Sequence record: MF327009
Reading direction: 5' to 3' (one strand)
DNA from: Shigella phage Sf25
Length of the DNA stretch: 64,000 nt
Part shown: positions 1-64,000 of the stretch, piece after piece
How the letters are laid out: each line of letters begins with the position of its first letter
Numbering within the stretch: the stretch's first letter is position 1
Notes under the pieces: generated by a model
What the model was told of the DNA's origin: nothing
Databases searched by the model: none
What the model saw: only the letters and a program-made list of their open reading frames with translations
Program-made: the position numbers and the translations under genes

Positions 1-825
1 TTAAATATTTGACCAGACTTTGTTTGCAGAGAAACGTTTTCCTTTTGAAACGAACTGCTGAAGTGGCATCAACACAACGTTCGCCCAGTCTTTCGGGGCG
101 ATTTCAACAAGGCTACCCATAATATTACCAGGTATATATGCCTTAATCATTTGGTCTGCACCCCTAAATCCTTTCACTTGACTCCAATCAATTTTTAATT
201 TCGTTTTATTAGTAATAGTAGGTGTATTTGCATATTGCTTTAAAAGCTCTTCTAGGAATTGCTGACGAGCTTTAGGTGGAATATAGTGCAAGTTCAATCC
301 GTACATTAAATTATGTTTACCTAAACCAAGATAAATTATCAAAGGAAATTTATCCCAGTAAGGAAGAGTTTCCTTGTGTTTAGCGTCATAAGCAAAAGCA
401 TATATTCGTCCCGGCTGCGGGCGAACAACTTTATGTCCTTTTACTTGCTTAATAGTTTCAGCAAACCATTTTCTGGTTTTATTATTAATTGCTGCACCTT
501 CATTACGAATTTTATCGCGCAATGTTTGTCTGAATGAATTTATCATAAGCAGTTGTCTTTCTTGCTTATTGAGTTTATTCATTGGTTTTGATTCAAGCTT
601 TTGAATCTTTTCAGCTGTTTTAATTCCTGAAGCATATTTTGACATTGCTGAAGTAAACGTAGAGTATTTGATTCCTCTTTCTTCAGCAAATTGCTTTCCT
701 GTCATTCCTTTTGCTTTGGCCTTTTTATATTCAAGACCTATTTGAATCCATTTCTTTTCGTTTAATGATTGCTTAACCTTTGGAACTTGGGGAGTGCTTT
801 CATTAATTATTTGAAAAATAGCCAT
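1..825 (-). CDS. 2: gp2 DNA end-protector protein
   Basis: 274-aa ORF; length and position upstream of 4-53-5 match T4 gene 2. Confidence 0.8.
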
Positions 826-1277
826 TATGCCCCCTTAAAGCCAAGAGCTCGTAATCCATCTTCTGTTAGAATTCTAAATTTTATTCCACGCTTTTCAGCT
901 AAAGCTTGCGCTGCTTTCCATTTGTCGGTATTAACGGAATATGTATAAATTTCATTCATAAATCTTTTCTTCGCTGCAGTTGTTAGATGTGCTGGTTTAA
1001 CTGGTGGTTGTGTTTCTTTTTTAGGTTTTATTTCAATAAAAAATTCTTGTCCAGAAGAATCTTTCATCCAAATATCCATGAAGTATCTACGTTTTTTCCC
1101 TTCTGCATTACAAAAATAAGGAATTACTGCTGTTTCACTACCCCATGCAATAATTTCTGGATTTTTATCTAACCATTCAAAAAAGAATTTTTCCCAATTT
1201 GATCTATACGTAATTTTTTTAGGGTCACCTCTATACTTTGATATATTTTTAGGAACCCATTTTCCAGAATATGCCAT
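825..1277 (-). CDS. 4: gp4 head completion protein
   Basis: 150-aa ORF, start/stop overlap with gene 2; T4 synteny and length. Confidence 0.8.
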
Positions 1278-1288
1278 TGGATTCTCCT

Positions 1289-1296
1289 TATAAATA
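1289..1296 (+). promoter_or_regulatory. T4-type late promoter TATAAATA upstream of gene 53
   Basis: exact TATAAATA about 30 nt upstream of ATG at 1325. Confidence 0.6.
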
Positions 1297-1324
1297 GATA
1301 ATATATTTATAAACAGGAGGGCCC

Positions 1325-1915
1325 ATGCTCTTTACATTTTTTGATCCGATTGAATATGCGGCCAAAACGGTGAATAAAAACGCGCCGACTATTCCTATGA
1401 CAGATATTTTTAGAAACTATAAAGACTATTTCAAACGTGCTCTTGCGGGATACCGCTTACGTACTTATTATATTAAAGGTTCACCACGCCCGGAAGAATT
1501 AGCAAATACTATATATGGAAATCCACAGTTGTATTGGGTTTTATTGATGTGTAATGATAATTATGATCCATATTATGGATGGATTACTTCACAAGAAGCT
1601 GCTTATCAAGCATCTATACAAAAATACAAAAACGTAGGTGGAGACCAAATAGTATATCATGTAAATGAGAACGGTGAAAAATTTTATAATTTAATATCAT
1701 ACGATGATAATCCATATGTTTGGTATGACAAAGGTGATAAAGCTAGAAAATATCCTCAATATGAAGGAGCACTTGCTGCGGTCGATACGTATGAAGCTGC
1801 TGTTCTTGAAAATGAAAAACTTCGTCAAATAAAAATAATAGCAAAATCAGACATTAATTCATTTATGAACGACCTTATACGTATAATGGAGAAATCTTAT
1901 GGAAATGATAAGTAA
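1325..1915 (+). CDS. 53: gp53 baseplate wedge subunit
   Basis: 196-aa ORF immediately upstream of gene 5; T4 length/synteny. Confidence 0.85.
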   Translation: MLFTFFDPIEYAAKTVNKNAPTIPMTDIFRNYKDYFKRALAGYRLRTYYIKGSPRPEELANTIYGNPQLYWVLLMCNDNYDPYYGWITSQEAAYQASIQKYKNVGGDQIVYHVNENGEKFYNLISYDDNPYVWYDKGDKARKYPQYEGALAAVDTYEAAVLENEKLRQIKIIAKSDINSFMNDLIRIMEKSYGNDK

Positions 1916-3626
1916 TAACCTTAATTGGTTTGTTGGTGTTGTTGAAGATAGAATGGACCCATTAAAATTAGGTCGTGTTCGTGTTCGTGTGGTTGGTCTG
2001 CATCCACCACAAAGAGCACAAGGTGATGTAATGGGTATTCCAACTGAAAAATTACCATGGATGTCAGTTATTCAACCTATAACTTCTGCAGCAATGTCTG
2101 GAATTGGAGGTTCTGTTACTGGACCGGTAGAAGGAACTAGAGTTTATGGTCATTTTTTGGACAAATGGAAAACTAACGGAATTGTCCTTGGCACGTATGG
2201 TGGAATAGTTCGCGAAAAACCGAATAGACTTGAAGGATTTTCTGACCCAACTGGGCAATATCCTAGACGTTTAGGAAATGATACTAACGTACTAAACCAA
2301 GGCGGTGATGTAGGATATGATTCCTCTTCTAATGTTATTCAAGATAGTAACTTAGACACTGCAATAAATCCTGATGATAGACCATTATCAGAAATTCCAA
2401 CTGATGATAATCCAAATATGTCAATGGCTGAAATGCTTCGCCGCGATGAAGGATTAAGACTAAAAGTTTATTGGGATACCGAAGGATATCCGACAATTGG
2501 TATTGGTCATCTTATCATGAAGCAGCCAGTTCGTGATATGGCCCAAATTAATAAAGTTTTATCAAAACAGGTTGGTCGTGAAATTACCGGAAATCCAGGT
2601 TCTATTACAATGGAAGAAGCGGTAACTTTATTTGAACGTGATTTAGCTGATATGCAACGTGACATTAAATCACATTCTAAAGTTGGCCCAGTTTGGCAAG
2701 CGGTTAATCGTTCTCGTCAAATGGCATTAGAAAATATGGCATTTCAGATGGGTGTTGGCGGTGTAGCTAAATTTAACACAATGTTAACTGCTATGTTAGC
2801 CGGAGATTGGGAAAAAGCATATAAAGCTGGTCGTGATTCATTGTGGTATCAACAAACAAAAGGCCGTGCATCTCGTGTTACCATGATTATTCTTACAGGG
2901 AATTTGGAATCATACGGTATTGAAGTGAAAACACCGGCTAGGTCTTTGTCTGCAATGGCTGCTACTGTAGCAAAGTCTTCTGACCCGGCTGACCCTCCTA
3001 TTCCGAATGATTCGAGAATTTTATTTAAAGAACCTGTTTCTTCATATAAAGGTGAATATCCGTATGTTCACACAATGGAAACTGAAAGCGGTCATATTCA
3101 GGAATTTGACGATACCCCGGGACAAGAACGATACAGATTAGTTCATCCAACTGGAACTTATGAAGAAGTATCACCGTCAGGAAGAAGAACAAGAAAAACT
3201 GTTGATAATTTGTATGATATAACCAACGCTGATGGTAATTTTTTGGTAGCCGGTGATAAAAAGACTAACGTCGGTGGATCAGAAATTTATTACAACATGG
3301 ATAATCGTCTTCACCAAATAGATGGAAGCAATACGATATTTGTGCGTGGCGATGAAACTAAGACAGTTGAAGGTAATGGAACTATCCTAGTTAAAGGCAA
3401 TGTTACTATTGTAGTTGAAGGTAATGCTGACATTACAGTTAAAGGAGATGCTACCACTTTAGTTGAAGGAAATCAGACTAATACAGTAAATGGAAATCTT
3501 TCTTGGAAAGTTGCTGGGACAGTTGATTGGGACGTTGGTGGTGATTGGACAGAAAAAATGGCATCTATGAGTTCTATTTCATCTGGTCAATACACAATTG
3601 ATGGATCGAGGATTGACATTGGCTAA
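1899..3626 (+). CDS. 5: gp5 baseplate hub subunit / tail-associated lysozyme (cell-puncturing spike)
   Basis: 575 aa; T4-lysozyme-like segment (EGLRLKVYWDTEGYPTIGIGHL); C-terminal VxGxxxV beta-helix repeats. Confidence 0.95.
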   Translation: MEMISNNLNWFVGVVEDRMDPLKLGRVRVRVVGLHPPQRAQGDVMGIPTEKLPWMSVIQPITSAAMSGIGGSVTGPVEGTRVYGHFLDKWKTNGIVLGTYGGIVREKPNRLEGFSDPTGQYPRRLGNDTNVLNQGGDVGYDSSSNVIQDSNLDTAINPDDRPLSEIPTDDNPNMSMAEMLRRDEGLRLKVYWDTEGYPTIGIGHLIMKQPVRDMAQINKVLSKQVGREITGNPGSITMEEAVTLFERDLADMQRDIKSHSKVGPVWQAVNRSRQMALENMAFQMGVGGVAKFNTMLTAMLAGDWEKAYKAGRDSLWYQQTKGRASRVTMIILTGNLESYGIEVKTPARSLSAMAATVAKSSDPADPPIPNDSRILFKEPVSSYKGEYPYVHTMETESGHIQEFDDTPGQERYRLVHPTGTYEEVSPSGRRTRKTVDNLYDITNADGNFLVAGDKKTNVGGSEIYYNMDNRLHQIDGSNTIFVRGDETKTVEGNGTILVKGNVTIVVEGNADITVKGDATTLVEGNQTNTVNGNLSWKVAGTVDWDVGGDWTEKMASMSSISSGQYTIDGSRIDIG

Positions 3627-4150
3627 TATACTTCCAATGAGCGCTGATTTAGGAGAATCCATGGAAGGTTCTTCTATCGACGTCACCTTTACCGCTCAAT
3701 TAGAAACAGGTGAAACGTTAGTATCTATAAATATAACTAGTTACGAAGAAACTCCTGGGGTTTTAGTAGAAGAAAATCGTTTATATGGAACGTATGAATC
3801 TGTATTTGGATTTGGAAATGATGCGTTGAAATATCGTTTAGACGTTGGTGGTGATTGGACAGAAAAAATGGCATCTATGAGTTCTATTTCATCTGGTCAA
3901 TACACAATTGATGGATCGAGGATTGACATTGGCTAATATACTTCCAATGAGCGCTGATTTAGGAGAATCCATGGAAGGTTCTTCTATCGACGTCACCTTT
4001 ACCGCTCAATTAGAAACAGGTGAAACGTTAGTATCTATAAATATAACTAGTTACGAAGAAACTCCTGGGGTTTTAGTAGAAGAAAATCGTTTATATGGAA
4101 CGTATGAATCTGTATTTGGATTTGGAAATGATGCGTTGAAATATCGTTTA
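3531..4150. repeat. perfect tandem duplication, 2 x 310 bp (3531-3840 and 3841-4150)
   Basis: identical sequence at offset 310; spans gene 5 3' end and gene 5.1 5' end. Confidence 0.95.
3601..3936 (+). other. chimeric ORF created by the duplication: first 80 codons of 5.1 fused in frame to last ~30 codons of gp5
   Basis: 112-aa ORF; C-terminus VGGDWTEKMASMSSISSGQYTIDGSRIDIG is identical to the gp5 C-terminus. Confidence 0.7.
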
Positions 4151-4465
4151 GATAATGAATTTAAAACCGCTGCTTCATGGGAAGACCTTCCAACTGATTC
4201 TAATACTCAGTTATATTTATGGAAAGCTCCTCAAAACCTCCAGAAGACATTCACTTACGAAGTAACATTAATATATGACTACCAAGAACAAGGTGAATCT
4301 GGAGGTTCTGGTAGTAATTCTAGGTCATCTTCTGATACTACTGAACCGACAGATCCTCCTGCTCTAGTAAGAAAAACTCTCGTTAAAAATTATACTAAAA
4401 CTATAGTTGGAAATTGGAGTCGTTGGGCTAATAAACTGAGAAGCTACGTGTATGAGAGGCCATAA
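3911..4465 (+). CDS. 5.1: gene 5.1-like protein (intact second copy)
   Basis: 184-aa ORF from ATG 3911, follows gene 5 as in T4. Confidence 0.7.
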   Translation: MDRGLTLANILPMSADLGESMEGSSIDVTFTAQLETGETLVSINITSYEETPGVLVEENRLYGTYESVFGFGNDALKYRLDNEFKTAASWEDLPTDSNTQLYLWKAPQNLQKTFTYEVTLIYDYQEQGESGGSGSNSRSSSDTTEPTDPPALVRKTLVKNYTKTIVGNWSRWANKLRSYVYERP

Positions 4466-4691
4466 ATGTCAGGATTAAGTTATGATAAGTGTGTTACTGC
4501 TGGCCATGAAGCGTGGCCTCCAACAGTCGTGAATGCTACAAATTAAAAAGCCATATGAAACACATGGCGGAGTGACACAACCTAGAACTTCTAAGGTATA
4601 TGTCACTGGAAAGAAAGCTGTTCAAATGGCTGATCCAATATCATGCGGTGATACTGTGGCTCAGGCATCATCTAAAGTATTCATTAAATAG
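4466..4691 (+). pseudogene. 5.4: gene 5.4 (PAAR-like tail spike tip) disrupted by internal ~68-bp deletion and frameshift
   Basis: ATG at 4466 encodes [26 protein letters not shown] then TAA at 4544; the C-terminal 48 codons (KKPYETHGG...[16 protein letters not shown]) continue in another frame to TAG 4689-4691. Confidence 0.75.
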
Positions 4692-4699
4692 GATTTAAA

Positions 4700-6682
4700 A
4701 TGGCAAATACCCCTGTAAATTATCAATTAACAAGAACAGCAAATGCTATTCCCGAGATATTCGTCGGGGGTACGTTTGCTGAAATAAAACAAAACCTCAT
4801 TGAATGGCTTAATGGCCAAAATGAATTTTTGGATTATGATTTTGAAGGCTCAAGATTAAACGTTCTGTGTGACCTTTTGGCTTATAATACGCTGTACATT
4901 CAACAGTTTGGTAATGCTGCTGTGTATGAAAGCTTTATGCGTACTGCTAACTTACGAAGTTCAGTTGTTCAAGCTGCACAAGATAACGGATATTTACCTA
5001 CTTCAAAATCCGCTGCGCAGACCGAAATTATGTTAACATGCACCGACGCATTGAATAGGAATTACATTACTATTCCTCGCGGAACTCGCTTTTTAGCATA
5101 TGCAAAAGATACTTCTGTTAATCCATATAACTTCGTTTCTACCGAAGACGTTATTGCCATTCGTGATAAAAATAACCAATATTTTCCGCGTTTAAAATTG
5201 GCCCAGGGACGTATAGTAAGAACTGAAATCATTTATGATAAATTAACACCTATTATCATTTATGATAAAAATATTGATAGAAACCAGGTTAAATTATATG
5301 TTGATGGAGCGGAATGGATTAACTGGACGAGAAAGTCAATGGTTCATGCTGGTTCAACATCAACGATTTACTATATGCGTGAAACTATTGATGGAAACAC
5401 TGAATTCTATTTTGGCGAAGGTGAAATTTCTGTTAATGCTTCTGAAGGAGCTTTGACCGCTAATTATATCGGAGGTCTTAAACCTACCCAGAACTCTACG
5501 ATTGTTATTGAGTACATCAGTACTAACGGTGCAGATGCGAATGGCGCAGTCGGATTTTCATATGCAGATACATTAACAAATATAACTGTCATCAATATTA
5601 ATGAAAATCCAAACGACGACCCAGATTTTGTCGGAGCAGATGGCGGCGGTGATCCAGAAGATATTGAGCGTATTCGCGAATTGGGTACTATTAAACGCGA
5701 AACCCAGCAACGCTGCGTAACTGCGACTGACTACGATACATTCGTTTCAGAGAGATTTGGTTCTATTATTCAAGCTGTTCAGACTTTCACTGATTCTACT
5801 AAACCTGGGTATGCATTTATTGCTGCTAAACCTAAATCAGGATTGTATTTAACTACTGTGCAACGTGAAGATATTAAAAATTATCTCAAAGACTATAATT
5901 TAGCTCCTATTACGCCATCAATTATTTCTCCTAATTATCTTTTTATTAAGACTAATTTAAAAGTCACATATGCTTTAAATAAGCTGCAAGAATCCGAACA
6001 GTGGCTCGAAGGTCAAATAATTGATAAAATTGATCGTTATTATACCGAAGATGTAGAAATTTTTAACTCGTCTTTTGCCAAGTCTAAGATGTTGACATAT
6101 GTAGATGATGCAGATCATTCTATCATTGGTTCATCAGCGACAATTCAAATTGTTCGTGAAGTACAAAACTTCTATAAAACACCTGAAGCAGGTATTAAAT
6201 ACAATAATCAAATAAAAGATCGTTCTATGGAATCTAATACGTTTTCATTTAATTCTGGACGAAAGGTTGTAAATCCTGATACTGGTTTAGAAGAAGATGT
6301 ATTATATGACGTTCGTATAGTATCAACAGACCGAGATTCTAAAGGAATCGGTAAAGTTATTATTGGTCCATTTGCTTCTGGCGATGTTGCAGAAAATGAA
6401 AACATTCAGCCGTATACAGGCAACGATTTTAACAAATTAGCAAATTCTGATGGACGCGACAAATACTATGTTATCGGTGAAATAAATTATCCAGCTGACA
6501 TGATTTATTGGAATATCGCTAAAATTAATTTAACATCTGAAAAATTTGAAGTTCAGACTATTGAATTATATTCTGACCCAACTGATGATGTTATCTTTAC
6601 TCGCGATGGTTCACTGATTGTATTTGAAAATGACTTACGTCCACAATACTTAACTATCGATTTGGAGCCTATATCACAATGA
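4700..6682 (+). CDS. 6: gp6 baseplate wedge subunit
   Basis: 660 aa; T4 length and synteny. Confidence 0.9.
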   Translation: MANTPVNYQLTRTANAIPEIFVGGTFAEIKQNLIEWLNGQNEFLDYDFEGSRLNVLCDLLAYNTLYIQQFGNAAVYESFMRTANLRSSVVQAAQDNGYLPTSKSAAQTEIMLTCTDALNRNYITIPRGTRFLAYAKDTSVNPYNFVSTEDVIAIRDKNNQYFPRLKLAQGRIVRTEIIYDKLTPIIIYDKNIDRNQVKLYVDGAEWINWTRKSMVHAGSTSTIYYMRETIDGNTEFYFGEGEISVNASEGALTANYIGGLKPTQNSTIVIEYISTNGADANGAVGFSYADTLTNITVININENPNDDPDFVGADGGGDPEDIERIRELGTIKRETQQRCVTATDYDTFVSERFGSIIQAVQTFTDSTKPGYAFIAAKPKSGLYLTTVQREDIKNYLKDYNLAPITPSIISPNYLFIKTNLKVTYALNKLQESEQWLEGQIIDKIDRYYTEDVEIFNSSFAKSKMLTYVDDADHSIIGSSATIQIVREVQNFYKTPEAGIKYNNQIKDRSMESNTFSFNSGRKVVNPDTGLEEDVLYDVRIVSTDRDSKGIGKVIIGPFASGDVAENENIQPYTGNDFNKLANSDGRDKYYVIGEINYPADMIYWNIAKINLTSEKFEVQTIELYSDPTDDVIFTRDGSLIVFENDLRPQYLTIDLEPISQ

Positions 6683-9600
6683 CAGTAAAAGCACCTTCAG
6701 TCACTAGTCTCAGAATTTCCAAGTTATCCGCAAATCAGGTGCAAGTACGCTGGGATGACGTTGGTGCTAATTTCTACTATTTTGTAGAAATCGCTGAGAC
6801 AAAAACAAACTCGGGGGAAAATCTCCCGAGTAATCAATACAGATGGATTAACTTAGGATATACTGCAAATAACAGCTTCTTTTTTGATGATGCTGATCCA
6901 TTGACATCATACATTATCAGAGTAGCTACAGCTGCGCAAGATTTTGAGCAGTCTGATTGGATTTATACCGAAGAGTTTGAAACTTTTGCTACAAATGCTT
7001 ATACATTTCAAAACATGATTGAAATGCAATTAGCCAATAAATTCATTCAGGAAAAATTTACTCTTAATAATTCTGATTATGTTAATTTTAATAATGACAC
7101 TATAATGGCTGCATTGATGAATGAATCATTTCAATTCAGCCCATCGTATGTTGATGTTTCATCAATAAGTAATTTTATTATTGGTGAAAATGAGTATCAT
7201 GAAATACAAGGTTCTATTCAGCAAGTATGTAAGGATATTAACCGAGTTTATTTGATGGAATCAGAAGGAATTCTATATCTTTTTGAGCGCTATCAACCTG
7301 TAGTTAAAGTATCCAATGATAAAGGACAAACTTGGAAAGCTGTAAAGCTCTTCAATGACCGTGTAGGATATCCTTTATCTAAGACAGTATATTACCAATC
7401 TGCGAACACAACATACGTTCTAGGATACGACAAGATTTTCTATGGCCGCAAATCTACTGATGTTAGATGGTCAGCCGATGATGTCAGATTTAGTTCTCAG
7501 GATATAACATTTGCTAAACTTGGCGACCAGTTACATTTAGGATTTGATGTAGAAATTTTTGCCACTTACGCGACTTTGCCAGCGAATGTATACCGCATTG
7601 CAGAAGCTATTACTTGCACCGATGATTACATTTACGTTGTCGCCAGAGACAAAGTTAGATACATAAAAACGAGTAATGCACCTATAGATTCTGATCCATT
7701 ATCTCCAACATATTCGGAAAGACTTTTTGAACCTGATACCATGACTATAACCGGAAATCCTAAAGCAGTATGTTATAAAATGGATTCTATCGGTGATAAA
7801 GTTTTTGCTCTTATTATTGGTGAAGTTGAAACATTAAATGCTAATCCTAGAACATCAAAAATAATTGATTCCGCTGATAAAGGAATATATGTTTTAAATC
7901 ATGACGAAAAAACATGGAAAAGAGTTTTTGGTAATACCGAAGAAGAAAGAAGACGTATTCAACCCGGATATGCGAATATGTCAACTGACGGTAAATTAGT
8001 TTCTCTGTCTTCGAGTAATTTTAAATTTTTAAGTGATAATGTTGTTAATGACCCTGAAACTGCAGCAAAATATCAGTTAATTGGTGCTGTCAAATATGAA
8101 TTTCCTCGTGAATGGCTAGCTGATAAGCACTATCATATGATGGCATTTATAGCGGATGAAAAATCTGATTGGGAGACTTTTACTCCTCAACCAATGAAAT
8201 ACTACGCAGAACCGTTCTTTAACTGGTCTAAAAAATCTAACACACGCTGTTGGATAAACAACTCCGATAGGGTTGTAGTAGTTTATGCTGATTTAAAATA
8301 CACTAAAGTTATAGAAAATATTCCGGAAACATCACCAGATAGATTAGTTCATGAATACTGGGATGATGGCGATTGTACTATAGTAATGCCAAATGTTAAA
8401 TTCACTGGATTTAAAAAATATGCATCTGGGATGCTTTTCTATAAAGCCTCTGGTGAAATAATTTCTTACTATGATTTTAACTATCGCGTGAGAGATACAG
8501 TAGAAATTATTTGGAAGCCAACTGAAGTATTTTTAAAAGCATTTTTACAAAACCAAGAGCATGAAACTCCTTGGTCGCCTGAAGAAGAGCGTGGATTGGC
8601 TGACCCTGATTTAAGACCATTGATTGGCACAATGATGCCTGATTCTTATTTGTTGCAGGATTCGAATTTTGAGGCATTTTGCGAAGCATATATTCAGTAT
8701 CTTTCTGATGGGTATGGAACTCAGTATAACAATTTACGAAATTTAATTCGTAACAAATATCCACGAGAAGAGCATGCATGGGAATATTTGTGGTCAGAGA
8801 TATATAAAAGAAATATTTATTTAAATGCTGACAAACGTGATGCTGTTGCAAGATTTTTCGAATCACGTAGCTATGATTTTTATTCTACTAAAGGAATTGA
8901 AGCATCATACAAATTTCTTTTTAAAGTTCTTTATAATGAAGAGGTTGAAATTGAAATTGAATCTGGGGCTGGTACTGAATATGATATAATCGTTCAATCT
9001 GATTCTTTGACTGAAGACTTAGTAGGACAAACGATTTATACAGCTACAGGAAGATGTAATGTTACTTATATAGAAAGAAGCTATTCTAATGGTAAATTGC
9101 AATGGACCGTAACTATTCATAATCTTTTGGGACGATTAATTGCTGGCCAAGAAGTTAAAGCAGAAAGACTTCCTAGTTTTGAAGGCGAAATTATTCGTGG
9201 GGTTAAAGGAAAGGATTTGCTTCAAAATAATATAGACTATATTAATAGAAGTCGATCATATTATGTAATGAAAATTAAATCCAATTTACCTTCTTCTCGT
9301 TGGAAGTCTGACGTTATTCGTTTTGTTCATCCAGTAGGATTTGGATTTATAGCAATTACCCTTTTAACGATGTTTATTAATGTTGGTTTAACTCTTAAAC
9401 ACACAGAGACTATAATTAATAAATACAAAAACTATAAATGGGATTCTGGATTGCCTACTGAATATGCTGATAGAGTAGCTAAATTGACTCCAACTGGTGA
9501 AATTGAGCATGATTCGGTAACAGGCGAAGCAATTTATGAGCCTGGCCCAATGGCTGGTGTAGAATATCCTCTTCCTGATGACTATAATGCTGAAAATAAT

Positions 9601-9777
9601 AATTCAATATTTCAAGGTCAATTGCCGTCTGAACGACGTAAATTAATGAGTCCTTTATTTGATGCATCTGGAACAACATTTGCGCAATTTAGAGATTTAG
9701 TTAATAAACGTCTAAAAGATAATATAGGAAATCCAAGAGACCCTGAAAATCCAACACAGGTTAAAATAGATGAATGA
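6679..9777 (+). CDS. 7: gp7 baseplate wedge initiator
   Basis: 1032 aa; T4 length and synteny. Confidence 0.9.
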   Translation: MTVKAPSVTSLRISKLSANQVQVRWDDVGANFYYFVEIAETKTNSGENLPSNQYRWINLGYTANNSFFFDDADPLTSYIIRVATAAQDFEQSDWIYTEEFETFATNAYTFQNMIEMQLANKFIQEKFTLNNSDYVNFNNDTIMAALMNESFQFSPSYVDVSSISNFIIGENEYHEIQGSIQQVCKDINRVYLMESEGILYLFERYQPVVKVSNDKGQTWKAVKLFNDRVGYPLSKTVYYQSANTTYVLGYDKIFYGRKSTDVRWSADDVRFSSQDITFAKLGDQLHLGFDVEIFATYATLPANVYRIAEAITCTDDYIYVVARDKVRYIKTSNAPIDSDPLSPTYSERLFEPDTMTITGNPKAVCYKMDSIGDKVFALIIGEVETLNANPRTSKIIDSADKGIYVLNHDEKTWKRVFGNTEEERRRIQPGYANMSTDGKLVSLSSSNFKFLSDNVVNDPETAAKYQLIGAVKYEFPREWLADKHYHMMAFIADEKSDWETFTPQPMKYYAEPFFNWSKKSNTRCWINNSDRVVVVYADLKYTKVIENIPETSPDRLVHEYWDDGDCTIVMPNVKFTGFKKYASGMLFYKASGEIISYYDFNYRVRDTVEIIWKPTEVFLKAFLQNQEHETPWSPEEERGLADPDLRPLIGTMMPDSYLLQDSNFEAFCEAYIQYLSDGYGTQYNNLRNLIRNKYPREEHAWEYLWSEIYKRNIYLNADKRDAVARFFESRSYDFYSTKGIEASYKFLFKVLYNEEVEIEIESGAGTEYDIIVQSDSLTEDLVGQTIYTATGRCNVTYIERSYSNGKLQWTVTIHNLLGRLIAGQEVKAERLPSFEGEIIRGVKGKDLLQNNIDYINRSRSYYVMKIKSNLPSSRWKSDVIRFVHPVGFGFIAITLLTMFINVGLTLKHTETIINKYKNYKWDSGLPTEYADRVAKLTPTGEIEHDSVTGEAIYEPGPMAGVEYPLPDDYNAENNNSIFQGQLPSERRKLMSPLFDASGTTFAQFRDLVNKRLKDNIGNPRDPENPTQVKIDE

Positions 9778-10774
9778 TTCAAGTGTTATCTATCGTGCGA
9801 TAGTTACTTCAAAATTTAGAACAGAAAAAATGTTGAATTTTTATAATTCAATTGGAAGTGGTCCGGATAAAAACACTATCTTTATCACATTTGGAAGATC
9901 AGAACCGTGGTCATCAAATGAAAATGAGGTGGGCTTTGCCCCACCTTATCCTACCGATTCTGTATTAGGTGTAACTGACATGTGGACTCATATGATGGGA
10001 ACAGTAAAAGTTCTTCCATCAATGCTTGATGCTGTTATTCCTCGCAGAGATTGGGGAGATACTAGATATCCGGATCCATACACATTTAGAATTAACGATA
10101 TTGTAGTGTGTAACTCAGCTCCTTACAACGCTACTGAATCAGGCGCAGGCTGGTTAGTATATCGTTGTTTAGATGTTCCTGATACCGGAATGTGTTCAAT
10201 CGCATCTTTAACTGATAAGGATGAATGCCTTAAGTTAGGTGGAAAATGGACTCCTTCTGCTAGGTCAATGACTCCTCCTGAAGGTCGAGGAGATGCTGAA
10301 GGAACAATTGAACCTGGGGACGGGTATGTGTGGGAATATCTATTTGAGATTCCGCCTGATGTATCTATAAATAGATGCACGAATGAATATATCGTGGTTC
10401 CTTGGCCTGAGGAATTAAAAGAAGACCCGGCTAGATGGGGGTATGAAGATAATCTCACTTGGCAACAAGATGATTTTGGATTAATTTACCGTGTTAAGGC
10501 AAATACTATCCGTTTTAAAGCATATTTAGATTCAGTTTATTTTCCTGAGGCTGCATTGCCGGGAAATAAAGGATTTAGACAAATATCAATAATCACGAAT
10601 CCTCTTGAAGCTAAAGCTCATCCAAATGACCCAAACGTTAAAGCTGAAAAGGATTATTATGATCCGGAAGATTTAATGAGGCATTCGGGCGAAATGATTT
10701 ATATGGAAAATAGGCCACCTATTATCATGGCAATGGATCAAACAGAAGAAATCAATATTCTGTTTACATTTTAA
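9770..10774 (+). CDS. 8: gp8 baseplate wedge subunit
   Basis: 334 aa; T4 length and synteny. Confidence 0.9.
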   Translation: MNDSSVIYRAIVTSKFRTEKMLNFYNSIGSGPDKNTIFITFGRSEPWSSNENEVGFAPPYPTDSVLGVTDMWTHMMGTVKVLPSMLDAVIPRRDWGDTRYPDPYTFRINDIVVCNSAPYNATESGAGWLVYRCLDVPDTGMCSIASLTDKDECLKLGGKWTPSARSMTPPEGRGDAEGTIEPGDGYVWEYLFEIPPDVSINRCTNEYIVVPWPEELKEDPARWGYEDNLTWQQDDFGLIYRVKANTIRFKAYLDSVYFPEAALPGNKGFRQISIITNPLEAKAHPNDPNVKAEKDYYDPEDLMRHSGEMIYMENRPPIIMAMDQTEEINILFTF

Positions 10775-10778
10775 CTTA

Positions 10779-10803
10779 AGGGAGCCCATGGGCTCCCTTT
10801 TTC
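10779..10803 (+). terminator. hairpin (GGGAGCCC-AT-GGGCTCCC) plus T-run after gene 8
   Basis: perfect palindrome followed by TTTTT. Confidence 0.6.
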
Positions 10804-10805
10804 TT

Positions 10806-10813
10806 TATAAATA
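10806..10813 (+). promoter_or_regulatory. T4-type late promoter TATAAATA upstream of gene 9
   Basis: exact TATAAATA 25 nt upstream of ATG 10838. Confidence 0.65.
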
Positions 10814-10837
10814 CTATAAACTCATAAGGAAACCGCT

Positions 10838-11704
10838 ATGTTCATTCAAGAACCAAAGAAATTGATTGATACCGGCGAAATTGGTAACGCTTCTACTGGT
10901 GATATCTTATTCGACGGTGGTAATAAAATTAATAGTGATTTTAACGCAATTTATAATGCGTTTGGCGATCAACGTAAAATGGCAGTAGCAAATGGCACTG
11001 GAGCAGATGGCCAAATTATCCATGCTACTGGATATTATCAAAAACACTCTATTGCAGAGTACGCAACTCCAGTAAAAGTTGGCACTAGGCATGATATTGA
11101 TACCTCTACTGTAGGTGTTAAAGTTATCATTGAAAGAGGCGAACTTGGCGACTGCGTTGAATTTATTAACTCAAATGGATCAATATCAGTTACTAATCCT
11201 TTAACAATTCAAGCCATTGATTCAATTAAAGGTGTTTCAGGTAATTTAGTAGTAACTAGCCCATATAGTAAAGTAACTTTACGTTGTATTTCATCTGATA
11301 ATTCTACATCGGTTTGGAATTATTCTATTGAAAGCATGTTTGGACAAAAGGAATCACCAGCTGAAGGTACATGGAATATTTCTACATCCGGATCAGTTGA
11401 TATTCCACTATTTCATCGCACTGAATACAATATGGCTAAATTGCTAGTTACATGCCAATCAGTAGATGGAAGAAAAATTAAAACAGCAGAAATAAATATT
11501 CTTGTGGATACTGTTAATTCAGAGGTCATTTCTTCTGAATATGCTGTCATGCGAGTTGGGAATGAAACCGAAGAAGACGAAATCGCTAATATTGCATTTA
11601 GTATTAAAGAAAATTATGTAACGGCGACTATAAGTTCTCCAACTGTCGGTATGAGAGCAGCAGTTAAAGTTATCGCTACGCAGAAAATCGGGGTGGCTCA
11701 ATAA
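10838..11704 (+). CDS. 9: gp9 baseplate wedge / long tail fibre socket
   Basis: 288 aa; T4 length and synteny. Confidence 0.9.
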   Translation: MFIQEPKKLIDTGEIGNASTGDILFDGGNKINSDFNAIYNAFGDQRKMAVANGTGADGQIIHATGYYQKHSIAEYATPVKVGTRHDIDTSTVGVKVIIERGELGDCVEFINSNGSISVTNPLTIQAIDSIKGVSGNLVVTSPYSKVTLRCISSDNSTSVWNYSIESMFGQKESPAEGTWNISTSGSVDIPLFHRTEYNMAKLLVTCQSVDGRKIKTAEINILVDTVNSEVISSEYAVMRVGNETEEDEIANIAFSIKENYVTATISSPTVGMRAAVKVIATQKIGVAQ

Positions 11705-13512
11705 TGAAACAAAATATTAATATCGGTAATGTTGTTGATGATGGTACCGGTGACTACCTGCGTAAAGGTGGTATAAAAATAAATGAAAACTTTGATGAGC
11801 TTTATTATGAGCTTGGTGATGGAGATGTTCCATATTCAGCCGGTGCCTGGAAAACTTATGATGCTTCATCTGGCCAAACACTAAAAGCTGAGTGGGGGAA
11901 ATCATACGCTATTAATACCTCTTCTGGAAGAGTAACTATAAATCTTCCAAAAGGAACTGTTAATGATTACAACAAGGTAATTAGAGCTAGAGACGTATTT
12001 GCTACATGGAACGTCAACCCAGTTACACTAGTAGCTGCTTCCGGAGATACGATTAAAGGGTCTGCAGTACCAGTTGAAATTAATGTTCAATTCAGCGATT
12101 TAGAACTAGTGTATTGTGCCCCAGGACGTTGGGAATATGTCAAAAATAAACAAATTGACAAAATTACCAGTTCAGACATTAGTAATGTAGCTCGTAAAGA
12201 ATTTTTAGTCGAAGTCCAAGGACAAACAGACTTTTTAGATGTTTTCCGTGGAACCAGTTATAATGTAAATAACATCAGAGTAAAACATCGTGGTAACGAA
12301 TTGTATTATGGCGATGTGTTTAGCGAAAACAGTGATTTTGGCTCTCCGGGCGAAAATGAAGGAGAACTAGTTCCTCTTGATGGATTTAATATTCGATTAA
12401 GACAGCCTTGTAATATTGGTGACACTGTTCAAATTGAAACATTTATGGATGGTGTATCGCAGTGGAGAAGTTCATATACAAGACGTCAAATTAGATTGTT
12501 AGATTCAAAATTAACGTCAAAAACTTCTTTAGAAGGAAGCATTTACGTTACTGATTTATCAACAATGAAATCAATTCCATTTTCTGCTTTTGGATTAATT
12601 CCAGGAGAACCTATTAATCCTAACTCTCTTGAGGTTCGTTTTAATGGAATTTTGCAGGAATTAGCTGGCACAGTTGGAATGCCATTATTTCATTGTGTTG
12701 GTGCCGATTCAGACGATGAAGTAGAATGCTCTGTTTTAGGTGGAACTTGGGAACAATCTCATACCGATTATTCAGTTGAAACTGATGAAAACGGCATACC
12801 GGAAATTTTACATTTCGATAGAGTATTTGAGCATGGTGACATTATCAATATCACCTGGTTTAATAATGATTTGGGTACATTATTAACGAAAGATGAGATT
12901 ATTGATGAAACTGATAATCTCTATGTATCACAAGGACCGGGAGTAGATATTTCTGGCGATGTAAATTTAACAGACTTCGATAAAATTGGTTGGCCAAATG
13001 TAGAAGCAGTTCAATCTTATCAACGCGAATTTAATGCTGTTTCAAATATCTTTGATACGATTTATCCTATTGGAACTATATATGAAAACGCTGTTAATCC
13101 AAACAACCCTGTTACATATATGGGATTCGGCTCATGGAAATTATTTGGGCAAGGAAAAGTTTTAGTTGGATGGAATGAAGATATTTCGGATCCGAATTTT
13201 GCTCTAAATAACAACGATTTAGATTCTGGCGGAAATCCTTCGCATACTGCAGGTGGAACAGGTGGTTCTACTTCTGTTACATTGGAAAATGCTAATCTTC
13301 CTGCAACTGAAACAGATGAAGAAGTTCTAATAGTTGATGAAAATGGATCAGTCATTGTTGGTGGGTGTCAATACGATCCAGATGAATCCGGTCCAATTTA
13401 CACTAAATACCGTGAAGCTAAAGCATCTACTAACTCTACTCACACTCCGCCAACATCAATAACTAACATTCAACCATATATTACAGTTTATCGTTGGATA
13501 AGGATTGCATAA
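11704..13512 (+). CDS. 10: gp10 baseplate wedge subunit and tail pin
   Basis: 602 aa; T4 length and synteny. Confidence 0.9.
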
Positions 13513-14171
13513 TGAGTTTACTTAATAATAAAGCGGGAGTTATTTCCCGCTTAGCCGATTTTCTTGGTTTTAGACCTAAAGCTGGTAATATAGATGTAAT
13601 GAATCGTCAATCAGTTGGGTCAGTGACAATTTCTCAATTAGCGAAAGGTTTTTATGAACCAAACGTAGAATCAGCTATTAATGATGTTCATAATTTTTCT
13701 ATAAAAGACATTGGTACAATTATTACTAATAAAACTGGTGTTTCTCCTGAGGGCGTTTCTCAAACTGATTATTGGGCATTTTCTGGAACTGTAACAGACG
13801 ATTCTCTTCCTCCGGGTTCTCCTGTTACAGTATTAGTATTTGGTCTTCCAGTTTCAGCAACAACTGGAATGACGGCAATTGAGTTTGTTGCAAAAGTTCG
13901 TGTTGCCCTTCAAGAAGCTATTGCGTCATTTACTGCTATCAACTCATATAAAGACCATCCAACAGATGGTAGTAAATTAGAAGTTACTTATTTAGATAAT
14001 CAAAAACATGTATTAAGCACATATTCTACATATGGAATAACTATTTCACAGGAAATTATTTCTGAGTCTAAACCTGGCTACGGTACATGGAATTTATTAG
14101 GCGCACAAACTGTAACTTTAGATAATCAGCAGACTCCTACAGTACTTTATCATTTTGAGAGAACAGCATGA
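13512..14171 (+). CDS. 11: gp11 baseplate wedge subunit / short tail fibre attachment
   Basis: 219 aa from ATG 13512 (TAATG overlap with gene 10); the ORF track start at 13494 is an upstream extension. Confidence 0.9.
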
Positions 14172-15751
14172 GTAATAATACATATCAACACGTTTCTAAT
14201 GAATCTCGTTATGTAAAATTTGATCCAACTGGTACAAATTTTCCGGAAGAGATTACTGATGTTCAGGCTGCTATAGCAGCCATTTCTCCTGCTGGCGTAA
14301 ATGGAGTTCCTGATGCATCGTCAACAACAAAGGGAATTTTATTTCTTGCCACTGAACAGGAAGTTATAGATGGAACTAATAATACCAAAGCAGTTACACC
14401 GGCAACGTTGGCAACAAGATTATCATATCCAAATGCTACCGAAGAAGTTTATGGACTTACACGTTATTCAACAGACGATGAAGCTGTAGCTGGTGTTAAT
14501 AATGAATCATCTATAACTCCGGCTAAATTTACTACAGCAATTAATCACATTTTTGATACACGAATTTCTTCTGAAAGTTCACTTGGCGTTATTAAGTTAT
14601 CATCTCTACCGCAAGCATTAGCTGGTGCAGATGATACTACTGCAATGACTCCATTAAAAACGCAGCAGTTAGCTATTAAATTAATTGCGCAAATTGCTCC
14701 TTCTGAAACCACAGCTACCGAATCGGACCAAGGTGTTGTTCAATTAGCAACAGTAGCGCAGGTTCGTCAGGGAACTTTAAGAGAAGGCTATGCAATTTCT
14801 CCTTATACGTTTATGAATTCATCTGCTACTGAAGAATATAAAGGCGTAATTAAATTAGGAACACAGTCAGAAGTTAACTCGAATAATGCTTCTGTTGCTG
14901 TTACTGGTGCAACTCTTAATGGTCGTGGTTCTACAACGTCAATGAGAGGCGTAGTTAAATTAACTACAACTGCCGGCTCACAGAGTGGAGGTGATGCTTC
15001 ATCAGCACTAGCTTGGAATGCTGACGTTATCCATCAAAGAGGCGGTCAAACTATTAATGGAACACTCCGCATTAATAACACGCTTACAATAGCCTCAGGT
15101 GGAGCAAATATTACCGGAACAGTTAACATGACCGGTGGTTATATTCAAGGTAAGCGTGTCGTAACACAAAATGAAATTGATAGAACTATTCCTGTCGGAG
15201 CTATTATGATGTGGGCCGCTGATAGTCTTCCTAGTGATGCTTGGCGTTTTTGCCACGGTGGAACTGTTTCAGCGTCAGATTGTCCATTATATGCTTCTAG
15301 AATTGGAACAAGATATGGCGGAAGTTCATCAAATCCTGGATTACCTGATATGCGTGGTCTTTTTGTTCGCGGCTCTGGTCGTGGCTCTCACTTAACAAAT
15401 CCAAATGTTAATGGTAATGACCAGTTTGGTAAGCCTAGATTAGGTGTAGGTTGTACTGGTGGATATGTTGGTGAAGTACAGAAACAACAGATGTCTTATC
15501 ATAAACATGCTGGCGGATTTGGTGAGCATGATGATTCTGGAGCATTCGGTAATACCCGTAGATCAAATTTTGTTGGTACACGTAAAGGACTTGACTGGGA
15601 TAACCGTTCATACTTCACCAATGACGGATATGAAATTGACCCGGCATCACAACGAAATTCCAAATATACATTAAATCGTCCTGAATTAATTGGAAATGAA
15701 ACACGTCCATGGAACATTTCTTTAAACTACATAATTAAGGTAAAAGAATGA
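14168..15751 (+). CDS. 12: gp12 short tail fibre
   Basis: 527 aa; T4 length and synteny. Confidence 0.9.
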
Positions 15752-17211
15752 CAGATATTGTACTGAATGACTTACCATTCGTTGACGGCCCTCCGCAGGA
15801 GGGCCAGAGCCGCATTTCCTGGATTAAAAACGGCGAAGAAATATTAGGAGCTGACACACAGTATGGAAGCGAAGGTTCAATGAATAGACCTACAGTTTCT
15901 GTACTAAGAAATGTTGAAGTTCTTGATAAAAACATTGGAATACTTAAAACATCTTTAGAAACCGCAAATAGTGATATTAAAACCATCCAGGGCATCTTAG
16001 ATGTATCTGGTGATATAGAAGCTTTAGCACAAATAAGTATCAATAAAAAGGATATTTCTGACCTCAAAACGCTAACCAGTGAACATACAGAAATATTAAA
16101 TGGAACTAATAGTACAGTTGACAACATTCTTGCTGATATTGGTCCATTTAACTCCGAGGCCAACTCTGTATACAGAACGATCAGAAATGATTTACTGTGG
16201 ATAAAGCGTGAACTTGGACAATACACTGGTCAAGATATTAATGGTCTTCCTGTTGTAGGAAATCCTAGTAGTGGAATGAAGCATCGCATTATTAATAATA
16301 CTGATGTCATTACTTCACAGGGAATACGTTTAAGTGAATTAGAAACAAAATTTATTGAATCTGATGTAGGTTCTTTGACCATTGAAGTTGGCAATCTTCG
16401 CGAAGAGCTTGGACCGAAACCACCGTCTTTTTCACAAAACATTTACAGCCGCTTAAATGAAATTGACACTAAACAGACAACAGTTGAGTCTGATATTAGT
16501 GCTATTAAGACCTCAATAGGATATCCAGGAAATAATTCGATTATTACGAGTGTTAATACAAACACTGATAATATTGCATCTATTAATTTAGAGCTAAATC
16601 AAAGTGGTGGTATTAAACAGCGTTTAACCGTTATTGAAACTTCTATTGGTTCAGATGATATTCCTTCGAGTATTAAAGGCCAAATCAAAGATAATACAAC
16701 TTCAATCGAATCTTTAAATGGAATCGTCGGTGAAAACACTTCATCTGGTTTAAGAGCGAATGTTTCGTGGTTAAACCAAATTGTTGGAACTGATTCTAGC
16801 GGTGGACAACCTTCTCCTCCTGGGTCTCTTTTAAACCGAGTTTCTACAATTGAAACTTCTGTTTCAGGCTTGAATAACGATGTTCAAAACCTACAAGTAG
16901 AGATTGGTAATAACAGCACAGGAATTAAAGGGCAAGTTGTAGCGTTAAATACTTTAGTAAATGGAACTAATCCAAACGGTTCAACTGTTGAAGAACGCGG
17001 ATTAACCAATTCAATAAAAGCTAACGAAACTAACATTGCATCAGTTACACAAGAAGTGAATACAGCTAAAGGCAATATATCTTCTTTACAAGACGATGTT
17101 CAAGCTCTCCAAGAAGCCGGTTATATTCCTGAAGCTCCAAAAGATGGCCAAGCTTACGTTCGTAAAGACGGCGAATGGGTATTGCTTTCTACCTTTTTAT
17201 CACCAGCATAA
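15748..17211 (+). CDS. wac: fibritin (whisker antigen control, wac)
   Basis: 487 aa, coiled-coil-rich; T4 length and synteny. Confidence 0.9.
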
Positions 17212-17214
17212 CAT

Positions 17215-17240
17215 GGGGCCGCAAGGCCCCAAAGGATTTT
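17215..17240 (+). terminator. hairpin GGGGCC-GCAA-GGCCCC with downstream T-run after wac
   Basis: stem-loop directly after wac stop. Confidence 0.45.
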
Positions 17241-17243
17241 TAA

Positions 17244-18945
<1,702 letters not shown>

Positions 18946-18986
18946 TAAATATTATAAACTAATTAAAGCCCAGATTAGGAGAAATC

Positions 18987-22124
<3,138 letters not shown>

Positions 22125-22155
22125 ATATATTAAAGCATATTAAAGAGGATTAAAA

Positions 22156-24135
22156 ATGACTTTATTATCTCCGGGCATTGAGCTCAAAGAAACTACGGTT
22201 CAAAGCACCGTGGTTAATAACTCTACTGGTACAGCAGCTTTGGCCGGTAAATTCCAGTGGGGTCCTGCTTTTCAAATTAAACAGGTTACAAATGAAGTAG
22301 ATTTAGTTAATACTTTTGGTCAACCTACAGCTGAAACTGCTGACTATTTTATGTCTGCAATGAATTTCTTACAATACGGAAATGATTTGCGAGTTGTGCG
22401 TGCTGTCGATAGAGATACCGCTAAAAACTCATCTCCGATTGCCGGTAATATTGAATACACTATTTCTACCCCAGGTAGTAACTACGCGGTTGGAGATAAA
22501 ATCACTGTTAAGTATGTTTCAGAAGATGTTGAAACAGAAGGTAAAATTACTGAAGTAGACGCAGATGGAAAAATCAAGAAAATTAATATTCCTACTGCAA
22601 AAATTATCGCTAAAGCGAAAGAAGTCGGTGAATATCCAACACTAGGTTCTAACTGGACTGCGGAAATTTCTTCATCTTCCTCTGGTTTAGCTGCAGTAAT
22701 AACTCTCGGAAAAATTATTACTGATTCTGGTATTTTATTAGCTGAAATTGAAAATGCTGAAGCTGCTATGACAGCGGTTGACTTTCAAGCAAATCTCGAA
22801 AAATACGGAATTCCAGGAGTAGTAGCTCTTTATCCAGGCGAATTAGGCGATAAAATTGAAATTGAAATCGTATCTAAAGCTGACTATGCAAAAGGAGCTT
22901 CTGCATTACTCCCAATTTATCCAGGTGGTGGTACTCGTGCATCTACTGCCAAAGCAGTGTTTGGATATGGACCGCAAACTGATTCACAGTACGCTATTAT
23001 AGTTCGTCGTAATGATGCTATTGTTCAAAGCGTTGTTCTTTCAACTAAGCGTGGTGAAAAAGATATTTACGATAGTAACATCTATATCGATGACTTTTTC
23101 GCAAAAGGTGGTTCAGAATATATTTTTGCAACTGCACAAAACTGGCCAGAAGGCTTCTCTGGAATTTTAACTCTGTCTGGTGGATTATCATCAAATGCTG
23201 AAGTAACAGCAGGAGATTTGATGGAAGCTTGGGACTTCTTTGCTGACCGTGAATCTGTAGATGTTCAATTGTTTATTGCTGGTTCTTGTGCCGGTGAATC
23301 TCTTGAAACAGCATCTACTGTCCAAAAACATGTTGTTTCAATTGGTGATGCTCGTCAAGATTGCTTAGTATTGTGCTCACCACCACGTGAAACTGTAGTT
23401 GGAATTCCTGTAACTCGTGCAGTAGATAATTTAGTTAACTGGAGAACTGCAGCAGGTTCATACACTGATAATAACTTTAATATCAGTTCAACCTATGCAG
23501 CAATTGATGGTAACTACAAGTATCAGTATGACAAATATAATGATGTGAATCGTTGGGTTCCATTAGCAGCTGATATTGCTGGTTTATGCGCGAGAACAGA
23601 TAACGTTTCTCAGACTTGGATGTCCCCAGCTGGTTATAATCGCGGCCAAATTTTGAACGTTATTAAACTTGCTATTGAAACTCGCCAGGCGCAGCGCGAT
23701 CGTTTATACCAAGAAGCTATCAACCCAGTAACTGGTACAGGTGGTGATGGTTACGTATTGTATGGTGATAAAACAGCTACTTCTGTTCCTTCTCCATTTG
23801 ATCGTATTAACGTTCGTCGTCTGTTTAATATGTTGAAAACGAATATCGGACGTAGTTCAAAATATCGTTTGTTCGAATTAAACAACGCGTTTACTCGTTC
23901 ATCGTTCCGCACAGAAACTTCCCAGTACTTGCAGGGAATTAAAGCTCTCGGTGGAATTTATGAATATCGTGTAGTTTGCGATACAACAAATAACACTCCG
24001 TCAGTAATTGATAGAAATGAGTTTGTTGCAACATTCTACATTCAACCGGCTAGAAGCATTAACTACATTACCTTAAACTTCGTAGCAACTGCTACTGGTG
24101 CAGATTTCGATGAGTTAACTGGTCTTGCAGGTTAA
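22156..24135 (+). CDS. 18: gp18 contractile tail sheath protein
   Basis: 659 aa; T4 length and synteny. Confidence 0.95.
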   Translation: MTLLSPGIELKETTVQSTVVNNSTGTAALAGKFQWGPAFQIKQVTNEVDLVNTFGQPTAETADYFMSAMNFLQYGNDLRVVRAVDRDTAKNSSPIAGNIEYTISTPGSNYAVGDKITVKYVSEDVETEGKITEVDADGKIKKINIPTAKIIAKAKEVGEYPTLGSNWTAEISSSSSGLAAVITLGKIITDSGILLAEIENAEAAMTAVDFQANLEKYGIPGVVALYPGELGDKIEIEIVSKADYAKGASALLPIYPGGGTRASTAKAVFGYGPQTDSQYAIIVRRNDAIVQSVVLSTKRGEKDIYDSNIYIDDFFAKGGSEYIFATAQNWPEGFSGILTLSGGLSSNAEVTAGDLMEAWDFFADRESVDVQLFIAGSCAGESLETASTVQKHVVSIGDARQDCLVLCSPPRETVVGIPVTRAVDNLVNWRTAAGSYTDNNFNISSTYAAIDGNYKYQYDKYNDVNRWVPLAADIAGLCARTDNVSQTWMSPAGYNRGQILNVIKLAIETRQAQRDRLYQEAINPVTGTGGDGYVLYGDKTATSVPSPFDRINVRRLFNMLKTNIGRSSKYRLFELNNAFTRSSFRTETSQYLQGIKALGGIYEYRVVCDTTNNTPSVIDRNEFVATFYIQPARSINYITLNFVATATGADFDELTGLAG

Positions 24136-24170
24136 TACGGTGCATTCTAAAGGCCTGTTTCGGCAGGCCA

Positions 24171-24178
24171 TATAAATA
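24171..24178 (+). promoter_or_regulatory. late promoter TATAAATA (first of two upstream of gene 19)
   Basis: exact TATAAATA. Confidence 0.55.
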
Positions 24179-24229
24179 CACTATATCCTTAATTCTTTAA
24201 TTCTATATGCCCTAGGTTAAACATAGGGA

Positions 24230-24237
24230 TATAAATA
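24230..24237 (+). promoter_or_regulatory. late promoter TATAAATA (second, proximal to gene 19)
   Basis: exact TATAAATA 15 nt upstream of ATG 24252. Confidence 0.6.
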
Positions 24238-24251
24238 CTACAGAGGCTAAT

Positions 24252-24743
24252 ATGTTTGTAGATGATGTAACACGAGCGTTTGAATCTGGTGATTTTGCTC
24301 GACCTAACTTATTCCAAGTAGAAATTTCTTATCTTGGACAAAATTTTACGTTTCAATGTAAAGCCACTGCTTTACCAGCTGGTATTGTAGAAAAAATTCC
24401 AGTCGGATTTATGAACCGTAAAATTAACGTAGCAGGCGATCGTACATTCGATGACTGGACTGTTACAGTAATGAACGATGAGGCACATGATGCTCGCCAG
24501 AAGTTTGTTGATTGGCAAAGCATTGCTGCTGGGCAAGGGAACGAAATTACTGGTGGAAAACCAGCAGAGTATAAAAAGAGCGCTGTTGTTCGCCAATATG
24601 CTCGTGATGCTAAAACTGTAACAAAAGAAGTCGAAATTAAAGGCCTGTGGCCTACTAACGTGGGTGAACTTCAATTAGATTGGGATTCAAACAATGAAAT
24701 CCAAACCTTTGAAGTAACTCTTGCTCTCGATTATTGGGAATAA
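24252..24743 (+). CDS. 19: gp19 tail tube protein
   Basis: 163 aa; T4 length and synteny. Confidence 0.95.
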   Translation: MFVDDVTRAFESGDFARPNLFQVEISYLGQNFTFQCKATALPAGIVEKIPVGFMNRKINVAGDRTFDDWTVTVMNDEAHDARQKFVDWQSIAAGQGNEITGGKPAEYKKSAVVRQYARDAKTVTKEVEIKGLWPTNVGELQLDWDSNNEIQTFEVTLALDYWE

Positions 24744-24775
24744 AATGAATGGGGAGAAATCCCCATCCTGCTTAA

Positions 24776-26400
<1,625 letters not shown>

Positions 26401-26401
<1 letters not shown>

Positions 26402-26658
26402 TGGAAGGTTTAATTGAAGCTATTAAATCAAACGACCTCGTAGCCGCTCGTAAATTCTTTGCTGAAGCCATGGCTGCAAGAACGATTGATTTAATTAAAG
26501 AAGAAAAAATCGCTATCGCTCGCAATTTCTTAATCGAAGGTGAAGAACCTGATGAAGATGACGAAGACGAAGACGAGGATGATGAAGATAGCGATGATAA
26601 AGACGACAAAAAAGACAAAGACTCTGATGAAGATGACGAAGACGAGGATGATGAATAA
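26401..26658 (+). CDS. 67: gp67 prohead core protein (acidic)
   Basis: 85 aa with D/E-rich tail; TAATG overlap with gene 20. Confidence 0.8.
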
Positions 26659-27083
26659 TGCTTCTGATCCCTGAAACTCATGAATTAGTTCTCGAGAATG
26701 TCGAAGCACTTATTCCTGAAGCACAGGGTCGCTTTGACGAATTGTCTTCTGTTTTAAATAAAGACGATATAAATACAATTGTCGAGAATATGCTTGATGA
26801 TGAAACTGATTTAGCGATTGCATTAGCTTCTATTAATGAAGATATGCCGCTAAATGAATTCATCGTTAAACATGTTTCTGCTCGTGGTGAAATTACACGT
26901 ACTAAAGACCGCAAGACGCGTGAACGTAATGCATTTCAAACCACCGGGCTGTCTAAAGCAAAACGTAGACAAATTGCTCGCAAAGCTACCAAAACGAAGA
27001 TTGCCAATCCAGCAGGTCAATCTCGTGCTCAGCGTAAGCGTAAAAAAGCTCTTAAACGCCGTAAAGCATTAGGATTAAGCTAA
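26658..27083 (+). CDS. 68: gp68 prohead core protein
   Basis: 141 aa; T4 synteny. Confidence 0.85.
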
Positions 27084-27721
27084 TGAATGAACCCCAATTA
27101 CTAATTGAAACTTGGGGTCAACCTGGCGAAATTATTGATGGTGTGCCAATGCTTGAATCCCACGATGGAAAAGACTTAGGTTTAAAACCTGGTTTATACA
27201 TCGAAGGAATATTCATGCAAGCGGAAGTCGTCAATAGAAATAAACGTCTTTATCCAAAACGCATATTAGAAAAAGCGGTAAAAGACTATATCAATGAGCA
27301 AGTTTTAACTAAACAAGCTCTCGGAGAATTAAATCATCCTCCACGCGCTAATGTTGACCCGATGCAAGCCGCTATCATTATAGAAGATATGTGGTGGAAA
27401 GGAAATGACGTATACGGACGAGCTCGTGTTATTGAAGGTGACCATGGTCCTGGAGATAAATTAGCAGCTAATATTCGTGCCGGATGGATTCCAGGAGTTT
27501 CTTCTCGTGGATTAGGTTCATTGACTGACACAAATAAAGGTTATCGTATCGTAAACGAAGGATTCAAATTAACTGTAGGTGTTGATGCAGTATGGGGTCC
27601 AAGTGCTCCAGATGCATGGGTAACTCCTAAGGAAATTACCGAATCACAGACGGCGGAAGCCGATACAAGTGCCGATGACGCCTATATGGCTCTCGCAGAG
27701 GCCATGAAAAAAGCGTTATAA
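27083..27721 (+). CDS. 21: gp21 prohead core protease
   Basis: 212 aa; T4 length and synteny. Confidence 0.9.
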   Translation: MNEPQLLIETWGQPGEIIDGVPMLESHDGKDLGLKPGLYIEGIFMQAEVVNRNKRLYPKRILEKAVKDYINEQVLTKQALGELNHPPRANVDPMQAAIIIEDMWWKGNDVYGRARVIEGDHGPGDKLAANIRAGWIPGVSSRGLGSLTDTNKGYRIVNEGFKLTVGVDAVWGPSAPDAWVTPKEITESQTAEADTSADDAYMALAEAMKKAL

Positions 27722-27724
27722 ATA
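27717..27724 (+). promoter_or_regulatory. late promoter TATAAATA upstream of gene 22
   Basis: exact TATAAATA overlapping gene 21 stop. Confidence 0.55.
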
Positions 27725-27751
27725 TTATTATCTAAACAACAGGACTACAAA

Positions 27752-28561
27752 ATGCTTAAAGAACAACTGATTGCTGAAGCGCAAAAAATTGATGCTTCCG
27801 TTGCTCTTGATAGTATTTTCGAATCAGTTAATATTTCTCCGGAAGCAAAAGAAACTTTCGGCACTGTATTCGAAGCTACCGTCAAGCAGCACGCCGTTAA
27901 ATTAGCTGAATCTCATATCGCTAAAATTGCTGAAAAAGCAGAAGAAGAAGTAGAAAAAAATAAAGAAGAAGCCGAAGAAAAAGCTGAGAAGAAAATCGCT
28001 GAGCAAGCTTCTAAATTCATCGACCATCTTGCGAAAGAATGGCTCGCTGAAAATAAATTAGCAGTTGATAAAGGCATCAAAGCCGAACTGTTTGAATCCA
28101 TGCTTGGTGGATTAAAAGAGCTCTTTGTTGAACACAACGTTGTTGTTCCAGAAGAATCAGTTGATGTTGTAGCTGAAATGGAAGAAGAGCTGCAAGAACA
28201 TAAAGAAGAATCAGCTCGTCTGTTCGAAGAACTCAATAAGCGTGACGCATATATCAATTATGTGCAGCGTGAAGTGGCATTGAGCGAAAGTACTAAAGAT
28301 CTGACTGAGTCTCAAAAAGAAAAAGTCTCTGCTCTGGTCGAAGGTATGGATTATTCAGATGAATTCTCAAGTAAATTGAGTGCCATCGTAGAAATGGTGA
28401 AGAAGTCTAATAAAGATGAAAGCACTATTACTGAGGGTATAAATACTCCTGATACTGAAGCAGCCGGACTGAATTTCGTCACTGAAGCTGTAGAAGATAA
28501 AGCTGCACCTGGTGCAGAAGATATTGTAAGTGTATATGCGAAAGTCGCATCTCGTTTCTAA
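27752..28561 (+). CDS. 22: gp22 prohead core scaffold protein
   Basis: 269 aa, E/K-rich helical; T4 synteny. Confidence 0.9.
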   Translation: MLKEQLIAEAQKIDASVALDSIFESVNISPEAKETFGTVFEATVKQHAVKLAESHIAKIAEKAEEEVEKNKEEAEEKAEKKIAEQASKFIDHLAKEWLAENKLAVDKGIKAELFESMLGGLKELFVEHNVVVPEESVDVVAEMEEELQEHKEESARLFEELNKRDAYINYVQREVALSESTKDLTESQKEKVSALVEGMDYSDEFSSKLSAIVEMVKKSNKDESTITEGINTPDTEAAGLNFVTEAVEDKAAPGAEDIVSVYAKVASRF

Positions 28562-28579
28562 TTTTAAAGGTTAACACAA

Positions 28580-30145
28580 ATGACTATCAAAACTAAAGCT
28601 GAACTTTTGAACAAATGGAAACCATTACTGGAAGGTGAAGGTTTACCGGAAATTGCTAATAGCAAACAAGCGATTATCGCTAAAATCTTTGAAAACCAGG
28701 AAAAAGATTTCCAGACAGCTCCAGAGTACAAAGACGAAAAAATCGCTCAGGCGTTCGGTTCTTTCTTAACAGAAGCTGAAATCGGTGGTGACCACGGTTA
28801 CAACGCTACTAACATCGCTGCTGGTCAGACTTCTGGCGCAGTAACTCAGATTGGCCCAGCTGTTATGGGTATGGTACGTCGTGCTATTCCTAACCTGATT
28901 GCTTTCGATATTTGCGGTGTTCAGCCGATGAACAGCCCGACTGGTCAGGTATTCGCACTGCGCGCAGTATATGGTAAAGACCCAATCGCTTCCGGTGCTA
29001 AAGAAGCATTCCACCCAATGTATGGTCCAGATGCAATGTTCTCTGGTCAGGGTGCTGCTAAGAAATTCCCAGCTTTGGCTGCTAATACTACTACAGTTGT
29101 AGGTGACATCTATTCTCACTTCTTCCAGGAAACTGGTACTGTATATCTGCAAGCTTCTGCTATCGTAACACTTGATTCTGGCGCGACTGATGCAACTAAA
29201 TTAGATGCCGAAGTTAAGAAACAAATGGAAGCTGGTGTACTGGTAGAAATCGCTGAAGGTATGGCTACTTCTATCGCTGAACTCCAGGAAGGTTTCAATG
29301 GTTCTACCGATAACCCATGGAATGAAATGGGCTTCCGTATCGATAAACAAGTTATCGAAGCTAAATCTCGTCAGCTGAAAGCTGCTTACTCTATCGAATT
29401 AGCACAAGACCTCCGCGCTGTTCACGGTATGGATGCTGATGCTGAACTGTCTGGTATTCTGGCTACCGAAATTATGCTGGAAATCAACCGTGAAGTTGTT
29501 GATTGGATTAACTACTCCGCTCAGGTTGGTAAATCTGGTATGACCCTGACTCCGGGTTCTAAAGCTGGTGTATTTGACTTCCAAGACCCAATCGATATTC
29601 GTGGTGCTCGCTGGGCAGGTGAATCCTTTAAAGCTCTGTTGTTCCAGATTGACAAAGAAGCAGTTGAAATTGCTCGTCAGACCGGTCGTGGTGAAGGTAA
29701 CTTCATTATCGCTTCCCGTAACGTAGTTAACGTTCTGGCTTCAGTTGATACTGGCATTTCTTATGCTGCACAGGGTCTGGCTACCGGCTTCAACACTGAT
29801 ACTACCAAGTCAGTATTTGCTGGTGTTCTGGGTGGTAAATACCGTGTATATATCGACCAGTATGCTAAACAGGATTATTTCACTGTAGGTTATAAAGGTC
29901 CGAACGAAATGGATGCTGGTATTTACTATGCTCCATATGTAGCTCTGACTCCGCTGCGTGGTTCCGATCCGAAGAACTTCCAACCAGTAATGGGATTCAA
30001 AACTCGTTACGGTATCGGTATCAACCCATTTGCAGAATCCGCTGCTCAGGCTCCGGCTTCTCGCATCCAGAGCGGTATGCCTTCTATTCTGAATAGCCTT
30101 GGTAAAAACGCTTACTTCCGCCGTGTATATGTTAAAGGTATCTAA
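28580..30145 (+). CDS. 23: gp23 major capsid protein
   Basis: 521 aa; T4 length and synteny. Confidence 0.95.
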   Translation: MTIKTKAELLNKWKPLLEGEGLPEIANSKQAIIAKIFENQEKDFQTAPEYKDEKIAQAFGSFLTEAEIGGDHGYNATNIAAGQTSGAVTQIGPAVMGMVRRAIPNLIAFDICGVQPMNSPTGQVFALRAVYGKDPIASGAKEAFHPMYGPDAMFSGQGAAKKFPALAANTTTVVGDIYSHFFQETGTVYLQASAIVTLDSGATDATKLDAEVKKQMEAGVLVEIAEGMATSIAELQEGFNGSTDNPWNEMGFRIDKQVIEAKSRQLKAAYSIELAQDLRAVHGMDADAELSGILATEIMLEINREVVDWINYSAQVGKSGMTLTPGSKAGVFDFQDPIDIRGARWAGESFKALLFQIDKEAVEIARQTGRGEGNFIIASRNVVNVLASVDTGISYAAQGLATGFNTDTTKSVFAGVLGGKYRVYIDQYAKQDYFTVGYKGPNEMDAGIYYAPYVALTPLRGSDPKNFQPVMGFKTRYGIGINPFAESAAQAPASRIQSGMPSILNSLGKNAYFRRVYVKGI

Positions 30146-30160
30146 TCTTTGACGATTTAA

Positions 30161-30190
30161 GGGACCTTCGGGTCCCTTTAGTTGTTTTTA
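30161..30190 (+). terminator. hairpin GGGACC-TTCG-GGTCCC plus T-rich tract after gene 23
   Basis: stem-loop with UUCG-type loop directly after stop. Confidence 0.6.
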
Positions 30191-30193
30191 TGG

Positions 30194-30201
30194 TATAAAT
30201 A
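30194..30201 (+). promoter_or_regulatory. late promoter TATAAATA upstream of gene 24
   Basis: exact TATAAATA about 28 nt upstream of ATG 30229. Confidence 0.6.
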
Positions 30202-30228
30202 AATCATATAAACTGAAAGGAAAGCGCA

Positions 30229-31512
30229 ATGGCTAAAATCAACGAACTTCTGCGCGAATCAACCACAACGAATAGCAACTCAATCGGTCGCCCAAATCTC
30301 GTTGCTTTGACTCGCGCTACCACTAAATTAATATATTCTGACATTGTAGCAACGCAAAGAACTAATCAACCTGTTGCTGCTTTTTACGGTATCAAATACC
30401 TTAACCCAGACAATGAATTTACATTTAAAACTGGTGCTACTTATGCTGGCGAAGCTGGATATGTAGACCGAGAACAAATCACAGAATTAACAGAAGAGTC
30501 TAAATTAACTCTCAATAAAGGCGATTTATTCAAATATAATAATATCGTTTATAAAGTATTAGAAGATACACCATTTGCTGATATTGAAGAAAGCGACTTA
30601 GAGTTAGCTCTTCAGATTGCAATCGTTCTTTTAAAGGTTCGTCTATTTTCTGACGCAGCGTCAACAAGCAAATTTGAAAGCTCTGATAGTGAAATTGCGG
30701 ATGCTAGATTCCAGATTAATAAATGGCAAACCGCAGTTAAATCTCGCAAACTTAAAACTGGTATCACAGTTGAATTAGCACAAGATTTAGAAGCAAATGG
30801 ATTCGATGCTCCTAATTTCTTGGAAGATTTGCTTGCAACTGAAATGGCAGATGAAATCAATAAAGATATTCTGCAGTCTTTGATTACAGTATCAAAACGT
30901 TATAAAGTTACAGGAATTACTGATACTGGATTCATTGATTTGAGTTATGCATCTGCACCTGAAGCGGGTCGTTCATTATATCGAATGGTATGTGAAATGG
31001 TTTCGCATATCCAAAAAGAATCAACTTATACAGCAACGTTTTGTGTTGCTTCAGCTCGTGCCGCTGCGATTCTTGCTGCATCAGGTTGGTTAAAACATAA
31101 ACCAGAAGATGATAAATATCTTTCACAAAATGCCTACGGGTTCTTAGCTAATGGTTTACCGCTTTATTGCGATACTAACAGCCCATTAGATTATGTAATC
31201 GTTGGCGTAGTAGAAAATATCGGTGAAAAAGAAATTGTTGGATCAATTTTCTATGCTCCGTATACAGAAGGTCTCGACTTAGATGACCCTGAACATGTGG
31301 GTGCATTTAAAGTTGTTGTTGATCCAGAAAGCTTGCAACCGTCTATCGGTTTATTAGTTAGATATGCTTTATCTGCAAATCCTTACACCGTAGCAAAAGA
31401 TGAAAAAGAAGCAAGAGTAATTGATGGTGGAGACATGGATAAAATGGCGGGTCGTTCAGATTTGTCTGTTTTATTAGGTGTTAAGCTACCAAAAATTATC
31501 ATTGATGAATAA
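30229..31512 (+). CDS. 24: gp24 capsid vertex protein
   Basis: 427 aa; paralog of gp23; T4 synteny. Confidence 0.9.
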   Translation: MAKINELLRESTTTNSNSIGRPNLVALTRATTKLIYSDIVATQRTNQPVAAFYGIKYLNPDNEFTFKTGATYAGEAGYVDREQITELTEESKLTLNKGDLFKYNNIVYKVLEDTPFADIEESDLELALQIAIVLLKVRLFSDAASTSKFESSDSEIADARFQINKWQTAVKSRKLKTGITVELAQDLEANGFDAPNFLEDLLATEMADEINKDILQSLITVSKRYKVTGITDTGFIDLSYASAPEAGRSLYRMVCEMVSHIQKESTYTATFCVASARAAAILAASGWLKHKPEDDKYLSQNAYGFLANGLPLYCDTNSPLDYVIVGVVENIGEKEIVGSIFYAPYTEGLDLDDPEHVGAFKVVVDPESLQPSIGLLVRYALSANPYTVAKDEKEARVIDGGDMDKMAGRSDLSVLLGVKLPKIIIDE

Positions 31513-31518
31513 AACAAA

Positions 31519-31540
31519 GGGACCTTTCGGTCCCTTTTTA
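31519..31540. terminator. hairpin GGGACC-TTTC-GGTCCC between convergent genes 24 and rnlB
   Basis: stem-loop flanked by T-runs, plausibly bidirectional. Confidence 0.55.
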
Positions 31541-31541
31541 T

Positions 31542-32546
31542 TTAACTTACCAATTCAATCCAAGCCGGACGAAGTACATCTTGTACCATTTTAACTAATT
31601 CCTTTTTAATCAAAGAAGGATTATCCGCTTGAGTTAGAGTAATACCTTCACGAGAAGTTTCTTCCAAAATATCTTGAACAGTTAGTCCCATCACCTTTCC
31701 AAAATCTTTTGGACCAATTTCGCCAATTTTAGAAATAACGTTATTTACTCGGTTTAGTGTAACGTAACAAGCTAAAATCCCCACCAATTTGTTATCAGCT
31801 TCTGACAGTTCAACTTTAGCTTTAATAGGCTTATCAGACTTTTTCTTTTCACTAAATTTAGAATTCTTGCATTTGATGGCTACACGATTGCGATTAGGCA
31901 GCCAAGAAGGATAACAAGGTTTCAATACATATCCTTCAGCGGTAAATACTTCGCCTTTGGCTTCAGCTTTCCAAACACATTTGTTAGCGTCAATTAAACC
32001 TGCATTATCTACGGTAAAATTATAAGACGGAACAACAGAATCCAAATCATTTGGAAGTTTAATAAGATCTTCAAATTTACCACGACCCAAAAGTGGAGCG
32101 ATTTTAAACCCAAATGAATTACAAAACGATTCCATCATGTAATCATCAACATAAGTTACATCACCACTTTCGGTAGTGACAATAATGTCAAATACATAAA
32201 AATCTTTATCGCCATAATCAACATTCTTCTGAATGCCAGGTCCAGCGAATTCGCCAAAAACTTGATAAGTCACAACAGCTGAAGTTTCCATAATTTCTTG
32301 GACAGCTTTAATAGAATCTTCGTAATTCTTTAAAATAATTTCATAACCGAAGAAATCTTCAGCAGGAAGAATCGGTCCAGTACGTTTAGCGCAAGTTACT
32401 TTATCACGCTCAATAATCAATGAGAAATTTGTGCCGTGAATCTTTTCACGAGCTACCCATTCGCCGCCAGTCAATCCTAAGCTATAAAGTTTTTCAATAA
32501 ATTTAGAGTTGTAATGATTTTCAAGACTGCTATACTTTTTAAACAT
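31542..32546 (-). CDS. rnlB: RNA ligase 2 (RnlB)
   Basis: 334 aa; nucleotidyltransferase lysine motif KIHGTN. Confidence 0.9.
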
Positions 32547-32555
32547 AATTAATCC

Positions 32556-32834
32556 TCAAAATGTAATTTCTAACCAATCACCATCACGCTGATCACTATT
32601 GACTTTAAAGCTGAATCCTTCTTTTCTCAGCCAATCACCAATTTCTTCAGTAATCAATTTATCGCGAGCAGTACAATAATAACTAAAATATGTTTTACCT
32701 TGTTCAGCTGCTTTATTAGCAAGTTCTGAAAAATCTTTAATAAAACACTCTAGCTTAAACTGTTTACTTTTTAATGCTTTTTCACGTAATTGATTAGCAA
32801 AAGATTCATTTTCATAAAGATCATACTGTTCCAT
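32556..32834 (-). CDS. hypothetical protein (T4 24.2 position)
   Basis: 92-aa ORF between rnlB and hoc. Confidence 0.55.
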   Translation of the reverse strand: MEQYDLYENESFANQLREKALKSKQFKLECFIKDFSELANKAAEQGKTYFSYYCTARDKLITEEIGDWLRKEGFSFKVNSDQRDGDWLEITF

Positions 32835-33036
32835 TTTTCACCTTTTTATTGATATGTCTTTTTCTATAGACAACTTTTTCTCGAGTTTCAAATTTATTCT
32901 TAGCAGTCATAGCTCGAGCCCATAATACAGCCACTTCTTTCGCCTGTAAGTTTAATTCACGAGCAATTTCAATGAATGACTTTCCAGACTCATGAAGAGT
33001 AAACACCACAACCTCAGTTCTCATAATCAATCTCAT
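32821..33036 (-). CDS. small helix-turn-helix-like protein (T4 24.3 position)
   Basis: 71-aa ORF; FIEIARELNLQAKEV resembles an HTH. Confidence 0.5.
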   Translation of the reverse strand: MRLIMRTEVVVFTLHESGKSFIEIARELNLQAKEVAVLWARAMTAKNKFETREKVVYRKRHINKKVKNGTV

Positions 33037-33326
33037 GTTATCGAGTTGGTGCCATTATATACATCATTTTCTGATTGTGTTTTGTGTGCTTTCAAAATGA
33101 AGAAAGGGGCCGAAGCCCCTTATGTAATACAGCCACTTCTTTCGCCTGTAAGTTTAATTCACGAGCAATTTCAATGAATGACTTTCCAGACTCATGAAGA
33201 GTAAACACCACAACCTCAGTTCTCATAATCAATCTCATGTTATCGAGTTGGTGCCATTATATACATCATTTTCTGATTGTGTTTTGTGTGCTTTCAAAAT
33301 GAAGAAAGGGGCCGAAGCCCCTTATG
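32923..33326. repeat. perfect tandem duplication, 2 x 202 bp (32923-33124 and 33125-33326)
   Basis: identical at offset 202; covers the 5' 38 codons of the small HTH gene, its upstream region and a GGGGCC-GAAG-CCCC hairpin. Confidence 0.95.
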
Positions 33327-33327
33327 A

Positions 33328-34392
33328 TTATGGATAGGTATAGATGATACCAGTTTCTAAAGCAGTTTTATGAATGATGTATCCATTACGTGATTCTTGA
33401 ACATCAACTTCTGGATAGTCTTTCATCATCTTCTGAAGCGTATAACGATGCAAGTAGTATTTACTATCTGGATCGTCAGTTTTCCAATCTTTACCTTCTT
33501 CGGTCATTTTTTGGATTTCATCCATAACCCACCAACCACACCAGATGTAAGCTGAAGTACGATGTGGAAGAGGATGAACATAAGGTAATTCACCTTCTGG
33601 CTCTGGAGCAACTTTATCAGTTACCTGAACTTGACCTTCCGCCGTAATAGTTTTGCTATCATAATCAGCAGCAGTAACAGTTGCAGTAACTTCAATAGTT
33701 TGACTTCCAATAGATGAGGTATCAATGGTATATACATTAGTTGACCCTTCTACAGGAGAAGAATCTTTCTTCCATGAATACGCAATTTGCGCTTCTTCTG
33801 GAGCATCAGTGACATTAGCAGTAAATGTAGCCGAAGCATCTTGTTGAACGTTAATAGAAGGAGGAGTCAATGTAACCTGTGGATTCATTGTCTTCTTATT
33901 AACTGTTAATGATACTTCATTCGAAGTAACTTCCTTTTCATTGTAATTTTCAGCAGTTACTTGGGCTACGCATTTAATTCTTTTTACTCCACTTGTAGTT
34001 GGAGTATAGCTAAATGTAGAGTTAGTTTCTCCACCAACTTGTGAATCATCTACATACCACTGATACGTAGCAGATGCGCCTGATGGCTGCGAAGCCAAAG
34101 CAGCGGTAAATTCAACAGCTGTTCCGATTACTCCTTCCGGAGGACTATTAGGAGTTACGGCTAAGGTAGTCGTCTGTGTCTTATTTTGAACTGTGATAGT
34201 TGTACTAATTTCAGCTGTTTCGGGACTACTATCGGCAACTTGATTTGTTGCAACTACTTTAATAGTCTTTTGACCGGCAGGTCCTTTTAATACATAACTA
34301 AAAGTTGCTTCAGCTCCATCTTGTGGAACATCATCTACAGTCCAAGCATATGTAATAGGTCCATCTCCAGTTTGACCACTGGGCGTAGCAGT
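33328..34392 (-). pseudogene. hoc: hoc (highly immunogenic outer capsid protein), 5'-truncated, no start codon
   Basis: Hoc reading frame open for ~354 codons (FTATPSGQTG... to ...GIIYTYP) but bounded upstream by an in-frame TAA at 34396-34398; no ATG/GTG/TTG before an internal TTG at 34096-34098. Confidence 0.7.
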
Positions 34393-35015
34393 AAATTAAT
34401 GTAATAAATTAAGCTAAATAATGTTTGGTGTGCAGAAGCATGCTCAAAACTAGTTGGGTGAGATTTCCAATCCGGAGTTTCAGCGATCCATTGATAAATC
34501 CACCAAGGAACAGTACAGAATCCTGGATTTTTTCCAATCAACTGAAGATTCGGGCTAAAGTTTTCCGGAAGAGTAAATACAGACGGCTTTTCAGATTCAA
34601 TAATCTCAGCTACAGCCTGTTCGAATTTTTCTTCAACAAAAGGAGTATCTTCAATCAAAACATCGGTATTTTCAGGAATTTTATCCGTTTCTACTACTTC
34701 AATTTTAATGTCAGATTTAACTGGAGAATCAATCAAAAGTGCTGCTTCTGGATTGACTTCTTCATCGTCATATTTTAATCCCTCTGCAGCATCAGCAGCA
34801 TCAATTAAGTCTTTAATAGATAACCCATCAGTCTCTGGCATAGGTTCACTAGCGAGCTTCTGGAGAGCTTCTTCAATATCAACAACGATATTATCAAAAG
34901 ATTTATTCTTTTTGACCTTTATACCAAACTGTTCAGCATATTCAGCTAATTTAGCTTTAGCTTCTTTGTTATCATCAAGAGCCTTCAGCTCTGCAATATA
35001 ATCTTTATCTATCAT
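34335..35015 (-). CDS. inh: Inh, inhibitor of prohead protease
   Basis: 226-aa ORF at the T4 inh position; its 3' end overlaps the hoc frame by ~56 nt. Confidence 0.7.
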   Translation of the reverse strand: MIDKDYIAELKALDDNKEAKAKLAEYAEQFGIKVKKNKSFDNIVVDIEEALQKLASEPMPETDGLSIKDLIDAADAAEGLKYDDEEVNPEAALLIDSPVKSDIKIEVVETDKIPENTDVLIEDTPFVEEKFEQAVAEIIESEKPSVFTLPENFSPNLQLIGKNPGFCTVPWWIYQWIAETPDWKSHPTSFEHASAHQTLFSLIYYINLLLRPVVKLEMDLLHMLGL

Positions 35016-35028
35016 AATATTTCCTCAG

Positions 35029-35036
35029 TATAAATA
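35029..35036 (+). promoter_or_regulatory. late promoter TATAAATA upstream of uvsW
   Basis: exact TATAAATA 30 nt upstream of ATG 35066. Confidence 0.55.
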
Positions 35037-35065
35037 TAGATATATTTATTACATGGTATTTAGAC

Positions 35066-36577
35066 ATGACTGACATTAAAGTACATTTTTATGATTTTAG
35101 TCACGTGAGAATTGATTGTGAAGAAAGTACATTTCATGAACTCCGTGATTTCTTTAGCTTTGAAGCTGATGGGTATCGTTTTAATCCGAAATACAAATAT
35201 GGCCACTGGGATGGACGAATCCGTCTTTTAGATTATAATCGTCTTCTTCCATTCGGCTTAGTCGGGCAAATTAAAAAGTTCTGTGATAACTTTGGCTATA
35301 AAGCCTGGATTGACCCACAAATTAACGAAAAAGAAGAATTATCAAGAAAAGATTTTGATGAATGGCTTTCTAAATTAGAAATCTATTCAGGAAATAAAAG
35401 AATTGAACCACACTGGTATCAAAAAGATGCAGTGTTCGAAGGATTAGTCAATCGTCGTAGAATTCTTAATCTTCCAACATCCGCTGGTAAATCGTTAATT
35501 CAAGCTTTGCTTGCGCGATATTATTTGGAAAATTATGAAGGTAAAATTCTTATCATTGTTCCAACAACTGCTCTAACAACTCAGATGGCTGATGACTTCG
35601 TTGACTATCGTTTATTCAGTCATGCAATGATAAAGAAAATTGGTGGCGGAGCATCAAAAGATGATAAATATAAAAATGATGCACCAGTCGTTGTTGGTAC
35701 ATGGCAAACTGTAGTAAAACAACCGAAAGAATGGTTCTCACAGTTTGGAATGATGATGAATGATGAATGCCATCTTGCTACAGGAAAAAGTATTTCATCT
35801 ATCATATCAGGTTTAAATAACTGCATGTTCAAATTTGGTCTATCTGGTTCATTACGTGATGGCAAAGCCAATATCATGCAGTATGTTGGAATGTTTGGTG
35901 AAATATTTAAGCCAGTAACGACTTCTAAGTTAATGGAAGATGGACAAGTAACTGAGCTAAAAATTAATAGTATTTTTCTTCGCTATCCCGATGAGTTCAC
36001 TACTAAATTAAAGGGAAAAACTTATCAAGAAGAAATAAAAATTATTACGGGGCTTAGTAAAAGAAATAAATGGATCGCTAAATTAGCTATTAAGCTTGCG
36101 CAAAAAGATGAAAACGCTTTTGTCATGTTTAAACACGTATCGCACGGTAAAGCTATTTTCGATTTAATTAAAAATGAATACGATAAAGTTTATTACGTAT
36201 CAGGGGAAGTTGATACCGAAACCCGCAATATAATGAAAACCTTAGCTGAAAACGGTAAAGGAATAATTATAGTAGCTAGTTATGGTGTATTTTCTACTGG
36301 TATTTCAGTTAAAAATCTGCATCACGTTGTTTTAGCACACGGTGTTAAATCTAAAATTATTGTATTGCAAACAATAGGTCGCGTATTACGTAAGCATGGT
36401 TCTAAAACAATCGCAACAGTCTGGGACCTCATAGATGATTGCGGTGTTAAGCCAAAATCTGCTAATACGAAAAAGAAATATGTTCATTTGAACTATCTTT
36501 TAAAACACGGCATTGATCGTATTCAGCGCTACGCAGATGAAAAATTCAATTACGTAATGAAAACAGTTAATTTATAA
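35066..36577 (+). CDS. uvsW: UvsW recombination/repair helicase (SF2)
   Basis: 503 aa; Walker A PTSAGKS; DExH-like MMNDECH. Confidence 0.9.
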   Translation: MTDIKVHFYDFSHVRIDCEESTFHELRDFFSFEADGYRFNPKYKYGHWDGRIRLLDYNRLLPFGLVGQIKKFCDNFGYKAWIDPQINEKEELSRKDFDEWLSKLEIYSGNKRIEPHWYQKDAVFEGLVNRRRILNLPTSAGKSLIQALLARYYLENYEGKILIIVPTTALTTQMADDFVDYRLFSHAMIKKIGGGASKDDKYKNDAPVVVGTWQTVVKQPKEWFSQFGMMMNDECHLATGKSISSIISGLNNCMFKFGLSGSLRDGKANIMQYVGMFGEIFKPVTTSKLMEDGQVTELKINSIFLRYPDEFTTKLKGKTYQEEIKIITGLSKRNKWIAKLAIKLAQKDENAFVMFKHVSHGKAIFDLIKNEYDKVYYVSGEVDTETRNIMKTLAENGKGIIIVASYGVFSTGISVKNLHHVVLAHGVKSKIIVLQTIGRVLRKHGSKTIATVWDLIDDCGVKPKSANTKKKYVHLNYLLKHGIDRIQRYADEKFNYVMKTVNL

Positions 36578-36602
36578 GGGCTTCGGCCCTTTGGAGAAAA
36601 AG

Positions 36603-36833
36603 ATGTTACTAGAATTTAAACAATTTCTTTATGAAGCTTCTATTGATGAATTTATGGGTAAAATTGCCTCTTGTCAAACATTAGAAGGTCTAGAAGAACT
36701 TGAAGCTTATTATAAGAAAAGAGTTAAAGAAACTGAATTAAAAGATACTGATGACATCTCAGTCAGAGATGCTTTGGCAGGAAAAAGAGCTGAATTAGAA
36801 GATTCAGACGATGAAGTAGAAGAAAGCTTTTAA
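36603..36833 (+). CDS. uvsW.1: UvsW.1 small acidic protein
   Basis: 76 aa from ATG 36603, separated from uvsW by a GGGC-TTCG-GCCC hairpin. Confidence 0.75.
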   Translation: MLLEFKQFLYEASIDEFMGKIASCQTLEGLEELEAYYKKRVKETELKDTDDISVRDALAGKRAELEDSDDEVEESF

Positions 36834-36888
36834 ATTAAAAAAGGCCCAACCAAAAAGGAAGGGCCAAAACTATAGACTAAAGGTCACA

Positions 36889-37056
36889 CTATAGCAAAAG
36901 TTGTGTTTCATTTAATTGTTCTTCCGAACTTTCTGAAACTGGTAGTTCTTTAATGTAATTATAGCAAGGCCCAGGATGTACAGGACCTTTGTCTGTTTCA
37001 ACAACCAATGCAGAATCGATTGGAGTTTTACAGACAACACAAATCTTATCTGACAT
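36889..37056 (-). CDS. small Cys-containing protein (possible zinc ribbon)
   Basis: 55-aa ORF MSDKICVVCKTP...GPCYNY found by manual translation; below the ORF-track size cut-off. Confidence 0.4.
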   Translation of the reverse strand: MSDKICVVCKTPIDSALVVETDKGPVHPGPCYNYIKELPVSESSEEQLNETQLLL

Positions 37057-37084
37057 GATTGTCTCCTCTGAATTATATATCTAT

Positions 37085-37309
37085 TTATACAACTCTCATA
37101 TGCATATCAATGCCCATATCTTTAGAATAAAAATATTCATCAAGATATCCGGCAAATTTTCCTTTAATATAAAGGACATCTTCACCGCATGGATGGTCGG
37201 CCAGGATACGAATATCCTGACGCTTAAGATTATGCTTTTTCATTAAGAATTGAATTTCCGTTTCAAATTCTTCTTCATAATTAAAAGCATCATCAATGCT
37301 ATATCTCAT
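37085..37309 (-). CDS. hypothetical protein (T4 uvsY.-1 position)
   Basis: 74-aa ORF directly downstream of uvsY. Confidence 0.55.
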   Translation of the reverse strand: MRYSIDDAFNYEEEFETEIQFLMKKHNLKRQDIRILADHPCGEDVLYIKGKFAGYLDEYFYSKDMGIDMHMRVV

Positions 37310-37722
37310 TATTTTCCAGCCTCAAATGCTCGCATGTCTTGAATATGCTTAATAGCAAATCCGCGTGATTTAATAGCATCAAGAGCTCCGCTACAGAAAT
37401 CCAATAAAATTCCCCAATATTGCAATGAAGTATCAACTTTTAAAACATCCTTATCAGCTGATAGAACTGTCTTCATTTCTGATTTCTCATAACGGTCCAT
37501 ACTAAATTCATCACCATCTCCTCGTCCCGAGTAGTAGTCTAATTTAGCTTTAAGAGCAACTTTTTTCTGTGCATCAATTCTAAGCATTTCCTTTTTAATA
37601 CTTGAATGCTTATTGAGCCATTTACTATATAACATCACATTATTAGCTGCTTCATACTGTAATTTAGTCGAATCTATAAACACATCTTTCTTCAATTCTT
37701 CTTGAAGATCTTCTAATCTCAT
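37309..37722 (-). CDS. uvsY: UvsY recombination mediator
   Basis: 137 aa; T4 length and synteny. Confidence 0.9.
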   Translation of the reverse strand: MRLEDLQEELKKDVFIDSTKLQYEAANNVMLYSKWLNKHSSIKKEMLRIDAQKKVALKAKLDYYSGRGDGDEFSMDRYEKSEMKTVLSADKDVLKVDTSLQYWGILLDFCSGALDAIKSRGFAIKHIQDMRAFEAGK

Positions 37723-37788
37723 ATTGTTCTCTATTCAATTGTTATTGGATGGACTTAGATTCATTATACCACGTTTATACGTGAAGCA

Positions 37789-38187
37789 TTATACTCTATT
37801 ACTGGAAGCCAGTTGCAGTTTTATCTGCTCAATATCATCGGGGTTATCGATGACCGAAAAGCGTATTTCTACTATCAGAGTATAATCATCATAAACTGGT
37901 ATTACATTAACTGCTAATTTATCAATACGTGGCTCGTAGTTTCTTACTGCGCTTTCAATGTTACGCTCAACAGTATCAGCAGTAAGAGGAGTCATATTCT
38001 CAAAAAGCTGATCAGATAAATCGCATCCAAACTCTGGGTCAAATGGCCTTGACCCTTTCCTGGTTGTAATAATTCCTAAAAGGCTATTTTTAATTGACCT
38101 TAATCCAAGAGATCTTGAAACATCTTTGTCCCAATCCATTTTCATTTCTGGGTCAATGTCAGAATAAAGCTTATTAATATTTGCCAT
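37789..38187 (-). CDS. 25: gp25 baseplate wedge subunit
   Basis: 132 aa; T4 length and synteny. Confidence 0.9.
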   Translation of the reverse strand: MANINKLYSDIDPEMKMDWDKDVSRSLGLRSIKNSLLGIITTRKGSRPFDPEFGCDLSDQLFENMTPLTADTVERNIESAVRNYEPRIDKLAVNVIPVYDDYTLIVEIRFSVIDNPDDIEQIKLQLASSNRV

Positions 38188-38813
38188 TACAATAGCTCAA
38201 AGAATTCTTTGAGTCCTCTTATTACATGAGCGTGAGTTTTTCCACACTCTGGACACTTAATTGGAACAGCCAAATAAACAGTAGGCTTTAAAAGCATATC
38301 TTTTATAGCTACAATATCTGACTCTGTGATGATAGAATATAAATCTTCCAGTTCTTTTTCATTTAAGTCTTCAACTGGAATGCTTTCCCCGTTAGCATGA
38401 ATCGTTTCTATGCATGATACTATCATGTGGGCTATATTTTTATCATCAAAAATTTTAGGGTATCGGAATTTAATTTTAATGTCACCCAGTGTATACCAGA
38501 GGTCTTCTGGTGCATCTATTTGTGTATGTAATAGATTTATATGGGTTGGTATTTCAGTTCCACAGGTGCACTTCCAGGAGTTTTCGTGATTAACTTCACC
38601 GAGAGAATGTGCCCATAAATGAATCAACAATAGTTCTGATTCTTGGCGGTTTAAATCTTTTGCATTTGTGCAGTCTTTGATTAGCTTTTTAACAATTACT
38701 TCTACGGAACCATTATTTTTGGCAGTAATAAGTTCTAGATATTCTTTAAGCGTGAATGCGCGACAATTGATTATTTTAGAACCAACTCTCACATCAAATT
38801 TGTATTCATACAT
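38187..38813 (-). CDS. 26: gp26 baseplate hub subunit
   Basis: 208 aa; T4 length and synteny. Confidence 0.85.
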   Translation of the reverse strand: MYEYKFDVRVGSKIINCRAFTLKEYLELITAKNNGSVEVIVKKLIKDCTNAKDLNRQESELLLIHLWAHSLGEVNHENSWKCTCGTEIPTHINLLHTQIDAPEDLWYTLGDIKIKFRYPKIFDDKNIAHMIVSCIETIHANGESIPVEDLNEKELEDLYSIITESDIVAIKDMLLKPTVYLAVPIKCPECGKTHAHVIRGLKEFFELL

Positions 38814-38834
38814 ATTTGAATAAAAGGAGCATCT

Positions 38835-39584
38835 ATGGCAAACATTATTCGTTGTAAATTACCAGATGGTGTTCATCGTTTTAAACCATTTACGGTAGAA
38901 GATTATCGAGATTTTTTGTTAGTTCGAAACGATATAGAACATCGGTCACCACAAGAACAAAAAGAAATAATTACTGATTTAATTGATGATTATTTTGGAG
39001 ACTATCCGAAGACTTGGCAACCATTTATATTTTTGCAGGTATTTGTAGGGTCAATAGGTAAAACTAAAGTACCGGTCACATTTGTATGTCCAAAATGTAA
39101 AAAAGAAAAGACAGTTCCATTTGAAATATATCAAAAAGAATTAAAGGAACCTGTTTTTGATGTAGCTAATGTTAAAATTAAATTAAAGTTTCCTTCTGAG
39201 TTTTATGAAAATAAAGCAAAGATGATTACTGAAAATATTCATTCTGTTCAAGTAGATGAAATATGGTATGATTGGAAGGAAATTAGCGAGTCCAGTCAAA
39301 TAGAACTAGTTGACGCCATCGAGATAGAAACATTAGAAAAAATTCTCGATGCAATGAATCCTATTAATTTAACTCTACATATGTCATGCTGTAATAAGTA
39401 CATTAAAAAATACACTGATATAGTAGACGTGTTTAAGCTATTAGTTAACCCAGATGAGATATTTACTTTTTATCAAATTAATCACACACTCGTAAAAAGT
39501 AATTATAGCTTAAATTCAATAATGAAAATGATTCCTGCTGAGCGCGGATTCGTATTAAAACTGATTGAGAAGGATAAACAATAA
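38835..39584 (+). CDS. 51: gp51 baseplate hub assembly catalyst
   Basis: 249 aa; divergent from gene 26 as in T4. Confidence 0.85.
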
Positions 39585-40759
39585 TGAGTATGTTGCAACG
39601 CCCCGGATATCCAAATCTCAGCGTTAAATTATTTGATAGCTACGACGCTTGGAGTAATAATAGATTTGTTGAATTAGCTGCTACTATTACCACATTAACT
39701 ATGCGGGATTCTCTTTATGGACGAAATGAAGGAATGCTGCAGTTTTATGATTCTAAAAACATCCATACAAAAATGGATGGAAATGAAATAATTCAGATTT
39801 CTGTAGCTAATGCAAATGATATTAATAATGTTAAAACACGAATTTATGGATGTAAGCATTTTTCTGTGTCCGTAGATTCAAAAGGTGATAACATCATTGC
39901 TATTGAATTGGGAACTATTCATTCTATAGAAAATCTTAAATTTGGTAGACCATTTTTCCCTGATGCAGGTGAATCTATAAAAGAAATGCTTGGTGTCATT
40001 TATCAAGATCGCACATTATTAACTCCAGCAATAAATGCTATAAATGCTTATGTTCCTGATATTCCATGGACTAGCACATTTGAAAACTATTTGTCATATG
40101 TAAGAGAAGTTGCTCTAGCTGTAGGAAGCGACAAATTTGTATTTGTATGGCAAGACATCATGGGAGTTAACATGATGGACTATGATATGATGATAAATCA
40201 AGAACCATATCCAATGATTGTCGGTGAGCCATCTTTAATAGGTCAATTTGTCCAAGAATTAAAATATCCATTAGCATATGATTTCGTTTGGTTGACTAAA
40301 TCGAATCCTCACAAACGTGACCCAATGAAAAATGCTACTATCTATGCTCATTCATTTTTAGATTCTTCATTGCCAATGATTACTACGGGAAAGGGCGAAA
40401 ACTCTATTGTAGTGTCAAGGTCAGGTGCTTATTCTGAAATGACTTATAGGAATGGTTATGAAGAAGCTATTCGTCTTCAAACTATGGCGCAATACGATGG
40501 CTATGCTAAATGTTCTACTGTCGGTAATTTTAACTTGACTCCTGGCGTTAAAATTATTTTTAATGATAGTAAAAACCAATTTAAAACAGAATTTTACGTT
40601 GATGAAGTCATCCATGAATTATCCAATAATAATTCAGTAACTCATCTATATATGTTCACTAATGCAACGAAACTGGAAACAATAGACCCAGTTAAGGTTA
40701 AAAATGAATTTAAATCTGATACTACCACTGAAGAAAGTAGTTCTTCCAATAAGCAATAA
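39584..40759 (+). CDS. 27: gp27 baseplate hub subunit
   Basis: 391 aa; T4 length and synteny. Confidence 0.9.
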
Positions 40760-41237
40760 AGAAGTTTCTATTCCTAAAATGGGTCTTAAACACTATAACA
40801 TTTTAAAAGATGTTAAAGGTCCTGATGAAAATTTAAAACTTCTTATTGATTCTATTTGTCCGAATTTATCACCGGCAGAAGTTGATTTCGTTTCTATTCA
40901 TCTATTGGAATTTAATGGAAAGATTAAATCTCGTAAAGAAATAGATGGTTATACTTATGACATTAATGATGTTTATGTATGCCAAAGATTGGAATTTCAA
41001 TACCAAGGAAATACATTTTATTTTAGACCTCCTGGAAAATTTGAACAATTTTTAACTGTAAGCGATATGTTATCCAAATGCTTGCTTAAGGTCAATGATG
41101 AAGTTAAAGAAATTAATTTTCTTGAGATGCCAGCATTCGTTTTAAAATGGGCAAATGATATTTTTACAACTTTAGCAATTCCTGGCCCTAATGGTCCAAT
41201 AACCGGAATTGGCAATATTATTGGATTATTTGAATGA
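40704..41237 (+). CDS. 28: gp28 baseplate hub distal subunit
   Basis: 177 aa; T4 length and synteny. Confidence 0.85.
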
Positions 41238-43006
41238 AAAAGCCACAAGAAATGCAAACGATGCGTAGAAAAGTTATTTCAGATAATAAACCAACACAGG
41301 AAGCGGCTAAATCCGCTTCCAACACTTTATCTGGACTTAACGATATATCTACGAAATTGGATGATGCTCAAGCTGCTTCTGAATTAATAGCTCAAACTGT
41401 CGAAGAAAAATCGAATGAAATAGTTGGAGCAATTGACAACGTAGAAAGCGCAGTGAGTGATACTACCGCAGGTTCTGAGTTAATTGCCGAAACTGTCGAA
41501 ATTGGCAACAATATTAATAAAGAAATCGGTGAATCACTCGGAAGTAAATTAGATAAATTAACAAGTTTACTAGAGCAAAAAATTCAGACAGCCGGAATTC
41601 AACAAACAGGAACTAGTTTAGCCACGGTTGAAAGCGCTATTCCTGTTAAAGTTGTTGAGGACGATACAGCTGAATCCGTTGGTCCTTTATTACCGGCTCC
41701 TGAAGCAGTTAATAATGATCCTGATGCTGATTTTTTCCCTACTCCTCAGCCAGTTGAACCTAAACAAGAATCGCCAGAAGAAAAACAGAAAAAAGACGCA
41801 TTTAATTTAAAATTATCTCAAGCTTTAGATAAATTAACAAAGACTGTTGATTTTGGATTTAAGAAATCCATTTCAATTACTGATAAAATATCAAGCATGT
41901 TATTTAAGTACACCATCAGTGCTGCTATTGAAGCTGCTAAAATGACTGCAATGATATTGGCTGTTGTTGTTGGAATAGACCTGTTGATGGTTCATTTTAA
42001 ATACTGGTCAGATAAATTTTCAAAAGCCTGGGATTTATTTAGTACTGATTTTACTAAATTCTCTAGCGAAACCGGAACATGGGGTCCTTTATTACAGAGC
42101 ATCTTTGATTCTATTGATAAAATTAAACAACTTTGGGAAGCGGGAGATTGGGGTGGATTGACAGCAGCTATCATAGAAGGACTCGGAAGTGTTCTTTTTA
42201 ATTTAGGAGAGCTTATTCAATTAGGTATGGCTAAATTATCTGCTGCAATTCTTCGAGTCATTCCTGGCATGAAAGACACTGCTGATGAAGTAGAAGGAAG
42301 AGCACTGGAAAATTTCCAAAATACTACTGGAGCATCTCTCAATAAAGAAGACCAGGAAAAAGTTGCAAATTATCAGTACAAAAGAATGAATGGAGACCTT
42401 GGCCCGATAGCAAAAGGATTAGATAAAATTGCTAATTGGAAAACTCGTGCATCTAATTGGATTCGTGGAGTTGATAATAAAGAAGCACTAACAACTGATG
42501 AAGAGAGAGCAGAGGAAGAAGAAAAATTAAAGCAGCTTTCTCCAGAGGAAGCTAAAATTGCTTTAATGAAAGCTAATGAAGCTCGTGCTGCTATGAATCG
42601 TTTTGAAAAATATGCCGATTCAGCTGATATGAGTAAAGACTCAACGGTTAAATCAGTTGAATCTGCCTATGAAGACCTTAAAAAACGGATGGATGACCCG
42701 GATTTAAATAATTCACCGGCGGTTAAAAAAGAACTTGCTGCTAGATTTTCTAAAATTGATGCTACTTATCAAGAGCTCAAGAAGAATCAGCCTAATGCCA
42801 AACCTGAAACTTCTGCTAAATCGCCAGAAGCAAAACAAGTCCAGGTAATAGAAAAGAACAAAGCACAGCAAGCTCCTGTTCAACAAGCATCTCCTTCAAT
42901 CAACAATACTAATAATGTTATTAAGAAAAATACTGTCGTTCATAATATGACACCTGTCACAAGCACAACTGCTCCTGGTGTATTTGATGCGACTGGGGTT
43001 AATTAA
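41234..43006 (+). CDS. 29: gp29 baseplate hub / tail length determinator
   Basis: 590 aa; T4 length and synteny. Confidence 0.9.
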   Translation: MKKPQEMQTMRRKVISDNKPTQEAAKSASNTLSGLNDISTKLDDAQAASELIAQTVEEKSNEIVGAIDNVESAVSDTTAGSELIAETVEIGNNINKEIGESLGSKLDKLTSLLEQKIQTAGIQQTGTSLATVESAIPVKVVEDDTAESVGPLLPAPEAVNNDPDADFFPTPQPVEPKQESPEEKQKKDAFNLKLSQALDKLTKTVDFGFKKSISITDKISSMLFKYTISAAIEAAKMTAMILAVVVGIDLLMVHFKYWSDKFSKAWDLFSTDFTKFSSETGTWGPLLQSIFDSIDKIKQLWEAGDWGGLTAAIIEGLGSVLFNLGELIQLGMAKLSAAILRVIPGMKDTADEVEGRALENFQNTTGASLNKEDQEKVANYQYKRMNGDLGPIAKGLDKIANWKTRASNWIRGVDNKEALTTDEERAEEEEKLKQLSPEEAKIALMKANEARAAMNRFEKYADSADMSKDSTVKSVESAYEDLKKRMDDPDLNNSPAVKKELAARFSKIDATYQELKKNQPNAKPETSAKSPEAKQVQVIEKNKAQQAPVQQASPSINNTNNVIKKNTVVHNMTPVTSTTAPGVFDATGVN

Positions 43007-43014
43007 GGAATAAT

Positions 43015-44109
43015 ATGGCAATTGTTAAAGAAATAACTGCTGATTTAATTAAAAAGTCCGGTGAGAAAATTTCAGCCGGACAGAGTACTAAATCAGAAGT
43101 AGGAACTAAAACATACACAGCCCAGTTTCCAACTGGGCGTGCTAGTGGTAATGACACTACAGGGGACTTCCAGGTAACAGATCTATATAAGAATGGATTA
43201 TTATTTACTGCATACAATATGTCATCTAGGGATTCTGGAAGTCTTAGATCGATGAGATCTAACTACTCTTCTTCATCTTCGAGTATTTTACGTACAGCCA
43301 GAAACACTATCAGTAATACAGTATCAAAACTGTCAAATGGATTAATATCAGATAATAATTCAGGAACAATAAGTAAAGCCCCTGTTGCAAATATTCTTTT
43401 ACCAAGATCTAAATCCGATGTTGATACATCATCACATAGATTTAATGATGTTCAAGAAAGTCTTATCAGCAGAGGAGGAGGTACTGCTACTGGTGTGCTA
43501 AGTAATATTGCTTCAACTGCAGTATTTGGGGCACTGGAAAGTATAACACAAGGTATAATGGCTGATAATAATGAACAGATTTATACGACAGCCAGAAGTA
43601 TGTATGGTGGTGCTGAAAATAGAACTAAAGTGTTTACTTGGGATTTGACTCCACGTTCAACAGAAGATTTAATGGCTATTATTAATATCTATCAATATTT
43701 TAACTATTTTTCTTATGGTGAAACTGGTAAATCTCAATATGCTGCTGAAATAAAGGGGTATTTAGATGATTGGTATCGTTCTACGTTAATTGAACCTTTA
43801 TCTCCGGAAGACGCAGCTAAAAATAAAACACTATTTGAGAAAATGACATCGAGTTTAACTAACGTTCTAGTGGTTTCAAACCCGACAATTTGGATGGTGA
43901 AAAACTTTGGTGCAACATCTAAGTTTGATGGAAAAACGGAAATATTCGGTCCATGTCAAATCCAGAGTATCAGATTTGATAAAACACCTAATGGTAACTT
44001 TAACGGATTAGCTATTGCTCCAAACCTCCCTAGTACATTTACTCTTGAGATTACTATGAGAGAAATTATCACGTTAAACCGTGCTTCTTTATATGCGGGG
44101 ACTTTTTAA
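43015..44109 (+). CDS. 48: gp48 baseplate tail tube cap
   Basis: 364 aa; T4 length and synteny. Confidence 0.9.
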   Translation: MAIVKEITADLIKKSGEKISAGQSTKSEVGTKTYTAQFPTGRASGNDTTGDFQVTDLYKNGLLFTAYNMSSRDSGSLRSMRSNYSSSSSSILRTARNTISNTVSKLSNGLISDNNSGTISKAPVANILLPRSKSDVDTSSHRFNDVQESLISRGGGTATGVLSNIASTAVFGALESITQGIMADNNEQIYTTARSMYGGAENRTKVFTWDLTPRSTEDLMAIINIYQYFNYFSYGETGKSQYAAEIKGYLDDWYRSTLIEPLSPEDAAKNKTLFEKMTSSLTNVLVVSNPTIWMVKNFGATSKFDGKTEIFGPCQIQSIRFDKTPNGNFNGLAIAPNLPSTFTLEITMREIITLNRASLYAGTF

Positions 44110-45074
44110 TGTATTCTTTAGAGGAATTTAATAATCAAGCAATAAACGCAGATTTCCAACGTAATAATATGTTTAGCTGCGTTTTTGCGACAACTCCATC
44201 AACTAAAAGCTCTTCGTTGATAAGTTCAATTAGCAACTTTTCTTATAATAACTTGGGCCTAAATTCAGATTGGTTAGGATTGACTCAAGGTGATATTAAT
44301 CAGGGAATTACCACGCTAATTACTGCTGGCACACAAAAACTGATAAGAAAATCAGGGGTTAGTAAATATCTTATTGGTGCCATGAGTCAACGTACAGTTC
44401 AAAGTTTATTAGGCTCATTTACAGTTGGTACATATTTAATTGACTTCTTTAACATGGCATATAACTCATCTGGATTGATGATATACTCTGTAAAAATGCC
44501 AGAGAATAGATTATCCTATGAAACTGACTGGAACTATAATTCTCCTAATATTCGTATAACTGGGAGAGAATTAGACCCTTTGGTTATTTCATTTAGAATG
44601 GATTCAGAAGCTTGTAACTATCGTGCAATGCAAGACTGGGTTAACTCCGTTCAAGACCCAGTAACTGGATTACGCGCTTTGCCACAAGATGTCGAGGCAG
44701 ATATTCAGGTTAATCTTCATGCTCGTAATGGATTACCTCATACTGCGGTGATGTTCACCGGATGCATTCCAGTGTCAGTGAGCGCTCCTGAGTTATCATA
44801 TGATGGAGATAACCAAATAACTACATTTGATGTTACTTTTGCGTATAGAGTCATGCAGGCTGGGTCGGTTGATAGACAAGCTGCGCTTGAGTGGCTTGAA
44901 TCTGCTGCTATAAATGGCATTCAAAGCGTTCTCGGAAATAGTGGAGGTGTTACTGGACTATCTAATTCGCTTTCACGACTCAGTAGATTAGGGGGAACTG
45001 CAGGAAGCATTTCAAACATTAATACTATGACAGGAATTGTCAATTCGCAAAGTAAAATATTAGGAGCAATATAA
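44109..45074 (+). CDS. 54: gp54 baseplate tail tube initiator
   Basis: 321 aa; T4 length and synteny. Confidence 0.9.
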   Translation: MYSLEEFNNQAINADFQRNNMFSCVFATTPSTKSSSLISSISNFSYNNLGLNSDWLGLTQGDINQGITTLITAGTQKLIRKSGVSKYLIGAMSQRTVQSLLGSFTVGTYLIDFFNMAYNSSGLMIYSVKMPENRLSYETDWNYNSPNIRITGRELDPLVISFRMDSEACNYRAMQDWVNSVQDPVTGLRALPQDVEADIQVNLHARNGLPHTAVMFTGCIPVSVSAPELSYDGDNQITTFDVTFAYRVMQAGSVDRQAALEWLESAAINGIQSVLGNSGGVTGLSNSLSRLSRLGGTAGSISNINTMTGIVNSQSKILGAI

Positions 45075-45078
45075 CAAT

Positions 45079-45108
45079 GGGGACCGAAAGGTCCCCATAT
45101 TTTTATTT
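45079..45108. terminator. hairpin GGGGACC-GAAA-GGTCCCC plus T-run after gene 54
   Basis: stem-loop with GAAA loop followed by TTTTTATTT. Confidence 0.6.
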
Positions 45109-45393
45109 ACGGAATGAAATAAAAGCAGCAACTGAAGCAACTAAACTGTCTTCAATATAAACTTCAATTTTTACCGGAGCTTCTGACTCAAATTTACCTG
45201 TTACTACACCTTGGAAAATGCTTTCAGTCTGCTGTGGCTTTGAAAAATTTTCAGAAGGAAAAATTCCGAACTTTTTATCTGTTCCAAAAATTTTGATAAA
45301 TTCATCATAAACTGCTTCATTAAAAGCGTTATCAGCAGGAATAACGCCTTCAACTACAAGTTCTTGACCTAAAAAGCGTAAAGAAGATTTCAT
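45103..45393 (-). CDS. hypothetical protein downstream of an early promoter
   Basis: 96-aa ORF, start 45393, preceded by the conserved early promoter. Confidence 0.55.
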   Translation of the reverse strand: MKSSLRFLGQELVVEGVIPADNAFNEAVYDEFIKIFGTDKKFGIFPSENFSKPQQTESIFQGVVTGKFESEAPVKIEVYIEDSLVASVAAFISFRK

Positions 45394-45424
45394 TTTGTGT
45401 TCCTCATGTTATGTCAGTAAGATT

Positions 45425-45453
45425 ACTATAACACAACACGAGGGACTTGTAAA
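45425..45453 (-). promoter_or_regulatory. sigma70-like early promoter (-35 TTTACA, 17-nt spacer, extended -10 TGtTATAGT)
   Basis: reverse complement of 45401-45454 reads GTTTACA...TGTTATAGT; the 54-bp element is identical to 61491-61544. Confidence 0.65.
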
Positions 45454-47511
45454 CTACATCTTGAACTTTTTAGACATTCCGTTGATGTTAACCAAAGAAG
45501 CCAAGATTTGAGAAACTTCGTTTTCCTCTTCTTTTGATTCTTCTACGAGGAATTGATTAAACCCAGCCATTGGACGAACTTCGCCAGTTTCCATTAGATG
45601 ATCGCCATCATATACCGATTCTTCTAATTGTTCAGAAGGAGGAACGATTGTGCCTTCGATTAGATACTTGTTATAAGCAGTTTCTTTCATCATGTACGTG
45701 CTTACTTTATTAATCTTCAACAAAATTCCACGCGGTAGAATAACTTCAGCTTCTGATGGAAATCCTGATAAATGACCTGGAACGATAACTTTGATTCGCT
45801 CAGCTCCTTTAATTACCATACCCACGCTAGTTTCAGCATCTTCATTAGCATATGTAGAATGACTACCCATATGCATCAAATCTTCTGCATCAATGGAACC
45901 TTCTCCTTCACCAGAAAATACTGCGCCGGAATCATCTAGAGCCATATAGTTTTTACCATGCTCACCGAAGATATTTGGTTTAAGCGATGTTGATACGAAG
46001 TTCTTGAAATAGAACATTTTATTTTCAATGTTATGACGCAAAGTTTTAAAGGTAACTTCTTGCCCACGATAAAGAGTAGTTCCTGGAGGAAGAACTGAAC
46101 CTTTAGCAAATGCAGAATCCAACGTCTCGATGTGTTTAATAGCTCGTTCCATATATTCTTCACGGGTAGAATCAGGTTTACCTAAAAGGAACGAGTTCAT
46201 TTCAACATATGAATCTGCACAATAATCTTCAATTACATCAGACTCAGCCTGAGTTAATCCTTTTGGAGTTACTTCAGTGCTTGCGTATTCATATGCCTGA
46301 GCGGCAGATTCATTAATCAATTTATAAATGCCATTCATGACAAATTGAATAATAGCTGTCTTTTCATCTGGTGTAGCTTTAGAACCTTTAACTAAATCAT
46401 TGATAATTTTCTTAATAACATCAAAGCTATTAGAAATATTAATGTCAGCAAGATCGCTTAAAATTTTATCAGTTTTATAATCAAAGAATTCTTTATTCTT
46501 TAAATATTCTTGAGAACCTTGATATGTTATATCGCTCTGCAACTTGATAGATGGATCACGTAAACGTGCATGGGCTAATGCAATATGATTTCGGAAACTT
46601 TCTAGTTCATAATCGTTAGATTTAAAACGAGAAGCACTTCTCATACCACCGATAGCTCCTTTGCTAAAGTTTGAACCAATCTGAATAACGCCAGAGTTCA
46701 TCGGACCTTCTGCTTTATATACCGGAACTTTAGATTCAAACTCTTGATATTTCTTAGCAGCGAAGCTATCACCCTGAAGTGAAGCATCAACAGTAGAATA
46801 TTGAGCTTGTGCTGCTAATCGACGACTAATTTTAGTTTTCTGAATAACAGCTTGATCCGTGCGCTTATCATTTTCTAAAGCAATAGAAGCAGCAACAGCG
46901 ACAGCTTTAGGAACAGCATTACCTGTTTTAACGTCTACATAAACATCACCAACCTTTGATTCAACTTTTGTGAATAACTCAGTTGAAATAGGAGGTACAC
47001 CTGGAATGTCTTCTAAATTGGCATTTTTACGGTAAACCATAATATATGCATATTTCTTATCATAGTCCCAGATTTCCTTTAAAAGAACATATCGACCTGC
47101 TCCTTTAGTACGTACTAAACGGTCAGCAATAACTTGCATTTGACGAGCAGCGCCATTTGTTTTACTCTTTAGTACGCGGAATAAGCATGCATCAATTTTA
47201 TACTGTTTCATTGTTTGAAGAGCAGTATCAAAAACAGCATTAATGACGCCAATTGGATTTCCACCCAAGTTTTTAAGCTTGACTAACGATAATTTCTCGT
47301 TGACACCTATCATTACGATATGCATCATTTTGTCGCCTGGCTTAACGTTTTTATTCGTATCACCGCCAGAGGTGTATGTACAAAATCTAAATCCAGGAAG
47401 CACGCTTTCTTCACCGGCTTGAATAGCAAAAATTTGTGGTATTTTATGCTTAGGATTTAAGTTAACAACCGGCGCCGAAGCGCCGTCAAATAATTCTGTA
47501 ATAAGTTCCAT
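45454..47511 (-). CDS. Alt-family ADP-ribosyltransferase paralog
   Basis: 685 aa; N-terminal MELITELFD shared with Alt; ART motifs YRGQ, FVSTSL, SEAEVILPRG. Confidence 0.85.
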   Translation of the reverse strand: MELITELFDGASAPVVNLNPKHKIPQIFAIQAGEESVLPGFRFCTYTSGGDTNKNVKPGDKMMHIVMIGVNEKLSLVKLKNLGGNPIGVINAVFDTALQTMKQYKIDACLFRVLKSKTNGAARQMQVIADRLVRTKGAGRYVLLKEIWDYDKKYAYIMVYRKNANLEDIPGVPPISTELFTKVESKVGDVYVDVKTGNAVPKAVAVAASIALENDKRTDQAVIQKTKISRRLAAQAQYSTVDASLQGDSFAAKKYQEFESKVPVYKAEGPMNSGVIQIGSNFSKGAIGGMRSASRFKSNDYELESFRNHIALAHARLRDPSIKLQSDITYQGSQEYLKNKEFFDYKTDKILSDLADINISNSFDVIKKIINDLVKGSKATPDEKTAIIQFVMNGIYKLINESAAQAYEYASTEVTPKGLTQAESDVIEDYCADSYVEMNSFLLGKPDSTREEYMERAIKHIETLDSAFAKGSVLPPGTTLYRGQEVTFKTLRHNIENKMFYFKNFVSTSLKPNIFGEHGKNYMALDDSGAVFSGEGEGSIDAEDLMHMGSHSTYANEDAETSVGMVIKGAERIKVIVPGHLSGFPSEAEVILPRGILLKINKVSTYMMKETAYNKYLIEGTIVPPSEQLEESVYDGDHLMETGEVRPMAGFNQFLVEESKEEENEVSQILASLVNINGMSKKFKM

Positions 47512-47514
47512 GAT

Positions 47515-49608
47515 TTATCCTTGAACGAACTTGTAAGGCATGTTTGTAATATCTATGCAAGACGCAATAATTCCAAGAGATGATTCTACTTTCTGTTTAA
47601 CGTTTGATGAAACAAATGATGCAAAGTCAACTCTGTCTTCTATTTCAATATCACCTGTCATTGCAACTACTTCGCCGGTTTCCATTAAATGGTCTCCATC
47701 ATAGATTACCGATTCGGTGAGCTCTTCCGTGGTCATAACTTCAGCTTGAATGAGTTTTGTATTATTAGACGTGGTTCCGTCATTATTAGAAGCATCAGTT
47801 ATTTTATTAACTTTGACCATCAATCCGCGCGGTAGAATAACTTCAGCTTCTGTTGCTATTCCGAGACTTCCTGGATATACAACATTAACTTTATGAGCTC
47901 CATCAATTGCCCATCCTATTTGAACTTTAACGTATTCAGGATTTTCTTTATACGCTCTTATTTCGTTTGGATTAATAGTTATTCCTTCTTCATTTTTATC
48001 AACTGTTAATTCATTGCGAGCTTCTGGTTCTAAAAGACCAATACCAGCATGTGTAATTCCAAAACGTCCAAAAATGATAGGAGTTAAAGAAGTAGATACA
48101 AAATTTCTGAAATAGAACACTTTATTTTTAACTAGTGCTTCGTATATAGGAGCAGTCATACTTTGAGCACGATAAACTGTGATGCCTTCCGGTATGCGGT
48201 CACCATTTTCAAAAGCTGAATCTAAGTTATTTATAGCAGATTCAATTTCTTTTTCACTCATTACATCATATCGTTCTGGATTGTAACGACCTAAAAGAAG
48301 ATTATTGATGTCAGTATATCCTGAACCGCAATATTCTCTAATGCCACGCTTTTGTGATGGAGTATATTTAGAACCATCGCGGGCAATAGTAATATCAATC
48401 ATTGGACCAGCACCAATTCCAGAAAAACTGTAAATCATTCGTTTGAGGAATTTAGTTTTTGCTGCGTTCCAGGAATTTTTAGTTATTTCTTCCCAGACTT
48501 CATCTGGTTGTCCTTTACGATTTTTATTATGATTAGCAAGCCATTTATCTTTATAATCTTCAAAGAATTGATTTACAGCTGCTGCGTATTTCTCTAAACA
48601 TTTTATTGAAGTAGTTGGTTCATTTTTAATTGCATTAAAAATTACTTCTTTAATTTTTTCTGAAACTTCACCGACTTGACTCATTGGAAAGAATTTATAA
48701 TCATAGTGAAGTTCATCTGCCGTTCCTTCGGCAATAATTTTTGCTGCCTTAGTTTTAGAAGCTAATGAATTAATTCCAAGCTTCATTTCTTCTGCTTCGG
48801 GAATTAAAGGTGCAGTAGTTGGTTTATTAAAATTAGCTGCTGTAGATTCATACTTCTGGAATAATTCACTTTCAAATCTAGAAGATTCCAATGACTGACT
48901 TTGTGCAATTGCTCTACGGGAAATTTTAACTTTAACGATTACAGCTTGGTCAGAACGTTTATCGTTTTCTTGTGCAATAGATGCTGCAATTGCCTCATTT
49001 TTAGTTACTTGAGCTCCAGTATCTTTATTGATATAAACATCGCCAACTTTCGATTCAACTTTAGTAAAGAGCTCGGTACTAATTTCCGGAACTCCTGGAA
49101 TGTCTTCTAGCGATACATTTTTGCGATGTATAAGAATATATGCATACTTTTTATCATAATCCCAGAGTTCCTTAAGAAGGACGTATCTGCCACCTGAACG
49201 ACTACGGATAAGTCTATCAGCAATAACTTGAATTTGTCGAGCTTGACCAGCGGTTTTAGACTTAAGAATACGAAGCATACAAGCATCAATTTTATACTGA
49301 CGCATTGTTTGCATTGCAACAGTAAAAACTGAATTGATATAATTAATTGGGCTTGGACCAAGACCTTTTAATTTAGCAATTGAACCTTTAGCAGTTAATG
49401 TAAAAGGAACAATATGCATCATTTTATCGCCCATTTTTAAATCGCGATTAGTATCACCTCCAGATGTATAGGTACATAAACGAAAGCCTGGCTGTTCAAT
49501 TGCATCATCAACGTGAACTGAAAAAATTTGCGGTATTTTCTTCTTTGGATTTAAGTTTGTAATCGGAAGAGTAGTATCTTCGTCAAATAATTCTGTAATG
49601 AGTTCCAT
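47515..49608 (-). CDS. alt: Alt ADP-ribosyltransferase (packaged internal head protein)
   Basis: 697 aa from second Met; motifs YRAQ, FVSTSL, TEAEVILPRG; adjacent to gene 30. Confidence 0.85.
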   Translation of the reverse strand: MELITELFDEDTTLPITNLNPKKKIPQIFSVHVDDAIEQPGFRLCTYTSGGDTNRDLKMGDKMMHIVPFTLTAKGSIAKLKGLGPSPINYINSVFTVAMQTMRQYKIDACMLRILKSKTAGQARQIQVIADRLIRSRSGGRYVLLKELWDYDKKYAYILIHRKNVSLEDIPGVPEISTELFTKVESKVGDVYINKDTGAQVTKNEAIAASIAQENDKRSDQAVIVKVKISRRAIAQSQSLESSRFESELFQKYESTAANFNKPTTAPLIPEAEEMKLGINSLASKTKAAKIIAEGTADELHYDYKFFPMSQVGEVSEKIKEVIFNAIKNEPTTSIKCLEKYAAAVNQFFEDYKDKWLANHNKNRKGQPDEVWEEITKNSWNAAKTKFLKRMIYSFSGIGAGPMIDITIARDGSKYTPSQKRGIREYCGSGYTDINNLLLGRYNPERYDVMSEKEIESAINNLDSAFENGDRIPEGITVYRAQSMTAPIYEALVKNKVFYFRNFVSTSLTPIIFGRFGITHAGIGLLEPEARNELTVDKNEEGITINPNEIRAYKENPEYVKVQIGWAIDGAHKVNVVYPGSLGIATEAEVILPRGLMVKVNKITDASNNDGTTSNNTKLIQAEVMTTEELTESVIYDGDHLMETGEVVAMTGDIEIEDRVDFASFVSSNVKQKVESSLGIIASCIDITNMPYKFVQG

Positions 49609-49632
49609 CATATCCTCTCTAGTGTTTATTCT

Positions 49633-49640
49633 ATTTATAA
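49633..49640 (-). promoter_or_regulatory. late promoter TATAAATA (minus strand) upstream of alt
   Basis: reverse complement of TATTTATA, about 22 nt upstream of alt ATG. Confidence 0.55.
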
Positions 49641-49660
49641 AATTAAAGGCCCGAAGGCCT

Positions 49661-49849
49661 TTAATAATCTATTGGTAAGAGAGTACGATATATTTCAAAC
49701 TTTGGACCTTTTTCATAGGCATCAAATGTTTCTGTGAATTTATTATAAGCATATGCATCTATAAATTCAATCATAATTTGTGATACAGAAGTAGAAACAT
49801 CTCCACCTTCTTTTTGAGCCACGACAATTGTTTCTAAGTAAGCTTTCAT
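49661..49849 (-). CDS. hypothetical small protein
   Basis: 62-aa ORF between gene 30 and alt, ATGA overlap with gene 30 stop. Confidence 0.5.
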   Translation of the reverse strand: MKAYLETIVVAQKEGGDVSTSVSQIMIEFIDAYAYNKFTETFDAYEKGPKFEIYRTLLPIDY

Positions 49850-51309
49850 AGACCAGTTACCTCATGAAAATCACCAAATACATCCTCGAATGTATTAGCT
49901 TTAGTTTTATCTTCACGTAAACGAATCGCAATCGGAAGAAATAATTTAACGTAATCGGTGCGGCCATCAGATTTTAACCAACCATTGCATTCGCACTCTA
50001 GAATTTTTCCAATATAATAATTTTGGTTTTCCATAATGCGAGTACGGTCAAGTTCATGCGATTTTACACCGGCTTTATCTTTTAAGCCTGAACCAGCATT
50101 TACTTTAATTTTTCCACACTCTGATTCAAGAATAAATCCACCCGCTTTAGTAGGGTCTTTACGGTGAGGATAAATTCCTACAATTTTTAAATCAACATCA
50201 ATTACTTCTTTAAATTTATAAAGATTTTTTGAACGAGCATTTTCCCATAATCCATCGATATTTTTGAGAATAATACCTTCAAGACCTTGGTCAATATACT
50301 TTTTATAAATTACCTTAGCTTCATCTAGGTTATTTACTACCTGGTTTTCAATTAAAATTACTTTATCATATCCTGATGTCATTTGTTCTAGTTTAGAAAA
50401 ACGTACATCATATTTTAAACGAAACGCCGGAAGACCGTATATTTCTACCAACGGGACATAATCCCAAACCTGAAACTTCATGCATTGAGCTTCTTTTTCA
50501 GAAATGGTTCCTTTTAAGGATTTATTGGCGATTCCATTAGAAGTAGTACGAGATTCCGCTACTTCGGCGAATTCTTTAGCTTTACTAATTTCAGGATAAG
50601 CATCAAAAAGAAAATCTAGGCCTTCTGGTTCCTTTTTAACTTGCTCATGGTATACCAATTCGCCATCAATTAACACACCTTCTGGATGAATCTGGCGGGC
50701 TTCAGCAGTCATTTTGATTAACTCTTCCTTAAGAAGATCTAATCCTAGATATTCATTACCAGCTCGTGATAAAAGACGAACATCATCTAATTCATCGCCT
50801 CGGACTTCAGCAAAACACCGGGCTCCATCTGCTTTTAACTGCGCAAAGGCTGGAAACTTGATATTCTTACTAATGCCCTTTTCATCATAAGAACTTGCCA
50901 GCATTTGAGGTTGTTCAGGAATTAAACCTGGCCAAACTTTGTTTGCAATAGATACTGAAGCACCGCATTCAAGGTCTCGCATCATCACTCGACGCAAAAC
51001 TTCAACATCATCCTTTTTACCATCAGTGATATATCCAGTTAATTCCTCAATTGCAGCATTTCCAGTCAATTTCCGAGTAGCTAACGTGAATTCAATGAAA
51101 TCAAGCATATCGGTAATGGTCAGCATTCCAAAACTCTGGGTAGCAATACCAGGTTTAGGCCATTTCTTGATATAATACTGTAACCCACGAGAATAAGTCA
51201 GACGATATACTCGTTTAAGCAATTCATTATCTTTATTCTTTTCAAGAATTGCTTGCTTCTGCTTAGTTGATCCAATAGATGCTATTTCATTCAGAATTTT
51301 AAGAATCAT
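49846..51309 (-). CDS. 30: gp30 ATP-dependent DNA ligase
   Basis: 487 aa; adenylation motif KADGAR. Confidence 0.95.
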   Translation of the reverse strand: MILKILNEIASIGSTKQKQAILEKNKDNELLKRVYRLTYSRGLQYYIKKWPKPGIATQSFGMLTITDMLDFIEFTLATRKLTGNAAIEELTGYITDGKKDDVEVLRRVMMRDLECGASVSIANKVWPGLIPEQPQMLASSYDEKGISKNIKFPAFAQLKADGARCFAEVRGDELDDVRLLSRAGNEYLGLDLLKEELIKMTAEARQIHPEGVLIDGELVYHEQVKKEPEGLDFLFDAYPEISKAKEFAEVAESRTTSNGIANKSLKGTISEKEAQCMKFQVWDYVPLVEIYGLPAFRLKYDVRFSKLEQMTSGYDKVILIENQVVNNLDEAKVIYKKYIDQGLEGIILKNIDGLWENARSKNLYKFKEVIDVDLKIVGIYPHRKDPTKAGGFILESECGKIKVNAGSGLKDKAGVKSHELDRTRIMENQNYYIGKILECECNGWLKSDGRTDYVKLFLPIAIRLREDKTKANTFEDVFGDFHEVTGL

Positions 51310-51573
51310 TGTTCATCCTTCAGAGTTTGATTTACAGCTCTATTATAAATCAATTCATCATTAAGCTCAGTTAAAGACCTATGATATGTAGTTCTAACTT
51401 TATTTCCTTGCATCCAGTGCTTGATATAAATGAAACCTTGCTCTACACATTTTTAAAAATTCGTTCGTCTTTTTGAGCTCGGAATTCTGGATTGCATCTA
51501 AAGAATTGATTTACGTGACCGTAATCACGCGTAGTATTACCTTCATTTTCATAAATAGTGTGAACGACAAACA

Positions 51574-51762
51574 TTAGAATGCTCCTTGGAAAATATTATC
51601 ACCACAAGTAGGTCTATTATACAAATACTCTATGCCACCAGGTTTAATATAGTTCCATGTCTGAAACGGATGTGTCTGATATGGATGATATAGATGATTA
51701 TAAGGATTAAACCCAGGAGTTCTCCAGGTAGTGTTCCAACGAAAAGAATCATTTTTAATCAT
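51574..51762 (-). CDS. hypothetical small protein (possibly the 3' part of the upstream HAD gene)
   Basis: 62-aa ORF whose frame stays open upstream into the HAD gene 3' end. Confidence 0.4.
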   Translation of the reverse strand: MIKNDSFRWNTTWRTPGFNPYNHLYHPYQTHPFQTWNYIKPGGIEYLYNRPTCGDNIFQGAF

Positions 51763-51779
51763 CTTTTCAATTACATCTT

Positions 51780-52412
51780 TTATAGCTTTTTCACTATCAA
51801 AACTTTCTTTATTTTCCTTCGGTGAAAAAGTTTATTTTCTACATCATTCCATGTATAAACTCGCTGCGCAGTTTTTGGAATATTGTCACGCTCTCCTCGA
51901 GCCATCCAATAAACAGGAACATTTAATATTTCACTCGCATGATCGCAATGATGCGCGAGATCGTCAATATAACAAATTACGTTATATTTCTCTTTTGCCT
52001 TTTTGAACAACTCTTCTTTTGAAGAATCATGACCACACATCATTACTTCCGAGAAGGCGCCAGGAAAAAGAGCATTCAAATTAAATTGACGATTCAACAG
52101 AGCGTCAATAGAATCACCCAATGCTGTAACAGCTACAAAATTATAATCTTCTTTTAGTTTGTTAATTACACACAGGGCATCTTTATATGGAGACAAGTAA
52201 CGAATAAAATCTGATCGATTATATTTTTCAATTAACTTGACACCAAGTTCTTCATCACAATTAAAGAGTTTACCTGGAGAAATAAATTTCTCATCTTGGA
52301 TCATTTTTAAAATATGTTCTAACGGAAGATTATATTTCTGAGCAAAATAAGGAAGACCTGATTGCCAGCTTAAACAAACTCCATCAATATCAGTTAAAAT
52401 AGTAGGCTTCAT
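51780..52412 (-). CDS. HAD-superfamily hydrolase-like protein
   Basis: 210 aa; N-terminal motif I LTDIDGV (DxDG). Confidence 0.65.
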   Translation of the reverse strand: MKPTILTDIDGVCLSWQSGLPYFAQKYNLPLEHILKMIQDEKFISPGKLFNCDEELGVKLIEKYNRSDFIRYLSPYKDALCVINKLKEDYNFVAVTALGDSIDALLNRQFNLNALFPGAFSEVMMCGHDSSKEELFKKAKEKYNVICYIDDLAHHCDHASEILNVPVYWMARGERDNIPKTAQRVYTWNDVENKLFHRRKIKKVLIVKKL

Positions 52413-52873
52413 AGAGAGTCTCTTAATAGGTTTAACACATCAATAAATTCAGCTTCGGTTAATATTGTATCATCTTTTGTTAGACCACTAGCCATGCTGT
52501 GCTTCAAAACTTTTCCTTTCGAGGCTTGTAATGCATCGCGAAAGCCCCTGTTTTGGAACGCTGCTTCAAAATATGCATTTGTGTATAATTCTTTCCACGC
52601 TGGGGAGTATCTTGAAAACGGAACTCCAAGCCAAAAGAGGGTCCCACGGTCCTGAGCTCTAGCATAAGACCTTCCAGCTTGTTGGGCGGCAAGCCCGGAT
52701 AACCCAAATATACGTCTTTGCTGTTCAACATTTTTCACCTTACATCCTTGGAGGAATCCTTCGAGACCTCCAAATTGGATACCATCCATAACAAAAGGCC
52801 ATTGGGCGAAATTACTTAATGCGCATGATGGCCATTTAAAATTGCTTCTAATCTCTAACTCAGACATTTTCAA
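52409..52873 (-). CDS. NADAR / YbiA-like (DUF1768) protein (T4 30.3 family)
   Basis: 154 aa; SNFAQWPF and EGFLQGCKV resemble E. coli YbiA motifs. Confidence 0.65.
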   Translation of the reverse strand: MKMSELEIRSNFKWPSCALSNFAQWPFVMDGIQFGGLEGFLQGCKVKNVEQQRRIFGLSGLAAQQAGRSYARAQDRGTLFWLGVPFSRYSPAWKELYTNAYFEAAFQNRGFRDALQASKGKVLKHSMASGLTKDDTILTEAEFIDVLNLLRDSL

Positions 52874-53066
52874 TACTTATAATTTCAACATCAGCCCAAT
52901 GACCATAGCAAGGAAGACGAAATTCAACTGGCCAGTTAGGGTCCTTTTCTAATATAATAGACTGAACTTGTGGCTCTTCATATTCATCGGTATACGGACC
53001 TTTATACGTTACTTTATATGTGACCTTAATATGCTGAATTCCAAAAATCTTATTAATTATATTCAT
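52860..53066 (-). CDS. hypothetical small early protein
   Basis: 68-aa ORF in co-directional overlapping array. Confidence 0.5.
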   Translation of the reverse strand: MNIINKIFGIQHIKVTYKVTYKGPYTDEYEEPQVQSIILEKDPNWPVEFRLPCYGHWADVEIISIENV

Positions 53067-53260
53067 ACTAATTCCTTTAATCCGTAAATAGGAGATAATT
53101 CATCGCCCATACGAAGGTCTTCATTTCCATCTACCCAGGAAACAATATAAGCCTCTTTTATTTGAATACCACTCCATTTAAATGGAGGTAGAACCTTAGA
53201 AATTAATCCAGGTATACCAACTCCCTTTAATTCAACAGTTTGACCTAAAAAGAATTTCAT
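53063..53260 (-). CDS. hypothetical small early protein
   Basis: 65-aa ORF, ATGA overlap with neighbours. Confidence 0.5.
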   Translation of the reverse strand: MKFFLGQTVELKGVGIPGLISKVLPPFKWSGIQIKEAYIVSWVDGNEDLRMGDELSPIYGLKELV

Positions 53261-53547
53261 TAGAACCTCATCTGAAAACCGTGCGATTTAACATTACCGC
53301 CACCAATATCAGAGATATTAATTTCGCGCGCAATTGAAGGGTCAATGTCAATTTCACGATTGAGTTTAGTGATAGCTAAAGTATCGCGCCCATTTACAGT
53401 ACGGAACTCTAAAGGACATACTACATTAACGTAGTTTTTAATCGATTCACTGGTAGGTTGCAAATGAACAGGAAGGTCTTTAGGCGCCTTTGAGAAAACC
53501 ACTTCACAGAAATTTTTGCGGGTATCAAAATAAGTAGTCATAAACAT
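53260..53547 (-). CDS. hypothetical small early protein
   Basis: 95-aa ORF. Confidence 0.5.
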   Translation of the reverse strand: MFMTTYFDTRKNFCEVVFSKAPKDLPVHLQPTSESIKNYVNVVCPLEFRTVNGRDTLAITKLNREIDIDPSIAREINISDIGGGNVKSHGFQMRF

Positions 53548-53588
53548 AGTATTTTCCTCAGTAAGGGGCCGAAGCCCCTCATTTTATT

Positions 53589-53954
53589 TTAAATATCAAA
53601 TTCGTTAAGAACTACATCAAAGATTGCTTCAAGATGCTCAGGTTTAGCTCTGTTACTCAGAATATGACGAATCCAAGTTTTAACCAGAAGCTTGCGATTA
53701 ACGCCATTCCAGCAAGGATGAGTCCCTAAATCGCGTTGACGAAAATCATCATCCAAAGCGATTTTGAAGTTGGAACCTTCCATTGTGATTGAAACCGTGA
53801 TGCCATTTTCAAATCGCATATAAACGTAGTTAGGAGTCATATACTGTTCAATTTCGCATACTGATCCATTTTGATGTTTCCAAAGGCAAATAGTATCAAT
53901 AGAACCTGCAATACCATTAGAAACATATTTACGTTCAAAGTTGATGTAGTTCAT
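53589..53954 (-). CDS. hypothetical early protein
   Basis: 121-aa ORF. Confidence 0.55.
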   Translation of the reverse strand: MNYINFERKYVSNGIAGSIDTICLWKHQNGSVCEIEQYMTPNYVYMRFENGITVSITMEGSNFKIALDDDFRQRDLGTHPCWNGVNRKLLVKTWIRHILSNRAKPEHLEAIFDVVLNEFDI

Positions 53955-54022
53955 TTTTATTCTCCGAGATGTTTAATTGCGGTACAGGTATATAATATCA
54001 TATCCTGTACCAAAGTAAACAA

Positions 54023-54355
54023 TTATTTTACTACTTTCCAGTGCTTCATGTCAAGTTTACCAACTTTTTTCATCTTCTCAATTAAGCGTTCGGCACGTTG
54101 GCGAGCTGTAACATAATACCATTCACCTAATTCATTTTGTTCAATTTTTCCAACGATTACTGTATTCAATTCATAAATCCAACCAGTAAAGAAATTATGA
54201 ACTTGAATTGTAAAGGTGAAATCTGTTCCCATACCTTCTGTTGTTTCTACTTCAATAATATCACCTTCAACTGCCATTAAGAACCACATAGTTTCATCAT
54301 ATTTACCATTGAAGCATTTAGTTTTAACTGCAGCGTTCAGATTAATCGTTTTCAT
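54023..54355 (-). CDS. hypothetical early protein
   Basis: 110-aa ORF preceded by an early promoter. Confidence 0.55.
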   Translation of the reverse strand: MKTINLNAAVKTKCFNGKYDETMWFLMAVEGDIIEVETTEGMGTDFTFTIQVHNFFTGWIYELNTVIVGKIEQNELGEWYYVTARQRAERLIEKMKKVGKLDMKHWKVVK

Positions 54356-54382
54356 TTTATTCTCCTTTGTTTCTGTAAGATA

Positions 54383-54411
54383 ATACTAACACAAAGGAAC
54401 CATACTGTAAA
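54383..54411 (-). promoter_or_regulatory. sigma70-like early promoter (-35 TTTACA, 17-nt spacer, TGtTAGTAT)
   Basis: reverse complement of 54383-54412 reads GTTTACA-N17-TAGTAT. Confidence 0.5.
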
Positions 54412-54430
54412 CAACTTTGTGCAATCTTTG

Positions 54431-54460
54431 GAAAATAAAAAAGGACTCCCGAAGGAGTCC
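54431..54460 (-). terminator. rho-independent terminator (GGACTCC-CGAA-GGAGTCC hairpin plus U-run) after the duplicated basic-protein gene
   Basis: perfect 7-bp stem followed on the minus strand by TTTTTTATTTTC. Confidence 0.65.
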
Positions 54461-54465
54461 TCAAC

Positions 54466-54807
54466 TTATGCTTTCTGCTTACCAAAACGAGAAGCATCAT
54501 CTCGAAGAACCGCACGTGCTCGGCGCATGATCTTCTCAACAGTTTGATTGATACGAGAGTTCGACCCACGCTTGTAGCCAGCGCGTTTAGAATCACCAAC
54601 TTTCTTTTCAACTGCTTTCTTTGCTTTAGCTTGTTTTTTCTGCTTACCAAAACGAGAAGCATCATCTCGAAGAACCGCACGTGCTCGGCGCATGATCTTC
54701 TCAACAGTTTGATTGATACGAGAGTTCGACCCACGCTTGTAGCCAGCGCGTTTAGAATCACCAACTTTCTTTTCAACTGCTTTCTTTGCTTTAGCTTGTT
54801 TTGCCAT
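54466..54807 (-). CDS. small lysine/arginine-rich protein carrying an in-frame 55-codon tandem duplication
   Basis: from ATG 54807: MAKQAKAKKAVEKK...RFGKQK then KQAKAKKAVEKK...RFGKQKA; 113 aa, about 58 aa without the duplication. Confidence 0.65.
   Translation of the reverse strand: MAKQAKAKKAVEKKVGDSKRAGYKRGSNSRINQTVEKIMRRARAVLRDDASRFGKQKKQAKAKKAVEKKVGDSKRAGYKRGSNSRINQTVEKIMRRARAVLRDDASRFGKQKA
54472..54801. repeat. perfect tandem duplication, 2 x 165 bp (54472-54636 and 54637-54801)
   Basis: identical at offset 165, in frame within the basic-protein gene. Confidence 0.95.
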
Positions 54808-55095
54808 TATAAATTCTCTTTTAAATGAAAATGCAGGACTTATTGGCATTGCCTGCGCAAGCCCTCAAGGGGAACATAGGTTTTTGGATATTTAACGACC
54901 AGGATAACCATAAACCCGTCATCATACCACCAAGACTTACACAGATAACACTTTTCTGACGCATGATAGTAACATTCAAGAGGTACACCGTAAAACTGCC
55001 GGGGTCTTGAAACTATAATGATTCGCAAATCATTAATCAGACAGTTCGACGGCTCCTCGATTTAGCTCACACTAAGGCAGTGAATCTCCAATAAA

Positions 55096-55344
55096 TTACT
55101 TCAATGTTACCACAAAGTGACGAACTGCTTTTCGTGCAGCAGAAGCCAGAGGCTTAGCATACTTAAGTTCATCTTTTTCCTGGAGCTCAGCAGCTAATGC
55201 AGTTTGAGCAGGATTCAGATGTTTGAAATAACGCAGGATTTCAAGAGCTTCGGCTTCAACATCAATAGATGCGCCATAGTTTTCGTGACCATTATTCCAT
55301 GCGTTTCGTTGCAGTTCAAGAGCGTGTTGTAATTGTTTAATCAT
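55096..55344 (-). CDS. rIII: rIII lysis-inhibition accessory protein
   Basis: 82-aa ORF directly downstream of gene 31 as in T4. Confidence 0.7.
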   Translation of the reverse strand: MIKQLQHALELQRNAWNNGHENYGASIDVEAEALEILRYFKHLNPAQTALAAELQEKDELKYAKPLASAARKAVRHFVVTLK

Positions 55345-55428
55345 TTAAAAATTCTCGTTAGAGATTAAAACTCGGTAGTCACGTTCTTCTGAATTTCATC
55401 TTCTTTCGACAGATCTCTCAGTTGTAGA

Positions 55429-55734
55429 CTAACAGGTAACGAATTTTTGTTTAATTTCTTTTGGCTGCTTAAGACCCAGAGCTACAAAAGGGTGTGGAAC
55501 GTTTCGAATTTGACCAACTGGAAGAGAAGTCAAATCACCAACTTCACAGAAACCTTCAGGAACATCAGGACCAACAGAGTGAACTACACACAGTTCAGGA
55601 ACTTCACCTTGAACACGTTTACCGATAATAAGTCCTGATTCTGTAACTTCTTCATCACCGGCTTGTGCAGGTTCAGAAACTAAAATAACATATTCACCGA
55701 CAGCACGAATTGGTAGCTGTTGTACTTCAGACAT
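55429..55734 (-). CDS. 31: gp31 co-chaperonin (GroES analogue)
   Basis: 101-aa [25 protein letters not shown]...; T4 synteny. Confidence 0.8.
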
Positions 55735-55790
55735 CGTTTTTCCTTTTTGTTAGCAGATGAATTAATAATAACAAATAATTCTTAAAGCAT

Positions 55791-56099
55791 TTATTTACCA
55801 ATAAATTGAAGCAAATGCTCAACTTTCATACCATTAACGGAAATCAATTTGTCAATAGAAAAACCTCGCCATGCACCAAGCTCAACATCAAATACTGGAA
55901 TCATATCAGTAGATTCTTTCCGAGCAGATTCAGTCAATTTACCAGTTTGCATGGTTGGCATAAAGTCCGCATCACGAGTGCCTTTCATAGTACGAATAGT
56001 ACCATCAGACTTTTCAAAAACTACGTTTGAAATACCCATGGACAATTTAGTTTTCAAAATTTCACGAATTGCTACTTTCTGTTCAGTTGTCAGTTTCAT
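55791..56099 (-). CDS. hypothetical protein (T4 31.1 position)
   Basis: 102-aa ORF. Confidence 0.55.
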   Translation of the reverse strand: MKLTTEQKVAIREILKTKLSMGISNVVFEKSDGTIRTMKGTRDADFMPTMQTGKLTESARKESTDMIPVFDVELGAWRGFSIDKLISVNGMKVEHLLQFIGK

Positions 56100-56336
56100 T
56101 TATTTACCTATTACAGTTTTAATATGGGTTGTTCCACGTTCTTTAAGAGTGGAAAGCAATTTTTGGCATTTTTCTAAATCAGATTTCCAACTATACGGCC
56201 TATCAATACAAACCCATTCTGACTTATAATACTGCTTCCATTTAGAGAAAAAATATTTCTTATACTCTACAGCAAATGAAATGTTCTCGTTAGAATAAGA
56301 ACTAATTGCTGTGAGCTGTACCAAACGAAATTTCAT
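56100..56336 (-). CDS. hypothetical protein (T4 31.2 position)
   Basis: 78-aa ORF. Confidence 0.5.
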   Translation of the reverse strand: MKFRLVQLTAISSYSNENISFAVEYKKYFFSKWKQYYKSEWVCIDRPYSWKSDLEKCQKLLSTLKERGTTHIKTVIGK

Positions 56337-56917
56337 TATTCACCACAGAATTCGTTGATATTTTCCCAATTTAACTTATTTAAGTTTTTCTTAGGAACAT
56401 TAAACACTTCAATACCTGCATTTCGCAGAATATCATCCCAGCCAGGTTTATTTTTATCGTATGTTTCACAATAAACCAACTTTTTAATTCCAGATTGAGC
56501 TATCGCTTTTGCACAATCTGAGCAAGGAGAAAGTGTTACATACATAGTAGCACCTTCAATTGAAGAACCGTTTCGTGCAGCAAACAAAATCGCATTTAGT
56601 TCAGCATGAATTTCATTTTTAGACGACCATTCAGAGTGAGCGCTACGGTGTTCTTTCGCCAAGACAAAACGATCAGTTGAACCAAACGATACGCATTCAG
56701 GCTTATTACCTTGAATGATAGTATGTTTAGGCTTATTCAGCAACCAACCTTGCTCAGCAGCATAATCACAACAGTTCACACCACCAGCAGGTGAACCATT
56801 ATATCCGGTAGAAATAATACGTCCATTCTTTTCAATTACTGCTCCTACCTTCCAGGAGCAACATTTTGATTCCTGCGATACTAAATATGCAATTTGAAGT
56901 ACTGTACTCGCTTTCAT
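56336..56917 (-). CDS. cd: dCMP deaminase
   Basis: 193 aa; zinc-binding motifs HAE and PCSDC. Confidence 0.9.
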   Translation of the reverse strand: MKASTVLQIAYLVSQESKCCSWKVGAVIEKNGRIISTGYNGSPAGGVNCCDYAAEQGWLLNKPKHTIIQGNKPECVSFGSTDRFVLAKEHRSAHSEWSSKNEIHAELNAILFAARNGSSIEGATMYVTLSPCSDCAKAIAQSGIKKLVYCETYDKNKPGWDDILRNAGIEVFNVPKKNLNKLNWENINEFCGE

Positions 56918-57252
56918 TTCATAATCACCAGATAAGCAGATTTAGCAGTTTCAACACGATAAATTTCGTGACGAAGTTTAGTTATACTTTTAATAACAGA
57001 ACTAATTATATTCTGCCCATCTTTAAAGCGGTTTTTCTTATCAATAAAAATTGCGCCAACCATCTTTTTGTGAAGCTCAACTGGATACTTCGTCACAATA
57101 ATAGCATCATATACGGAAGGATGAATACTATTTACTAGAGTGTCATTCATTAAAGTTATTCTAATGAACTGTGCTGTTTCAGAGTCAAGCGCTCTATGAT
57201 CACCAGTATCATTTTCAAGACAATTATCAATTATATCAGTTAAATTCATCAT
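56914..57252 (-). CDS. hypothetical early protein
   Basis: 112-aa ORF, ATGA overlap with cd. Confidence 0.5.
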   Translation of the reverse strand: MMNLTDIIDNCLENDTGDHRALDSETAQFIRITLMNDTLVNSIHPSVYDAIIVTKYPVELHKKMVGAIFIDKKNRFKDGQNIISSVIKSITKLRHEIYRVETAKSAYLVIMK

Positions 57253-57485
57253 AGTACGCCATACACCCTTTGTGCTTCAACTAATCCATCAAAATCCAGT
57301 TTAAGATGTGTTATTTGATCACCATCACCTGGATTCACAATTACTAATACTGAACGAGGAGTTTCGGTAATAACACGAACCGATGTTTCAGGAAATCGTT
57401 CAGAAACCTTATTTACCAATTCCTGAGCAAATAGTTTAACTTTTTCTTGGAATTCTTTAACAGTAATTGGTTTTTCACTTAGCAT
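57249..57485 (-). CDS. hypothetical early protein
   Basis: 78-aa ORF. Confidence 0.5.
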   Translation of the reverse strand: MLSEKPITVKEFQEKVKLFAQELVNKVSERFPETSVRVITETPRSVLVIVNPGDGDQITHLKLDFDGLVEAQRVYGVL

Positions 57486-58006
57486 GTTGATCCCAGCTCC
57501 TTACTTTCAACGTTTTTAACTAATTTGACAGAAACTAATTCGGCATCTTGGGTAATCATTACCGGGCCTTCTTCATACTCTTCAAGATATTCTAGAGCTT
57601 TCTTTTTAGCTTCTTCCTTCGTATCAGTTTGAGCATAGATATAGAACATACAACCAGTAATACCTACTACTTTCCACTTAATTTCTTTATCAGTTTTAAT
57701 TTCAAATTTACTGATAGAGTCATCTTTTTGAACTTCTTCGAAAAAATAATATTCTGACATATAAGTAATTGAAAATAACGGGCTATCTTTATAAGATTCG
57801 CCCATTACATCAACAGCTTTATACCAGCAGTCATCAATTTCACGTTTAATGCTAATAACATTTTTCGCAGAATCTATTTTTACTTTAAATGAATTTTCCC
57901 CAATAAACTTGGCAATTCGTTTATTAGCCCCGCAAGTTTCATTAAAAATATCTTTATATCCAGCTTTAAAGCGATAAACCTTATCTTCTTCAAACCATTT
58001 GCTCAT
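57479..58006 (-). CDS. hypothetical early protein
   Basis: 175-aa ORF preceded by an early promoter. Confidence 0.55.
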   Translation of the reverse strand: MSKWFEEDKVYRFKAGYKDIFNETCGANKRIAKFIGENSFKVKIDSAKNVISIKREIDDCWYKAVDVMGESYKDSPLFSITYMSEYYFFEEVQKDDSISKFEIKTDKEIKWKVVGITGCMFYIYAQTDTKEEAKKKALEYLEEYEEGPVMITQDAELVSVKLVKNVESKELGSTC

Positions 58007-58036
58007 TTCAATTTCCTCATTTGTTTTGGTAGAGCT

Positions 58037-58065
58037 ATAATATCACAACTCTACCGTAAAGTAAA
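58037..58065 (-). promoter_or_regulatory. sigma70-like early promoter (-35 TTTACT, 17-nt spacer, extended -10 TGaTATTAT)
   Basis: reverse complement of 58035-58068. Confidence 0.55.
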
Positions 58066-58068
58066 CTG

Positions 58069-58344
58069 TTAAATTGCCTTGAATTCTGATGTCTGTGATT
58101 CAAAACGAATATCGCCTTTGATGACTAGCTCAGCATCAAGACCGAATACGACAATGATATGTGCGGAACCTGGATACAGCGTAATGGCAATAGAATCAAC
58201 CTGGTCTGGAAGCAAAGTATTCAATACATGAGTCACTTGAGCATGAATTCGAAGCTCGGCTGCGTTATCAAGCTTTTCAAACATATTATTAGCGATAATT
58301 TGGCTAAACACTACTTCTACGATTTTAGAATAAGTCGGAAACAT
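58069..58344 (-). CDS. hypothetical early protein
   Basis: 91-aa ORF. Confidence 0.5.
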   Translation of the reverse strand: MFPTYSKIVEVVFSQIIANNMFEKLDNAAELRIHAQVTHVLNTLLPDQVDSIAITLYPGSAHIIVVFGLDAELVIKGDIRFESQTSEFKAI

Positions 58345-58346
58345 AT

Positions 58347-58547
58347 TTACCTCACATAATTTTCTTCAAGCCAATCAATAACATCCAACGCATTATCAAA
58401 AGTTGAACCATCTACTTTATCTTCTGTTTCATAATCAAGAACATCTAAGCCTACTCTTCCATCAACAATAGGCCATAAACAAAATAGATATTTCTTTTCT
58501 TTTTCAATTTTATCACAAAGACGATAAATCTTTTCTATATTATTCAT
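58347..58547 (-). CDS. hypothetical early protein
   Basis: 66-aa ORF. Confidence 0.5.
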   Translation of the reverse strand: MNNIEKIYRLCDKIEKEKKYLFCLWPIVDGRVGLDVLDYETEDKVDGSTFDNALDVIDWLEENYVR

Positions 58548-58736
58548 AAGTTTTCCATGGTAAAGGCAGTTTAGTTTTCTTTACTGTTAGTTCAATATCA
58601 GGATTCTTTTCTCTTAATTTAAGGCATTCCTCCCAAGCTCTGATTTCACTAGTGAATACACAAAATTGCCCATTACTAGTACCAACTAAACCACTATTTA
58701 CAATAACAATAGACCAAGTTTCATGATGCCACGCCA

Positions 58737-58737
<1 letters not shown>
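58540..58737 (-). CDS. hypothetical early protein
   Basis: 65-aa ORF. Confidence 0.5.
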
Positions 58738-59962
<1,225 letters not shown>

Positions 59963-59965
59963 TTA

Positions 59966-60196
59966 TTATTTCTCAACCAATGATTGAATATAATCATGCA
60001 GGTCTTTAGATGCTTTACCCCACTTATTTTGGTATTCATTTTTAAGATTAGCCCGAGATTGAGCTAATAAAACATCATTAGTTGGAGGTAAAGATTCTAA
60101 CCGTTGAATCTGGCGTCCATAAATCATTGCAGCCATCTCGGATTCATAAATCAATCCTTTGAGATGTTCAAATTGATGCCATGAAATCATTTGCAT
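59966..60196 (-). CDS. hypothetical protein
   Basis: 76-aa ORF. Confidence 0.5.
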   Translation of the reverse strand: MQMISWHQFEHLKGLIYESEMAAMIYGRQIQRLESLPPTNDVLLAQSRANLKNEYQNKWGKASKDLHDYIQSLVEK

Positions 60197-60639
60197 TTAT
60201 CCTCTTTTAACTCTTGACGATAATAACATATCATAGTTTTCTGATCATGTACATATCGTTTTACATCATTAAGCCAAATGCGAAATTCCTGGGAATCTTC
60301 AAATGGCATACCGACCCAAGCTTTACCATCAATAACTTTAACTTGCCAGGATAGTTTAGCTTCATCGTATGACTTTATTTGTACTGGCCAATTAGGATGA
60401 ACTGTTTCTTTCTTTACTTCTAGAGGCTTTGTCGAACAACCAACTAGAAGACCAATAGATAATATTACCCAAGCTTTACCATCAATAACTTTAACTTGCC
60501 AGGATAGTTTAGCTTCATCGTATGACTTTATTTGTACTGGCCAATTAGGATGAACTGTTTCTTTCTTTACTTCTAGAGGCTTTGTCGAACAACCAACTAG
60601 AAGACCAATAGATAATATTACTGCTGATAGTTTAATCAT
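60187..60639 (-). CDS. outer-membrane spanin (o-spanin lipoprotein) carrying an in-frame 51-codon tandem duplication
   Basis: 150 aa; signal peptide with lipobox LLVGC; residues ILSIGLLVGCSTKPLEV...DGKAWV occur twice in tandem. Confidence 0.7.
   Translation of the reverse strand: MIKLSAVILSIGLLVGCSTKPLEVKKETVHPNWPVQIKSYDEAKLSWQVKVIDGKAWVILSIGLLVGCSTKPLEVKKETVHPNWPVQIKSYDEAKLSWQVKVIDGKAWVGMPFEDSQEFRIWLNDVKRYVHDQKTMICYYRQELKEDKCK
60314..60619. repeat. perfect tandem duplication, 2 x 153 bp (60314-60466 and 60467-60619)
   Basis: identical at offset 153, in frame within the o-spanin gene. Confidence 0.95.
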
Positions 60640-60989
60640 TTAGAAAGGTCCTGGATGTCTTCTGCGAACTTGTTGAAGGAGTTGTTGATTTGTTTTTCAA
60701 CCAATCCTGGCTTACTAGCCACCACATCCGCCTTCTTTGCGTCTTTGCGCAGCTTTTCATTTTCACGCTCAATAGCAGCAATTGCCTCACGATTTTTATT
60801 ATTCATTGCATCAATATAATTATATTGATTTTTTAAATCATTTAATGCTAAAGCATTTTCATTAGCAGTTTTTGTAATTTCTACGACAGACGTTTCTAAT
60901 CTTTCAATTTTGTGTTTTAAAACTAAAGAAGTTCCGCCCAATATAATTACAATTAATAGTAAACCTGCTGTAGTATTACTTAATTGCAT
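60636..60989 (-). CDS. inner-membrane spanin (i-spanin)
   Basis: 117 aa; N-terminal transmembrane segment then coiled-coil; directly upstream of the o-spanin. Confidence 0.7.
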   Translation of the reverse strand: MQLSNTTAGLLLIVIILGGTSLVLKHKIERLETSVVEITKTANENALALNDLKNQYNYIDAMNNKNREAIAAIERENEKLRKDAKKADVVASKPGLVEKQINNSFNKFAEDIQDLSK

Positions 60990-61483
60990 AAAGTTTTAAT
61001 AACCTCTATAATATCGTCTTGAGAAAGACCGTTAATTAAAATATGATGTTCAGCTGGAGATTTAGAAATTTTAAAGCATGCCGCAACATCTTCTGCCATA
61101 TCTGATGCACTACGATTTGGATTACTAATTCCAAGACGATGCTTTCCAGTCAAAGGATTAACGATGATATAGCATTTGCAGCTATTGATATGAACATTAG
61201 GCTGAGTCTGATTAATGAATACTTCGCACTCATACTTAGCGAGTTGATTTTCTAAAAAGACTTTCATCTCCTCAACCGCATCAGGAAGCATATCACGGGC
61301 TTGCTCAAGACGACGATTTCGATATTCTTTAATGGTCGTTTTCCGCTTGACTTGCTTAGCTAAATCTTTCTTAAGATCGGTGATATATCCAACTCGACGA
61401 TTTCCTTTAAATACAGAAATCCCATCTGTAGTATCACCGTATGCTTCAACGACCATCTCAGTAGTAATAAGCTGCAAATCCAT
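60980..61483 (-). CDS. alc: Alc, inhibitor of host transcription
   Basis: 167 aa from second Met; position between rnlA and the spanins. Confidence 0.75.
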   Translation of the reverse strand: MDLQLITTEMVVEAYGDTTDGISVFKGNRRVGYITDLKKDLAKQVKRKTTIKEYRNRRLEQARDMLPDAVEEMKVFLENQLAKYECEVFINQTQPNVHINSCKCYIIVNPLTGKHRLGISNPNRSASDMAEDVAACFKISKSPAEHHILINGLSQDDIIEVIKTLCN

Positions 61484-61514
61484 CATAAAGTCCTCATGTT
61501 ATGTCAGTAAGATT

Positions 61515-61543
61515 ACTATAACACAACACGAGGGACTTGTAAA
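61515..61543 (-). promoter_or_regulatory. sigma70-like early promoter upstream of alc (second copy of the 54-bp element)
   Basis: 61491-61544 is identical to 45401-45454: -35 TTTACA, 17-nt spacer, TGtTATAGT. Confidence 0.65.
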
Positions 61544-61547
61544 CAGC

Positions 61548-63135
<1,588 letters not shown>

Positions 63136-63162
63136 AATAAAATGGGCCTTGTGGCCCACTCC

Positions 63163-64000
63163 TTAAAAATATTTTTTAAAACTCATCATAACTTTATCAT
63201 CAACATCATTATCAATCTGTGCTACAAGGTAAGATGACAGTTCTACTTCTTGTGGCGCGGATTGAACATTATCAGAATTAAGATATTCACGAATCCAAGG
63301 ATACGGATGTTTAACCGGAGCATCAGTAATTGGGCATGGAAGACCGCACTGTTTCATACGAGATACAGTTAAGTAATCAATAAAGCTCCACATGCTATTT
63401 GTATTTAATCCAGGAACATCGCCATCTTTAAATAAATGAACTGCCCAGTCTTTTTCTTGACGGTTAACTTCCATGAAAATATCAACTGCTTCTTGTTCAC
63501 ACTCTTGGGCAATTTTAACCCATTCATCACCATCAGTGCCAAGTTGAAGTTGACGAATAATATATTGGGTGCCTTTAAGGTGAAGCTGCTCATCACGTGC
63601 AATGAACTTCATAATCTTGGCATTACCTTCCATGATTTCCATGTTTTTATGGAAGTTAAAGGTACATGCGAAAGATACATAAAAACGAATAGCTTCCAAT
63701 GCGTTGATTACATGCAAGCAGAGGTAAAGAGATTTCATTAGCGCTCGTTTAGTACATTCAACAACTTTGCCTAGCTCTTCTTTACGAAATCCTTCTGATA
63801 AAATTCCTTCATAATCTTCAACCGCATTCTGGTATTCACGAGTCTTAACTAGAACATCATCGTAATAGCGACCAATGGACTCGGCACGTTTCATAATAGC
63901 TTTATCTAATACAATCTCATCAAACACCTTTGACGGATCAGTATAAAGATTTCGCATGATATGAGTATATGAACGACTGTGAATAGTTTCACTAAAAGTC
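63163..64000 (-). CDS. nrdB: ribonucleotide reductase small subunit NrdB, C-terminal part (runs off the window)
   Basis: frame open to the window edge; R2 iron-ligand region ...ETIHSRSYTH... Confidence 0.8.
   Translation of the reverse strand, partial: TFSETIHSRSYTHIMRNLYTDPSKVFDEIVLDKAIMKRAESIGRYYDDVLVKTREYQNAVEDYEGILSEGFRKEELGKVVECTKRALMKSLYLCLHVINALEAIRFYVSFACTFNFHKNMEIMEGNAKIMKFIARDEQLHLKGTQYIIRQLQLGTDGDEWVKIAQECEQEAVDIFMEVNRQEKDWAVHLFKDGDVPGLNTNSMWSFIDYLTVSRMKQCGLPCPITDAPVKHPYPWIREYLNSDNVQSAPQEVELSSYLVAQIDNDVDDKVMMSFKKYF

Follow-up and report, generated by a model that had tools for sequence, protein, structure and literature searches.

The window analysed here is a 64,000-nucleotide stretch at the start of the 168,573 bp genome of Shigella phage Sf25 (sequence record MF327009); the region is a late-gene block of T4-like (Tequatrovirus) type. 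Gene 5, which encodes the baseplate hub, tail lysozyme and central spike, was found intact on the plus strand (positions 1899-3626, 575 aa), on the basis of the list of open reading frames (ORFs), the Pfam domains of gp5 (Gp5_OB, Phage_lysozyme, Gp5_C and Gp5_trimer_C) and the annotation of related phages. A complete gene 5.1 lies downstream on the same strand (3908-4465; phrog_1168, unknown function) and was assigned with the ORF list and PHROGs, in agreement with Sf24 gp5 and T4 5.1. Between the two is a chimeric ORF of 112 aa (3598-3936, plus strand), in which an N-terminal segment of 5.1 (about 81 aa) continues in frame into the C-terminal 31 aa of gp5: in the PHROGs comparison, residues 8-82 of this ORF corresponded to positions 1-75 of the 160-position 5.1 profile (phrog_1168). 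The initial annotation had described the same arrangement (intact gp5, a 112 aa fusion and a full 5.1 copy), and the ORFs agree with it. In GenBank the fusion ORF is started from the ATG at 3637 and is deposited as 'hypothetical protein Sf25_gp5' (99 aa, AUV63286.1), a protein that proved to be the sole member of its 90% cluster in an exact look-up among approximately 15 billion proteins. Next on the plus strand is a remnant of gene 5.4, encoding the PAAR spike tip (4466-4546): according to alignments with phages SholemSchwarzbard and Sf24, a 68 bp deletion at 4539/4540 causes a frameshift and leaves 26 aa, and the C-terminal part of the gene is still present, out of frame, as ORF 4533-4691. 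T4 without gp5.4 fails to plate on deep-rough LPS mutants (PMC12407873).

The fusion ORF is generated by a perfect tandem duplication. Positions 3531-3840 (copy 1, comprising 96 nt from the end of gene 5 and the start of 5.1) are directly followed by an identical copy at 3841-4150 (310/310 bases), so that the exact repetition claimed from the first reading of the sequence was confirmed with 0/310 differences. Tandem Repeats Finder returned a period of 310, 2.0 copies, 100% matches and a score of 1244. The period-310 match is 312 nt long: it continues past copy 2 to position 4152, owing to a 2-nt 'GA' microhomology, and has no extension to the left. An exact repeat of 310 nt cannot be of chance origin. 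The unit length is not divisible by three (310 = 3 x 103 + 1), and the duplication adds no whole gene, as the unit carries only the end of gene 5 and a partial 5.1. No vector, tag or other foreign sequence was found at the 3840/3841 junction. In phage SholemSchwarzbard the unit is present once, with 100% identity to the Sf25 unit.

A scan of the whole window showed that it contains four perfect tandem duplications (310, 202, 165 and 153 bp). The second (32923-33326, 2 x 202 bp) covers the 5' part of gene 24.3 and the intergenic region beside hoc, the third (54472-54802, 2 x 165 bp) lies in frame within gene 30.9, and the fourth (60314-60621, 2 x 153 bp) lies in frame within the o-spanin gene pseT.2, which is annotated as Sf25_gp77 and specifies 150 aa versus the normal 99. 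The copies of these three duplications meet at 33124/33125, 54636/54637 and 60466/60467, respectively. Both intragenic units (165 and 153 bp) are multiples of three, an outcome with a chance of 1/9. Both non-triplet units (310 and 202 bp) straddle gene boundaries, and therefore intact gene copies remain.

Alignment to Sf24 and SholemSchwarzbard also revealed four unique deletions in the window (68, 133, 29 and 72 bp). Besides the 68 bp deletion in gene 5.4, these are: a 133 bp deletion at 34395/34396, with loss of the inh 3' end, the intergenic region and ~21 codons at the start of hoc; a 29 bp deletion at 38817/38818, which takes out the Shine-Dalgarno sequence of gene 26 together with a palindromic late-promoter element, TATTTATAAATA, that lies between this gene and gene 51; and a 72 bp deletion at 55431/55432, through which gene 31 (co-chaperonin) lacks its final 10 codons and its stop codon. 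As a result of the last of these, Sf25 gp31 (AUV63344.1) has 101 aa instead of 111, and the other near-full-length phage gp31 proteins among those listed in its cluster have 110-112 aa. Genes 26 and 51 and the chaperonin gp31 are essential in T4.

Anomalies of the same class were found in sister genomes of the same submission batch. Sf21 (MF327007) carries a perfect 286 bp out-of-frame tandem duplication within gene 53, a classical essential T4 baseplate gene, which is thereby split into two annotated coding sequences; this junction occurs only in Sf21. A perfect 74 bp duplication is present in an alt-like gene of Sf20 (MF327006). Sf24, from the same batch, was clean across 66 kb: no perfect tandem repeat was found in its homologous 66 kb, nor in 50 kb of PhiZZ30, a phage from another laboratory, both of which contain only the old, diverged repeats of gp5 and hoc. 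Judging from T4 genetics, the changes at 26/51 and gp31 in Sf25 and at gene 53 in Sf21 should be harmful and may be lethal.

The gene 5/5.1 interval was single copy in 555/555 related phage records. Junctions were searched with 44-nt probes, each half of which is too short to seed a match alone, in a collection of 50,697 phage records that does not include the Sf25 record itself (MF327009); other junctions, used as positive controls, were recovered from these records. The 3840/3841 junction had no match in the 50,697 records, and its exact 34-nt pattern was absent from IMG/VR, the GTDB species genomes and the JGI metagenome contigs. The seven further junctions (three duplications and four deletions) likewise had no match in the phage records. 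Thus the duplication stands in the deposited record, is unique to it and is one of eight unique structural anomalies. The initial annotation had taken the identity of the copies and the non-triplet unit as signs of a very recent rearrangement or an artefact rather than of an old paralog; this is borne out by the 0/310 differences and by a junction found in no other public sequence. An old paralog is ruled out by the zero divergence of the copies together with the single copy in all of the related records.

The nearest record is that of Sf24, in which base 1 aligns with base 1 of the window and from which Sf25 differs by ~1,049 SNPs. The SNPs that distinguish Sf25 from its relatives sit at third codon positions, a sign that the sequence diverged naturally. 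Because of this divergence, and because the anomalous proteins were deposited in GenBank as Sf25 proteins, a synthetic sequence was ruled out; the presence of Sf25_gp5, Sf25_gp77 and AUV63344.1 in the databases means that the anomalies belong to the public record. The window also departs from Sf24 at about 37091, 54940 and 57489-58011; these differences were not counted as anomalies, since the junction probes identified them as common natural variants.

The breakpoints were compared for microhomology, composition and placement. Junction microhomology was 2, 0, 1 and 2 nt for the 310, 202, 165 and 153 bp duplications, respectively, and 1, 1, 0 and 0 nt for the 68, 133, 29 and 72 bp deletions. 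Taken together, the eight junctions showed no clear departure from random breakpoints (P about 0.07); the four duplication junctions alone were slightly richer in microhomology than chance (P about 0.04). Amplifications and deletions on record for T4 typically involve 6-10 bp of microhomology (PMC9391042). The GC content at the breakpoints was average, with no unusual AT-richness, so that low coverage of AT-rich sites as the cause of assembly breaks is unsupported. A chimeric assembly from mixed strains, in which the breakpoints would be mosaic boundaries relative to Sf24, was also considered: the comparison was suggestive for the 133 bp deletion only and gave no general pattern. None of the eight anomalies (0/8) lies inside the large essential structural genes, which cover roughly 59% of the window; by a rough hand estimate that uses T4 gene essentiality from general knowledge, this avoidance has a P of about 0.01 under uniform placement. 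In three cases a duplication is followed by a deletion 0.7-1.3 kb downstream (3840/4539, 33124/34395 and 54636/55431). Such pairs fit short, mis-placed contigs and complex template-switch events alike and do not discriminate between them.

We consider it likely that the 310 bp duplication entered the deposited Sf25 genome through an error of assembly or finishing and is no feature of the phage. According to this explanation, overlapping contigs or reads would have been joined with the overlap left in, giving head-to-tail copies; copies that derive from an untrimmed overlap would necessarily be 100% identical and would end at arbitrary bases, and joins elsewhere that left small gaps would appear as short deletions. 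The 112 aa 5.1-gp5 fusion ORF would be a by-product without biological role, and the real Sf25 arrangement would be the ordinary 5 - 5.1 - 5.4 - 6. We infer assembly as the cause of the Sf25 anomalies as a group, since assembly error is the most likely source when the genomes of a single batch contain so many duplications and deletions that are odd and unique. The artefact and engineering alternative that had been raised at the outset is thus upheld for the artefact, through the further anomalies and the sister genomes, and not for deliberate engineering, which is unsupported because the junction contains nothing foreign.

The main competitor is that the duplication is real and arose very recently in the Sf25 stock that was sequenced, by illegitimate recombination or by template switching during T4-type recombination-dependent replication; we regard this as unlikely. 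The source may have been complex events of the type 'jump back, copy, jump forward', for which the three duplication-then-deletion pairs speak, and the fusion ORF would depend on the start signals of 5.1 for its expression but would probably be inert. The density of the anomalies favours the artefact: eight unique changes in 64 kb, versus none in 66 kb of Sf24 and 50 kb of PhiZZ30, would require an extraordinary mutation burst if they were real. So does the occurrence of the same class of anomaly in Sf20 and in Sf21, where a like perfect duplication disrupts an essential gene. The harm to be expected from several changes in an environmental isolate that was plaque-purified also favours the artefact, as the 26/51 promoter and the gene 26 ribosome-binding site are gone, gp31 is shortened and 5.4 is inactivated; in T4, knockout of 5.4 brings a ~1.55-fold loss per growth cycle in competition (PMC12407873). 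Repeats that exceed about 50 bp recombine efficiently in T4, and perfect repeats of 150-310 bp are established to be recombinationally unstable in this phage; several such repeats without selection should therefore not coexist stably. Finally, junction microhomology of only 0-2 nt, below the length typical of T4 rearrangements, favours the artefact over a real event.

Several observations count on the side of a real duplication. The avoidance of large essential gene interiors counts against an artefact, as do the in-frame state of the intragenic duplications and the boundary position of the non-triplet ones, a pattern to be expected of real mutations under selection. The breakpoints that are not AT-rich and the clean 66 kb of Sf24 from the same batch also count against an artefact. 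The slight excess of microhomology at the four duplication junctions points the same way. Among the affected genes, hoc, inh, 30.9 and the spanin genes are dispensable in the laboratory, which counts for real changes. The T4 5.4 knockout is viable (PMC12407873), and T4 readily forms tandem amplifications and deletions (PMC9391042). In its most extended form, this explanation holds that Sf25 underwent a burst of near-homology-free duplications and deletions by template switching, with paired back-jumps and forward-jumps 0.7-1.3 kb apart and essential gene interiors spared by selection, and that its spike locus would carry a 5.1-gp5 tip fusion and no PAAR tip; we hold this version to be decidedly improbable.

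It is very improbable indeed that selection has kept the fusion ORF as a new functional gene, made of a 5.1 fragment and the PAAR-binding tip of gp5, or, in a variant of this proposal, that the ORF is an old paralog: it enters the C-terminus of gp5 in the gp5 frame and retains the translation start of 5.1, and the adjoining gene 5.4 is inactivated in the same record, so that a link to the loss of 5.4 and an altered contact of the spike with the Shigella envelope might be imagined, but the in-frame result has a 1-in-3 chance, the protein occurs nowhere else among the ~15 billion sequences, the lack of divergence excludes an old paralog, the three further duplications of the window have no thematic link to it, and 31 residues of a triple-stranded beta-helix would probably not fold when separated from the gp5 trimer, to judge by the gp5 fold (Pfam Gp5_trimer_C).

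With assembly error as the preferred explanation, the 310 bp feature is most probably not biology and its chief consequence is the presence of spurious proteins in databases. The Sf25 record and at least those of Sf21 and Sf20 appear to carry false duplications and deletions, which calls for a data-quality warning. Proteins that appear spurious have been annotated in NCBI and UniRef, some of them as singletons: Sf25_gp5, the 150 aa 'Rz1' spanin Sf25_gp77, the 101 aa gp31 and the split gp53 of Sf21. Such entries can mislead comparisons of spike, spanin and chaperonin proteins as well as counts of orphan genes. Should the rearrangements be real, a T4-like phage would have undergone unusual complex rearrangement independent of homology, and Sf25 would be a natural isolate without a PAAR tip.

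Three known systems offer a comparison. The natural beta-helix repeats of gp5 (3365-3497 in the window) and the Ig-domain repeats of hoc (in PhiZZ30) are also tandem repeats, located in the same region of T4-like genomes; however, they are old (75-78% identity), in frame and common to relatives, whereas the 310 bp duplication is unique and out of frame, with 100% identity between its copies. Tandem duplications in T4 include the older cases of rII and hp17. The microhomology-mediated segmental amplifications and deletions of T4 (Srikant et al., 2022, PMC9391042) resemble the Sf25 anomalies in that direct repeats occur together with deletions, are recent and are confined to one lineage. The T4 events comprise deletions of 0.7-6 kb and, under strong selection, multi-copy amplifications that contain whole anti-defence genes (PMC9391042). 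The Sf25 units differ from these amplifications: they are 153-310 bp long, are present in exactly two copies and confer no evident benefit. In place of the direct repeat, typically of 6-10 bp, that borders the ancestral breakpoints of the T4 events and stays as one copy at the junction, the 310 bp junction has the 2-nt 'GA' and 8/8 junctions have 0-2 nt, and in place of a selectable unit the 310 bp segment holds no whole gene.

False duplications that arise from untrimmed overlaps between contigs or reads are a known class of assembly error. Two observations set the Sf25 anomalies apart from this class, namely the clean Sf24 sequence and the avoidance of essential interiors beyond random placement. 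In other respects the likeness is close: the Sf25 copies are head-to-tail, 100% identical, bounded at arbitrary bases and missing from all relatives; the unit sizes in the batch (74-310 bp) are within the range of short-read lengths; and there are several duplications per record, with others in sister records, some of which break essential genes.

Besides the exact 310-bp repeat at the gene 5/5.1 junction (3531-3840 and 3841-4150), other perfect tandem duplications were found in the Sf25 window. At 32923-33326, a 202-bp unit present twice in tandem takes in the 5' portion of gene 24.3 (DUF2774) as well as the terminator hairpin of the intergenic region adjoining hoc, and generates an extra, truncated copy of 24.3 (ORF 33092-33238, 48 aa). 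Gene 30.9 contains two in-frame copies of a 165-bp unit (54472-54802), by which the small, basic gp30.9 is almost doubled in length (ORF 54466-54849, 127 aa). Both the 202-bp and the 165-bp duplications were found only in the Sf25 record. A further in-frame duplication (2 x 153 bp, 60314-60621) lies within the o-spanin gene pseT.2: the lipobox and part of the signal peptide are doubled, and the product measures 150 aa, compared with 99 aa for the unduplicated form. The duplicated pseT.2 product is listed in UniRef as 'Outer membrane lipoprotein Rz1'.

Deletions were also detected. In gene 5.4 (4466-4699), which encodes the PAAR spike-tip protein, 68 bp are lost out of frame at junction 4539/4540, leaving a 26-aa product; this deletion, unique to Sf25, follows the 310-bp duplication 0.7 kb further downstream. 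T4 carrying a 5.4 knockout is viable, with much lower fitness (PMC12407873). Three further deletions distinguish Sf25 from all relatives: 133 bp at 34395/34396, removing the C-terminus of inh and the start of hoc; 29 bp at 38817/38818, eliminating the ribosome-binding site of gene 26 together with the late promoter that genes 26 and 51 share; and 72 bp at 55431/55432, leaving gp31 without its last 10 residues.

Perfect tandem duplications were likewise present in sister genomes of the same submission batch. In Sf21 (MF327007.1 74547-75118; 4547-5118 of the comparison stretch L010), an out-of-frame 286-bp duplication lies within the essential baseplate gene 53, for which the annotation gives two CDS (Sf21_gp144 and gp145); its junction was found in Sf21 records only. 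In Sf20 (MF327006.1), a 74-bp duplication was located near the 3' end of the alt-like ADP-ribosyltransferase gene Sf20_gp55 (49625-49773 of the comparison stretch L009).

Other repeats and an insertion also occur in the window. An exact 54-nt repeat is found in two intergenic regions 16 kb apart (45401-45454 and 61491-61544), and both homologous places are occupied by sequence in Sf24. On the minus strand it resembles a T4 early promoter (GTTTAC ... TATAGT) with a Shine-Dalgarno sequence after it, and probably represents a repeated promoter/leader element of natural origin. The 522-bp segment at 57490-58011, missing in Sf24 and found in many other T4-like phages (RB5, VEc20, G50 and others), is an ordinary mosaic insertion in the cd-pseT region that brings in a small ORF. 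Finally, diverged (80%) repeat segments (45702-45765 and 47799-47862) are common to two adjacent Alt-like ADP-ribosyltransferase genes, a tandem pair that is present as well in the annotations of Sf24, Sf21 and the T4-like relative PhiZZ30. These genes are genuine old tandem paralogs and contrast usefully with the perfect duplications.

Follow-up and report, generated by a model that had tools for sequence, protein, structure and literature searches.

Gene 5.4 of the spike tip is interrupted by a 68-bp deletion of doubtful authenticity in the sequence record of Shigella phage Sf25

Genomic context

The DNA analyzed here (“the window”) is a stretch of 64,000 nucleotides from the sequence record of Shigella phage Sf25 (MF327009). 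It is a segment of a Tequatrovirus (T4-like phage) genome and is collinear with Shigella phage Sf24 (NC_042078.1) from the first base; over the first 12 kb of the window, the identity to Sf24 is 99.3%. The annotated gene order in Sf24 is 2, 4, 53, 5, 5.1, 5.4, 6, 7 onwards, and the order 5, 5.1, 5.4, 6 is preserved in the window (Table 1). The PAAR-repeat tip of the T4-type tail spike is the product of gene 5.4, located at 4466-4691. In the intact gene 5, the tip of the C-terminal β-helix of gp5 is retained, and it is there that gp5.4 would bind. The DNA of gene 5.1 is 99.8% identical to that of phage SholemSchwarzbard. An AGGA Shine-Dalgarno sequence at 4690-4693 belongs to gene 6.

The backbone was compared with those of other phages. 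Over positions 1-3841, there are 61 nt differences from Sf24, yet gp5 carries only 3 amino-acid changes. The differences between the window and Sf24 are patchy, mostly synonymous, and common to other natural phages; on these grounds, random in-silico substitution of the backbone was ruled out. The backbone is instead a mosaic, with pieces that are nearest to Sf24, SholemSchwarzbard, fPS-90 or KRT47. The window is free of Ns and has no identical counterpart among the records of the phage collection.

Table 1. Coordinates of the genes, remnants and structural changes discussed in the text (positions in the window).
Feature	Position	Strand	Remarks
Gene 5 (spike + tail lysozyme)	1899..3626	+	Intact, 575 aa; 99.5% amino-acid identity to Sf24 gp5 over 1-575
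Tandem duplication, 310 bp, perfect	3531-3840 + 3841-4150	+	End of gene 5 / start of gene 5.1; both genes intact
Chimeric ORF from 310-bp duplication	3619..3936	+	About 74 N-terminal codons of 5.1 fused in frame to gp5 545-575
Gene 5.1, second copy, full length	3929..4465	+	Residues 1-178 97% to Sf24; directly upstream of broken 5.4
5′ remnant of gene 5.4	4466..4546	+	25 native codons (M1-T25), junction Asn codon, TAA at 4544-4546 (translation, alignment)
Deletion junction, 68 bp, gene 5.4	4539..4540 (4539/4540)	+	68 nt lost = Sf24 4231-4298 (equivalently 4230-4297)
3′ remnant of gene 5.4	4542..4691	+	49 native codons (I49-K97, incl. SCGDTVA), TAG 4689-4691
Gene 6 (baseplate wedge)	4700..6682	+	Intact; 100% amino-acid identity to Sf24 gp6
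Tandem duplication, 202 bp, perfect	32923-33326		N-terminal 34 codons of 24.3 + intergenic region to hoc stop codon
Deletion, 133 bp, out of frame	34394/34395		Start of hoc + end of inh
Deletion, 29 bp	38817/38818		Divergent gene 26 / gene 51 intergenic region; AGCTCCTTTATTTATCATATTTATAAATA in Sf24 and KRT47
Tandem duplication, 165 bp, perfect	54472-54801		In frame in 30.9
Deletion, 72 bp	55431/55432		End of gene 31 (55429-55734, minus)
Tandem duplication, 153 bp, perfect	60314-60619		In frame in pseT.2 (Sf24 annotation: Rz-like spanin)

The lesion in gene 5.4

An initial annotation of the window had identified the gene as that of gp5.4, the PAAR-like tip of the cell-puncturing spike. This identity was upheld, as the Sf24 protein is 100% identical to the T4 gp5.4 of PDB entries 4KU0 and 5IV5. 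As the same annotation had proposed, the interval was aligned to gene 5.4 of T4 (NC_000866 80779-81072, annotated 5.4, PAAR motif); gene 5.4 of Sf24 (NC_042078 4156-4449) was used as a second reference. The reference gene measures 294 nt and is uninterrupted. The interval in the window measures 226 nt, and the alignment features a single gap of exactly 68 nt (columns 75-142 of 294); outside of this gap, the DNA is 100% identical to that of Sf24. The gap is a direct result of the alignment, and a chance pattern is excluded. Lost are codons 26-47 and two bases of codon 48, which at the protein level amounts to residues Q26-E48. The initial annotation had given the deletion as about 68 bp (226 versus roughly 294 nt), a figure that proved exact; it had also put the loss at about 24 codons, and the number of residues lost is 23.

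The sequence across the deletion junction is GCTACAAATTAAAAAG. The breakpoint (GCTAC[A]AATT) has an ambiguity of 1 nt (A), and longer microhomology is absent. Slipped mispairing between direct repeats was considered as the source of the deletion and rejected: a TACA-N-AAA quasi-repeat with copies 66 nt apart predicts an in-frame deletion of 66 nt, and 68 nt were lost.

Translation from the ATG at 4466 yielded the 26 codons of a gp5.4-like N-terminus followed by TAA, as had been described, with the first 25 residues being native. The remainder of the gene had been placed in a different frame that runs to the TAG at 4689; both the frame shift and the stop were confirmed by alignment and translation, and the codon count was corrected from 48 to 49. 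This 3′ remnant begins with IKKPYE, and its frame is +1 with respect to the 5′ remnant. A 52-codon ORF in the same frame starts at the ATG at 4533, upstream of which no recognizable Shine-Dalgarno sequence was found. The sequence as written is a null allele of gene 5.4, from which no functional tip can be produced. The earlier statement that the phage lacks an intact spike tip is borne out for the sequence as written, which encodes none; extended to the phage, it holds only if the record is faithful.

Predicted effect on the PAAR protein

The possible products were scored against the Pfam profile PAAR_motif (PF05488), for which the curated cut-off is 27 bits. Intact gp5.4 of Sf24 and T4 scored 39 bits, the 52-aa ORF 22.5 bits, and a hypothetical joined product of 74 aa 21.1 bits; the 26-aa stub did not match this profile. 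Both fragments are thus below the family threshold. By descent and by synteny (between 5.1 and 6), the locus is nonetheless a remnant of gene 5.4.

Intact gp5.4 is a cone of three β-hairpins in which three PAAR-like crossovers give rise to local threefold symmetry, and the hairpin tips are joined at a tetrahedral metal (Fe) site with three His and one Cys as its ligands (PMC12407873). Because gp5.4 has exactly three histidines (14, 46 and 55), we infer that all three must be metal ligands, His46 included. In the window, His46 is lost, and His14 is located in a different ORF than His55 and Cys83. No single polypeptide with three β-hairpins and three PAAR-like repeats is encoded, the remainder being split over two frames; the deleted stretch probably corresponds to the middle PAAR-like repeat. 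In T4, the H14A substitution by itself abolishes the binding of gp5.4 to gp5 (PMC12407873).

The deletion does not create a + strand terminator at the lesion. With a Shine-Dalgarno sequence of its own, gene 6 is taken to be translated independently of 5.4. On these two grounds, and on the normal growth of a T4 mutant, 5.4am (PMC12407873), that is described below, a polar effect on gene 6 was ruled out as the principal consequence of the lesion.

Comparison with known spike tips

Four known systems were compared with the locus. The closest is T4 gp5.4 itself (PDB 4KU0, 5IV5; PF05488), whose gene occupies the same locus between 5.1 and 6; the retained DNA in the window is 100% identical to Sf24 5.4. 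Compared with the T4 gene, the window is without the 68 nt, the frame is broken, residues 26-48 are gone, and no ORF scores above the Pfam cut-off.

The second is T4 5.4am, which carries an amber codon at position 6 (Mattenberger et al. 2025 preprint, PMC12407873). Its particles are assembled and stable, and they adsorb normally. On ordinary K-12 and B hosts, plaques, burst and plating efficiency are normal. The specific infectivity is about 2.2-fold lower, and in competition there is a fitness cost of about 1.55-fold per cycle. On the deep-rough LPS mutants hldD::Tn10 and rfaC, there is no DNA delivery or growth; added gp5.4 complements the defect (all PMC12407873). The window carries a null allele of the same gene, and by analogy the same phenotype would be expected: tip-less assembled virions, a fitness cost, and a need for a heptose-containing LPS core. 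The two differ in that 5.4am is engineered, verified and suppressible, and the allele in the window is a non-revertible deletion of doubtful authenticity, in an Sf24-like background and represented by sequence only. The drama implied by the initial annotation is reduced accordingly by the T4 result, as gp5.4 is dispensable for assembly and for plating on ordinary hosts (PMC12407873).

T4 relatives of the RB43, RB16 and Lw1 type likewise are without a gp5.4 PAAR tip. RB43-type phages have a large replacement tip gene (orf205w, ca. 690 aa) at the 5.1-5.4 locus (PMC12407873), whereas only remnants of 5.4 are located there in the window, in which a replacement tip gene was looked for and none was found. 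Finally, the type VI secretion system PAAR proteins VCA0105 and c1882 (PDB 4JIV, 4JIW) share the fold and family of intact gp5.4 (E = 1.6e-8 and 1.1e-5). They are not phage proteins, and they are relevant only for the contribution of the deleted segment to the cone.

Occurrence of the allele

A tblastn search with gp5.4 identified the full-length gene in 1373 of the 1374 phage records with a gp5.4 homologue. The sole exception is a partial T4 fragment record that begins inside the gene. With megablast, the 68 nt were present in all of the 30 best matches listed; 29 of these 30 match as 619 nt in two pieces, compared with 551 nt in the window. The string that spans the deletion junction was not found in IMG/VR or in the JGI metagenomes, and the same was true of a backbone-specific stretch of gene 5.1. 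The junction of the 310-bp duplication (Table 1) was not found in IMG/VR, no record in the phage collection contained any of the junctions searched there, and neither the exact gp5, the exact gp29 nor the 52-aa ORF had an entry in the gene-position index. A literature search on Sf24 derivatives returned nothing relevant. As far as these sequence comparisons reach, the 5.4 deletion allele is private to the window sequence.

Further private changes in the window

The whole window was compared with Sf24 and with Shigella phage KRT47. At least eight private, blunt-ended changes that are missing from both were found: four perfect tandem duplications and four deletions, including that in gene 5.4 (Table 1). 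Of those outside 5.4, five (duplications of 310, 202 and 165 bp; deletions of 133 and 72 bp) have no counterpart in the best database matches either; for the 29-bp deletion and the 153-bp duplication, the comparison covered Sf24 and KRT47 only. Over the 5.4, hoc and gene 31 regions, the best matches are split exactly at these junctions. The junction homology is 0-2 nt at every change, and the duplicated copies are identical, with zero differences. All of the duplications (153-310 bp) are larger than all of the deletions (29-133 bp).

The 310-bp duplication precedes the 5.4 lesion. The segment of gp5 that is found in the resulting chimeric ORF (545-575) is the end of the β-helix that is normally capped by gp5.4. 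The duplication also produces a second copy of a late-promoter-like TATAAATA (3726, 4036).

In the hoc region, the start codon and first 21 codons of hoc are lost with the 133-bp deletion, as is the intergenic region; inh loses its last 19 codons and gains a frameshifted tail. The hoc piece that remains (33125-34394) is 91% identical, and its limits are the junctions of the 202-bp duplication and the 133-bp deletion; the flanks are ca. 100% Sf24-like. The 165-bp duplication nearly doubles the 30.9 protein (ORF 54466-54849, 127 aa).

Two deletions affect essential genes. That of 29 bp takes the Shine-Dalgarno sequence of gene 26 and the TATAAATA late promoters between 26 and 51. Through that of 72 bp, gene 31, which encodes a GroES-like co-chaperonin, loses its stop codon and the 10 codons before it (HYKAIPCLYK); the truncated gp31 has 101 aa and ends with ...KFVTC. 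The gp31 tail aligns to residue 110-111 even in the homologues of 37-40% identity among those listed, and at least 80% of gp31 is covered in 1392 of 1393 phage records.

The placement of the changes was also considered. Three of the four duplications have a deletion 0.4-1.1 kb downstream, a pairing with a probability of ca. 0.001-0.01 if the events were independent. None of the eight changes is located in the 28.6-kb block of essential late genes 6-24; under uniform placement, such avoidance has a probability of ca. 0.008. Both probabilities are our own arithmetic.

In addition, two −1 frameshifts in homopolymers were found relative to Sf24 and KRT47, one at 51450 (T6 to T5, in 30.1) and one at 51825 (A6 to A5, in 30.2). 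Either slippage of natural origin in dispensable genes or sequencing errors at homopolymers would account for them.

Origin of the lesion

The reading that we favor, with a probability of roughly 0.55, is that the 5.4 lesion is a defect in how the sequence record was built and does not represent the state of a fit phage. A draft would have been ordered on an Sf24-like reference. Overlapping pieces that were joined untrimmed would have produced the duplications, and small gaps that were closed without being filled would have produced the deletions, that in 5.4 included. Some other non-biological edit, deliberate or accidental, would give the same appearance. The actual phage population would carry an intact 294-nt gene 5.4.

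An artefact is favored over a real mutation because the 5.4 lesion belongs to a class of private, clean changes with blunt junctions. This class appears unfiltered by selection, because the 72-bp and 29-bp deletions damage essential functions (gp31 and gene 26). The eight junctions probably have a common origin. Perfect tandem repeats are unstable and segregate quickly under the very active recombination of T4; four of them fixed within 64 kb are therefore unexpected. Position 1 of the window coincides with position 1 of the Sf24 RefSeq record, even though the backbone is a distinct mosaic, which suggests Sf24 as the reference for the ordering or orientation of the source. The duplication-deletion pairs, the limits of the hoc piece at two of the junctions, and the −1 changes in homopolymers all fit an artefact.

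Several observations weigh on the other side. By analogy with T4, in which gp5.4 is dispensable, a real 5.4 knock-out would be viable. The two intragenic duplications (165 and 153 bp) both preserve the reading frame. The backbone is clean and natural, with mostly synonymous substitutions and no Ns. Common assemblers seldom create internal duplications of 150-310 bp, and this counts against an artefact as well. The avoidance of genes 6-24 would be the pattern expected from purifying selection on real mutations. The placement statistics are ambiguous in this respect: the avoidance points to selection, and the lesions in gp31 and gene 26, together with the pairing, point in the opposite direction.

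The strongest competitor to a defective record, possible and yet the less credible of the two, is that a viable phage has recently lost the function of 5.4 through a genuine mutation. Its virions would assemble with a blunt gp5 β-helix that is devoid of the PAAR tip; to judge from 5.4am, the post-attachment success per particle would be lower, and infection would fail on hosts with deep-rough (heptose-less) LPS. The viability of 5.4am, with its normal plaques, burst and plating efficiency, argues for this possibility, as does its early termination, which at codon 6 is evidently not lethally polar on gene 6 (PMC12407873). In the window, the Shine-Dalgarno sequence of gene 6 is likewise kept, and no + strand terminator is made. 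Most of the other changes either affect genes that are dispensable (hoc, inh, 30.1, 30.2, 30.9, pseT.2) or spare the genes on both sides, and genes 6-24 are free of changes. However, 1373 of the 1374 relatives are intact, and null alleles therefore do not persist in nature. The truncation of the gp31 C-terminus and the loss of the ribosome-binding site of gene 26, along with late promoters beside it, are hard to reconcile with a fit phage, and the four perfect repeats, the blunt junctions and the way in which deletions accompany duplications resemble one non-biological process.

A very improbable extension of a genuine mutation is that the record is faithful throughout. Among ca. 1,370 sequenced relatives, the phage would then be the sole Tequatrovirus that is viable and tip-less by nature; its changes would have arisen by a real mutational process, for example template switching during replication, and the chimeric ORF, with the gp5 surface that is capped by gp5.4, could have a functional link to the loss of the tip.

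Still weaker are two proposals in which a PAAR protein would be made from the broken gene. Programmed recoding, either by a +1 frameshift at ACA-AAT-TAA or by a bypass like that of gene 60, would yield one protein of about 74 aa; it is, on the evidence of the codons at the junction, close to refuted. In its favor, translational bypassing is a known feature of gene 60 in T4-type phages, both native parts would be connected by a +1 shift at the junction, and an ACA codon of the downstream frame (4560-4562) is a conceivable match for the ACA at 4538-4540. However, ACA-AAT-TAA contains no slippery motif or heptamer, the tRNA-Asn on AAU cannot re-pair on AUU, AAU and AAC codons are absent from the downstream frame, and the sole matching codon pair is not adjacent to the stop codon. 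The gene is uninterrupted in all relatives, which leaves no conserved signal. The joined product, at ca. 21 bits on PAAR_motif, would lack His46 as well as one hairpin of the three on which the pseudo-threefold symmetry depends, and the H14A substitution alone already eliminates gp5 binding (PMC12407873).

The second proposal, scarcely credible as well, is a split PAAR protein, in which the stub and the 52-aa C-terminal ORF are made separately and reassemble as a cone on gp5. Re-initiation is conceivable, as the ATG at 4533 is 11 nt upstream of the stop codon of the stub. The lack of a Shine-Dalgarno sequence upstream of 4533 stands against it, as do the sub-threshold Pfam scores of both fragments; with 23 residues missing from both pieces, the middle repeat and one metal ligand would be lost regardless. 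Rescue by frameshift, bypass or re-initiation was ruled out on the sequence, since every product would be without the 23 essential residues.

Implications

The authenticity of the 5.4 lesion is doubtful. The record carries several structural anomalies, some of them in essential functions, and functional conclusions are premature, including those that concern the 5.4 deletion. If the deletion were real, the T4 results imply that it would be viable, mildly deleterious and biologically unsurprising. Such a natural PAAR spike-tip knock-out in a T4-like phage of Shigella/E. coli would offer a ready test of the recent result that the importance of the tip is limited to fitness and to hosts with truncated LPS. 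It would also have modest value for host-range work and for the choice of therapeutic phages. No new kind of element or mechanism is present here, and the phenotype of such a lesion is already published.

Other features of the backbone

Three further features were noted in the comparison with Sf24 and KRT47. A 54-bp sequence is present at two distant intergenic sites, 45401-45454 and 61491-61544 (near alt.-3 and near rnlA/alc). The same repeat is located at both sites in Sf24, which marks it as a natural dispersed repeat. A stretch of ca. 514 bp (57490-58003) is shared by the window and KRT47, where the gene is annotated as similar to Sf23 gp63, and is missing in Sf24; from its distribution, it is classed as ordinary mosaic gene content. 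A difference of ca. 100 bp from Sf24 at 37089-37093 is likewise common to KRT47.

Follow-up and report, generated by a model that had tools for sequence, protein, structure and literature searches.

Phage T4 readily forms tandem amplifications, as described for the segmental amplification of dmd-tifA in a study which also cites duplications of rII and of genes 16–18 (Srikant et al., 2022; PMC9391042). Genuine T4 amplifications comprise whole genes together with their promoters, reach many copies and are balanced by deletions of 0.7–6 kb that remove non-essential genes, while both amplifications and deletions arise between repeats of 6–10 (2–10) bp (PMC9391042). Artefactual internal repeats are likewise documented in phage assemblies. 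From one phage genome, an internal repeat of 79 bp was taken out as an artefact of assembly (10.1101/2023.03.09.531871), and artefactual DTRs have been noted for SPAdes (10.64898/2026.05.06.722914).

The window analyzed here, a stretch of 64,000 nucleotides from the record of Shigella phage Sf25 (MF327009), corresponds to the structural and early-gene region of a T4-like phage (Tequatrovirus), running from genes 53/5 through 24, rnlB, 24.2, 24.3, hoc, inh and uvsW to nrdB. It carries a perfect 202-bp tandem duplication next to hoc which, judged from the sequence and its comparison with relatives, is probably a construction artefact introduced when pieces were joined, as opposed to a trait of a replicating phage. 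The two copies, at 32923–33124 and 33125–33326, are identical at every base in an exact-seed scan, and TRF reports a single array at 32923–33326 with a period of 202, 2.0 copies, 100% matches, 0 indels and a score of 808; both methods thus place the duplication where the original prediction had placed it. Since the length of the match equals its offset, there is no partial third copy and 0 nt of microhomology at the junction, the absence of which had also been claimed correctly. The flanking bases differ on the left (a/g) and on the right (t/a), so that neither side can be extended by even 1 base. An identity of 202 adjacent bases is not attributable to chance. The junction at 33124|33125 is spanned by the 28-mer CGAAGCCCCTTATGTAATACAGCCACTT.

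Read on the minus strand, the unit consists, in this order, of a hoc-type terminator, an upstream region of about 65 nt belonging to 24.3 and 38 codons of a 71-aa ORF, which in the first copy are the initial codons of the intact 24.3. The second copy ends 1 base short of the hoc stop codon (33328–33330), position 33327 being the sole intervening base in place of the 2 nt first reported. The intact 24.3 homologue (32821–33036, minus strand, 71 aa) begins within the unit, which indeed holds its start, its first 38 codons and its upstream region as predicted; its share of the unit amounts to 114 nt (38 of 71 codons), and no complete gene lies inside. The 71-aa ORF matches PF11242 (DUF2774) with E = 3.9e-31 and 107.5 bits (cut-off 29.2) over residues 5–68, covering the whole profile, and in T4 the gene is annotated in a 67-aa form that starts at the second ATG. 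In T4T, T6, SholemSchwarzbard, EH2 and 20 further loci, 24.3 is found between 24.2 and hoc as in the window, and neither in its full-length Pfam hit nor in this position does the intact copy differ from T4 gene 24.3. The description as a small HTH-like gene next to hoc therefore stands with respect to size and location, whereas the helix-turn-helix rests on a sub-threshold GerE-type match (E = 0.002, 18.2 bits vs. a cut-off of 23.5). A literature search on the function of 24.3 and DUF2774 returned no paper mentioning DUF2774.

Downstream of 24.3 on the same strand, rnlB is intact in the window (334 aa). In EH2 (OZ034684.1, vB_Eco_EH2), the rnlB annotation is split between two overlapping “RNA ligase” CDSs (641–1647 of the fetched locus), and the sequence is 2 bases longer than the window near window position 32307, suggesting a frameshift or a sequencing error in that deposit.

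The hairpin noted in the unit was recovered in both copies, as an extra copy at 33104–33121 and as the native copy just 3′ of hoc at 33306–33323, both on the minus strand. In each case AAGGGGCTTCGGCCCCTT is followed by TCTTCATTTT, and the fold of the extra copy has a stem of 7 bp and a loop of 4 nt. The plus strand is better parsed as GGGGC-CGAA-GCCCC than as the GGGGCC-GAAG-CCCC initially given, and the minus strand reads AAGGGGCUUCGGCCCCUU followed by the U-rich tail UCUUCAUUUU. With a GC-rich stem-loop and a U-rich tract directly after the hoc stop, the element has the features of a putative Rho-independent terminator, and a terminator is annotated over this stretch in the relatives X14869.1, KJ668714.2 and GiZh. 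The junction also creates a chimeric ORF (33092–33238, minus strand), in which the 38 N-terminal residues of 24.3 are followed by HKGLRPLSSF, read through the duplicated terminator. This truncated variant encoded by the upstream copy thus has 48 aa and not 50; its match to DUF2774 (E = 9.9e-12) covers the N-terminal half of the domain, and the exact product has 0 matches in an index of 153 billion genes. Meanwhile, the intact 24.3-24.2-rnlB series retains its native 88-nt upstream region.

A search with a 1401-bp query around the locus retrieved 494 deposited phage genomes matching over at least 80% of its length, and in all of the best 40 of these 494 matches the span in the record is 202 bp shorter than the query, corresponding to one copy. 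With a query centered on the junction, every record among the matches listed aligns in two pieces over a single 202-bp unit (best piece E-value 1e-23), and none of them shows a contiguous match across the junction. A 34-mer across the same junction has 0 hits in IMG/VR, JGI metagenome contigs and GTDB genomes. Furthermore, the unit is single-copy in all of the fetched loci that contain it (25 of 25). A further 20 loci, retrieved via identical RnlB or gp24.2 proteins, all carry a single 24.3, an intact hoc (376–664 aa) and an intact inh. Across close relatives, Hoc measures 281, 376, 472, 474, 568 or 664 aa, a range which reflects that Ig-like domains are naturally acquired and lost, and which makes the hoc region harder to align.

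These comparisons bear on the idea that the duplication is adaptive, with a second terminator or promoter, or a 48-aa helix-turn-helix fragment, modulating 24.3/24.2/rnlB or hoc under selection. In favor of this idea, the minus strand of the unit carries weak promoter-like hexamers in addition to the terminator-like hairpin, and the 48-aa product retains the N-terminal half of DUF2774. The hexamers, however, are not enriched (5 found vs. 3.2 ± 1.6 in shuffles), the arrangement does not recur in relatives, either among the matches listed or in the fetched loci, hoc itself is decapitated in the same sequence, and nothing sets the 202-bp event apart from seven others described below. An adaptive origin is accordingly regarded as extremely improbable.

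The original prediction had framed the repeat as a single event at the hoc locus, a framing which does not hold, as the repeat is one of eight private structural discrepancies that lack appreciable microhomology and are scattered across the window. Scanning of the whole window with TRF and exact seeds revealed four perfect tandem duplications of 310, 202, 165 and 153 bp, each in 2.0 copies with 100% identity; their junctions lie at 3840/3841, 33124/33125, 54636/54637 and 60466/60467, respectively. The duplication with a period of 310 (3531–4152) covers the 3′ end of gene 5 and the 5′ end of 5.1, where both genes keep an intact copy and a 112-aa 5.1′-gp5′ fusion ORF is created. The one with a period of 202 (32923–33326), covering the 5′ end of 24.3 and the hoc terminator, similarly leaves each flanking gene an intact copy. 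The remaining two are in frame: the duplication with a period of 165 (55 codons; 54472–54802) lies inside the gene 30.9 homologue, and that with a period of 153 (51 codons; 60314–60621) inside the o-spanin gene pseT.2. For the duplicated o-spanin no exact-protein match is on record, and the 310-, 165- and 153-bp units are single-copy in deposited relatives among the matches listed. By contrast, a 54-bp exact dispersed direct repeat at 45401–45454 and 61491–61544, 16 kb apart, is considered natural because both sites also carry it in SholemSchwarzbard.

Deletions were called by aligning the window to four full-length relatives, namely SholemSchwarzbard, T4T, EH2 and T6, and the four described next are evident in comparison with each of them. 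A private deletion of 68 bp at 4539/4540, 699 bp to the right of the 310-bp junction, lies in the interior of gene 5.4, which encodes the PAAR spike tip, and causes a frameshift. Another of 133 bp at 34394/34395, 1270 bp to the right of the 202-bp junction, removes the 5′ end of hoc and the 3′ end of inh; the hoc remnant (33328–34394, minus strand) keeps an open frame but has neither a start codon nor a ribosome-binding site and is missing roughly its first 19–40 codons. At 38817/38818, a private deletion of 29 bp (del29) removes AGCTCCTTTATTTATCATATTTATAAATA, which comprises the Shine-Dalgarno sequence of gene 26 and the TATAAATA late promoter of gene 51. The fourth, a private deletion of 72–93 bp (del93) at 55431/55432, takes away the last 10 codons and the stop of gene 31 together with downstream sequence, 795 bp to the right of the 165-bp junction. 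When del29 and del93 were compared with the deposited collection, the best hits were 100% identical in two pieces, the record carrying 29 or 93 extra bases, and neither junction has a match in IMG/VR. The sites of del29, del93 and the four duplications are thus single-copy or undeleted in all of the best matches listed out of about 500 deposited genomes, and none of the eight junction 28-mers (four duplications and four deletions) was found in the 29 fetched loci. In addition, two private 1-bp homopolymer deletions, from T6 to T5 at 51450 and from A6 to A5 at 51825, shift the frames of genes 30.1 and 30.2, respectively. Inversions and foreign insertions or segments were looked for in the window and none were found.

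Genes 26 and 51 are essential baseplate-hub genes in T4 genetics, and the C-terminal strand of gp31 should be required for heptamer formation by analogy with GroES. As written, the sequence is without the ribosome-binding site of gene 26, the only promoter preceding gene 51 and this C-terminal strand; the phage requires its co-chaperonin gp31 but can dispense with Hoc (PMC3012670). Several of the deletions, including del29 and del93, would thus probably be lethal, and plaque formation by a phage carrying all these defects appears unlikely. The candidate view that the duplications had been selected in a viable phage, which their in-frame and gene-sparing pattern had made worth serious attention, lost weight when private deletions turned out to affect essential elements. 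Weak counter-evidence on this point comes from the duplications themselves, all four of which spare genes, two being intragenic and in frame and two straddling gene boundaries; the chance of both intragenic duplications being in frame is about 1/9.

The events share further features. Microhomology measures 2, 0, 1 and 2 nt at the 310-, 202-, 165- and 153-bp duplications and 0, 1, 0 and 0 nt at the 68-, 133-, 29- and 93-bp deletions, and these 0–2 nt at all eight junctions are the level given by chance extension. Three of the four deletions sit to the right of a duplication junction (by 699, 1270 and 795 bp), with the order never reversed, a pairing which in simulations of random placement has p = 0.0016 one-sided and p = 0.012 for either side. 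Viewed as a tiling, the window consists of pieces of 699, 28585, 1270, 4423, 15819, 795 and 5035 bp, in which each short piece has an overlap of 150–310 bp on its left and a shortfall of 70–130 bp on its right. The same scan found one perfect tandem duplication in 678 kb of related loci, as opposed to four in the 64-kb window. The sequence around the events is 97–100% identical to deposited phages. Its ancestry shows no switch at event boundaries, which implies that the events were superimposed on a single continuous natural genome and do not mark the joins of a natural mosaic. A chimera of different strains was rejected on exact mismatch positions: blocks near-identical to SholemSchwarzbard, which had initially seemed to coincide with the intervals from duplication to deletion (3531–4539 and 54472–55431), in fact run at 3447–4773 and 53785–55491. 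Ordinary mosaic gene content is represented at 57490–58011 by a 175-aa ORF (57479–58006, minus strand) between cd.2 and cd.3, which SholemSchwarzbard and T4 lack and which EH2 and T6 possess under the annotation RB32ORF214c.

Against this background, the possibility has to be weighed that a real T4-like phage underwent a genuine tandem duplication very recently, through illegitimate recombination or template switching during replication. The hoc terminator and the 24.3 upstream region would then each be present twice, and the phage would gain an N-terminal 24.3 fragment of 48 aa. The known propensity of T4 for tandem amplification speaks for such an event, as do the preservation of the full 24.3 with its upstream region and the compatibility of all four duplications with gene function, two being in frame and two sparing both flanking genes. 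The genes touched, namely 5.1, 24.3, 30.9 and pseT.2, are moreover accessory, which also counts in its favor. On the other hand, perfect repeats of 150–310 bp should vanish quickly in recombination-proficient T4, and the presence of four together without selection is unlikely. The 202-bp repeat, with zero microhomology where 2–10 bp is typical for T4, holds only 38 codons of 24.3 and hence offers no dosage gain; it is missing from all of the best matches listed out of about 500 genomes, from all 25 fetched loci with the unit and from three large contig collections, and it is accompanied by deletions of essential expression signals and of part of gp31. A genuine duplication is consequently judged improbable.

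A broader biological reading takes all eight events as real and attributes them to a burst of template switches, independent of microhomology, within a T4-like phage lineage or among defective genomes. In this scenario, the replisome would move back by 150–310 bp, copy about 0.7–1.3 kb and then skip 70–130 bp ahead, so that paired duplication-deletion scars would be left, of which the 24.3/hoc duplication would be one. Such a burst is considered very unlikely.

The reading preferred here, joining of pieces, would start from an ordinary mosaic Tequatrovirus segment whose sequence pieces were put together with their ends left unreconciled. Any overlap between a piece and its left neighbor would have been retained twice to give a perfect tandem duplication, and any shortfall toward its right neighbor would have been closed by direct abutment to give a short deletion. 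The position of three deletions to the right of duplication junctions is consistent with short pieces that overlap on their left and leave a gap on their right. At the hoc locus, a piece starting in 24.3 (at the equivalent of 32923) would have been appended after a piece ending at 33124, 1 base before the hoc stop; the appended piece would measure 1270 bp and end 133 bp before the next one (34394/34395). Gap-closing reads or small contigs that were pasted without trimming or gap-filling are one example of how this may have happened. A single circularization overlap as the sole cause was rejected in view of the four repeats of differing length and the deletions.

Several lines of evidence argue for an artefact of joining. 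These are the density of exact two-copy duplications relative to related loci, the duplication-then-deletion pairing, the continuity of ancestry across event boundaries and the co-occurring damage to gp31, the signals of genes 26 and 51, 5.4, hoc and inh. The tested events are private, the 202-bp junction is absent from all three sequence collections searched, the chimeric proteins are not on record, and artefactual internal repeats have precedents in phage assemblies. The 0–2 nt of microhomology depart from the 2–10 bp of genuine T4 events, and the two private homopolymer −1 frameshifts are a typical signature of sequencing error (10.1101/2023.03.09.531871). Conversely, overlaps of 153–310 bp match no usual assembler k-mer (e.g., 127), and a normal assembler would merge identical overlaps. 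The gene-sparing duplications, too, follow the pattern expected from selection on a viable phage, although chance could also produce it with an appreciable probability (about 1/9 for the two frames). Finally, the 4 + 4 symmetry of the events and their absence from every collection could suggest deliberate perturbation instead of assembly.

This last point leads to a post-assembly alteration, in which duplications, deletions and small indels were put into a natural Tequatrovirus sequence by software or by hand, for instance as simulated structural variants or through faulty application of a consensus or of variants. At a single junction, a deliberate or accidental in silico edit would look identical to an artefact of joining, and it is counted here as a non-biological sub-variant. 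It is in keeping with the equal numbers of duplications and deletions, all exact and microhomology-free, with the occurrence of the tested junctions in no public collection while their surroundings are 97–100% identical to deposited phages, and with deletions that fall irrespective of gene essentiality. Random placement, however, rarely yields three ordered pairs within 1.3 kb (p = 0.0016), and losses of 1 bp specific to homopolymers resemble sequencing chemistry and not random edits. Alteration after assembly is therefore held to be rather unlikely.

The biological weight of the 202-bp duplication is small, as the intact 24.3 and its upstream region are kept and the extra copy contributes only a terminator and a 48-aa fragment. 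If the duplication were true, hoc transcripts would reach their native terminator, the first upstream copy of 24.3 would drive a 48-aa peptide ending inside the second terminator, and the second upstream copy would drive the intact 24.3-24.2-rnlB as in the wild type, with no dosage gain or new regulation evident. If all the events were true, they would point to an unusual rearrangement process in a T4-type phage. The practical value lies in quality control, given at least 10 private defects in the window (four duplications, four deletions and two homopolymer frameshifts). These produce spurious ORFs, namely the 48-aa 24.3′, the 112-aa 5.1′-gp5′, a doubled 30.9 and a doubled o-spanin, as well as false pseudogenes of hoc, inh, 5.4, 31, 30.1 and 30.2. 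Other findings in the window should be weighed against these defects wherever they depend on repeats, gene truncation or the lack of a promoter.

Compared with the recombination-mediated amplification of T4, the window resembles the known system in its head-to-tail tandem repeats and in the presence of deletions elsewhere. It differs in junctions with 0–2 nt of microhomology, in the number of exactly two copies, in the gene fragment that makes up part of the 202-bp unit and in deletions of 29–133 bp which strike essential functions. Applied to the 202-bp repeat itself, this comparison finds the head-to-tail arrangement but neither junction homology of 2–10 bp nor a complete selectable gene or promoter. 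A likely example of an untrimmed overlap is the deposited relative OR525702.1, the source of the one perfect tandem duplication detected in the 678 kb of related loci. Here, a perfect 127-bp repeat at 19383–19636 of the fetched locus splits the essential tail sheath gene 18 into fragments of 171 and 453 aa, its length not being a multiple of 3. The maximum SPAdes k-mer is likewise 127, and the repeat in OR525702.1 is probably an untrimmed circularization or end overlap. Unlike SPAdes k-mer artefacts, which consist of one repeat of 55, 77, 99 or 127 bp and turn from terminal into internal tandem repeats when a genome is re-oriented, the window has repeats of 310, 202, 165 and 153 bp, so that the 202-bp repeat does not have a k-mer length. 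It does share with untrimmed overlaps its exactly two identical copies and the company of other assembly-type errors. More generally, like artefacts of untrimmed overlap in phage assemblies, the repeats of the window occur in exactly two copies that are 100% identical, lack microhomology and are placed arbitrarily with respect to genes, and their interleaving with four short deletions points to piecewise joining and not to one circularization overlap.

Follow-up and report, generated by a model that had tools for sequence, protein, structure and literature searches.

The question raised by the inh-hoc locus of the Shigella phage Sf25 record (MF327009) is whether the beginning of hoc has been lost from the phage or from its deposited sequence. 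The window analyzed here is a 64,000-nt stretch of that record, in which inh, hoc and 24.3 follow one another on one strand, an order shared with T4, Sf24 and ten other loci. The sequence-only reading of this DNA had described a hoc frame that is open to the C-terminus behind an in-frame TAA, lacks about 21 N-terminal residues and offers no start codon until an internal TTG about 100 codons in, and all of this is borne out. Protein alignment finds exactly residues 1-21 of Hoc absent and the remaining 355 present; F22 is encoded by TTT at 34395-34393, directly behind the TAA, and the frame then stays open until the stop at 33330-33328. The first ATG, GTG or TTG of the frame is the TTG at 34098-34096, residue 121 in T4 numbering, so that 99 codons without a canonical start follow the junction. 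The remnant is 88-90% identical to the Hoc proteins of T4 (89%), Sf24 and L010, another intact Hoc. It gives an above-cut-off Pfam PKD match (E = 4e-5) together with weaker Ig_3/I-set matches, and the missing 21 residues belong to the first N-terminal Hoc domain. The capsid-binding domain, T4 residues 281-376 (PMC10385173), is kept in a gap-free alignment, identical to that of Sf24 and with 1 difference from T4 and 2 from L010. In intact relatives the hoc ATG lies 9 nt past the inh stop and has its own ribosome-binding site; neither is present in the window, and since both are missing the remnant does not strictly belong to the functional hoc gene family. Taken as written, the window encodes no translatable full-length Hoc (Table 1).

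Table 1. Coordinates of the inh-hoc locus, of the other rearrangements in the window and of two split hoc loci in other records
Feature	Position	Strand	Basis or remark
Gene 24.3, intact (DUF2774, 71 aa)	32821..33036	(-)	ORF list
Tandem duplication, 202 nt, perfect	32923/33125; 32923..33326 (32923-33124 + 33125-33326)		self-comparison; absent from relatives examined; 3' of hoc stop
Second gene 24.3 copy, truncated (48 aa)	33092-33238		inside duplicated unit
hoc remnant, codons 22-376 and stop	33328..34395	(-)	alignment; PKD/Ig matches; domain map (PMC10385173)
'Head outer capsid protein' AUV63313.1, 256 aa, TTG start	33328..34098	(-)	depositors' annotation
First in-frame ATG (Hoc M191), preceded by AAGAAGACA	33886..33888	(-)	start scan; candidate
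Chimeric inh ORF, 226 aa	34335..35015	(-)	ORF list; alignment; identical to AUV63314.1
Deletion, 133 nt, inh / hoc	34395/34396; 34395..34396	(-)	alignment; exact flank extension vs QOTSP and Shigella phage A2; Sf24 block map
In-frame TAA directly upstream of hoc codon 22	34396..34398	(-)	sequence reading
uvsW helicase gene, divergent from inh	35066..36577	(+)	ORF list; context
Tandem duplication, 310 nt	3531/3841		gene 5 / 5.1 boundary
Deletion, 68 nt	4539/4540		gene 5.4
Tandem duplication, 165 nt	54472/54637		within gene 30.9
Gene 31 ORF, 101-aa gp31	55429-55734		AUV63344.1
Deletion, 72 nt vs Sf24, 93 nt vs SholemSchwarzbard	55431/55432		gene 31 3' end
Tandem duplication, 153 nt	60314/60467		within Rz1-type spanin gene
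Split hoc locus, CE1 (L018)	2385-2425		two ORFs
Split hoc locus, IME537 (L019)	2518-2560		two ORFs

One 133-nt deletion accounts for the whole pattern at the 5' end of hoc and the 3' end of inh. Escherichia phage QOTSP and Shigella phage A2 share the hoc 5' allele of the window at 99-99.5% identity, and aligning them with it shows a single clean gap; these two phages and Sf24 each carry 133 additional nt at this point, and the same 133 nt of the (-) strand are missing between window positions 34396 and 34395 relative to every relative examined. Precisely at the junction, mismatches to Sf24 drop from a density of 14-20 per 100 nt to none, and exact flank extension finds 0 nt of microhomology there. 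The (-) strand reads TTA TTA CAT TAA / TTT ACT GCT ACG CCC, the deposited junction being ATTACATTAA/TTTACTGCT and the intact form CCGTGACGGATCAG...CAGACTCAGCAG. The TAA in front of hoc codon 22 is made by the junction: inh codon 206 (ATT) supplies its T, and codon 207 supplies the AA as its first two bases. The lost segment begins with the third base of inh codon 207 and ends with the last base of hoc codon 21; it includes the last 19 inh codons (208-226) with their stop, the 9-nt inh-hoc spacer GGATAACTT with its AAGGA Shine-Dalgarno sequence overlapping the inh stop, and the hoc ribosome-binding site, ATG and codons 1-21.

The allele is an inh lesion as well as a hoc lesion. The product of inh is a minor head protein, the inhibitor of the prohead protease gp21, and AUV63314.1 is annotated as 'inhibitor of prohead protease' in the Sf25 deposit. 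As 133 is not divisible by three, the inh frame continues through hoc DNA out of frame, the hoc frame being -1 relative to that of the chimeric inh. Residues 1-207 of Inh (34395-35015) are native, identical to those of Sf24 and QOTSP and with 2 substitutions relative to T4, and residues 208-226, LLLRPVVKLEMDLLHMLGL, are translated from hoc DNA in the other frame (34338-34394, stop at 34335-34337). They replace the native tail RDGSVLIRETRNSSFVTLK, which is the same in T4, Sf24 and QOTSP. The window Inh thus lacks the conserved C-terminal tail of the full-length 226-aa protein, and the comparison with reference Inh for which the sequence-only reading had called identifies residues 208-226 as foreign. 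That reading was right that the inh frame runs into hoc and ends at 34335; its overlap of about 56 nt has to be corrected to 61 nt counting the stop, or 58 nt without it. The single 133-nt deletion, the 19-residue Inh tail swap and the 202-nt duplication abutting the hoc stop go beyond what it had noticed.

This lesion is private to the Sf25 record. When a collection of 50,697 phage records was searched, the junction was matched in two pieces 133 nt apart in all of the best 30-40 of 600-845 matching records; a record with the same junction would rank among these. Neither the 133-nt gap nor any of the six other rearrangements described below was found among the matches listed (about 500-950 related records per search); these align as two or three segments, whose span matches the query length once the duplication is subtracted and the deletion added. 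Queries of 201 nt and 76 nt across the junction likewise found the same allele in none of the phage-record matches listed, and the exact junction 36-mer is absent from the phage records and from the viral, metagenome and genome contig collections. In all ten contigs with an identical RnlB both genes are intact (inh 226 aa, hoc 376-664 aa), and each has one copy of the terminator and duplicated unit. At the protein level, the chimeric Inh, the TTG-start Hoc, the 101-aa gp31 and the duplicated 30.9 and Rz1 products have exact matches to Sf25 proteins only, and exact-protein searches of contigs gave no match for the chimeric Inh, the 48-aa 24.3 fragment or the duplicated Rz1. The phage records of the collection reach at most about 97.5% identity to the window over 24 kb. 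Edits planted in silico were considered and are ruled out by the presence of the rearranged proteins in NCBI under Sf25 accessions; the 133-nt lesion is already public, annotated in the Sf25 record but apparently without discussion.

The deletion has a counterpart at the other end of hoc. A perfect 202-nt tandem duplication begins 2 nt past the hoc stop and doubles the terminator hairpin of hoc (33306-33323 and 33104-33121), the interval from there to the 24.3 start and the initial 38 codons of 24.3. The duplication forms the left end, and the 133-nt gap the right end, of a 1,271-nt block, 33125-34395. Comparison with Sf24, a sibling from the same laboratory whose position 1 corresponds to window position 1, together with self-comparison, reveals seven structural differences in the window that are seen in no other phage: four tandem duplications and three deletions (Table 1). 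In each of the four duplications the two copies match at 100% identity. The junctions of the 310-, 202-, 165- and 153-nt duplications have 2, 0, 1 and 2 nt of microhomology and those of the 68-, 133- and 72-nt deletions 0-1, 0 and 0 nt; this 0-2 nt is the expectation for random breakpoints. The 68-, 133- and 72-nt deletions sit 0.70, 1.27 and 0.80 kb downstream of a duplication; such a pairing of three out of three deletions with an upstream duplication has P = 5e-4 if the events are independent, which indicates that the seven events are not. Each of the blocks 3841-4539, 33125-34395 and 54637-55431 shares an overlap with the block before it and stops short of the one after it, and the join at 60467 has an overlap only.

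These events take no account of what the genes encode. The 310-nt duplication (3531-4150) produces a fusion ORF of 5.1 with the gene 5 tail (3637-3936, Sf25_gp5, 99 aa), followed by an intact 5.1 at 3947-4465. The 68-nt deletion frameshifts gene 5.4, which encodes a PAAR-type spike tip and is annotated only as a 52-aa C-terminal remnant (4533-4691, Sf25_gp7). The 165-nt duplication (54472-54801) adds 55 codons in frame to gene 30.9, the product of which is 127 aa (Sf25_gp62) versus 72 aa in relatives. The 153-nt duplication (60314-60619) adds 51 codons in frame and doubles the lipobox region of the Rz1-type o-spanin (ORF 60187-60639, 150 aa, Sf25_gp77), which forms a singleton protein cluster. 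Elsewhere the window is clean, with 28.5 kb free of indels at 99.4% identity to Sf24. Three further differences or repeats were considered as anomalies and set aside. The 514-nt insertion at 57490-58003 relative to Sf24 is ordinary mosaic gene content, its 175-aa ORF (57479-58006) encoding the same protein as is found in T6, RB32/33, PST and others; a 101-nt difference from Sf24 at 37090 is ordinary natural variation; and both copies of a 54-nt repeat (45401-45454 and 61491-61544) are present in Sf24. Of the two sites of this repeat, 16 kb apart, one precedes an alt-like gene and the other is located where alc meets rnlA; it is a natural repeated element, perhaps a promoter region.

The deletion in gene 31 bears most directly on viability. 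It creates a TAG at the junction and removes the last 10 residues of gp31, HYKAIPCLYK. The gp31 co-chaperonin is essential, and GroES is no substitute for it in folding the major capsid protein (PMC3012670). Of 1,393 phage records with a gp31 homologue, 1,392 have a match that covers at least 80% of the 111-aa protein, and the matches sampled, with identities as low as 35%, extend to residues 109-111; a single-sequence AlphaFold2 model of gp31, at a pLDDT of 35, says nothing on the role of the last 10 residues. Judging from this conservation, the truncation would be lethal. Sf25 is an isolated and propagated phage, in which a lethal gp31 lesion cannot be real.

We propose, with a probability of roughly 60%, that the 133-nt gap reflects blocks joined out of register in the Sf25 record rather than a mutation of the phage. 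During building of the record, the 1,271-nt block 33125-34395 would have been joined out of register to its neighbors: its 202-nt overlap with the left neighbor would have been left untrimmed, giving the perfect tandem duplication, and at the right, where the block is 133 nt short of its neighbor, the join would have been closed with the gap unfilled. Blocks 3841-4539 and 54637-55431 show the same overlap followed by a shortfall, and the fourth join, at 60467, an overlap only; the biological Sf25 would then carry ordinary inh and hoc genes. Seven blunt, record-private rearrangements that are paired and include a truncated gp31 fit misjoined blocks better than mutation. A lesion private to one record whose close relatives are intact counts in the same direction, as do the 100% identity of the duplications with their 0-2 nt of microhomology, and the otherwise clean sequence. 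An artefact is expected to leave several like junctions in one record, coupled in position and indifferent to gene function, and this is what the window contains.

Errors in joining contigs resemble the Sf25 pattern in giving perfect duplications and blunt deletions that alternate within one record and ignore gene function, but the Sf25 overlaps of 153-310 nt exceed typical de Bruijn k-mer overlaps. De Bruijn assemblers, moreover, collapse tandem duplications more than they create them, and an artefact of this kind therefore needs a manual or reference-guided joining step. Against a misjoined record it also counts that the depositors annotated the ORFs and flagged no problem, and that the 165- and 153-nt duplications are both in frame, which has a chance of about 1 in 9; in-frame intragenic duplications are also expected under selection in a living phage.

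A genuine deletion, natural or acquired during passage, that left the Sf25 stock hoc-null and its Inh with a swapped 19-residue tail is the main alternative, less likely but possible, and we entertain it tentatively. Such a lesion would be tolerable, as both genes are dispensable (PMC10385173, PMC3012670); the hoc frame is broken by 1-nt changes in an A7 run in other deposits too (CE1 and IME537), the record was deposited and annotated with the deletion, and the intragenic duplications elsewhere in the window keep the frame. It would, however, share its blunt, record-private signature with six other rearrangements, one of them its partner, and these siblings truncate the essential gp31 and frameshift the spike-tip gene 5.4. 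Homologous recombination is very active in T4-type phages, and perfect tandem repeats of 150-310 nt should be lost quickly. That all seven rearrangements are real in a viable Sf25, through serial template switching in a T4-type phage, appears unlikely to us. The replisome would have to step back 150-310 nt, copy 0.7-1.3 kb and jump forward 70-130 nt, each time free of microhomology, a course of events that we likewise consider improbable. If this were true, Sf25 would offer a naturally Hoc-less capsid, a tail-swapped Inh and a gp31 working without its last 10 residues.

If the deletion were real, a short Hoc started at TTG121 or ATG191 might still decorate the capsid, although we see very little chance of this. 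The capsid-binding domain is wholly kept (PMC10385173), and Hoc binding is undisturbed by N-terminal fusions (PMC3012670). Natural Hoc proteins with fewer Ig-like domains (one or two) before the capsid-binding domain exist in the Enterobacter phage PG7 (233 aa) and as the second Hoc of the Serratia phage Muldoon (314 aa) (PMC10385173); these, however, are complete genes with their own starts, whereas the Sf25 remnant has none. The start sites themselves argue against such a product: no Shine-Dalgarno-like sequence lies upstream of TTG121, ATG191 is preceded by a weak AAGAAG only, 3 nt away, and both sites are deep in the coding region, where relatives give no evidence of independent initiation. 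ATG191 is the sole remotely plausible internal start, and its product would consist of one Ig domain and the capsid-binding domain. An Inh-Hoc fusion produced by -1 ribosomal frameshifting within the 58-nt overlap is scarcely credible; the two frames do overlap in the required -1 register, but an X XXY YYZ slippery heptamer was not found in the overlap, which was created by the deletion and hence has no evolutionary history.

The sequence-only reading had taken the locus for a natural or laboratory hoc-null allele. Its core stands in that no full-length Hoc is encoded as written; the step to an allele presumes that the sequence mirrors the phage DNA, against which the seven record-private rearrangements speak. 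Phages lacking hoc were already known in 1977 and now serve as standard tools, hoc- soc- strains being used in antigen display; the laboratory hoc-minus T4 mutants reportedly go back to Ishii and Yanagida in that year. These T4 mutants are viable with no Hoc on the capsid (PMC3012670, PMC10385173), which is the likeness to Sf25, but their lesions are amber or engineered ones in T4, whereas that of Sf25 is a 133-nt junction deletion that alters Inh too and whose physical reality is doubtful. A known laboratory T4 hoc deletion is ruled out as the source by the Hoc remnant, only 89% identical to T4 Hoc.

Other parallels are the public records of the Tequatrovirus phages vB_EcoM_CE1 (ON229909.1) and vB_EcoM_IME537 (MT179807.1), in which the hoc frame is also broken. 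Their C-terminal Hoc fragments (186 or 231 aa) fall into the same 90% cluster as the Sf25 fragment. Unlike Sf25, both phages keep an intact inh and the hoc start codon, and the change is one of a single base: hoc codons 158-160 (GTT AAA AAA AT) contain an A7 run that reads A6 (-1) in CE1 and A8 (+1) in IME537. This run is a recurrent homopolymer hotspot, either of sequencing error or of on/off Hoc variation.

Read literally, the locus would let ribosomes that translate inh append 19 residues of unrelated sequence and terminate after 58 nt of hoc, with no Hoc expected. Hoc is nonessential under laboratory conditions, as the sequence-only reading had stated (PMC10385173, PMC3012670), and a viable phage would be expected, with capsids devoid of the 155 Hoc fibers and an Inh whose function could change; as the capsid-binding domain is kept, an internally initiated fragment has a small chance of binding. 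Whether or not it is real, the lesion amounts to loss of function in a dispensable gene and brings no new mechanism. If the record is in error, the first 64 kb of the public Sf25 genome hold at least seven structural errors, and AUV63313.1, AUV63314.1, AUV63344.1, AUV63342.1, AUV63357.1, AUV63286.1 and AUV63288.1, with their UniRef entries, are unfit as evidence of natural variation. The practical value would in that case be a curation warning that covers the Sf25 record as well as its derived proteins.

Two observations concern the neighborhood of the junction and the relatives of hoc. The inh-uvsW spacer (35016-35065) is without segE, unlike that of T4, and in segE-less phages this spacer is reported to contain the SegE cleavage site (PMC2330249). 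A link of the deletion to SegE homing was considered and dropped, as the junction lies about 620 nt from the spacer with the SegE site and no supporting evidence for such a link was found. Among the contigs with an identical RnlB (L004-L013), Hoc is 376, 472, 474, 568 or 664 aa long, in steps of about 96 residues that correspond to one Ig-like domain each, which shows that Hoc length changes fast and modularly among near-identical backbones.

Follow-up and report, generated by a model that had tools for sequence, protein, structure and literature searches.

A tandem pair of Alt-type ADP-ribosyltransferase genes in a T-even phage and an apparent remnant of its second member in phage T4

The 64,000-nucleotide stretch of DNA analysed here, called the window below (Shigella phage Sf25, record MF327009), carries two adjacent genes of the Alt family of ADP-ribosyltransferases, and according to our analysis this tandem pair of paralogs is real and, judging from what its sequence conserves, probably functional. 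An earlier note had read the neighbouring frames of 697 and 685 residues as Alt paralogs, and this reading held: both lie on the minus strand, their products are 41% identical over the full length (BLASTP E 6e-160, far beyond chance), and both match PF03496, the only Pfam match in either (129.8 bits for the first protein and 72.8 bits for the second, with a gathering score of 23.4 bits), as well as phrog_802, 'Alt-like RNA polymerase ADP-ribosyltransferase', which covers both over their whole length (E 6e-273 and 1e-256). PF26846 is listed, as a precomputed match, on full-length homologs, and an NCBIfam search gave no match. The first gene, alt (its product AltA), occupies 47515..49608 and encodes 697 amino acids plus stop; in the ORF list its frame extends over 47515..49611, with 698 amino acids from the first ATG (49611) and 697 from the second, and the second, at 49608, which gives the N-terminal sequence MELITELFD, is the likely start. 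AltB ('Alt2' or 'alt.-2' in GenBank records) occupies 45454..47511, encodes 685 amino acids plus stop and begins with the same nine residues, as the note had also noticed. The gap between the genes is 3 nt, and AAGGA stands upstream of the AltB ATG.

The gene pair is already known in the sense that it is annotated in about 400 phage genomes, and alt duplications were noted by Nolan et al. 2006 (PMC1524935); what is added here beyond prior annotation is the age of the duplication, the split between N-domain and catalytic cassette, and the range of copy number from 1 to 3. The window DNA is that of a Tequatrovirus, a T-even phage of the T2/RB type, and the closest DNA match of the locus is Escherichia phage TadeuszReichstein, alias Bas43 (98.4% over 5 kb).

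Both proteins share one architecture, in which a six-residue N-propeptide ending in ITE is followed by an alpha/beta N-domain of about 230 residues and a helical region, and the C-terminal half consists of an ADP-ribosyltransferase (ART) domain of the C3/VIP2 type with R-S-ExE residues, an L-x-E site and a C-propeptide of about 55-65 residues. In AltA the N-domain (aa 1-238) is encoded at 48895..49608, the helical centre (aa 239-415) at 48364..48894, the ART domain (aa 416-629) at 47722..48363, the cleavage motif LTE-632 at 47713..47721 and the C-propeptide (aa 633-697) at 47518..47712; the same parts of AltB are the N-domain (aa 1-238) at 46798..47511, the helical centre (aa 239-415) at 46267..46797, the ART domain (aa 416-628) at 45628..46266, the motif LEE-631 at 45619..45627 and the C-propeptide (aa 632-685) at 45457..45618, all on the minus strand, with both cleavage motifs assigned at the sequence level only. 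The Alt N-domain forms 69 representative clusters, is always N-terminal and is hardly found outside Alt-type ARTs; PF03496 occurs in 56 of the 58 long representatives, and no other Pfam family was found in any of the 58. A wider role of the N-domain as a general delivery module for many effector types was rejected on these grounds, PF03496 being its sole Pfam partner over the 69 clusters. Pfam also placed no MuF (phage Mu F-like) domain N-terminal to the ART in AltA, AltB or the 58 scanned homologs. MuF-fused ARTs packaged in phage heads were reportedly described by Iyer and co-workers in 2022; their delivery module would be comparable in its working, but the Alt N-domain is not MuF.

The catalytic motifs which the earlier note had recognised (Y-R, S-T-S and E-x-E) were located in both proteins, as Y479-R480, S505-T-S507 and E587-A-E589 in AltA and as Y481-R482, S507-T-S509 and E587-A-E589 in AltB, and alignment of the two with each other, with T4 Alt and with diverse Alts revealed no catalytic residue lost in either copy. 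Arginine-specific ARTs typically have the E-x-E form of this motif. R482, S507, S509, E587 and E589 (AltB numbering) do not vary among 15 diverse Alt proteins, and over 58 diverse representatives, whose mean identity is 25%, conservation at the corresponding positions is 90% or higher. The residues just before E-x-E are G-F-P-S in AltB versus G-I-A-T in AltA. In T4 Alt the substitution E577A abolishes activity (PMC11404850); the motif reads E574-M-E576 in NP_049811 numbering, and the mismatch may be an off-by-one difference in numbering.

A direct sequence search of full-length AltB against the PDB gave nothing at E up to 1, so that a family profile was needed to align the YRG and E-x-E motifs with those of C3cer (4xsg; YRG, QyE) and CPILE-a (5h03; EyE). 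Structural matches of the AF2 model of AltB (pLDDT 73) include Vis, Certhrax, CDTa, C3bot, VIP2 and iota Ia, with E values as low as 3e-6; all 21 Foldseek matches in the PDB at E <=1e-3 are ART toxins, and the single-domain ones among them have a target TM-score of about 0.6. In fold and catalytic motif the pair resembles Vis, C3bot, VIP2, iota Ia and CDTa at 14-19% sequence identity, but these toxins have neither the N-domain nor the propeptides nor delivery from a phage head.

T4 Alt is cut by the gp21 protease at two sites, ITE-6 and LTE-619, which were mapped by mass spectrometry (PMC5694885), and the same publication raised the question whether the six-residue propeptide MELITE is itself a capsid-targeting signal of Alt. 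ITE-6 is kept in both AltA and AltB; in the alignment the column of LTE-619 holds LTE-632 in AltA and LEE-631 in AltB, and over the 58 representatives of the family the glutamates of both motifs show at least 90% conservation. The C-terminal 55 residues of the AltB model are predicted to be disordered. The C-terminal motif of AltB is LEE rather than LTE and is a putative cleavage site. From the conserved catalytic and processing signals we infer, with good support, that both proteins would be active and packaged, as the note had predicted. In the literature no virion proteomics covering AltB was found: the virion proteome table of fD1 is illegible at g190-g202, the paper on the Yersinia fPS phages has no proteomics, and Alt is unmentioned in PMC12373910; nor did a search for 'Alt2' together with ADP-ribosyltransferase and phage find a paper.

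The arrangement of expression signals points to one transcription unit. A T4-type late promoter box, TATAAATA, lies at 49632..49639 (minus strand), 31 nt before the AltA ATG; in all eight related loci that were checked it also stands at -31, in T4 at -36, and among these loci it is the only conserved late-promoter match in front of the pair, with no conserved box in front of AltB. The same box, TATAAATA, inside AltA at 48228..48235 was considered as an internal promoter of AltB and rejected, being treated as a chance occurrence because it is missing in RB9, G4507 and PST. Between DNA ligase (gene 30) and alt lies alt.1 (49661..49849, minus strand; 62 aa, Pfam PF24647 'Phage_blade'), and directly after its stop codon a GC-rich, terminator-like hairpin, AAAGGCC-TTCG-GGCCTTT, at 49645..49662 (minus strand), which a simple terminator scan left unflagged because its T run is short, while phage G4507 has a terminator annotation at this site; the hairpin would part upstream early and middle transcription from a late alt operon. 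On the other side, an early-promoter-like site (TTTACA, 17 nt, TATAGT, with an upstream TG) starts right after the AltB stop at 45425..45453 (minus strand) and would drive alt.-3 (45103..45393, minus strand; 96 aa, DUF5498), the downstream neighbour, which is not an Alt paralog; a two-way terminator hairpin at 45077..45098 separates alt.-3 from gene 54 on the plus strand. The gene order is that of T4: 30, alt.1, alt, [alt.-1/alt.-2], alt.-3, 54.

The earlier note had also proposed that the variable central regions differ, and this is true only in part: the helical centre (residues 239-415) is indeed only about 20% identical between AltA and AltB, but the divergence extends into the ART domain, at about 35-44% identity, while residues 1-238 are 62-77% identical across segments and 68% over the whole N-domain. 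The duplication is old, since synonymous sites are saturated, with dS >1 in nine of ten segments including the whole N-domain, and recent gene conversion as the source of the N-domain similarity was rejected for the same dS >1 throughout this domain. In both of these old lineages purifying selection is strong, with dN/dS of 0.058 for AltA and 0.041 for AltB (orthologs from seven phages each).

Comparison with other genera indicates that the two halves of these proteins have separate affinities. The N-domain of AltB is 68% identical to that of AltA versus 45-46% to the JS10/QL01 type, whereas for the ART domain of AltB the values are 56-59% with the JS10/QL01 type and 35% with AltA; the AltA ART domain, in turn, is 95% identical in protein and 81-92% in nucleotides to that of gene 1 of QL01, with N-domains at 47%. 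Over the other Straboviridae arrays, N-domains are 42-47% identical across genera and ART cassettes 95% (A-type) and 59% (B-type). In these comparisons the N-domain follows the phage genus and the ART cassette an effector type common to several genera. The arrays of QL01, 44RR, RB49/JSE and Aeromonas phage 31 all lie between ligase/alt.1 and alt.-3/gene 54 with 3-nt gaps; Dhakavirus QL01 has three tandem copies versus two here, the first A-type and the last B-type, and copy number at the locus ranges from 1 to 3.

AltA is the ortholog of T4 Alt (NP_049811), with locus and late promoter alike; the two are 72% identical overall, about 100% over aa 1-238 and 95% over aa 633-697, but their central and ART cassettes differ, with 32-68% identity and saturated dS. 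AltB resembles T4 Alt in the whole architecture, in the R / S-T-S / E-x-E residues and in both gp21 cleavage motifs, with 42% identity over the whole protein and about 35% over the ART domain. At the position of AltB, T4 has alt.-1 and alt.-2 (NP_049810, NP_049809), a broken gene in T4 and an intact one here, which align to AltB residues 1-55 and 62-117, with high identity in DNA. Compared with AltB DNA, T4 has a 1-nt deletion that shifts the frame and a deletion of about 1.7 kb, which removes everything from about codon 117 onward and has its junction within CTAAARAGT, and from this comparison alt.-1 and alt.-2 are evidently the remnant of the AltB gene; the T4 GenBank note already describes them as the start of alt, duplicated long ago. 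The models phrog_23015 and phrog_15247 (61 and 67 positions) cover only AltB residues 1-56 and 62-117, the parts to which alt.-1 and alt.-2 correspond, and match AltB with E 2e-40 and 3e-38 versus 1e-21 and 2e-19 for AltA.

The AltB-specific DNA occurs in 401 phage records, T2 included, and an intact AltB with at least 90% protein identity in about 401; about four fifths of T4's sequenced close relatives, again including T2, have it intact. Its orthologs, labelled 'Alt-like' or 'Alt2' in GenBank ('ADP-ribosyltransferase Alt2' in MZ501106 and MZ501066), include those of T2, RB9/RB14/RB32/RB51, the BASEL phages Bas39 and Bas43, Kha5h and others (97-99.9% protein identity); the Shigella phage SHBML-50-1 protein is 99.9% identical, and the tandem arrangement in T2, RB9, Bas43 and the like is identical, with no substantial difference from the present locus. 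The pair is also found in a more diverged phage (P0009 / P0018, taken as one contig because both have a longest contig of 14,051 bp). Only the remnant is found in T4, RB55, RB59 and several wild isolates, and in PST and P0005 the pair has collapsed into a single A/B chimera; such losses in nature imply that AltB is dispensable in at least some settings. Records of the T4 type are estimated at roughly 100, as the 501 with an alt.-1/alt.-2 match minus the 401 with the AltB-specific part; an 80% coverage criterion does not discriminate here because 83% of the alt.-1/alt.-2 query also matches intact AltB. A scan of IMG/VR gave five related loci, too few for a population analysis, and GenBank phage records were taken instead.

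Taken as a whole, we consider it likely that the locus consists of alt and an intact AltB gene, both coding for injected effectors, within an array of one to three genes. Both genes would be co-transcribed from the single late promoter upstream of AltA. Their products would be late proteins that enter the core of the prohead, lose both termini to the gp21 protease and reach the host cell together with the phage DNA; there they would ADP-ribosylate arginines of host proteins as soon as infection begins. The locus behaves as an array of genes with a genus-specific N-domain and an ART cassette exchangeable between genera.

It is plausible that AltA and AltB hit different sets of host targets, so that a phage with both copies would inject a broader effector set; we suggest this because the ART domains are only about 35% identical, the helical regions about 20%, and the residues before E-x-E differ. 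A step further, AltB may tentatively be seen, at somewhat less than even chances, as a second injected effector that acts on other targets than Alt does, such as a toxin-antitoxin module or a defence system which T4 cannot neutralise, with cassettes carried by a genus-specific head-packaging N-domain and swapped between genera in the manner of polymorphic toxins; five decades of research on T4 would then have overlooked AltB, since the gene was deleted in the T4 lineage.

As a general observation, diverged ARTs can still have a common main target. RNA polymerase alpha Arg265 is a target of T4 Alt, and AltB might be a redundant dosage copy, packaged and active on the same main targets such as this residue, and serving as an extra dose or a backup. 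The common architecture, catalytic motifs and processing sites speak for it, as do the loss of either gene copy in nature and the many targets of T4 Alt itself (Depping 2005, as cited in PMC5512222), but we regard it as unlikely, given how far the ART and helical regions have diverged and that the two lineages have long been kept apart across genera, with dS saturated, which simple redundancy would not lead one to expect. T4 Alt aids evasion of Mokosh type I and complements against it, whereas the Alt of another phage, Bas37, fails as a substitute (preprint 10.1101/2025.11.20.689424); functional divergence of Alt cassettes is credible because such variants are not interchangeable against this system.

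Still less probable is that AltB is active but unpackaged and works late inside the infected cell after the manner of T4 ModA and ModB, which are ARTs of the Alt/VIP2 clade like AltA and AltB, in the same kind of phage, and show that T4-type phages use non-packaged enzymes too (PMC5512222); these are early-expressed proteins of about 200 aa with neither the Alt N-domain nor propeptides, whereas AltB has an entire Alt-specific N-domain and the two motifs for gp21 cleavage, features which ModA and ModB lack, and is apparently expressed only from the late promoter common with alt. That AltB is a functionless duplicate on its way to a pseudogene, as the fragments in T4 and its relatives might suggest, is hardly believable for a gene intact in so many records, with a dN/dS that contradicts decay and every catalytic and cleavage residue kept.

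As a finding of a genome scan the pair is ordinary, since it can be recognised correctly and public records annotate it already. Alt is the textbook case of a host-reprogramming enzyme that enters the cell along with the phage DNA, and the model phage T4 lacks the second copy, which most of its sequenced close relatives keep intact. If AltB has targets of its own, a part of the T-even repertoire for immediate-early takeover and anti-defence would be still unstudied.

The two genes lie in a 5-kb region, the T4 alt locus, which shares 98.4% identity with Escherichia phage TadeuszReichstein; many other Tequatrovirus genomes match it at 97-98%. Its minus-strand order is DNA ligase (gene 30), alt.1, AltA, AltB and alt.-3, followed by the baseplate genes 54, 48 and 29 on the opposite strand. 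The earlier note had described two tandem, adjacent Alt paralogs of 685 and 697 aa that share an N-terminal MELITELFD and keep the catalytic motifs of ADP-ribosyltransferases (ARTs), and at sequence level both the observation and its interpretation hold. In the ORF listing the upstream gene, AltA, occupies 49611/49608..47515 (-), with 698 aa from the first ATG and 697 aa from the second, and AltB, its 685-aa paralog, occupies 47511..45454 (-), its ATG lying 3 nt from the AltA stop with AAGGA just 5' of it. The two proteins align over their full length by BLASTP (41% identity, E 6e-160), both match PF03496 (ADP-ribosyltransferase exoenzyme; 129.8 bits for AltA and 72.8 for AltB, gathering score 23.4), and PHROG 802, 'Alt-like RNA polymerase ADP-ribosyltransferase', matches each end to end. 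MELITELFD opens AltB, and also AltA when read from its second ATG, which lies at a better distance from the GAGG Shine-Dalgarno and also serves as the start codon in T4. An additional in-frame ATG (49609-49611) abuts the MELITE start, making the mechanical ORF 698 aa long (MMELITE...), and is taken as the start in some database entries (P0083, EO1).

Fifteen diverse Alt proteins, when aligned, share without exception the catalytic Arg (R482 in AltB), S507, S509 of the S-T-S motif, E587 and E589, and conservation at these positions is at least 90% among 58 representatives with a mean identity of 25%. A family profile places the Arg and E-x-E against YRG and Q-x-E in C3cer (4xsg) and against E-x-E in CPILE-a (5h03). 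AlphaFold2 models AltB (mean pLDDT 73) as an alpha/beta N-domain (~12-220) followed by a confident helical region (~230-470), the ART part (~470-625) and a disordered C-terminus (629-685). With Foldseek, the ART part hits Vis, Certhrax, CDTa, C3bot, VIP2 and iota toxin Ia. Mutation of the catalytic glutamate abolishes ADP-ribosylation by T4 Alt (PMC11404850). The residue is given there as E577A, while the motif in NP_049811 (T4 locus L001, 5455-7503) is E574-M-E576, and the numbering is probably off by one.

Nei-Gojobori distances, computed for both genes from seven phages, give dN/dS among orthologs of 0.058 for AltA and 0.041 for AltB; both genes are under strong purifying selection. Between AltA and AltB, nine of ten segments, among them every one in the well-conserved N-domain (aa 1-238), have dS above 1, and the duplication is therefore old; only segment 521-590, which aligns poorly, falls below (dS 0.51). 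Recent gene conversion, which could have produced the N-terminal similarity, is ruled out by this dS across the N-domain, and constraint is the explanation instead (N-domain dN/dS 0.1-0.2). Judged from sequence, the AltA-AltB gene pair is real and conserved, and almost certainly functional.

The pair is already known: it is present, with annotation, in hundreds of genomes, and T4's own annotation notes the relationship. Nolan et al. 2006 (PMC1524935) had listed duplications of alt among T4-like phages. Of 50,697 phage records, 401, with T2, RB9 and RB68 among them, contain AltB-specific DNA from the part absent from T4 at no less than 90% identity; tblastn with AltB returns about 401 records with at least 90% protein identity, and the whole AltA+AltB region is present in 355. 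In the records AltB goes under the names 'Alt-like RNA polymerase ADP-ribosyltransferase', 'alt.-2', 'alt_1' or 'ADP-ribosyltransferase Alt2'. A literature search for 'Alt2' with ADP-ribosyltransferase and phage found no paper combining these.

In T4, alt is followed by two small ORFs, alt.-1 and alt.-2, which the GenBank note already describes as copies of the beginning of alt left by an old duplication. According to our analysis they align to AltB residues 1-55 and 62-117, respectively. When T4 DNA (L001 5030-5460) is aligned with the window at 45380-47520, T4 differs from AltB by a 1-nt deletion near codon 56 and by the loss of ~1.7 kb that lay between CTAAARAGT repeats at AltB codon ~116 and just ahead of the AltB stop; the alt.-2 frame then reads into the alt.-3 early promoter and ends in its -10 box. 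The families phrog_23015 (61 positions) and phrog_15247 (67) match only AltB residues 1-56 and 62-117, the alt.-1 and alt.-2 stretches, and match AltB much better than AltA. By these alignments, deletion traces and PHROG matches, T4 carries the wreck of AltB and the window holds the intact gene. The remnant state is also seen in RB55, RB59 and several wild isolates, and phage G4507 combines a T4-type 682-aa Alt with intact AltB. Yersinia phage PST (locus L011, 2887-4947) and protein P0005 show a single chimeric alt, which follows AltA to residue ~110-120 and is then 97-100% AltB; it looks like a pair collapsed by unequal recombination inside the conserved N-domain. Dhakavirus QL01 (locus L015, 864-7124) has three tandem Alt-like genes of 694, 681 and 707 aa at the same locus, with 3-nt gaps. 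Its middle copy has WRGQ in place of YRxQ, and a pattern search of that copy found no L-x-E...YDGD motif.

Domain-by-domain identities between the window and the QL01/JS10 types give conflicting trees. The N-domain groups by genome (AltA-AltB 68%, the three QL01 copies 67-89% mutually, only 42-47% between genera), whereas in the helical, ART and C-propeptide parts it is effector type that decides the grouping. In its ART domain AltB shares 56-59% identity with the JS10/QL01-3 type (QL01-3 being the third QL01 gene) and 35% with AltA, and the ART domain of AltA has 95% protein identity to the first QL01 gene, QL01-1. AltA residues ~399-638 (window 47695-48414) and QL01-1 (L015 864-2948) share 81-92% of nucleotides, with third positions 52-78% identical (68-78% in five of six 40-codon windows), as against 41-68% nucleotide identity and saturated third positions in the flanks; this contrast points to a fairly recent transfer of the ART cassette between phage genera. 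The same modular pattern explains why AltA has 72% overall identity to T4 Alt: its two ends hardly differ from those of T4 Alt, and residues 239-590 are at 32-68% with saturated dS. We infer that the N-domain would have to match the head of its own phage, with the remainder as an exchangeable effector. This modular evolution is what our analysis adds.

Mass spectrometry of T4 Alt showed removal of six N-terminal residues at ITE-6 and of 63 C-terminal ones at LTE-619 (PMC5694885), both cuts being made by the prohead protease gp21 at the motif L/I-x-E (PMC5694885; PMC9026906). AltA has ITE-6 and LTE-632, AltB has ITE-6 and LEE-631 at the aligned column, and the glutamates of both motifs are at least 90% conserved across the family. 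The Alt N-domain is uncommon, with 69 representative clusters in 1.84 billion proteins, and always N-terminal, and PF03496, with no other Pfam domain, is present in 56 of 58 long members. N-domain, cleavage motifs and late promoter set the Alt type apart from the unpackaged ModA and ModB. For both AltA and AltB the sequence evidence is consistent with packaging. We found no virion proteomics in the literature that resolves AltB, and the fD1 table cannot be read at the genes in question.

Upstream, alt.1 (49661-49849, -; 62 aa) matches the recent Pfam family PF24647, 'Phage_blade' (E 7.5e-29). Directly after its stop a GC-rich hairpin on the same strand precedes TATAAATA (49639..49632, -), a T4-type late promoter box that lies 31 nt from the AltA ATG on its 5' side; the eight related loci examined all have it at -31, and T4 has it at -36. 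No comparable box was found in front of AltB. An exact TATAAATA within AltA (48228-48235, -; 1373 nt past the ATG) was considered as an internal late promoter and is probably a chance match; it is present in most related phages checked and absent in RB9, G4507 and PST. An early-promoter-like site on the minus strand (TTTACA, 17 nt, TATAGT), which would serve alt.-3, starts immediately past the AltB stop, and beyond alt.-3 lies a two-way terminator. The simplest reading would place both alt genes on one late transcript.

The suggestion that the two enzymes have different host targets is a plausible one, as AltA and AltB share only ~20% identity in the helical region and ~35% in the ART domain. 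The residues just before E-x-E, which lie in a region that helps C3-like enzymes recognise their substrates, also differ, being G-F-P-S in AltB, G-I-A-T in AltA and P-S-N in T4. Alt variants are not all equivalent, since T4 Alt is reported to aid evasion of Mokosh type I and Bas37 Alt to be no substitute for it (preprint 10.1101/2025.11.20.689424). AltB is biochemically uncharacterised because T4 lost the gene, and the remaining interest lies in AltB itself and in the clear exchange of ART cassettes between phage genera at this locus.

Follow-up and report, generated by a model that had tools for sequence, protein, structure and literature searches.

Nearly the whole of a small, basic gene is written twice, head-to-tail, in the 64,000-nucleotide stretch of DNA analysed here (hereafter the window). 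The question raised by this locus is whether the doubling belongs to the biology of a T4-like phage, either as a recent mutation or as a selected elongation of a protein, or whether it arose while the sequence was being produced.

Anatomy of the doubled reading frame

The gene lies on the minus strand, a point absent from the preliminary description of this DNA, and comprises the following features together with its immediate surroundings:

54816..54820, minus strand: candidate Shine-Dalgarno-like AAGAG, 8 nt upstream of the ATG, as read from the sequence
54466..54807, minus strand: doubled gene 30.9 open reading frame (ORF), 113 codons, ATG at 54807-54805 and stop TAA at 54468-54466
54637..54801, minus strand: start-codon-side repeat copy, codons 3-57, 100% identical to the other copy
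54472..54636, minus strand: stop-codon-side repeat copy, codons 58-112, 100% identical to the other copy
54636/54637, minus strand: novel junction with a microhomology of 1 nt
54432..54462, minus strand: predicted intrinsic terminator after 30.9, with a 9-bp GC-rich stem, a UUCG loop and a U-run
54383..54411, minus strand: putative sigma-70/T4-early-type promoter-like site, TTTACA-17-TAGTAT with TG, by consensus match

The preliminary description had reported an exact in-frame repeat of 55 codons, and both self-comparison and TRF (score 662) bear this out: the 165 nt of 54472-54636 recur at 54637-54801 with 0 mismatches and 0 indels, an exactness that rules out a chance origin. The match extends 1 base beyond the unit (T at 54802), which accounts for the 1 nt of junction microhomology. 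The claimed lengthening of the product (58 to 113 aa) and its two identical basic repeats were likewise found in the translation of 54466-54807(-), which reads MAKQAKAKK...GKQK/KQAKAKK...GKQKA, the slash marking the junction. The doubled product has a predicted mass of 12.7 kDa, a pI of 11.5 and a net charge of +28, and the single-copy product (58 aa) a predicted mass of 6.5 kDa, a pI of 11.4 and a net charge of +14.

The repeat unit is in frame and lies wholly within the ORF, leaving the Shine-Dalgarno-like element, the ATG and the stop codon outside. Because the AAGAG is not part of the repeat, the second copy would lack a translation start of its own and, with ATG and stop also excluded, the fusion protein would be the only product that can be made. 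As written, codons 3-57 of the 30.9 ortholog would thus have been duplicated head-to-tail with zero divergence between the copies, and the single upstream start would yield a 113-aa 'tandem dimer' bearing two SKRAGYKRxSNxRI motifs and two amphipathic helices. Collapsing the duplication restores an ordinary allele, with 1 mismatch in 965 nt and no gaps relative to phage SholemSchwarzbard.

A strong terminator hairpin had also been noted after the gene, and scan and fold both recover it: the sequence GAGGACTCC-UUCG-GGAGUCCUU plus a U-run at 54462-54432(-) folds with -17.5 kcal/mol (z = -3.45). The predicted structure has the features of a Rho-independent terminator, namely a GC-rich hairpin followed directly by a U-run and placed downstream of the stop codon. 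A hit to the Rfam family Atu_C8 at 54427-54510 was rejected, as its 31 bits fall below the gathering score of 50 and it corresponds merely to the terminator hairpin. Terminator-like hairpins inside each repeat were not taken as functional, since their stems are weak (5 bp) and the wild-type gene has them too. Beyond the terminator, the putative promoter-like site at 54383..54411(-) would drive the downstream gene 30.8.

Identity of the gene and of its product

The window derives from a Tequatrovirus (T4-like) genome, the best match reaching about 97% over 24 kb in a phage collection that does not include the window's own genome. The gene order cd - 31.2 - 31.1 - 31 - rIII - 30.9 - 30.8 - 30.7 ... 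30, all on the minus strand, is that of T4. Comparison with the orthologous T4 gene between 30.8 and rIII, a check proposed at the outset, assigns the repeat-bearing gene, on its sequence and position, as the ortholog of T4 gene 30.9, and the relatives carry it in single copy.

Both repeat units match T4-type gp30.9 at 100% identity. The profile of phrog_1427, which PHROG lists as 'unknown function', matches a single unit at profile positions 11-68 of 75 (E 2.3e-31) and the doubled ORF in 2 stretches (E 1.2e-59). Membership of the gp30.9 family is therefore indicated by the match to the family profile, and it is indicated also by location, as the gene sits between rIII and 30.8, shares their strand and is followed by a terminator; the 110-nt spacer between 30.9 and 30.8 is identical to that of relatives. 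The architecture departs from that of the family, in which one SKRAGYKRxSNxRI motif and one amphipathic helix make up about 58 aa, as two such units are present here. T4 gene 30.9 (phrog_1427; UniProt 'Uncharacterized 11.1 kDa protein in Gp30-rIII intergenic region') shares sequence and synteny with the gene described here, whereas its known members are single-copy proteins called at 47-97 aa, with a core of 58 aa, against two copies in a 113-aa ORF.

The family is a very small one: among 1.84 billion proteins it comprises 13 representatives at 50% identity, all of 47-97 aa and each with one matched stretch. They share a conserved core, SKRAGYKRxSNxRI(N/D)Q, after which comes a basic amphipathic helix. 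In an alignment of 16 homologues conservation starts exactly at MAKQAKAK, and upstream extensions are unconserved; for this reason the true gp30.9 product would be of 58 aa, and the upstream-extended starts giving 72, 97 or 127 aa were rejected. The start codons of 30.9 in public records are inconsistently over-extended. Public calls vary between 58, 72, 97, 102 and 105 aa (T4T HM137666, AV122 OR352952 and the 97-aa UniProt entry being examples), and some records of this 58-aa basic protein are labelled '1,4-alpha-glucan branching enzyme', an evident annotation error. A natural frameshift variant of gp30.9, 75 aa long and with its C-terminus altered after ...RARAV, is found in an NCBI record labelled Shigella flexneri, a phage-sized contig (166.6 kb) under a bacterial name.

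Upstream of the gene, the stop codon of rIII lies 288 nt from the start codon of 30.9, and this spacer (54808-55095, minus strand) contains about 245 nt of non-coding sequence up to the 30.9 ribosome-binding site. Some annotators place a 62-aa ORF in it, or extend 30.9 across it. A comparable spacer of about 325 nt, with conserved sequence islands, occurs in a distant T4-like phage (L019, 3177-3500), and the synteny rIII - spacer - 30.9 - terminator - 30.8 is kept even at that distance. The spacer may contain middle or late promoters. Its reading as a structured RNA was dropped, given that the fold is not significant (z = -1.42) and Rfam returned no hit.

With regard to function, Pfam gave no match to the 58-aa protein and sub-threshold matches only to the doubled ORF, and an NCBIfam search of the 58-aa protein gave no match. 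The best PDB sequence match to gp30.9, SlmA, was rejected as a chance hit (E about 1), Foldseek of the gp30.9 model returned 0 hits in PDB and BFVD, and in the literature a gene-table mention was all that was found on the function of gp30.9. In the AF2 model of the 58-aa protein, a basic N-terminal helix of low confidence leads through a loop into a confidently predicted amphipathic helix at residues 29-54. The small, highly basic and helical character of gp30.9 suggests a binder of nucleic acid or of ribosome/RNA.

In this regard, the doubled gp30.9 could be conceived as the product of adaptive gene elongation, selected (for instance against host defence) as a single-chain dimer or as a two-motif binder of higher avidity. 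In favour of this idea, 55 of the 58 codons are doubled in frame, start, stop and terminator are kept, and the lysine-rich N-terminal segment could, judging from the model, act as a flexible linker between the helical cores. The AF2 model of the doubled protein argues against this idea, as it consists of three long extended helices without a compact fold or pseudo-dimer (pTM 0.33), and no annotation of gp30.9 offers a selective rationale. With the search results and the sibling events described below, we consider adaptive elongation highly improbable.

Search for the doubled allele in other genomes

The two-unit allele is private to this sequence among the public collections searched. When the locus was used as an 801-nt query, 941 phage records matched, and all 40 matches listed span 635-638 nt, that is, one copy; at this locus phage SholemSchwarzbard is 100% identical except for the duplication. 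A 44-nt probe across the 30.9 junction, neither half of which is long enough to seed an alignment with single-copy DNA, found no match in 50,697 phage records, nor in PLSDB plasmids or 5,426 E. coli genomes. Exact junction patterns were likewise found in none of the IMG/VR, JGI metagenome and GTDB genome collections, and the single-copy boundary pattern, used as a positive control, was present in 5 IMG/VR contigs. All independent contigs with an identical 30.8 gene (8/8) carry a single-copy 30.9 and the same 110-nt spacer.

The protein searches gave a consistent picture. Among 5.8 billion proteins 34 homologues were retrieved, and their coverage of the doubled query is at most 50%; no 30.9 homologue is called at more than 105 aa or has more than one matched stretch. 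No exact-protein record was found for the 113-aa or the 127-aa product, nor for the doubled spanin, the hoc ORF or gp5 of the window. Protein elongation by internal tandem duplication is a known process that involves the same in-frame doubling of nearly a whole small domain. Evolved elongations, however, have diverged repeats and occur in several lineages, whereas the two 30.9 copies have not diverged at all and are confined to one sequence; the doubling thus carries no sign of age or spread. Both the lack of divergence and the lack of any two-repeat family member in the protein collections searched speak against an adaptive origin.

Further rearrangements in the window

The preliminary description had treated the repeat without its context, which includes, in the same window, four perfect tandem duplications, the 30.9 repeat among them, and four clean deletions. 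A scan of the whole window identified the perfect 2.0-copy tandem duplications (310, 202, 165 and 153 nt):

3531..4152, plus strand: 310-nt x2 tandem duplication, reaching from the 3' end of gene 5 into the 5' part of gene 5.1
32923..33326, minus strand: 202-nt x2 tandem duplication, 5' 114 nt of gene 24.3 and 88 nt upstream
54472-54802, minus strand: 165-nt x2 tandem duplication within gene 30.9
60314..60621, minus strand: 153-nt x2 tandem duplication, in frame within the gene of the pseT.2 o-spanin lipoprotein

The clean deletions (68, 133, 29 and 93 nt) were found by comparing the window with six relatives, none of which has any of them:

4539..4540, plus strand: 68-nt deletion, gene 5.4 (PAAR spike tip, starting at 4466) frameshifted after about 24 codons
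34394..34395, minus strand: 133-nt deletion inside hoc, with a frameshift
38817..38818, no strand assigned: 29-nt deletion in the 50-nt divergent intergenic region of genes 26 and 51
55431..55432, minus strand: 93-nt deletion of the last 10 codons and stop of gene 31, plus 60 nt of spacer

The junctions of the other three duplications were absent from the phage collection (50,697 genomes), as were the four deletion junctions from the same 50,697 genomes. Each of the four duplications, once collapsed, gives an allele that aligns gap-free to relatives.

Some details of the individual sites are as follows. The duplication at 3531-4152 includes the first ~81 codons of gene 5.1 and leaves gp5 (575 aa) and 5.1 intact, while adding a chimeric 112-aa ORF made of the 5.1 N-terminus and the gp5 C-terminus. 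The one at 32923-33326 directly adjoins the hoc stop codon, with a microhomology of 0 nt. At 60314-60621 the o-spanin grows from 99 to 150 aa and its signal/lipobox segment ILSIGLLVGCS is doubled. The 133-nt deletion leaves hoc with a longest ORF of 256 aa that has a TTG start; hoc is dispensable. The 29-nt deletion takes most of the 26/51 intergenic region and lies immediately before the ribosome-binding site of gene 51. Besides the tandem duplications, the window has a single long exact repeat, a 54-nt direct repeat (45401-45454 and 61491-61544, 16 kb apart), which on the minus strand resembles a T4 early promoter (GTTTAC...TATAGT) with leader and SD; it is natural, as the relative JLBYU31 also has it twice.

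The lesion in gene 31 deserves particular attention. In the ORF at 55429-55734(-) the residues HYKAIPCLYK are lost and a TAG follows immediately, giving a gp31 of 101 aa, whereas this co-chaperonin has 111 aa in every relative. Gene 31 is essential for folding of the major capsid protein (PMC6318259). A gp31 of 101 aa, together with a frameshifted spike-tip gene, would be hard to reconcile with a fit phage.

The other seven events also speak against adaptive elongation of gp30.9: they are unrelated to the 30.9 doubling, share its junction style and in some cases are damaging.

Junctions and comparison with known rearrangements

Junction microhomology amounts to 2, 0, 1 and 2 nt at the duplications and to 0-1, 1, 0 and 3 nt at the deletions. 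When random breakpoints were simulated in this sequence, microhomologies of 0, 1 and 2 nt arose in 53%, 28% and 12% of cases and those of at least 6 nt in 0.3%, so that all eight junctions match random breakpoints. Every duplication is longer than every deletion, which has a chance of 1 in 70 under a common size distribution, and this size split hints at two separate generating rules.

Amplifications and deletions of T4 seen experimentally have, in turn, microhomologies of 6-10 bp (PMC9391042). The closest known counterparts of the 30.9 repeat in T4 are tandem segmental amplifications such as that of dmd-tifA (Srikant et al., 2022, PMC9391042), where duplications in rII and genes 17-18 are cited as further amplifications. 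They are likewise head-to-tail with one novel junction, and the 30.9 repeat, a direct repeat with a single novel junction, resembles them to this extent. The known amplifications, however, are of kilobase scale, comprise whole genes and their expression signals (and thus act on dosage), often exceed two copies and have boundary microhomologies of 6-10 bp (PMC9391042). The 30.9 unit measures 165 nt, lies inside one ORF without SD, ATG or stop, is present in exactly two copies and has 1 nt of microhomology, its sibling duplications having 0-2 nt.

Origin of the doubling

The backbone of the window is that of a natural, cleanly sequenced and diverged Tequatrovirus. Mismatches to relatives are distributed 41:13:327 over codon positions 1, 2 and 3, and long ORFs are essentially without small indels. 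A generally poor assembly is excluded by such a genuine and clean backbone. The nearest relative remains unchanged across the duplication junctions, and consequently nothing points to chimeric joins of different strains; joins within one strain are neither supported nor excluded by this observation.

A first way to account for these data is a genuine mutation of very recent date and no selective effect, in which a burst of short duplications and deletions took place in a phage stock by illegitimate recombination or template switching independent of microhomology (for example of the topoisomerase or end-joining type), and the 30.9 doubling is tolerated and not yet collapsed. The clean, natural backbone is in keeping with this possibility. 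Both within-gene duplications (30.9 and o-spanin) are in frame; random breakpoints would give this outcome 1 in 9 times, and it is what one would expect had purifying selection acted on real events. The two boundary-spanning duplications leave intact copies of gene 5 and gene 24.3, although intact gene copies result from any boundary-spanning tandem duplication. Headful packaging easily tolerates a net gain of about 0.5 kb, and in T4 the 30.9, hoc and spanin genes belong to non-essential classes.

The same hypothesis meets several difficulties. Eight private events fall in 64 kb, whereas about 256 kb of relatives and more than 900 related records have none; in particular, no exact tandem duplication above about 30 nt was found in about 256 kb of related sequence (13 loci), and under equal rates the probability of finding all four duplications in the window is 0.0016. 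The microhomology of 6-10 bp found at real T4 events is missing from these junctions. T4 is reportedly efficient, according to work by Singer and colleagues (Singer et al.) in 1982, at recombining direct repeats longer than about 50 bp, and for this reason alleles with perfect repeats would be short-lived and four of them together unstable. Finally, an essential gene 31 that is cut short and a gene 5.4 that is frameshifted are not easily squared with a fit phage. On balance, a neutral real mutation is unlikely.

Rather, we infer that the 30.9 doubling is probably an artefact of sequence production rather than part of phage biology, and that it came about through mis-assembly, editing or contig joining with untrimmed joins. 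According to this proposal, at least eight arbitrary structural edits would have been overlaid on a genuine Tequatrovirus genome across the 64-kb window, the 30.9 doubling being one of them. Sequence production is the most likely origin because all eight edits are private, their breakpoints look random and several of them damage conserved genes. Artefacts of assembly or construction (untrimmed overlaps, mis-joins, simulated structural variants) have the same perfect identity and exactly two copies, and the window further resembles them in its arbitrary breakpoints, in having several events per genome, in the absence of conservation and in the lesions to essential genes. It is unlike them in its high base-level quality and in the absence of a nearest-relative switch at the junctions, which, along with the in-frame within-gene duplications and the intact copies at gene boundaries, count against an artefact.

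A broader alternative would accept all eight rearrangements as real and attribute them to a wild or laboratory Tequatrovirus lineage that went through a burst of microhomology-independent events, with 30.9 representing the birth of a two-repeat protein by elongation, selected for its reading frame. We regard this scenario as distinctly unlikely.

Implications

Taken together, our findings uphold the anatomy given in the preliminary description, and they suggest that a real phage probably does not have the doubled 30.9 gene, whose biological reality is doubtful. An artefactual origin of the edits would have a bearing beyond this gene, in that any finding in the window that relies on a local duplication, a deletion, a truncated gene or a novel fusion ORF is suspect until confirmed by reads. 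Should the doubling prove true, its weight would be modest, since gp30.9 is a protein without a known function. It would then show a very small phage protein caught in the act of doubling through internal duplication, and would point to an unusual process of rearrangement in a T4-like phage.

Follow-up and report, generated by a model that had tools for sequence, protein, structure and literature searches.

The long rIII-30.9 spacer of T4-type phages is a strongly conserved non-coding region with predicted RNA folds, a pseudoknot among them

Why a phage genome otherwise densely packed with genes should keep a long gap between rIII and 30.9, and what this gap contains, is the question raised by the 64,000 nucleotides of Shigella phage Sf25 DNA (record MF327009; hereafter, the window) that were analyzed here. 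The window is that of a T6-like Tequatrovirus, with the 1.2 kb around the spacer sharing 99.8% identity with Escherichia phage SholemSchwarzbard and 99.2% with T6, and every local gene (cd, 31.2, 31.1, 31, rIII, 30.9, and 30.8) is carried by the minus strand. Downstream of rIII, the next long minus-strand open reading frame (ORF) starts at 54849, which leaves a gap of exactly 246 bp (54850-55095), as had been put forward in an earlier note on this DNA. The 14 codons with which that ORF opens (MPISPAFSFKREFI) are, however, not conserved, and gene 30.9 begins at MAKQ in the T4 annotation and in all distant homologs. The true non-coding stretch is therefore 288 nt long (54808-55095), so that the proposed length of about 246 bp is real as far as the ORF start is concerned, but extends further when the conserved 30.9 start is taken as the boundary. 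That the spacer is unusually long amid dense genes is borne out by a crude ORF tiling of the window, which gave a median gap of 49 nt and only three uncovered stretches above 246 bp. As one longer apparent gap (40760-41233) is on checking a real overlapping gene, the spacer ranks among the longest gaps in the 64 kb. Its GC content of 0.40-0.41, set against about 0.32-0.37 in the neighboring genes, likewise agrees with the GC-balanced composition described for it before. Moreover, each of the 38 related loci with the same gene order has a gap of 120-416 nt between rIII and 30.9. The positions of all features discussed here are collected in Table 1.

Table 1. Genes, predicted RNA elements, and other features at and around the rIII-30.9 spacer (window positions, unless a related locus is named).
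Feature	Position	Strand	Remarks
Gene 31	55429-55734	minus	
93-bp deletion, junction	55428-55432		relative to T4 (L004) and SholemSchwarzbard (L002)
Module F, decorated hairpin	55376-55431	minus	in the 31-rIII spacer, then GAGUUUUAAU
rIII	55096-55344	minus	
rIII stop codon, TAA	55096-55098	minus	upstream boundary of the spacer
A1, short hairpin UCAC/GUGA with conserved 9-nt loop UGCCUUAGU	55066-55084	minus	covariation; MFE fold agrees
A2, long irregular three-helix domain with inner hairpin	54976-55060	minus	RNAalifold; MFE -25.9 kcal/mol
X, hairpin	54925-54971	minus	presence/absence polymorphism; inner-stem variation
C, H-type pseudoknot	54874-54931	minus	covariation; 5' flank UAUGAU conserved
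C, stem S1	54915-54920 with 54897-54903	minus	
C, stem S2	54906-54911 with 54876-54882	minus	
D, small hairpin CCC-loop-GGG	54858-54875	minus	context GU(A/U)CCC...GGGCUUG conserved
E, hairpin GCAGG/CCUGC with conserved 14-nt loop CAAUGCCAAUAAGU, then AUUUUCAUUU tail	54823-54856 (hairpin 54833-54856)	minus	terminator-like
Shine-Dalgarno-masking hairpin AUUUUC/GAGAAU	54813-54832	minus	pairs the Shine-Dalgarno-like GAGA of 30.9; 93% of cells paired
Hexamer UAAG(U/A)C, in the loops of A2, X, and E	55003-55008, 54934-54939, 54838-54843	minus	
62-aa ORF	54840-55028		TTG start
Gene 30.9 start codon, ATG (MAKQ...)	54805-54807	minus	conserved; downstream boundary of the spacer
Tandem duplication in 30.9	54472-54802	minus	
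Strong terminator GAGGACUCC-UUCG-GGAGUCC plus U run	54441-54462	minus	directly 3' of 30.9
Gene 30.8	54023-54355	minus	
Module B	L005, about 1285-1425	minus of that locus	also in L016, L017, L019, L023-L035
A2 and C of phage A7_1	L099, 3486-3623	tRNA strand	upstream of the first tRNA of the cluster
phi92-like insert	L101, 1463-1805		phage arall; compared with L102 (phage alia)
30.9-like ORF, 44 aa	L038, 2735-2869		

With regard to coding capacity, the 62-aa ORF called in the spacer had been judged not credible and without a ribosome-binding context, and both judgments stand. Neither this ORF nor the smaller ones in the spacer match a Pfam or PHROG family, none of the candidates (62, 34, and 18 aa long) is preceded by a Shine-Dalgarno sequence, and the 62-aa frame is broken by indels in close relatives. 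In T4, this takes the form of a 44-bp deletion in the middle of the frame, whereas Mosigvirus phages differ by several 1-nt indels (for example, GACGGG becomes GACGAGG, CCUGGUCG becomes CCUGUCG, and a run of five As is cut to four). Homology to a degraded ORF had been named as something that would speak against a structured or regulatory region, and here the outcome favors the earlier view, with no ORF conserved and an intact longer ORF in the gap of none of the relatives examined. The spacer is thus non-coding. Two related ideas were also set aside. An upstream ORF starting from the conserved AUGAUG beside the pseudoknot ranges from 1 to 34 codons, is missing in several genera, and has no consistent Shine-Dalgarno sequence, and a -1 frameshift or read-through signal finds neither a slippery site nor an overlapping frame.

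As judged from sequence comparison, the spacer is under strong purifying selection, tighter than that on the genes at both sides. Between the window and five Mosigvirus-type relatives, the aligned spacer positions share 91-94% identity, as compared with 48-53% at the four-fold degenerate sites of genes 31, rIII, 30.9, and 30.8. When gaps are counted as differences, the values are 85-89% for the spacer and 70-84% for the flanking coding sequences. Moreover, the stretch from the pseudoknot to hairpin E is nearly invariant in Tequatrovirus, Mosigvirus, and Dhakavirus. The spacer is single-copy in each of 770 phage records.

The earlier proposal that the spacer holds a structured RNA or a regulatory region is supported by compensatory changes that keep its helices, along with a constraint far above that at the neutral sites of the flanking genes. 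Fold prediction, one of the checks suggested for this proposal, came out differently, in that folding the sequence by itself gave no significant gain in stability over shuffled sequences, be it on the minus strand (z = -0.94) or on the plus strand (z = -0.31), and the structural evidence is thus comparative rather than thermodynamic. When the full spacers of 19 close relatives are aligned, the paired cells amount to 98.4% and two-sided changes occur at seven pairs, a count that was reached in one of 500 shuffles. Because G-U pairs in several helices would be A-C on the other strand, this signal is RNA-level and specific to the rIII strand. From the overall set of about 30 distinct sequences, many closely related, we regard the spacer as a strongly conserved region of non-coding RNA that is predicted to fold, with a pseudoknot included, and that is neither junk nor a dead gene.

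Within this region we distinguish several modules, which in the related loci with the rIII-30.9 gene order are always located between these two genes and in the same orientation. The stem of A1 reads CAC/GUG in Tequatrovirus, CGC/GCG in Mosigvirus, and UGC/GCA as well as AGC/GCU in Klebsiella-type phages. Domain A2 is made up of the helices GAGG/CCUC, GCCGU/ACGGU, and GAACUGUC/GGCAGUUU, along with an inner hairpin (UAAUGAUU-UGCG-AAUCAUUA) and a 15 nt unpaired stretch. Its helices were recovered by RNAalifold on the relatives, with compensatory changes at six pairs, and the counted pairs are 97-100% paired. Hairpin X has an outer stem (UACUAUCA/UGGUGGUA) with two U-G pairs, an inner stem that varies between CAGA/UCUG and CAGC/GCUG, and a loop that ends in UAAGUC; in locus L024, the X motif is the loop of a terminator hairpin. 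Hairpin D occurs in nearly all spacers at a position that varies relative to the other modules, though as its stem barely varies, covariation is of little use for it. Hairpin E combines a 5-bp stem (four G-C pairs) with its long loop and tail at -6.9 kcal/mol, and went uncalled in a terminator scan because the loop limit of the scan is 8 nt. In L036 and L021, this stem is GAACUGG/CCAGUUC, with the loop consensus unchanged. Next to the hairpin that pairs the Shine-Dalgarno-like sequence of 30.9, analogous UCC...GGA pairings were found by eye 5' of 30.9 in other genera. In fact, a U-tailed stem-loop and a pairing of the 30.9 ribosome site lie directly before the 30.9 AUG in every genus, though the sequences differ. 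We also noticed that three separate loops, namely the A2 multiloop and those of X and E, carry the hexamer UAAG(U/A)C toward their 3' side (CAAGAC in the A2 of the window, UAAGAC in that of most relatives). The hexamer, which recurs in the loops of terminators from other genera, could be a recognition motif common to these elements.

Among the modules, the compensatory support is strongest for pseudoknot C, which was found in every spacer examined. In 27 distinct sequences from many genera, aligned by hand, 84.6% of cells pair and two-sided changes are seen at 8 of 13 pairs, giving a covariation score of 0.432 as against 0.164 +/- 0.021 for shuffled alignments (0 of 500 reaching it) and at most 0.162 for slid partners. 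A plain MAFFT alignment of S1 alone agrees with the hand-fitted one (0.435 versus 0.131). An A-rich 14-nt loop (GUUAAAUAUCCAAA) connects S1 and S2, the unpaired nucleotides are very highly conserved, and a covariance model of C has a single match in the window, at 62.8 bits. Here, S2, taken up to 54912, reads UAUGG/CCUAUG, and exactly UAUGG/CCUAAG in L036, which we take to resemble the 11-nt GAAA-tetraloop receptor. The idea of such a tetraloop/receptor contact was dropped, as the likeness of S2 does not correlate with GAAA loops, which are carried by modules B and F.

To place these domains among known RNAs, the Rfam search suggested beforehand was carried out (Rfam 15), and it returned no match in the spacer at E up to 10. 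Similarly, a search of the whole window gave no match at the gathering score, the longer version from GRNsp7 gave none, and 11 diverse related loci were without a match at E up to 0.5. No tRNA or tmRNA was found by ARAGORN in the T4, GRNsp7, and PM123 loci, nor an Rfam tRNA match in the spacer, whose likeness to a tRNA is confined to the initial 8 nt (UGGAGAUU), with which a phi92-type tRNA-Gln also begins. An origin from the host was rejected, with no match in 5,426 E. coli genomes, and two conserved strings had no match in 185,579 bacterial and archaeal species genomes. A metagenome scan gave only eight contigs, none with a nearby tRNA gene, and pattern matches in viral contigs of about 4-5 kb proved to be unrelated coding sequence (...FGYQER...). 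Searches for a promoter in the spacer found no sigma-70-like site and, by eye, no convincing T4 middle or late consensus; its two GGAG motifs do not match the GGAGRAYARAA consensus of RegB sites. The spacer is unmentioned in a review of T4 post-transcriptional control, a T4 dual-omics paper, and a survey of phage structured RNAs. No description of a spacer RNA turned up in the literature searched, a body that excludes older subscription-journal work on the T4 cd-30 region, and in the part of it accessible to a search for 'gp30.9' the sole match was an unrelated genome report. We conclude that the spacer domains are new to the RNA databases and the literature searched, and that in kind they are phage structured regulatory or non-coding RNA.

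The order and combination of modules differ by genus. T4 has the arrangement A1-A2-C-D-E, to which T6 and the window add X, whereas in GRNsp7 and some Mosigvirus phages a 135-nt domain, B, takes the place of X. Klebsiella-type phages show the order C-A1-B-D-F, and in other genera a canonical terminator or module F is located at the position of E. As the module order changes, a single large fold is incompatible with these arrangements. In five of the six most distant relatives, rIII abuts an unrelated gene and the spacer is missing. The sixth, locus L038, carries a basic 30.9-like ORF (…KGYKRKTNKRINQ…) only 9 nt past rIII and no spacer, and hence the genes do not need it. Module B is absent from the window and T4, though it is found once each in 407 phage records (Klebsiella, Escherichia, Enterobacter, and others). 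Self-closing by means of its own covarying stem, it contains five predicted helices, a GNRA hairpin, and an invariant 20-mer (GCUAACGGUGUGCAACAGAU), with compensatory changes at 17 of 44 predicted pairs, and has neither an Rfam match nor a bacterial copy. Module F, which lies between 31 and rIII in the window, replaces E just 5' of 30.9 in the Klebsiella-type phages. By eye, its helices show compensation as well (GUAGUC/GACUAC versus GGGAGC/GCUCCC, CUGA/UCAG versus CCGA/UCGG, and AUCU/AGAU versus AACU/AGUU), and it too has no Rfam match. No further copies of the modules were found within the 64-kb window, nor did any of them match E. coli or the other bacterial genomes searched. Group I intron, hammerhead, and twister cores were considered and rejected (no Rfam matches; cores judged by eye).

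The modules also occur in the tRNA clusters of other phages. In phage A7_1 (Vequintavirinae), A2 and C alone lie on the tRNA strand directly upstream of the first tRNA, adjoined by neither rIII nor 30.9. They share 80-93% identity with their counterparts and show further compensatory changes. Adjacent to these modules (3652-3730 of that locus), Rfam detects a tRNA at 33.9 bits that ARAGORN misses. In 17 phi92-like Justusliebigvirus records, a complete T4-type spacer, followed by the last 28 codons of rIII, is found between tRNA-Gly and tRNA-Gln. This T4-derived insert of 331 bp, in circularly permuted order, lies between two copies of a 13-nt repeat (TTTATTGGAGATT), which equals both the T4 spacer start and the 5' end of the phi92-like tRNA-Gln. 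In phage alia, the site is empty and the repeat is present once. Circular permutation together with the flanking repeat is the signature of a small circle or tandem copy recombining at short identity. At this insert site, gene 113 in the phi92 RefSeq record (NC_023693) is labelled 'lysis inhibition; accessory protein'.

Beside the spacer, the window itself is rearranged. The duplicated basic-protein gene reported at its downstream side is indeed 30.9 with a perfect in-frame tandem duplication of 165 bp (55 codons), which nearly doubles the protein to 113 aa from MAKQ, as against 58 aa in T4. Among the best 30 matches listed, all with matched spans shorter than the query, this duplication is absent. 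On the other side, a 93-bp deletion relative to T4 and the 99.8%-identical SholemSchwarzbard takes away the final 10 codons of gene 31, so that gp31 stops at ...KFVTC* and has 101 rather than 111 aa. Also lost are the TATAAATA late promoter that precedes rIII and, from the stem of module F, two G-C pairs.

What the RNA does can be approached from this layout. Tentatively, and at somewhat less than even odds, we favor the spacer as a cis-acting intercistronic RNA that would control message stability, termination, and the translation of 30.9. It would be transcribed on the minus strand within a 31-rIII-30.9 message and fold into a string of domains, each independent of the others (A1, A2, X, pseudoknot C, D, and E). 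Of these, the upstream ones with their conserved loops may serve as nuclease barriers or as sites of processing or recognition and so determine how stable the rIII message is and where its 3' end lies. Hairpin E and its U tract could then attenuate transcription into 30.9, and the hairpin over the Shine-Dalgarno sequence could limit translation initiation there. This model is favored by the combination of no internal promoter, a strong terminator only after 30.9, and the stem-loop and ribosome-site pairing kept in each genus. In fact, the terminator directly 3' of 30.9 is the sole strong one, and an early-promoter-like site for 30.8 follows it. Weak Rfam matches to Atu_C8 and Phe_leader (54427-54510) were discarded as being this terminator. 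Several observations nonetheless fit the cis-acting model poorly. Domain order and the distance to the 30.9 start vary by genus, which is unexpected for cis control through an aptamer plus platform, A2 and C persist with compensatory changes upstream of tRNAs and away from rIII and 30.9, E would make for a weak terminator given its short stem, large loop, and low stability, and the folding energy of the single sequence is unexceptional.

The main rival, which we consider possible though on the unlikely side, is that the spacer comprises one or more genes for stable trans-acting non-coding RNAs cut from the rIII message. Hairpin E would define the 3' end, a role that in other phages would fall to RNase P cutting at the following tRNA, and the conserved loops might bind a host factor, a decoyed defense protein, or the small basic gp30.9. 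Modules that behave as independent units reshuffled among genera, long loops that are near-invariant (in A1, E, and the pseudoknot, and as the 20-nt stretch in the module B of relatives), and survival in tRNA clusters would all fit a processed trans-acting RNA or an RNA-protein particle. Here, the position of A2 and C before the A7_1 tRNAs, and of the whole spacer between the two phi92-like tRNAs, is matched by T4 keeping its own stable RNAs, rnaC and rnaD, in its tRNA cluster. Moreover, C-D-E as the best-conserved part ends in a hairpin and U tract, as do many 3'UTR-derived small RNAs. Against these points, no promoter or processing site was identified, T4-like phages have the spacer in one copy and at one fixed locus, and no sequence similarity to rnaC or rnaD was seen, with the spacer matching a single place per record and the two RNAs compared by eye. 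Also, recombination at the 13-nt identity accounts for the phi92-type insert, and as the piece of rIII within it is of no use, the insert may be a mere passenger. A broader version, in which the spacer belongs to an unrecognized family of multi-domain phage non-coding RNAs (C, A2, and B in about 400 relatives) that act in trans, strikes us as rather unlikely. Members of such a family would be, for example, a decoy or inhibitor of a host RNA-binding or defense protein, an RNA partner of gp30.9, a ribozyme, or an aptamer, and would have been useful enough for independent capture by the tRNA clusters of two unrelated coliphage groups.

It is improbable, on the other hand, that the spacer is a ligand-sensing riboswitch leader for 30.9, with C as the sensor and E and the Shine-Dalgarno hairpin as the expression platform. 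The H-type topology of C with its A-rich tail is that of preQ1 or SAM-II aptamers, its unpaired nucleotides are very highly conserved, and both a terminator-like hairpin and a ribosome-site pairing lie downstream of it. However, the Rfam search gave no aptamer match even at E = 10, no conserved alternative antiterminator pairing is seen by eye, and C is found upstream of a tRNA as well as at distances from about 70 to about 300 nt before the 30.9 start, with other modules intervening in some genera.

Still less credible, to a degree we would call very improbable, is a constraint on the DNA rather than the RNA (for example, a hot spot of recombination or insertion, a binding site for a protein, or an element used in replication), or else a recent horizontal spread. 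Module presence or absence does differ among nearly identical phages (T4, T6, and GRNsp7), the segment has been transferred into other phage families, and a tandem duplication and a deletion are located right beside the spacer in the window. Even so, the helices accept G-U and not the A-C of the opposite strand, which points to RNA, lineage-specific differences speak against a very recent sweep, and no known T4 replication origin is located here. Finally, the chance is close to nil that the spacer is the remnant of a decayed protein gene or a source of micro-proteins (62 aa, 34 aa reading MMTGLW..., or 18 aa reading MFPLRACAGNANKSCIFI), for although some automatic annotations place ORFs here and the 18-aa frame is open in Tequatrovirus and Mosigvirus with one synonymous change, its ATG is ACG in L010 and missing from the equivalent position in L036, L021, and the Klebsiella-type phages, and the changes are compensatory for helices and not synonymous, in addition to the indels, the missing Shine-Dalgarno sequences, and the family searches described above.

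Under the favored cis-acting reading, an RNA that regulates rIII or 30.9 would add a new post-transcriptional control element to the repertoire of T4, the best-studied virulent phage, in which one of the longest non-coding stretches is among the most constrained sequences of its neighborhood. If the RNA instead acts in trans, it would represent a kind of non-coding RNA so far overlooked in T4-type phages, and module B would be its more elaborate counterpart in hundreds of Klebsiella and Escherichia phages used in phage-therapy work. Intact RNA domains that are reshuffled and captured by other phages also make a tractable case of modular evolution at the RNA level. In practical terms, annotation pipelines put spurious 'hypothetical proteins' on the spacer.

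When known systems are compared, the intercistronic RNase III processing hairpins of T7 early mRNA and the 3'UTR-derived small RNAs of enterobacteria offer partial likenesses. With the former, the spacer has in common a long irregular intercistronic hairpin (A2 stacks about 17 bp), and with the latter a conserved region downstream of a coding sequence that ends in a hairpin and U tract. However, a pseudoknot and large conserved loops are atypical of both. As for size and complexity, module B is comparable to riboswitch aptamers and small ribozymes. Pseudoknot C shares with the preQ1-I/II and SAM-II aptamers a short stem, a loop that pairs downstream, and an A-rich strand across the first stem, and the spacer shares with them a terminator-like hairpin and ribosome-site pairing further downstream. 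It differs from these aptamers in having no covariance-model match, a variable platform spacing, and an additional location upstream of a tRNA. The rnaC and rnaD of T4 (species 1 and 2 RNAs), of 120-140 nt, resemble the spacer in being phage-encoded and non-coding. Their home in T4 is the tRNA cluster, and in phi92-like and Vequintavirinae phages the spacer modules likewise sit among tRNA genes and on the same strand as these, whereas the spacer of T4-like phages is outside the tRNA cluster and has no tRNA-like 3' end. The PeSL (promoter-early plus stem-loop) cassettes are reported to mediate modular shuffling in T4-type genomes (PMC2839356, PMC4122927), and they resemble the spacer modules in being short conserved intergenic T4-type elements tied to reshuffling of the neighboring DNA. 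However, PeSL combine a promoter with a simple terminator hairpin and are repeated through hyperplastic regions, whereas the spacer modules are complex folds and locus-specific. With no early-promoter consensus and a single copy, the spacer is not a PeSL cassette.

The remaining comparison is with the gene 32 leader pseudoknot of T-even phages, an autoregulatory operator that a 2010 paper regarded as perhaps the sole viral pseudoknot to serve in the autoregulation of translation (PMC3014915). Like the spacer, this leader has an H-type pseudoknot in the untranslated leader of a T4-type message, tens of nucleotides 5' of the gene for a small nucleic-acid-binding or basic protein, and A/U-rich sequence with UUAAA after the pseudoknot (PMC3014915). 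Of the features that define the gene 32 operator, the spacer displays the H-type leader pseudoknot, with two crossing helices and covariation, though not the fixed distance and unstructured A+U sequence up to the ribosome site, as hairpins D and E intervene and the start is about 70 to about 300 nt away, depending on the genus. It is also at a different locus and, by eye against the T2 pseudoknot sequence, shows no sequence similarity. Given these differences in locus, sequence, and spacing, we do not count the spacer as a member of the gene 32 operator family, which is nevertheless its closest analogue in logic.
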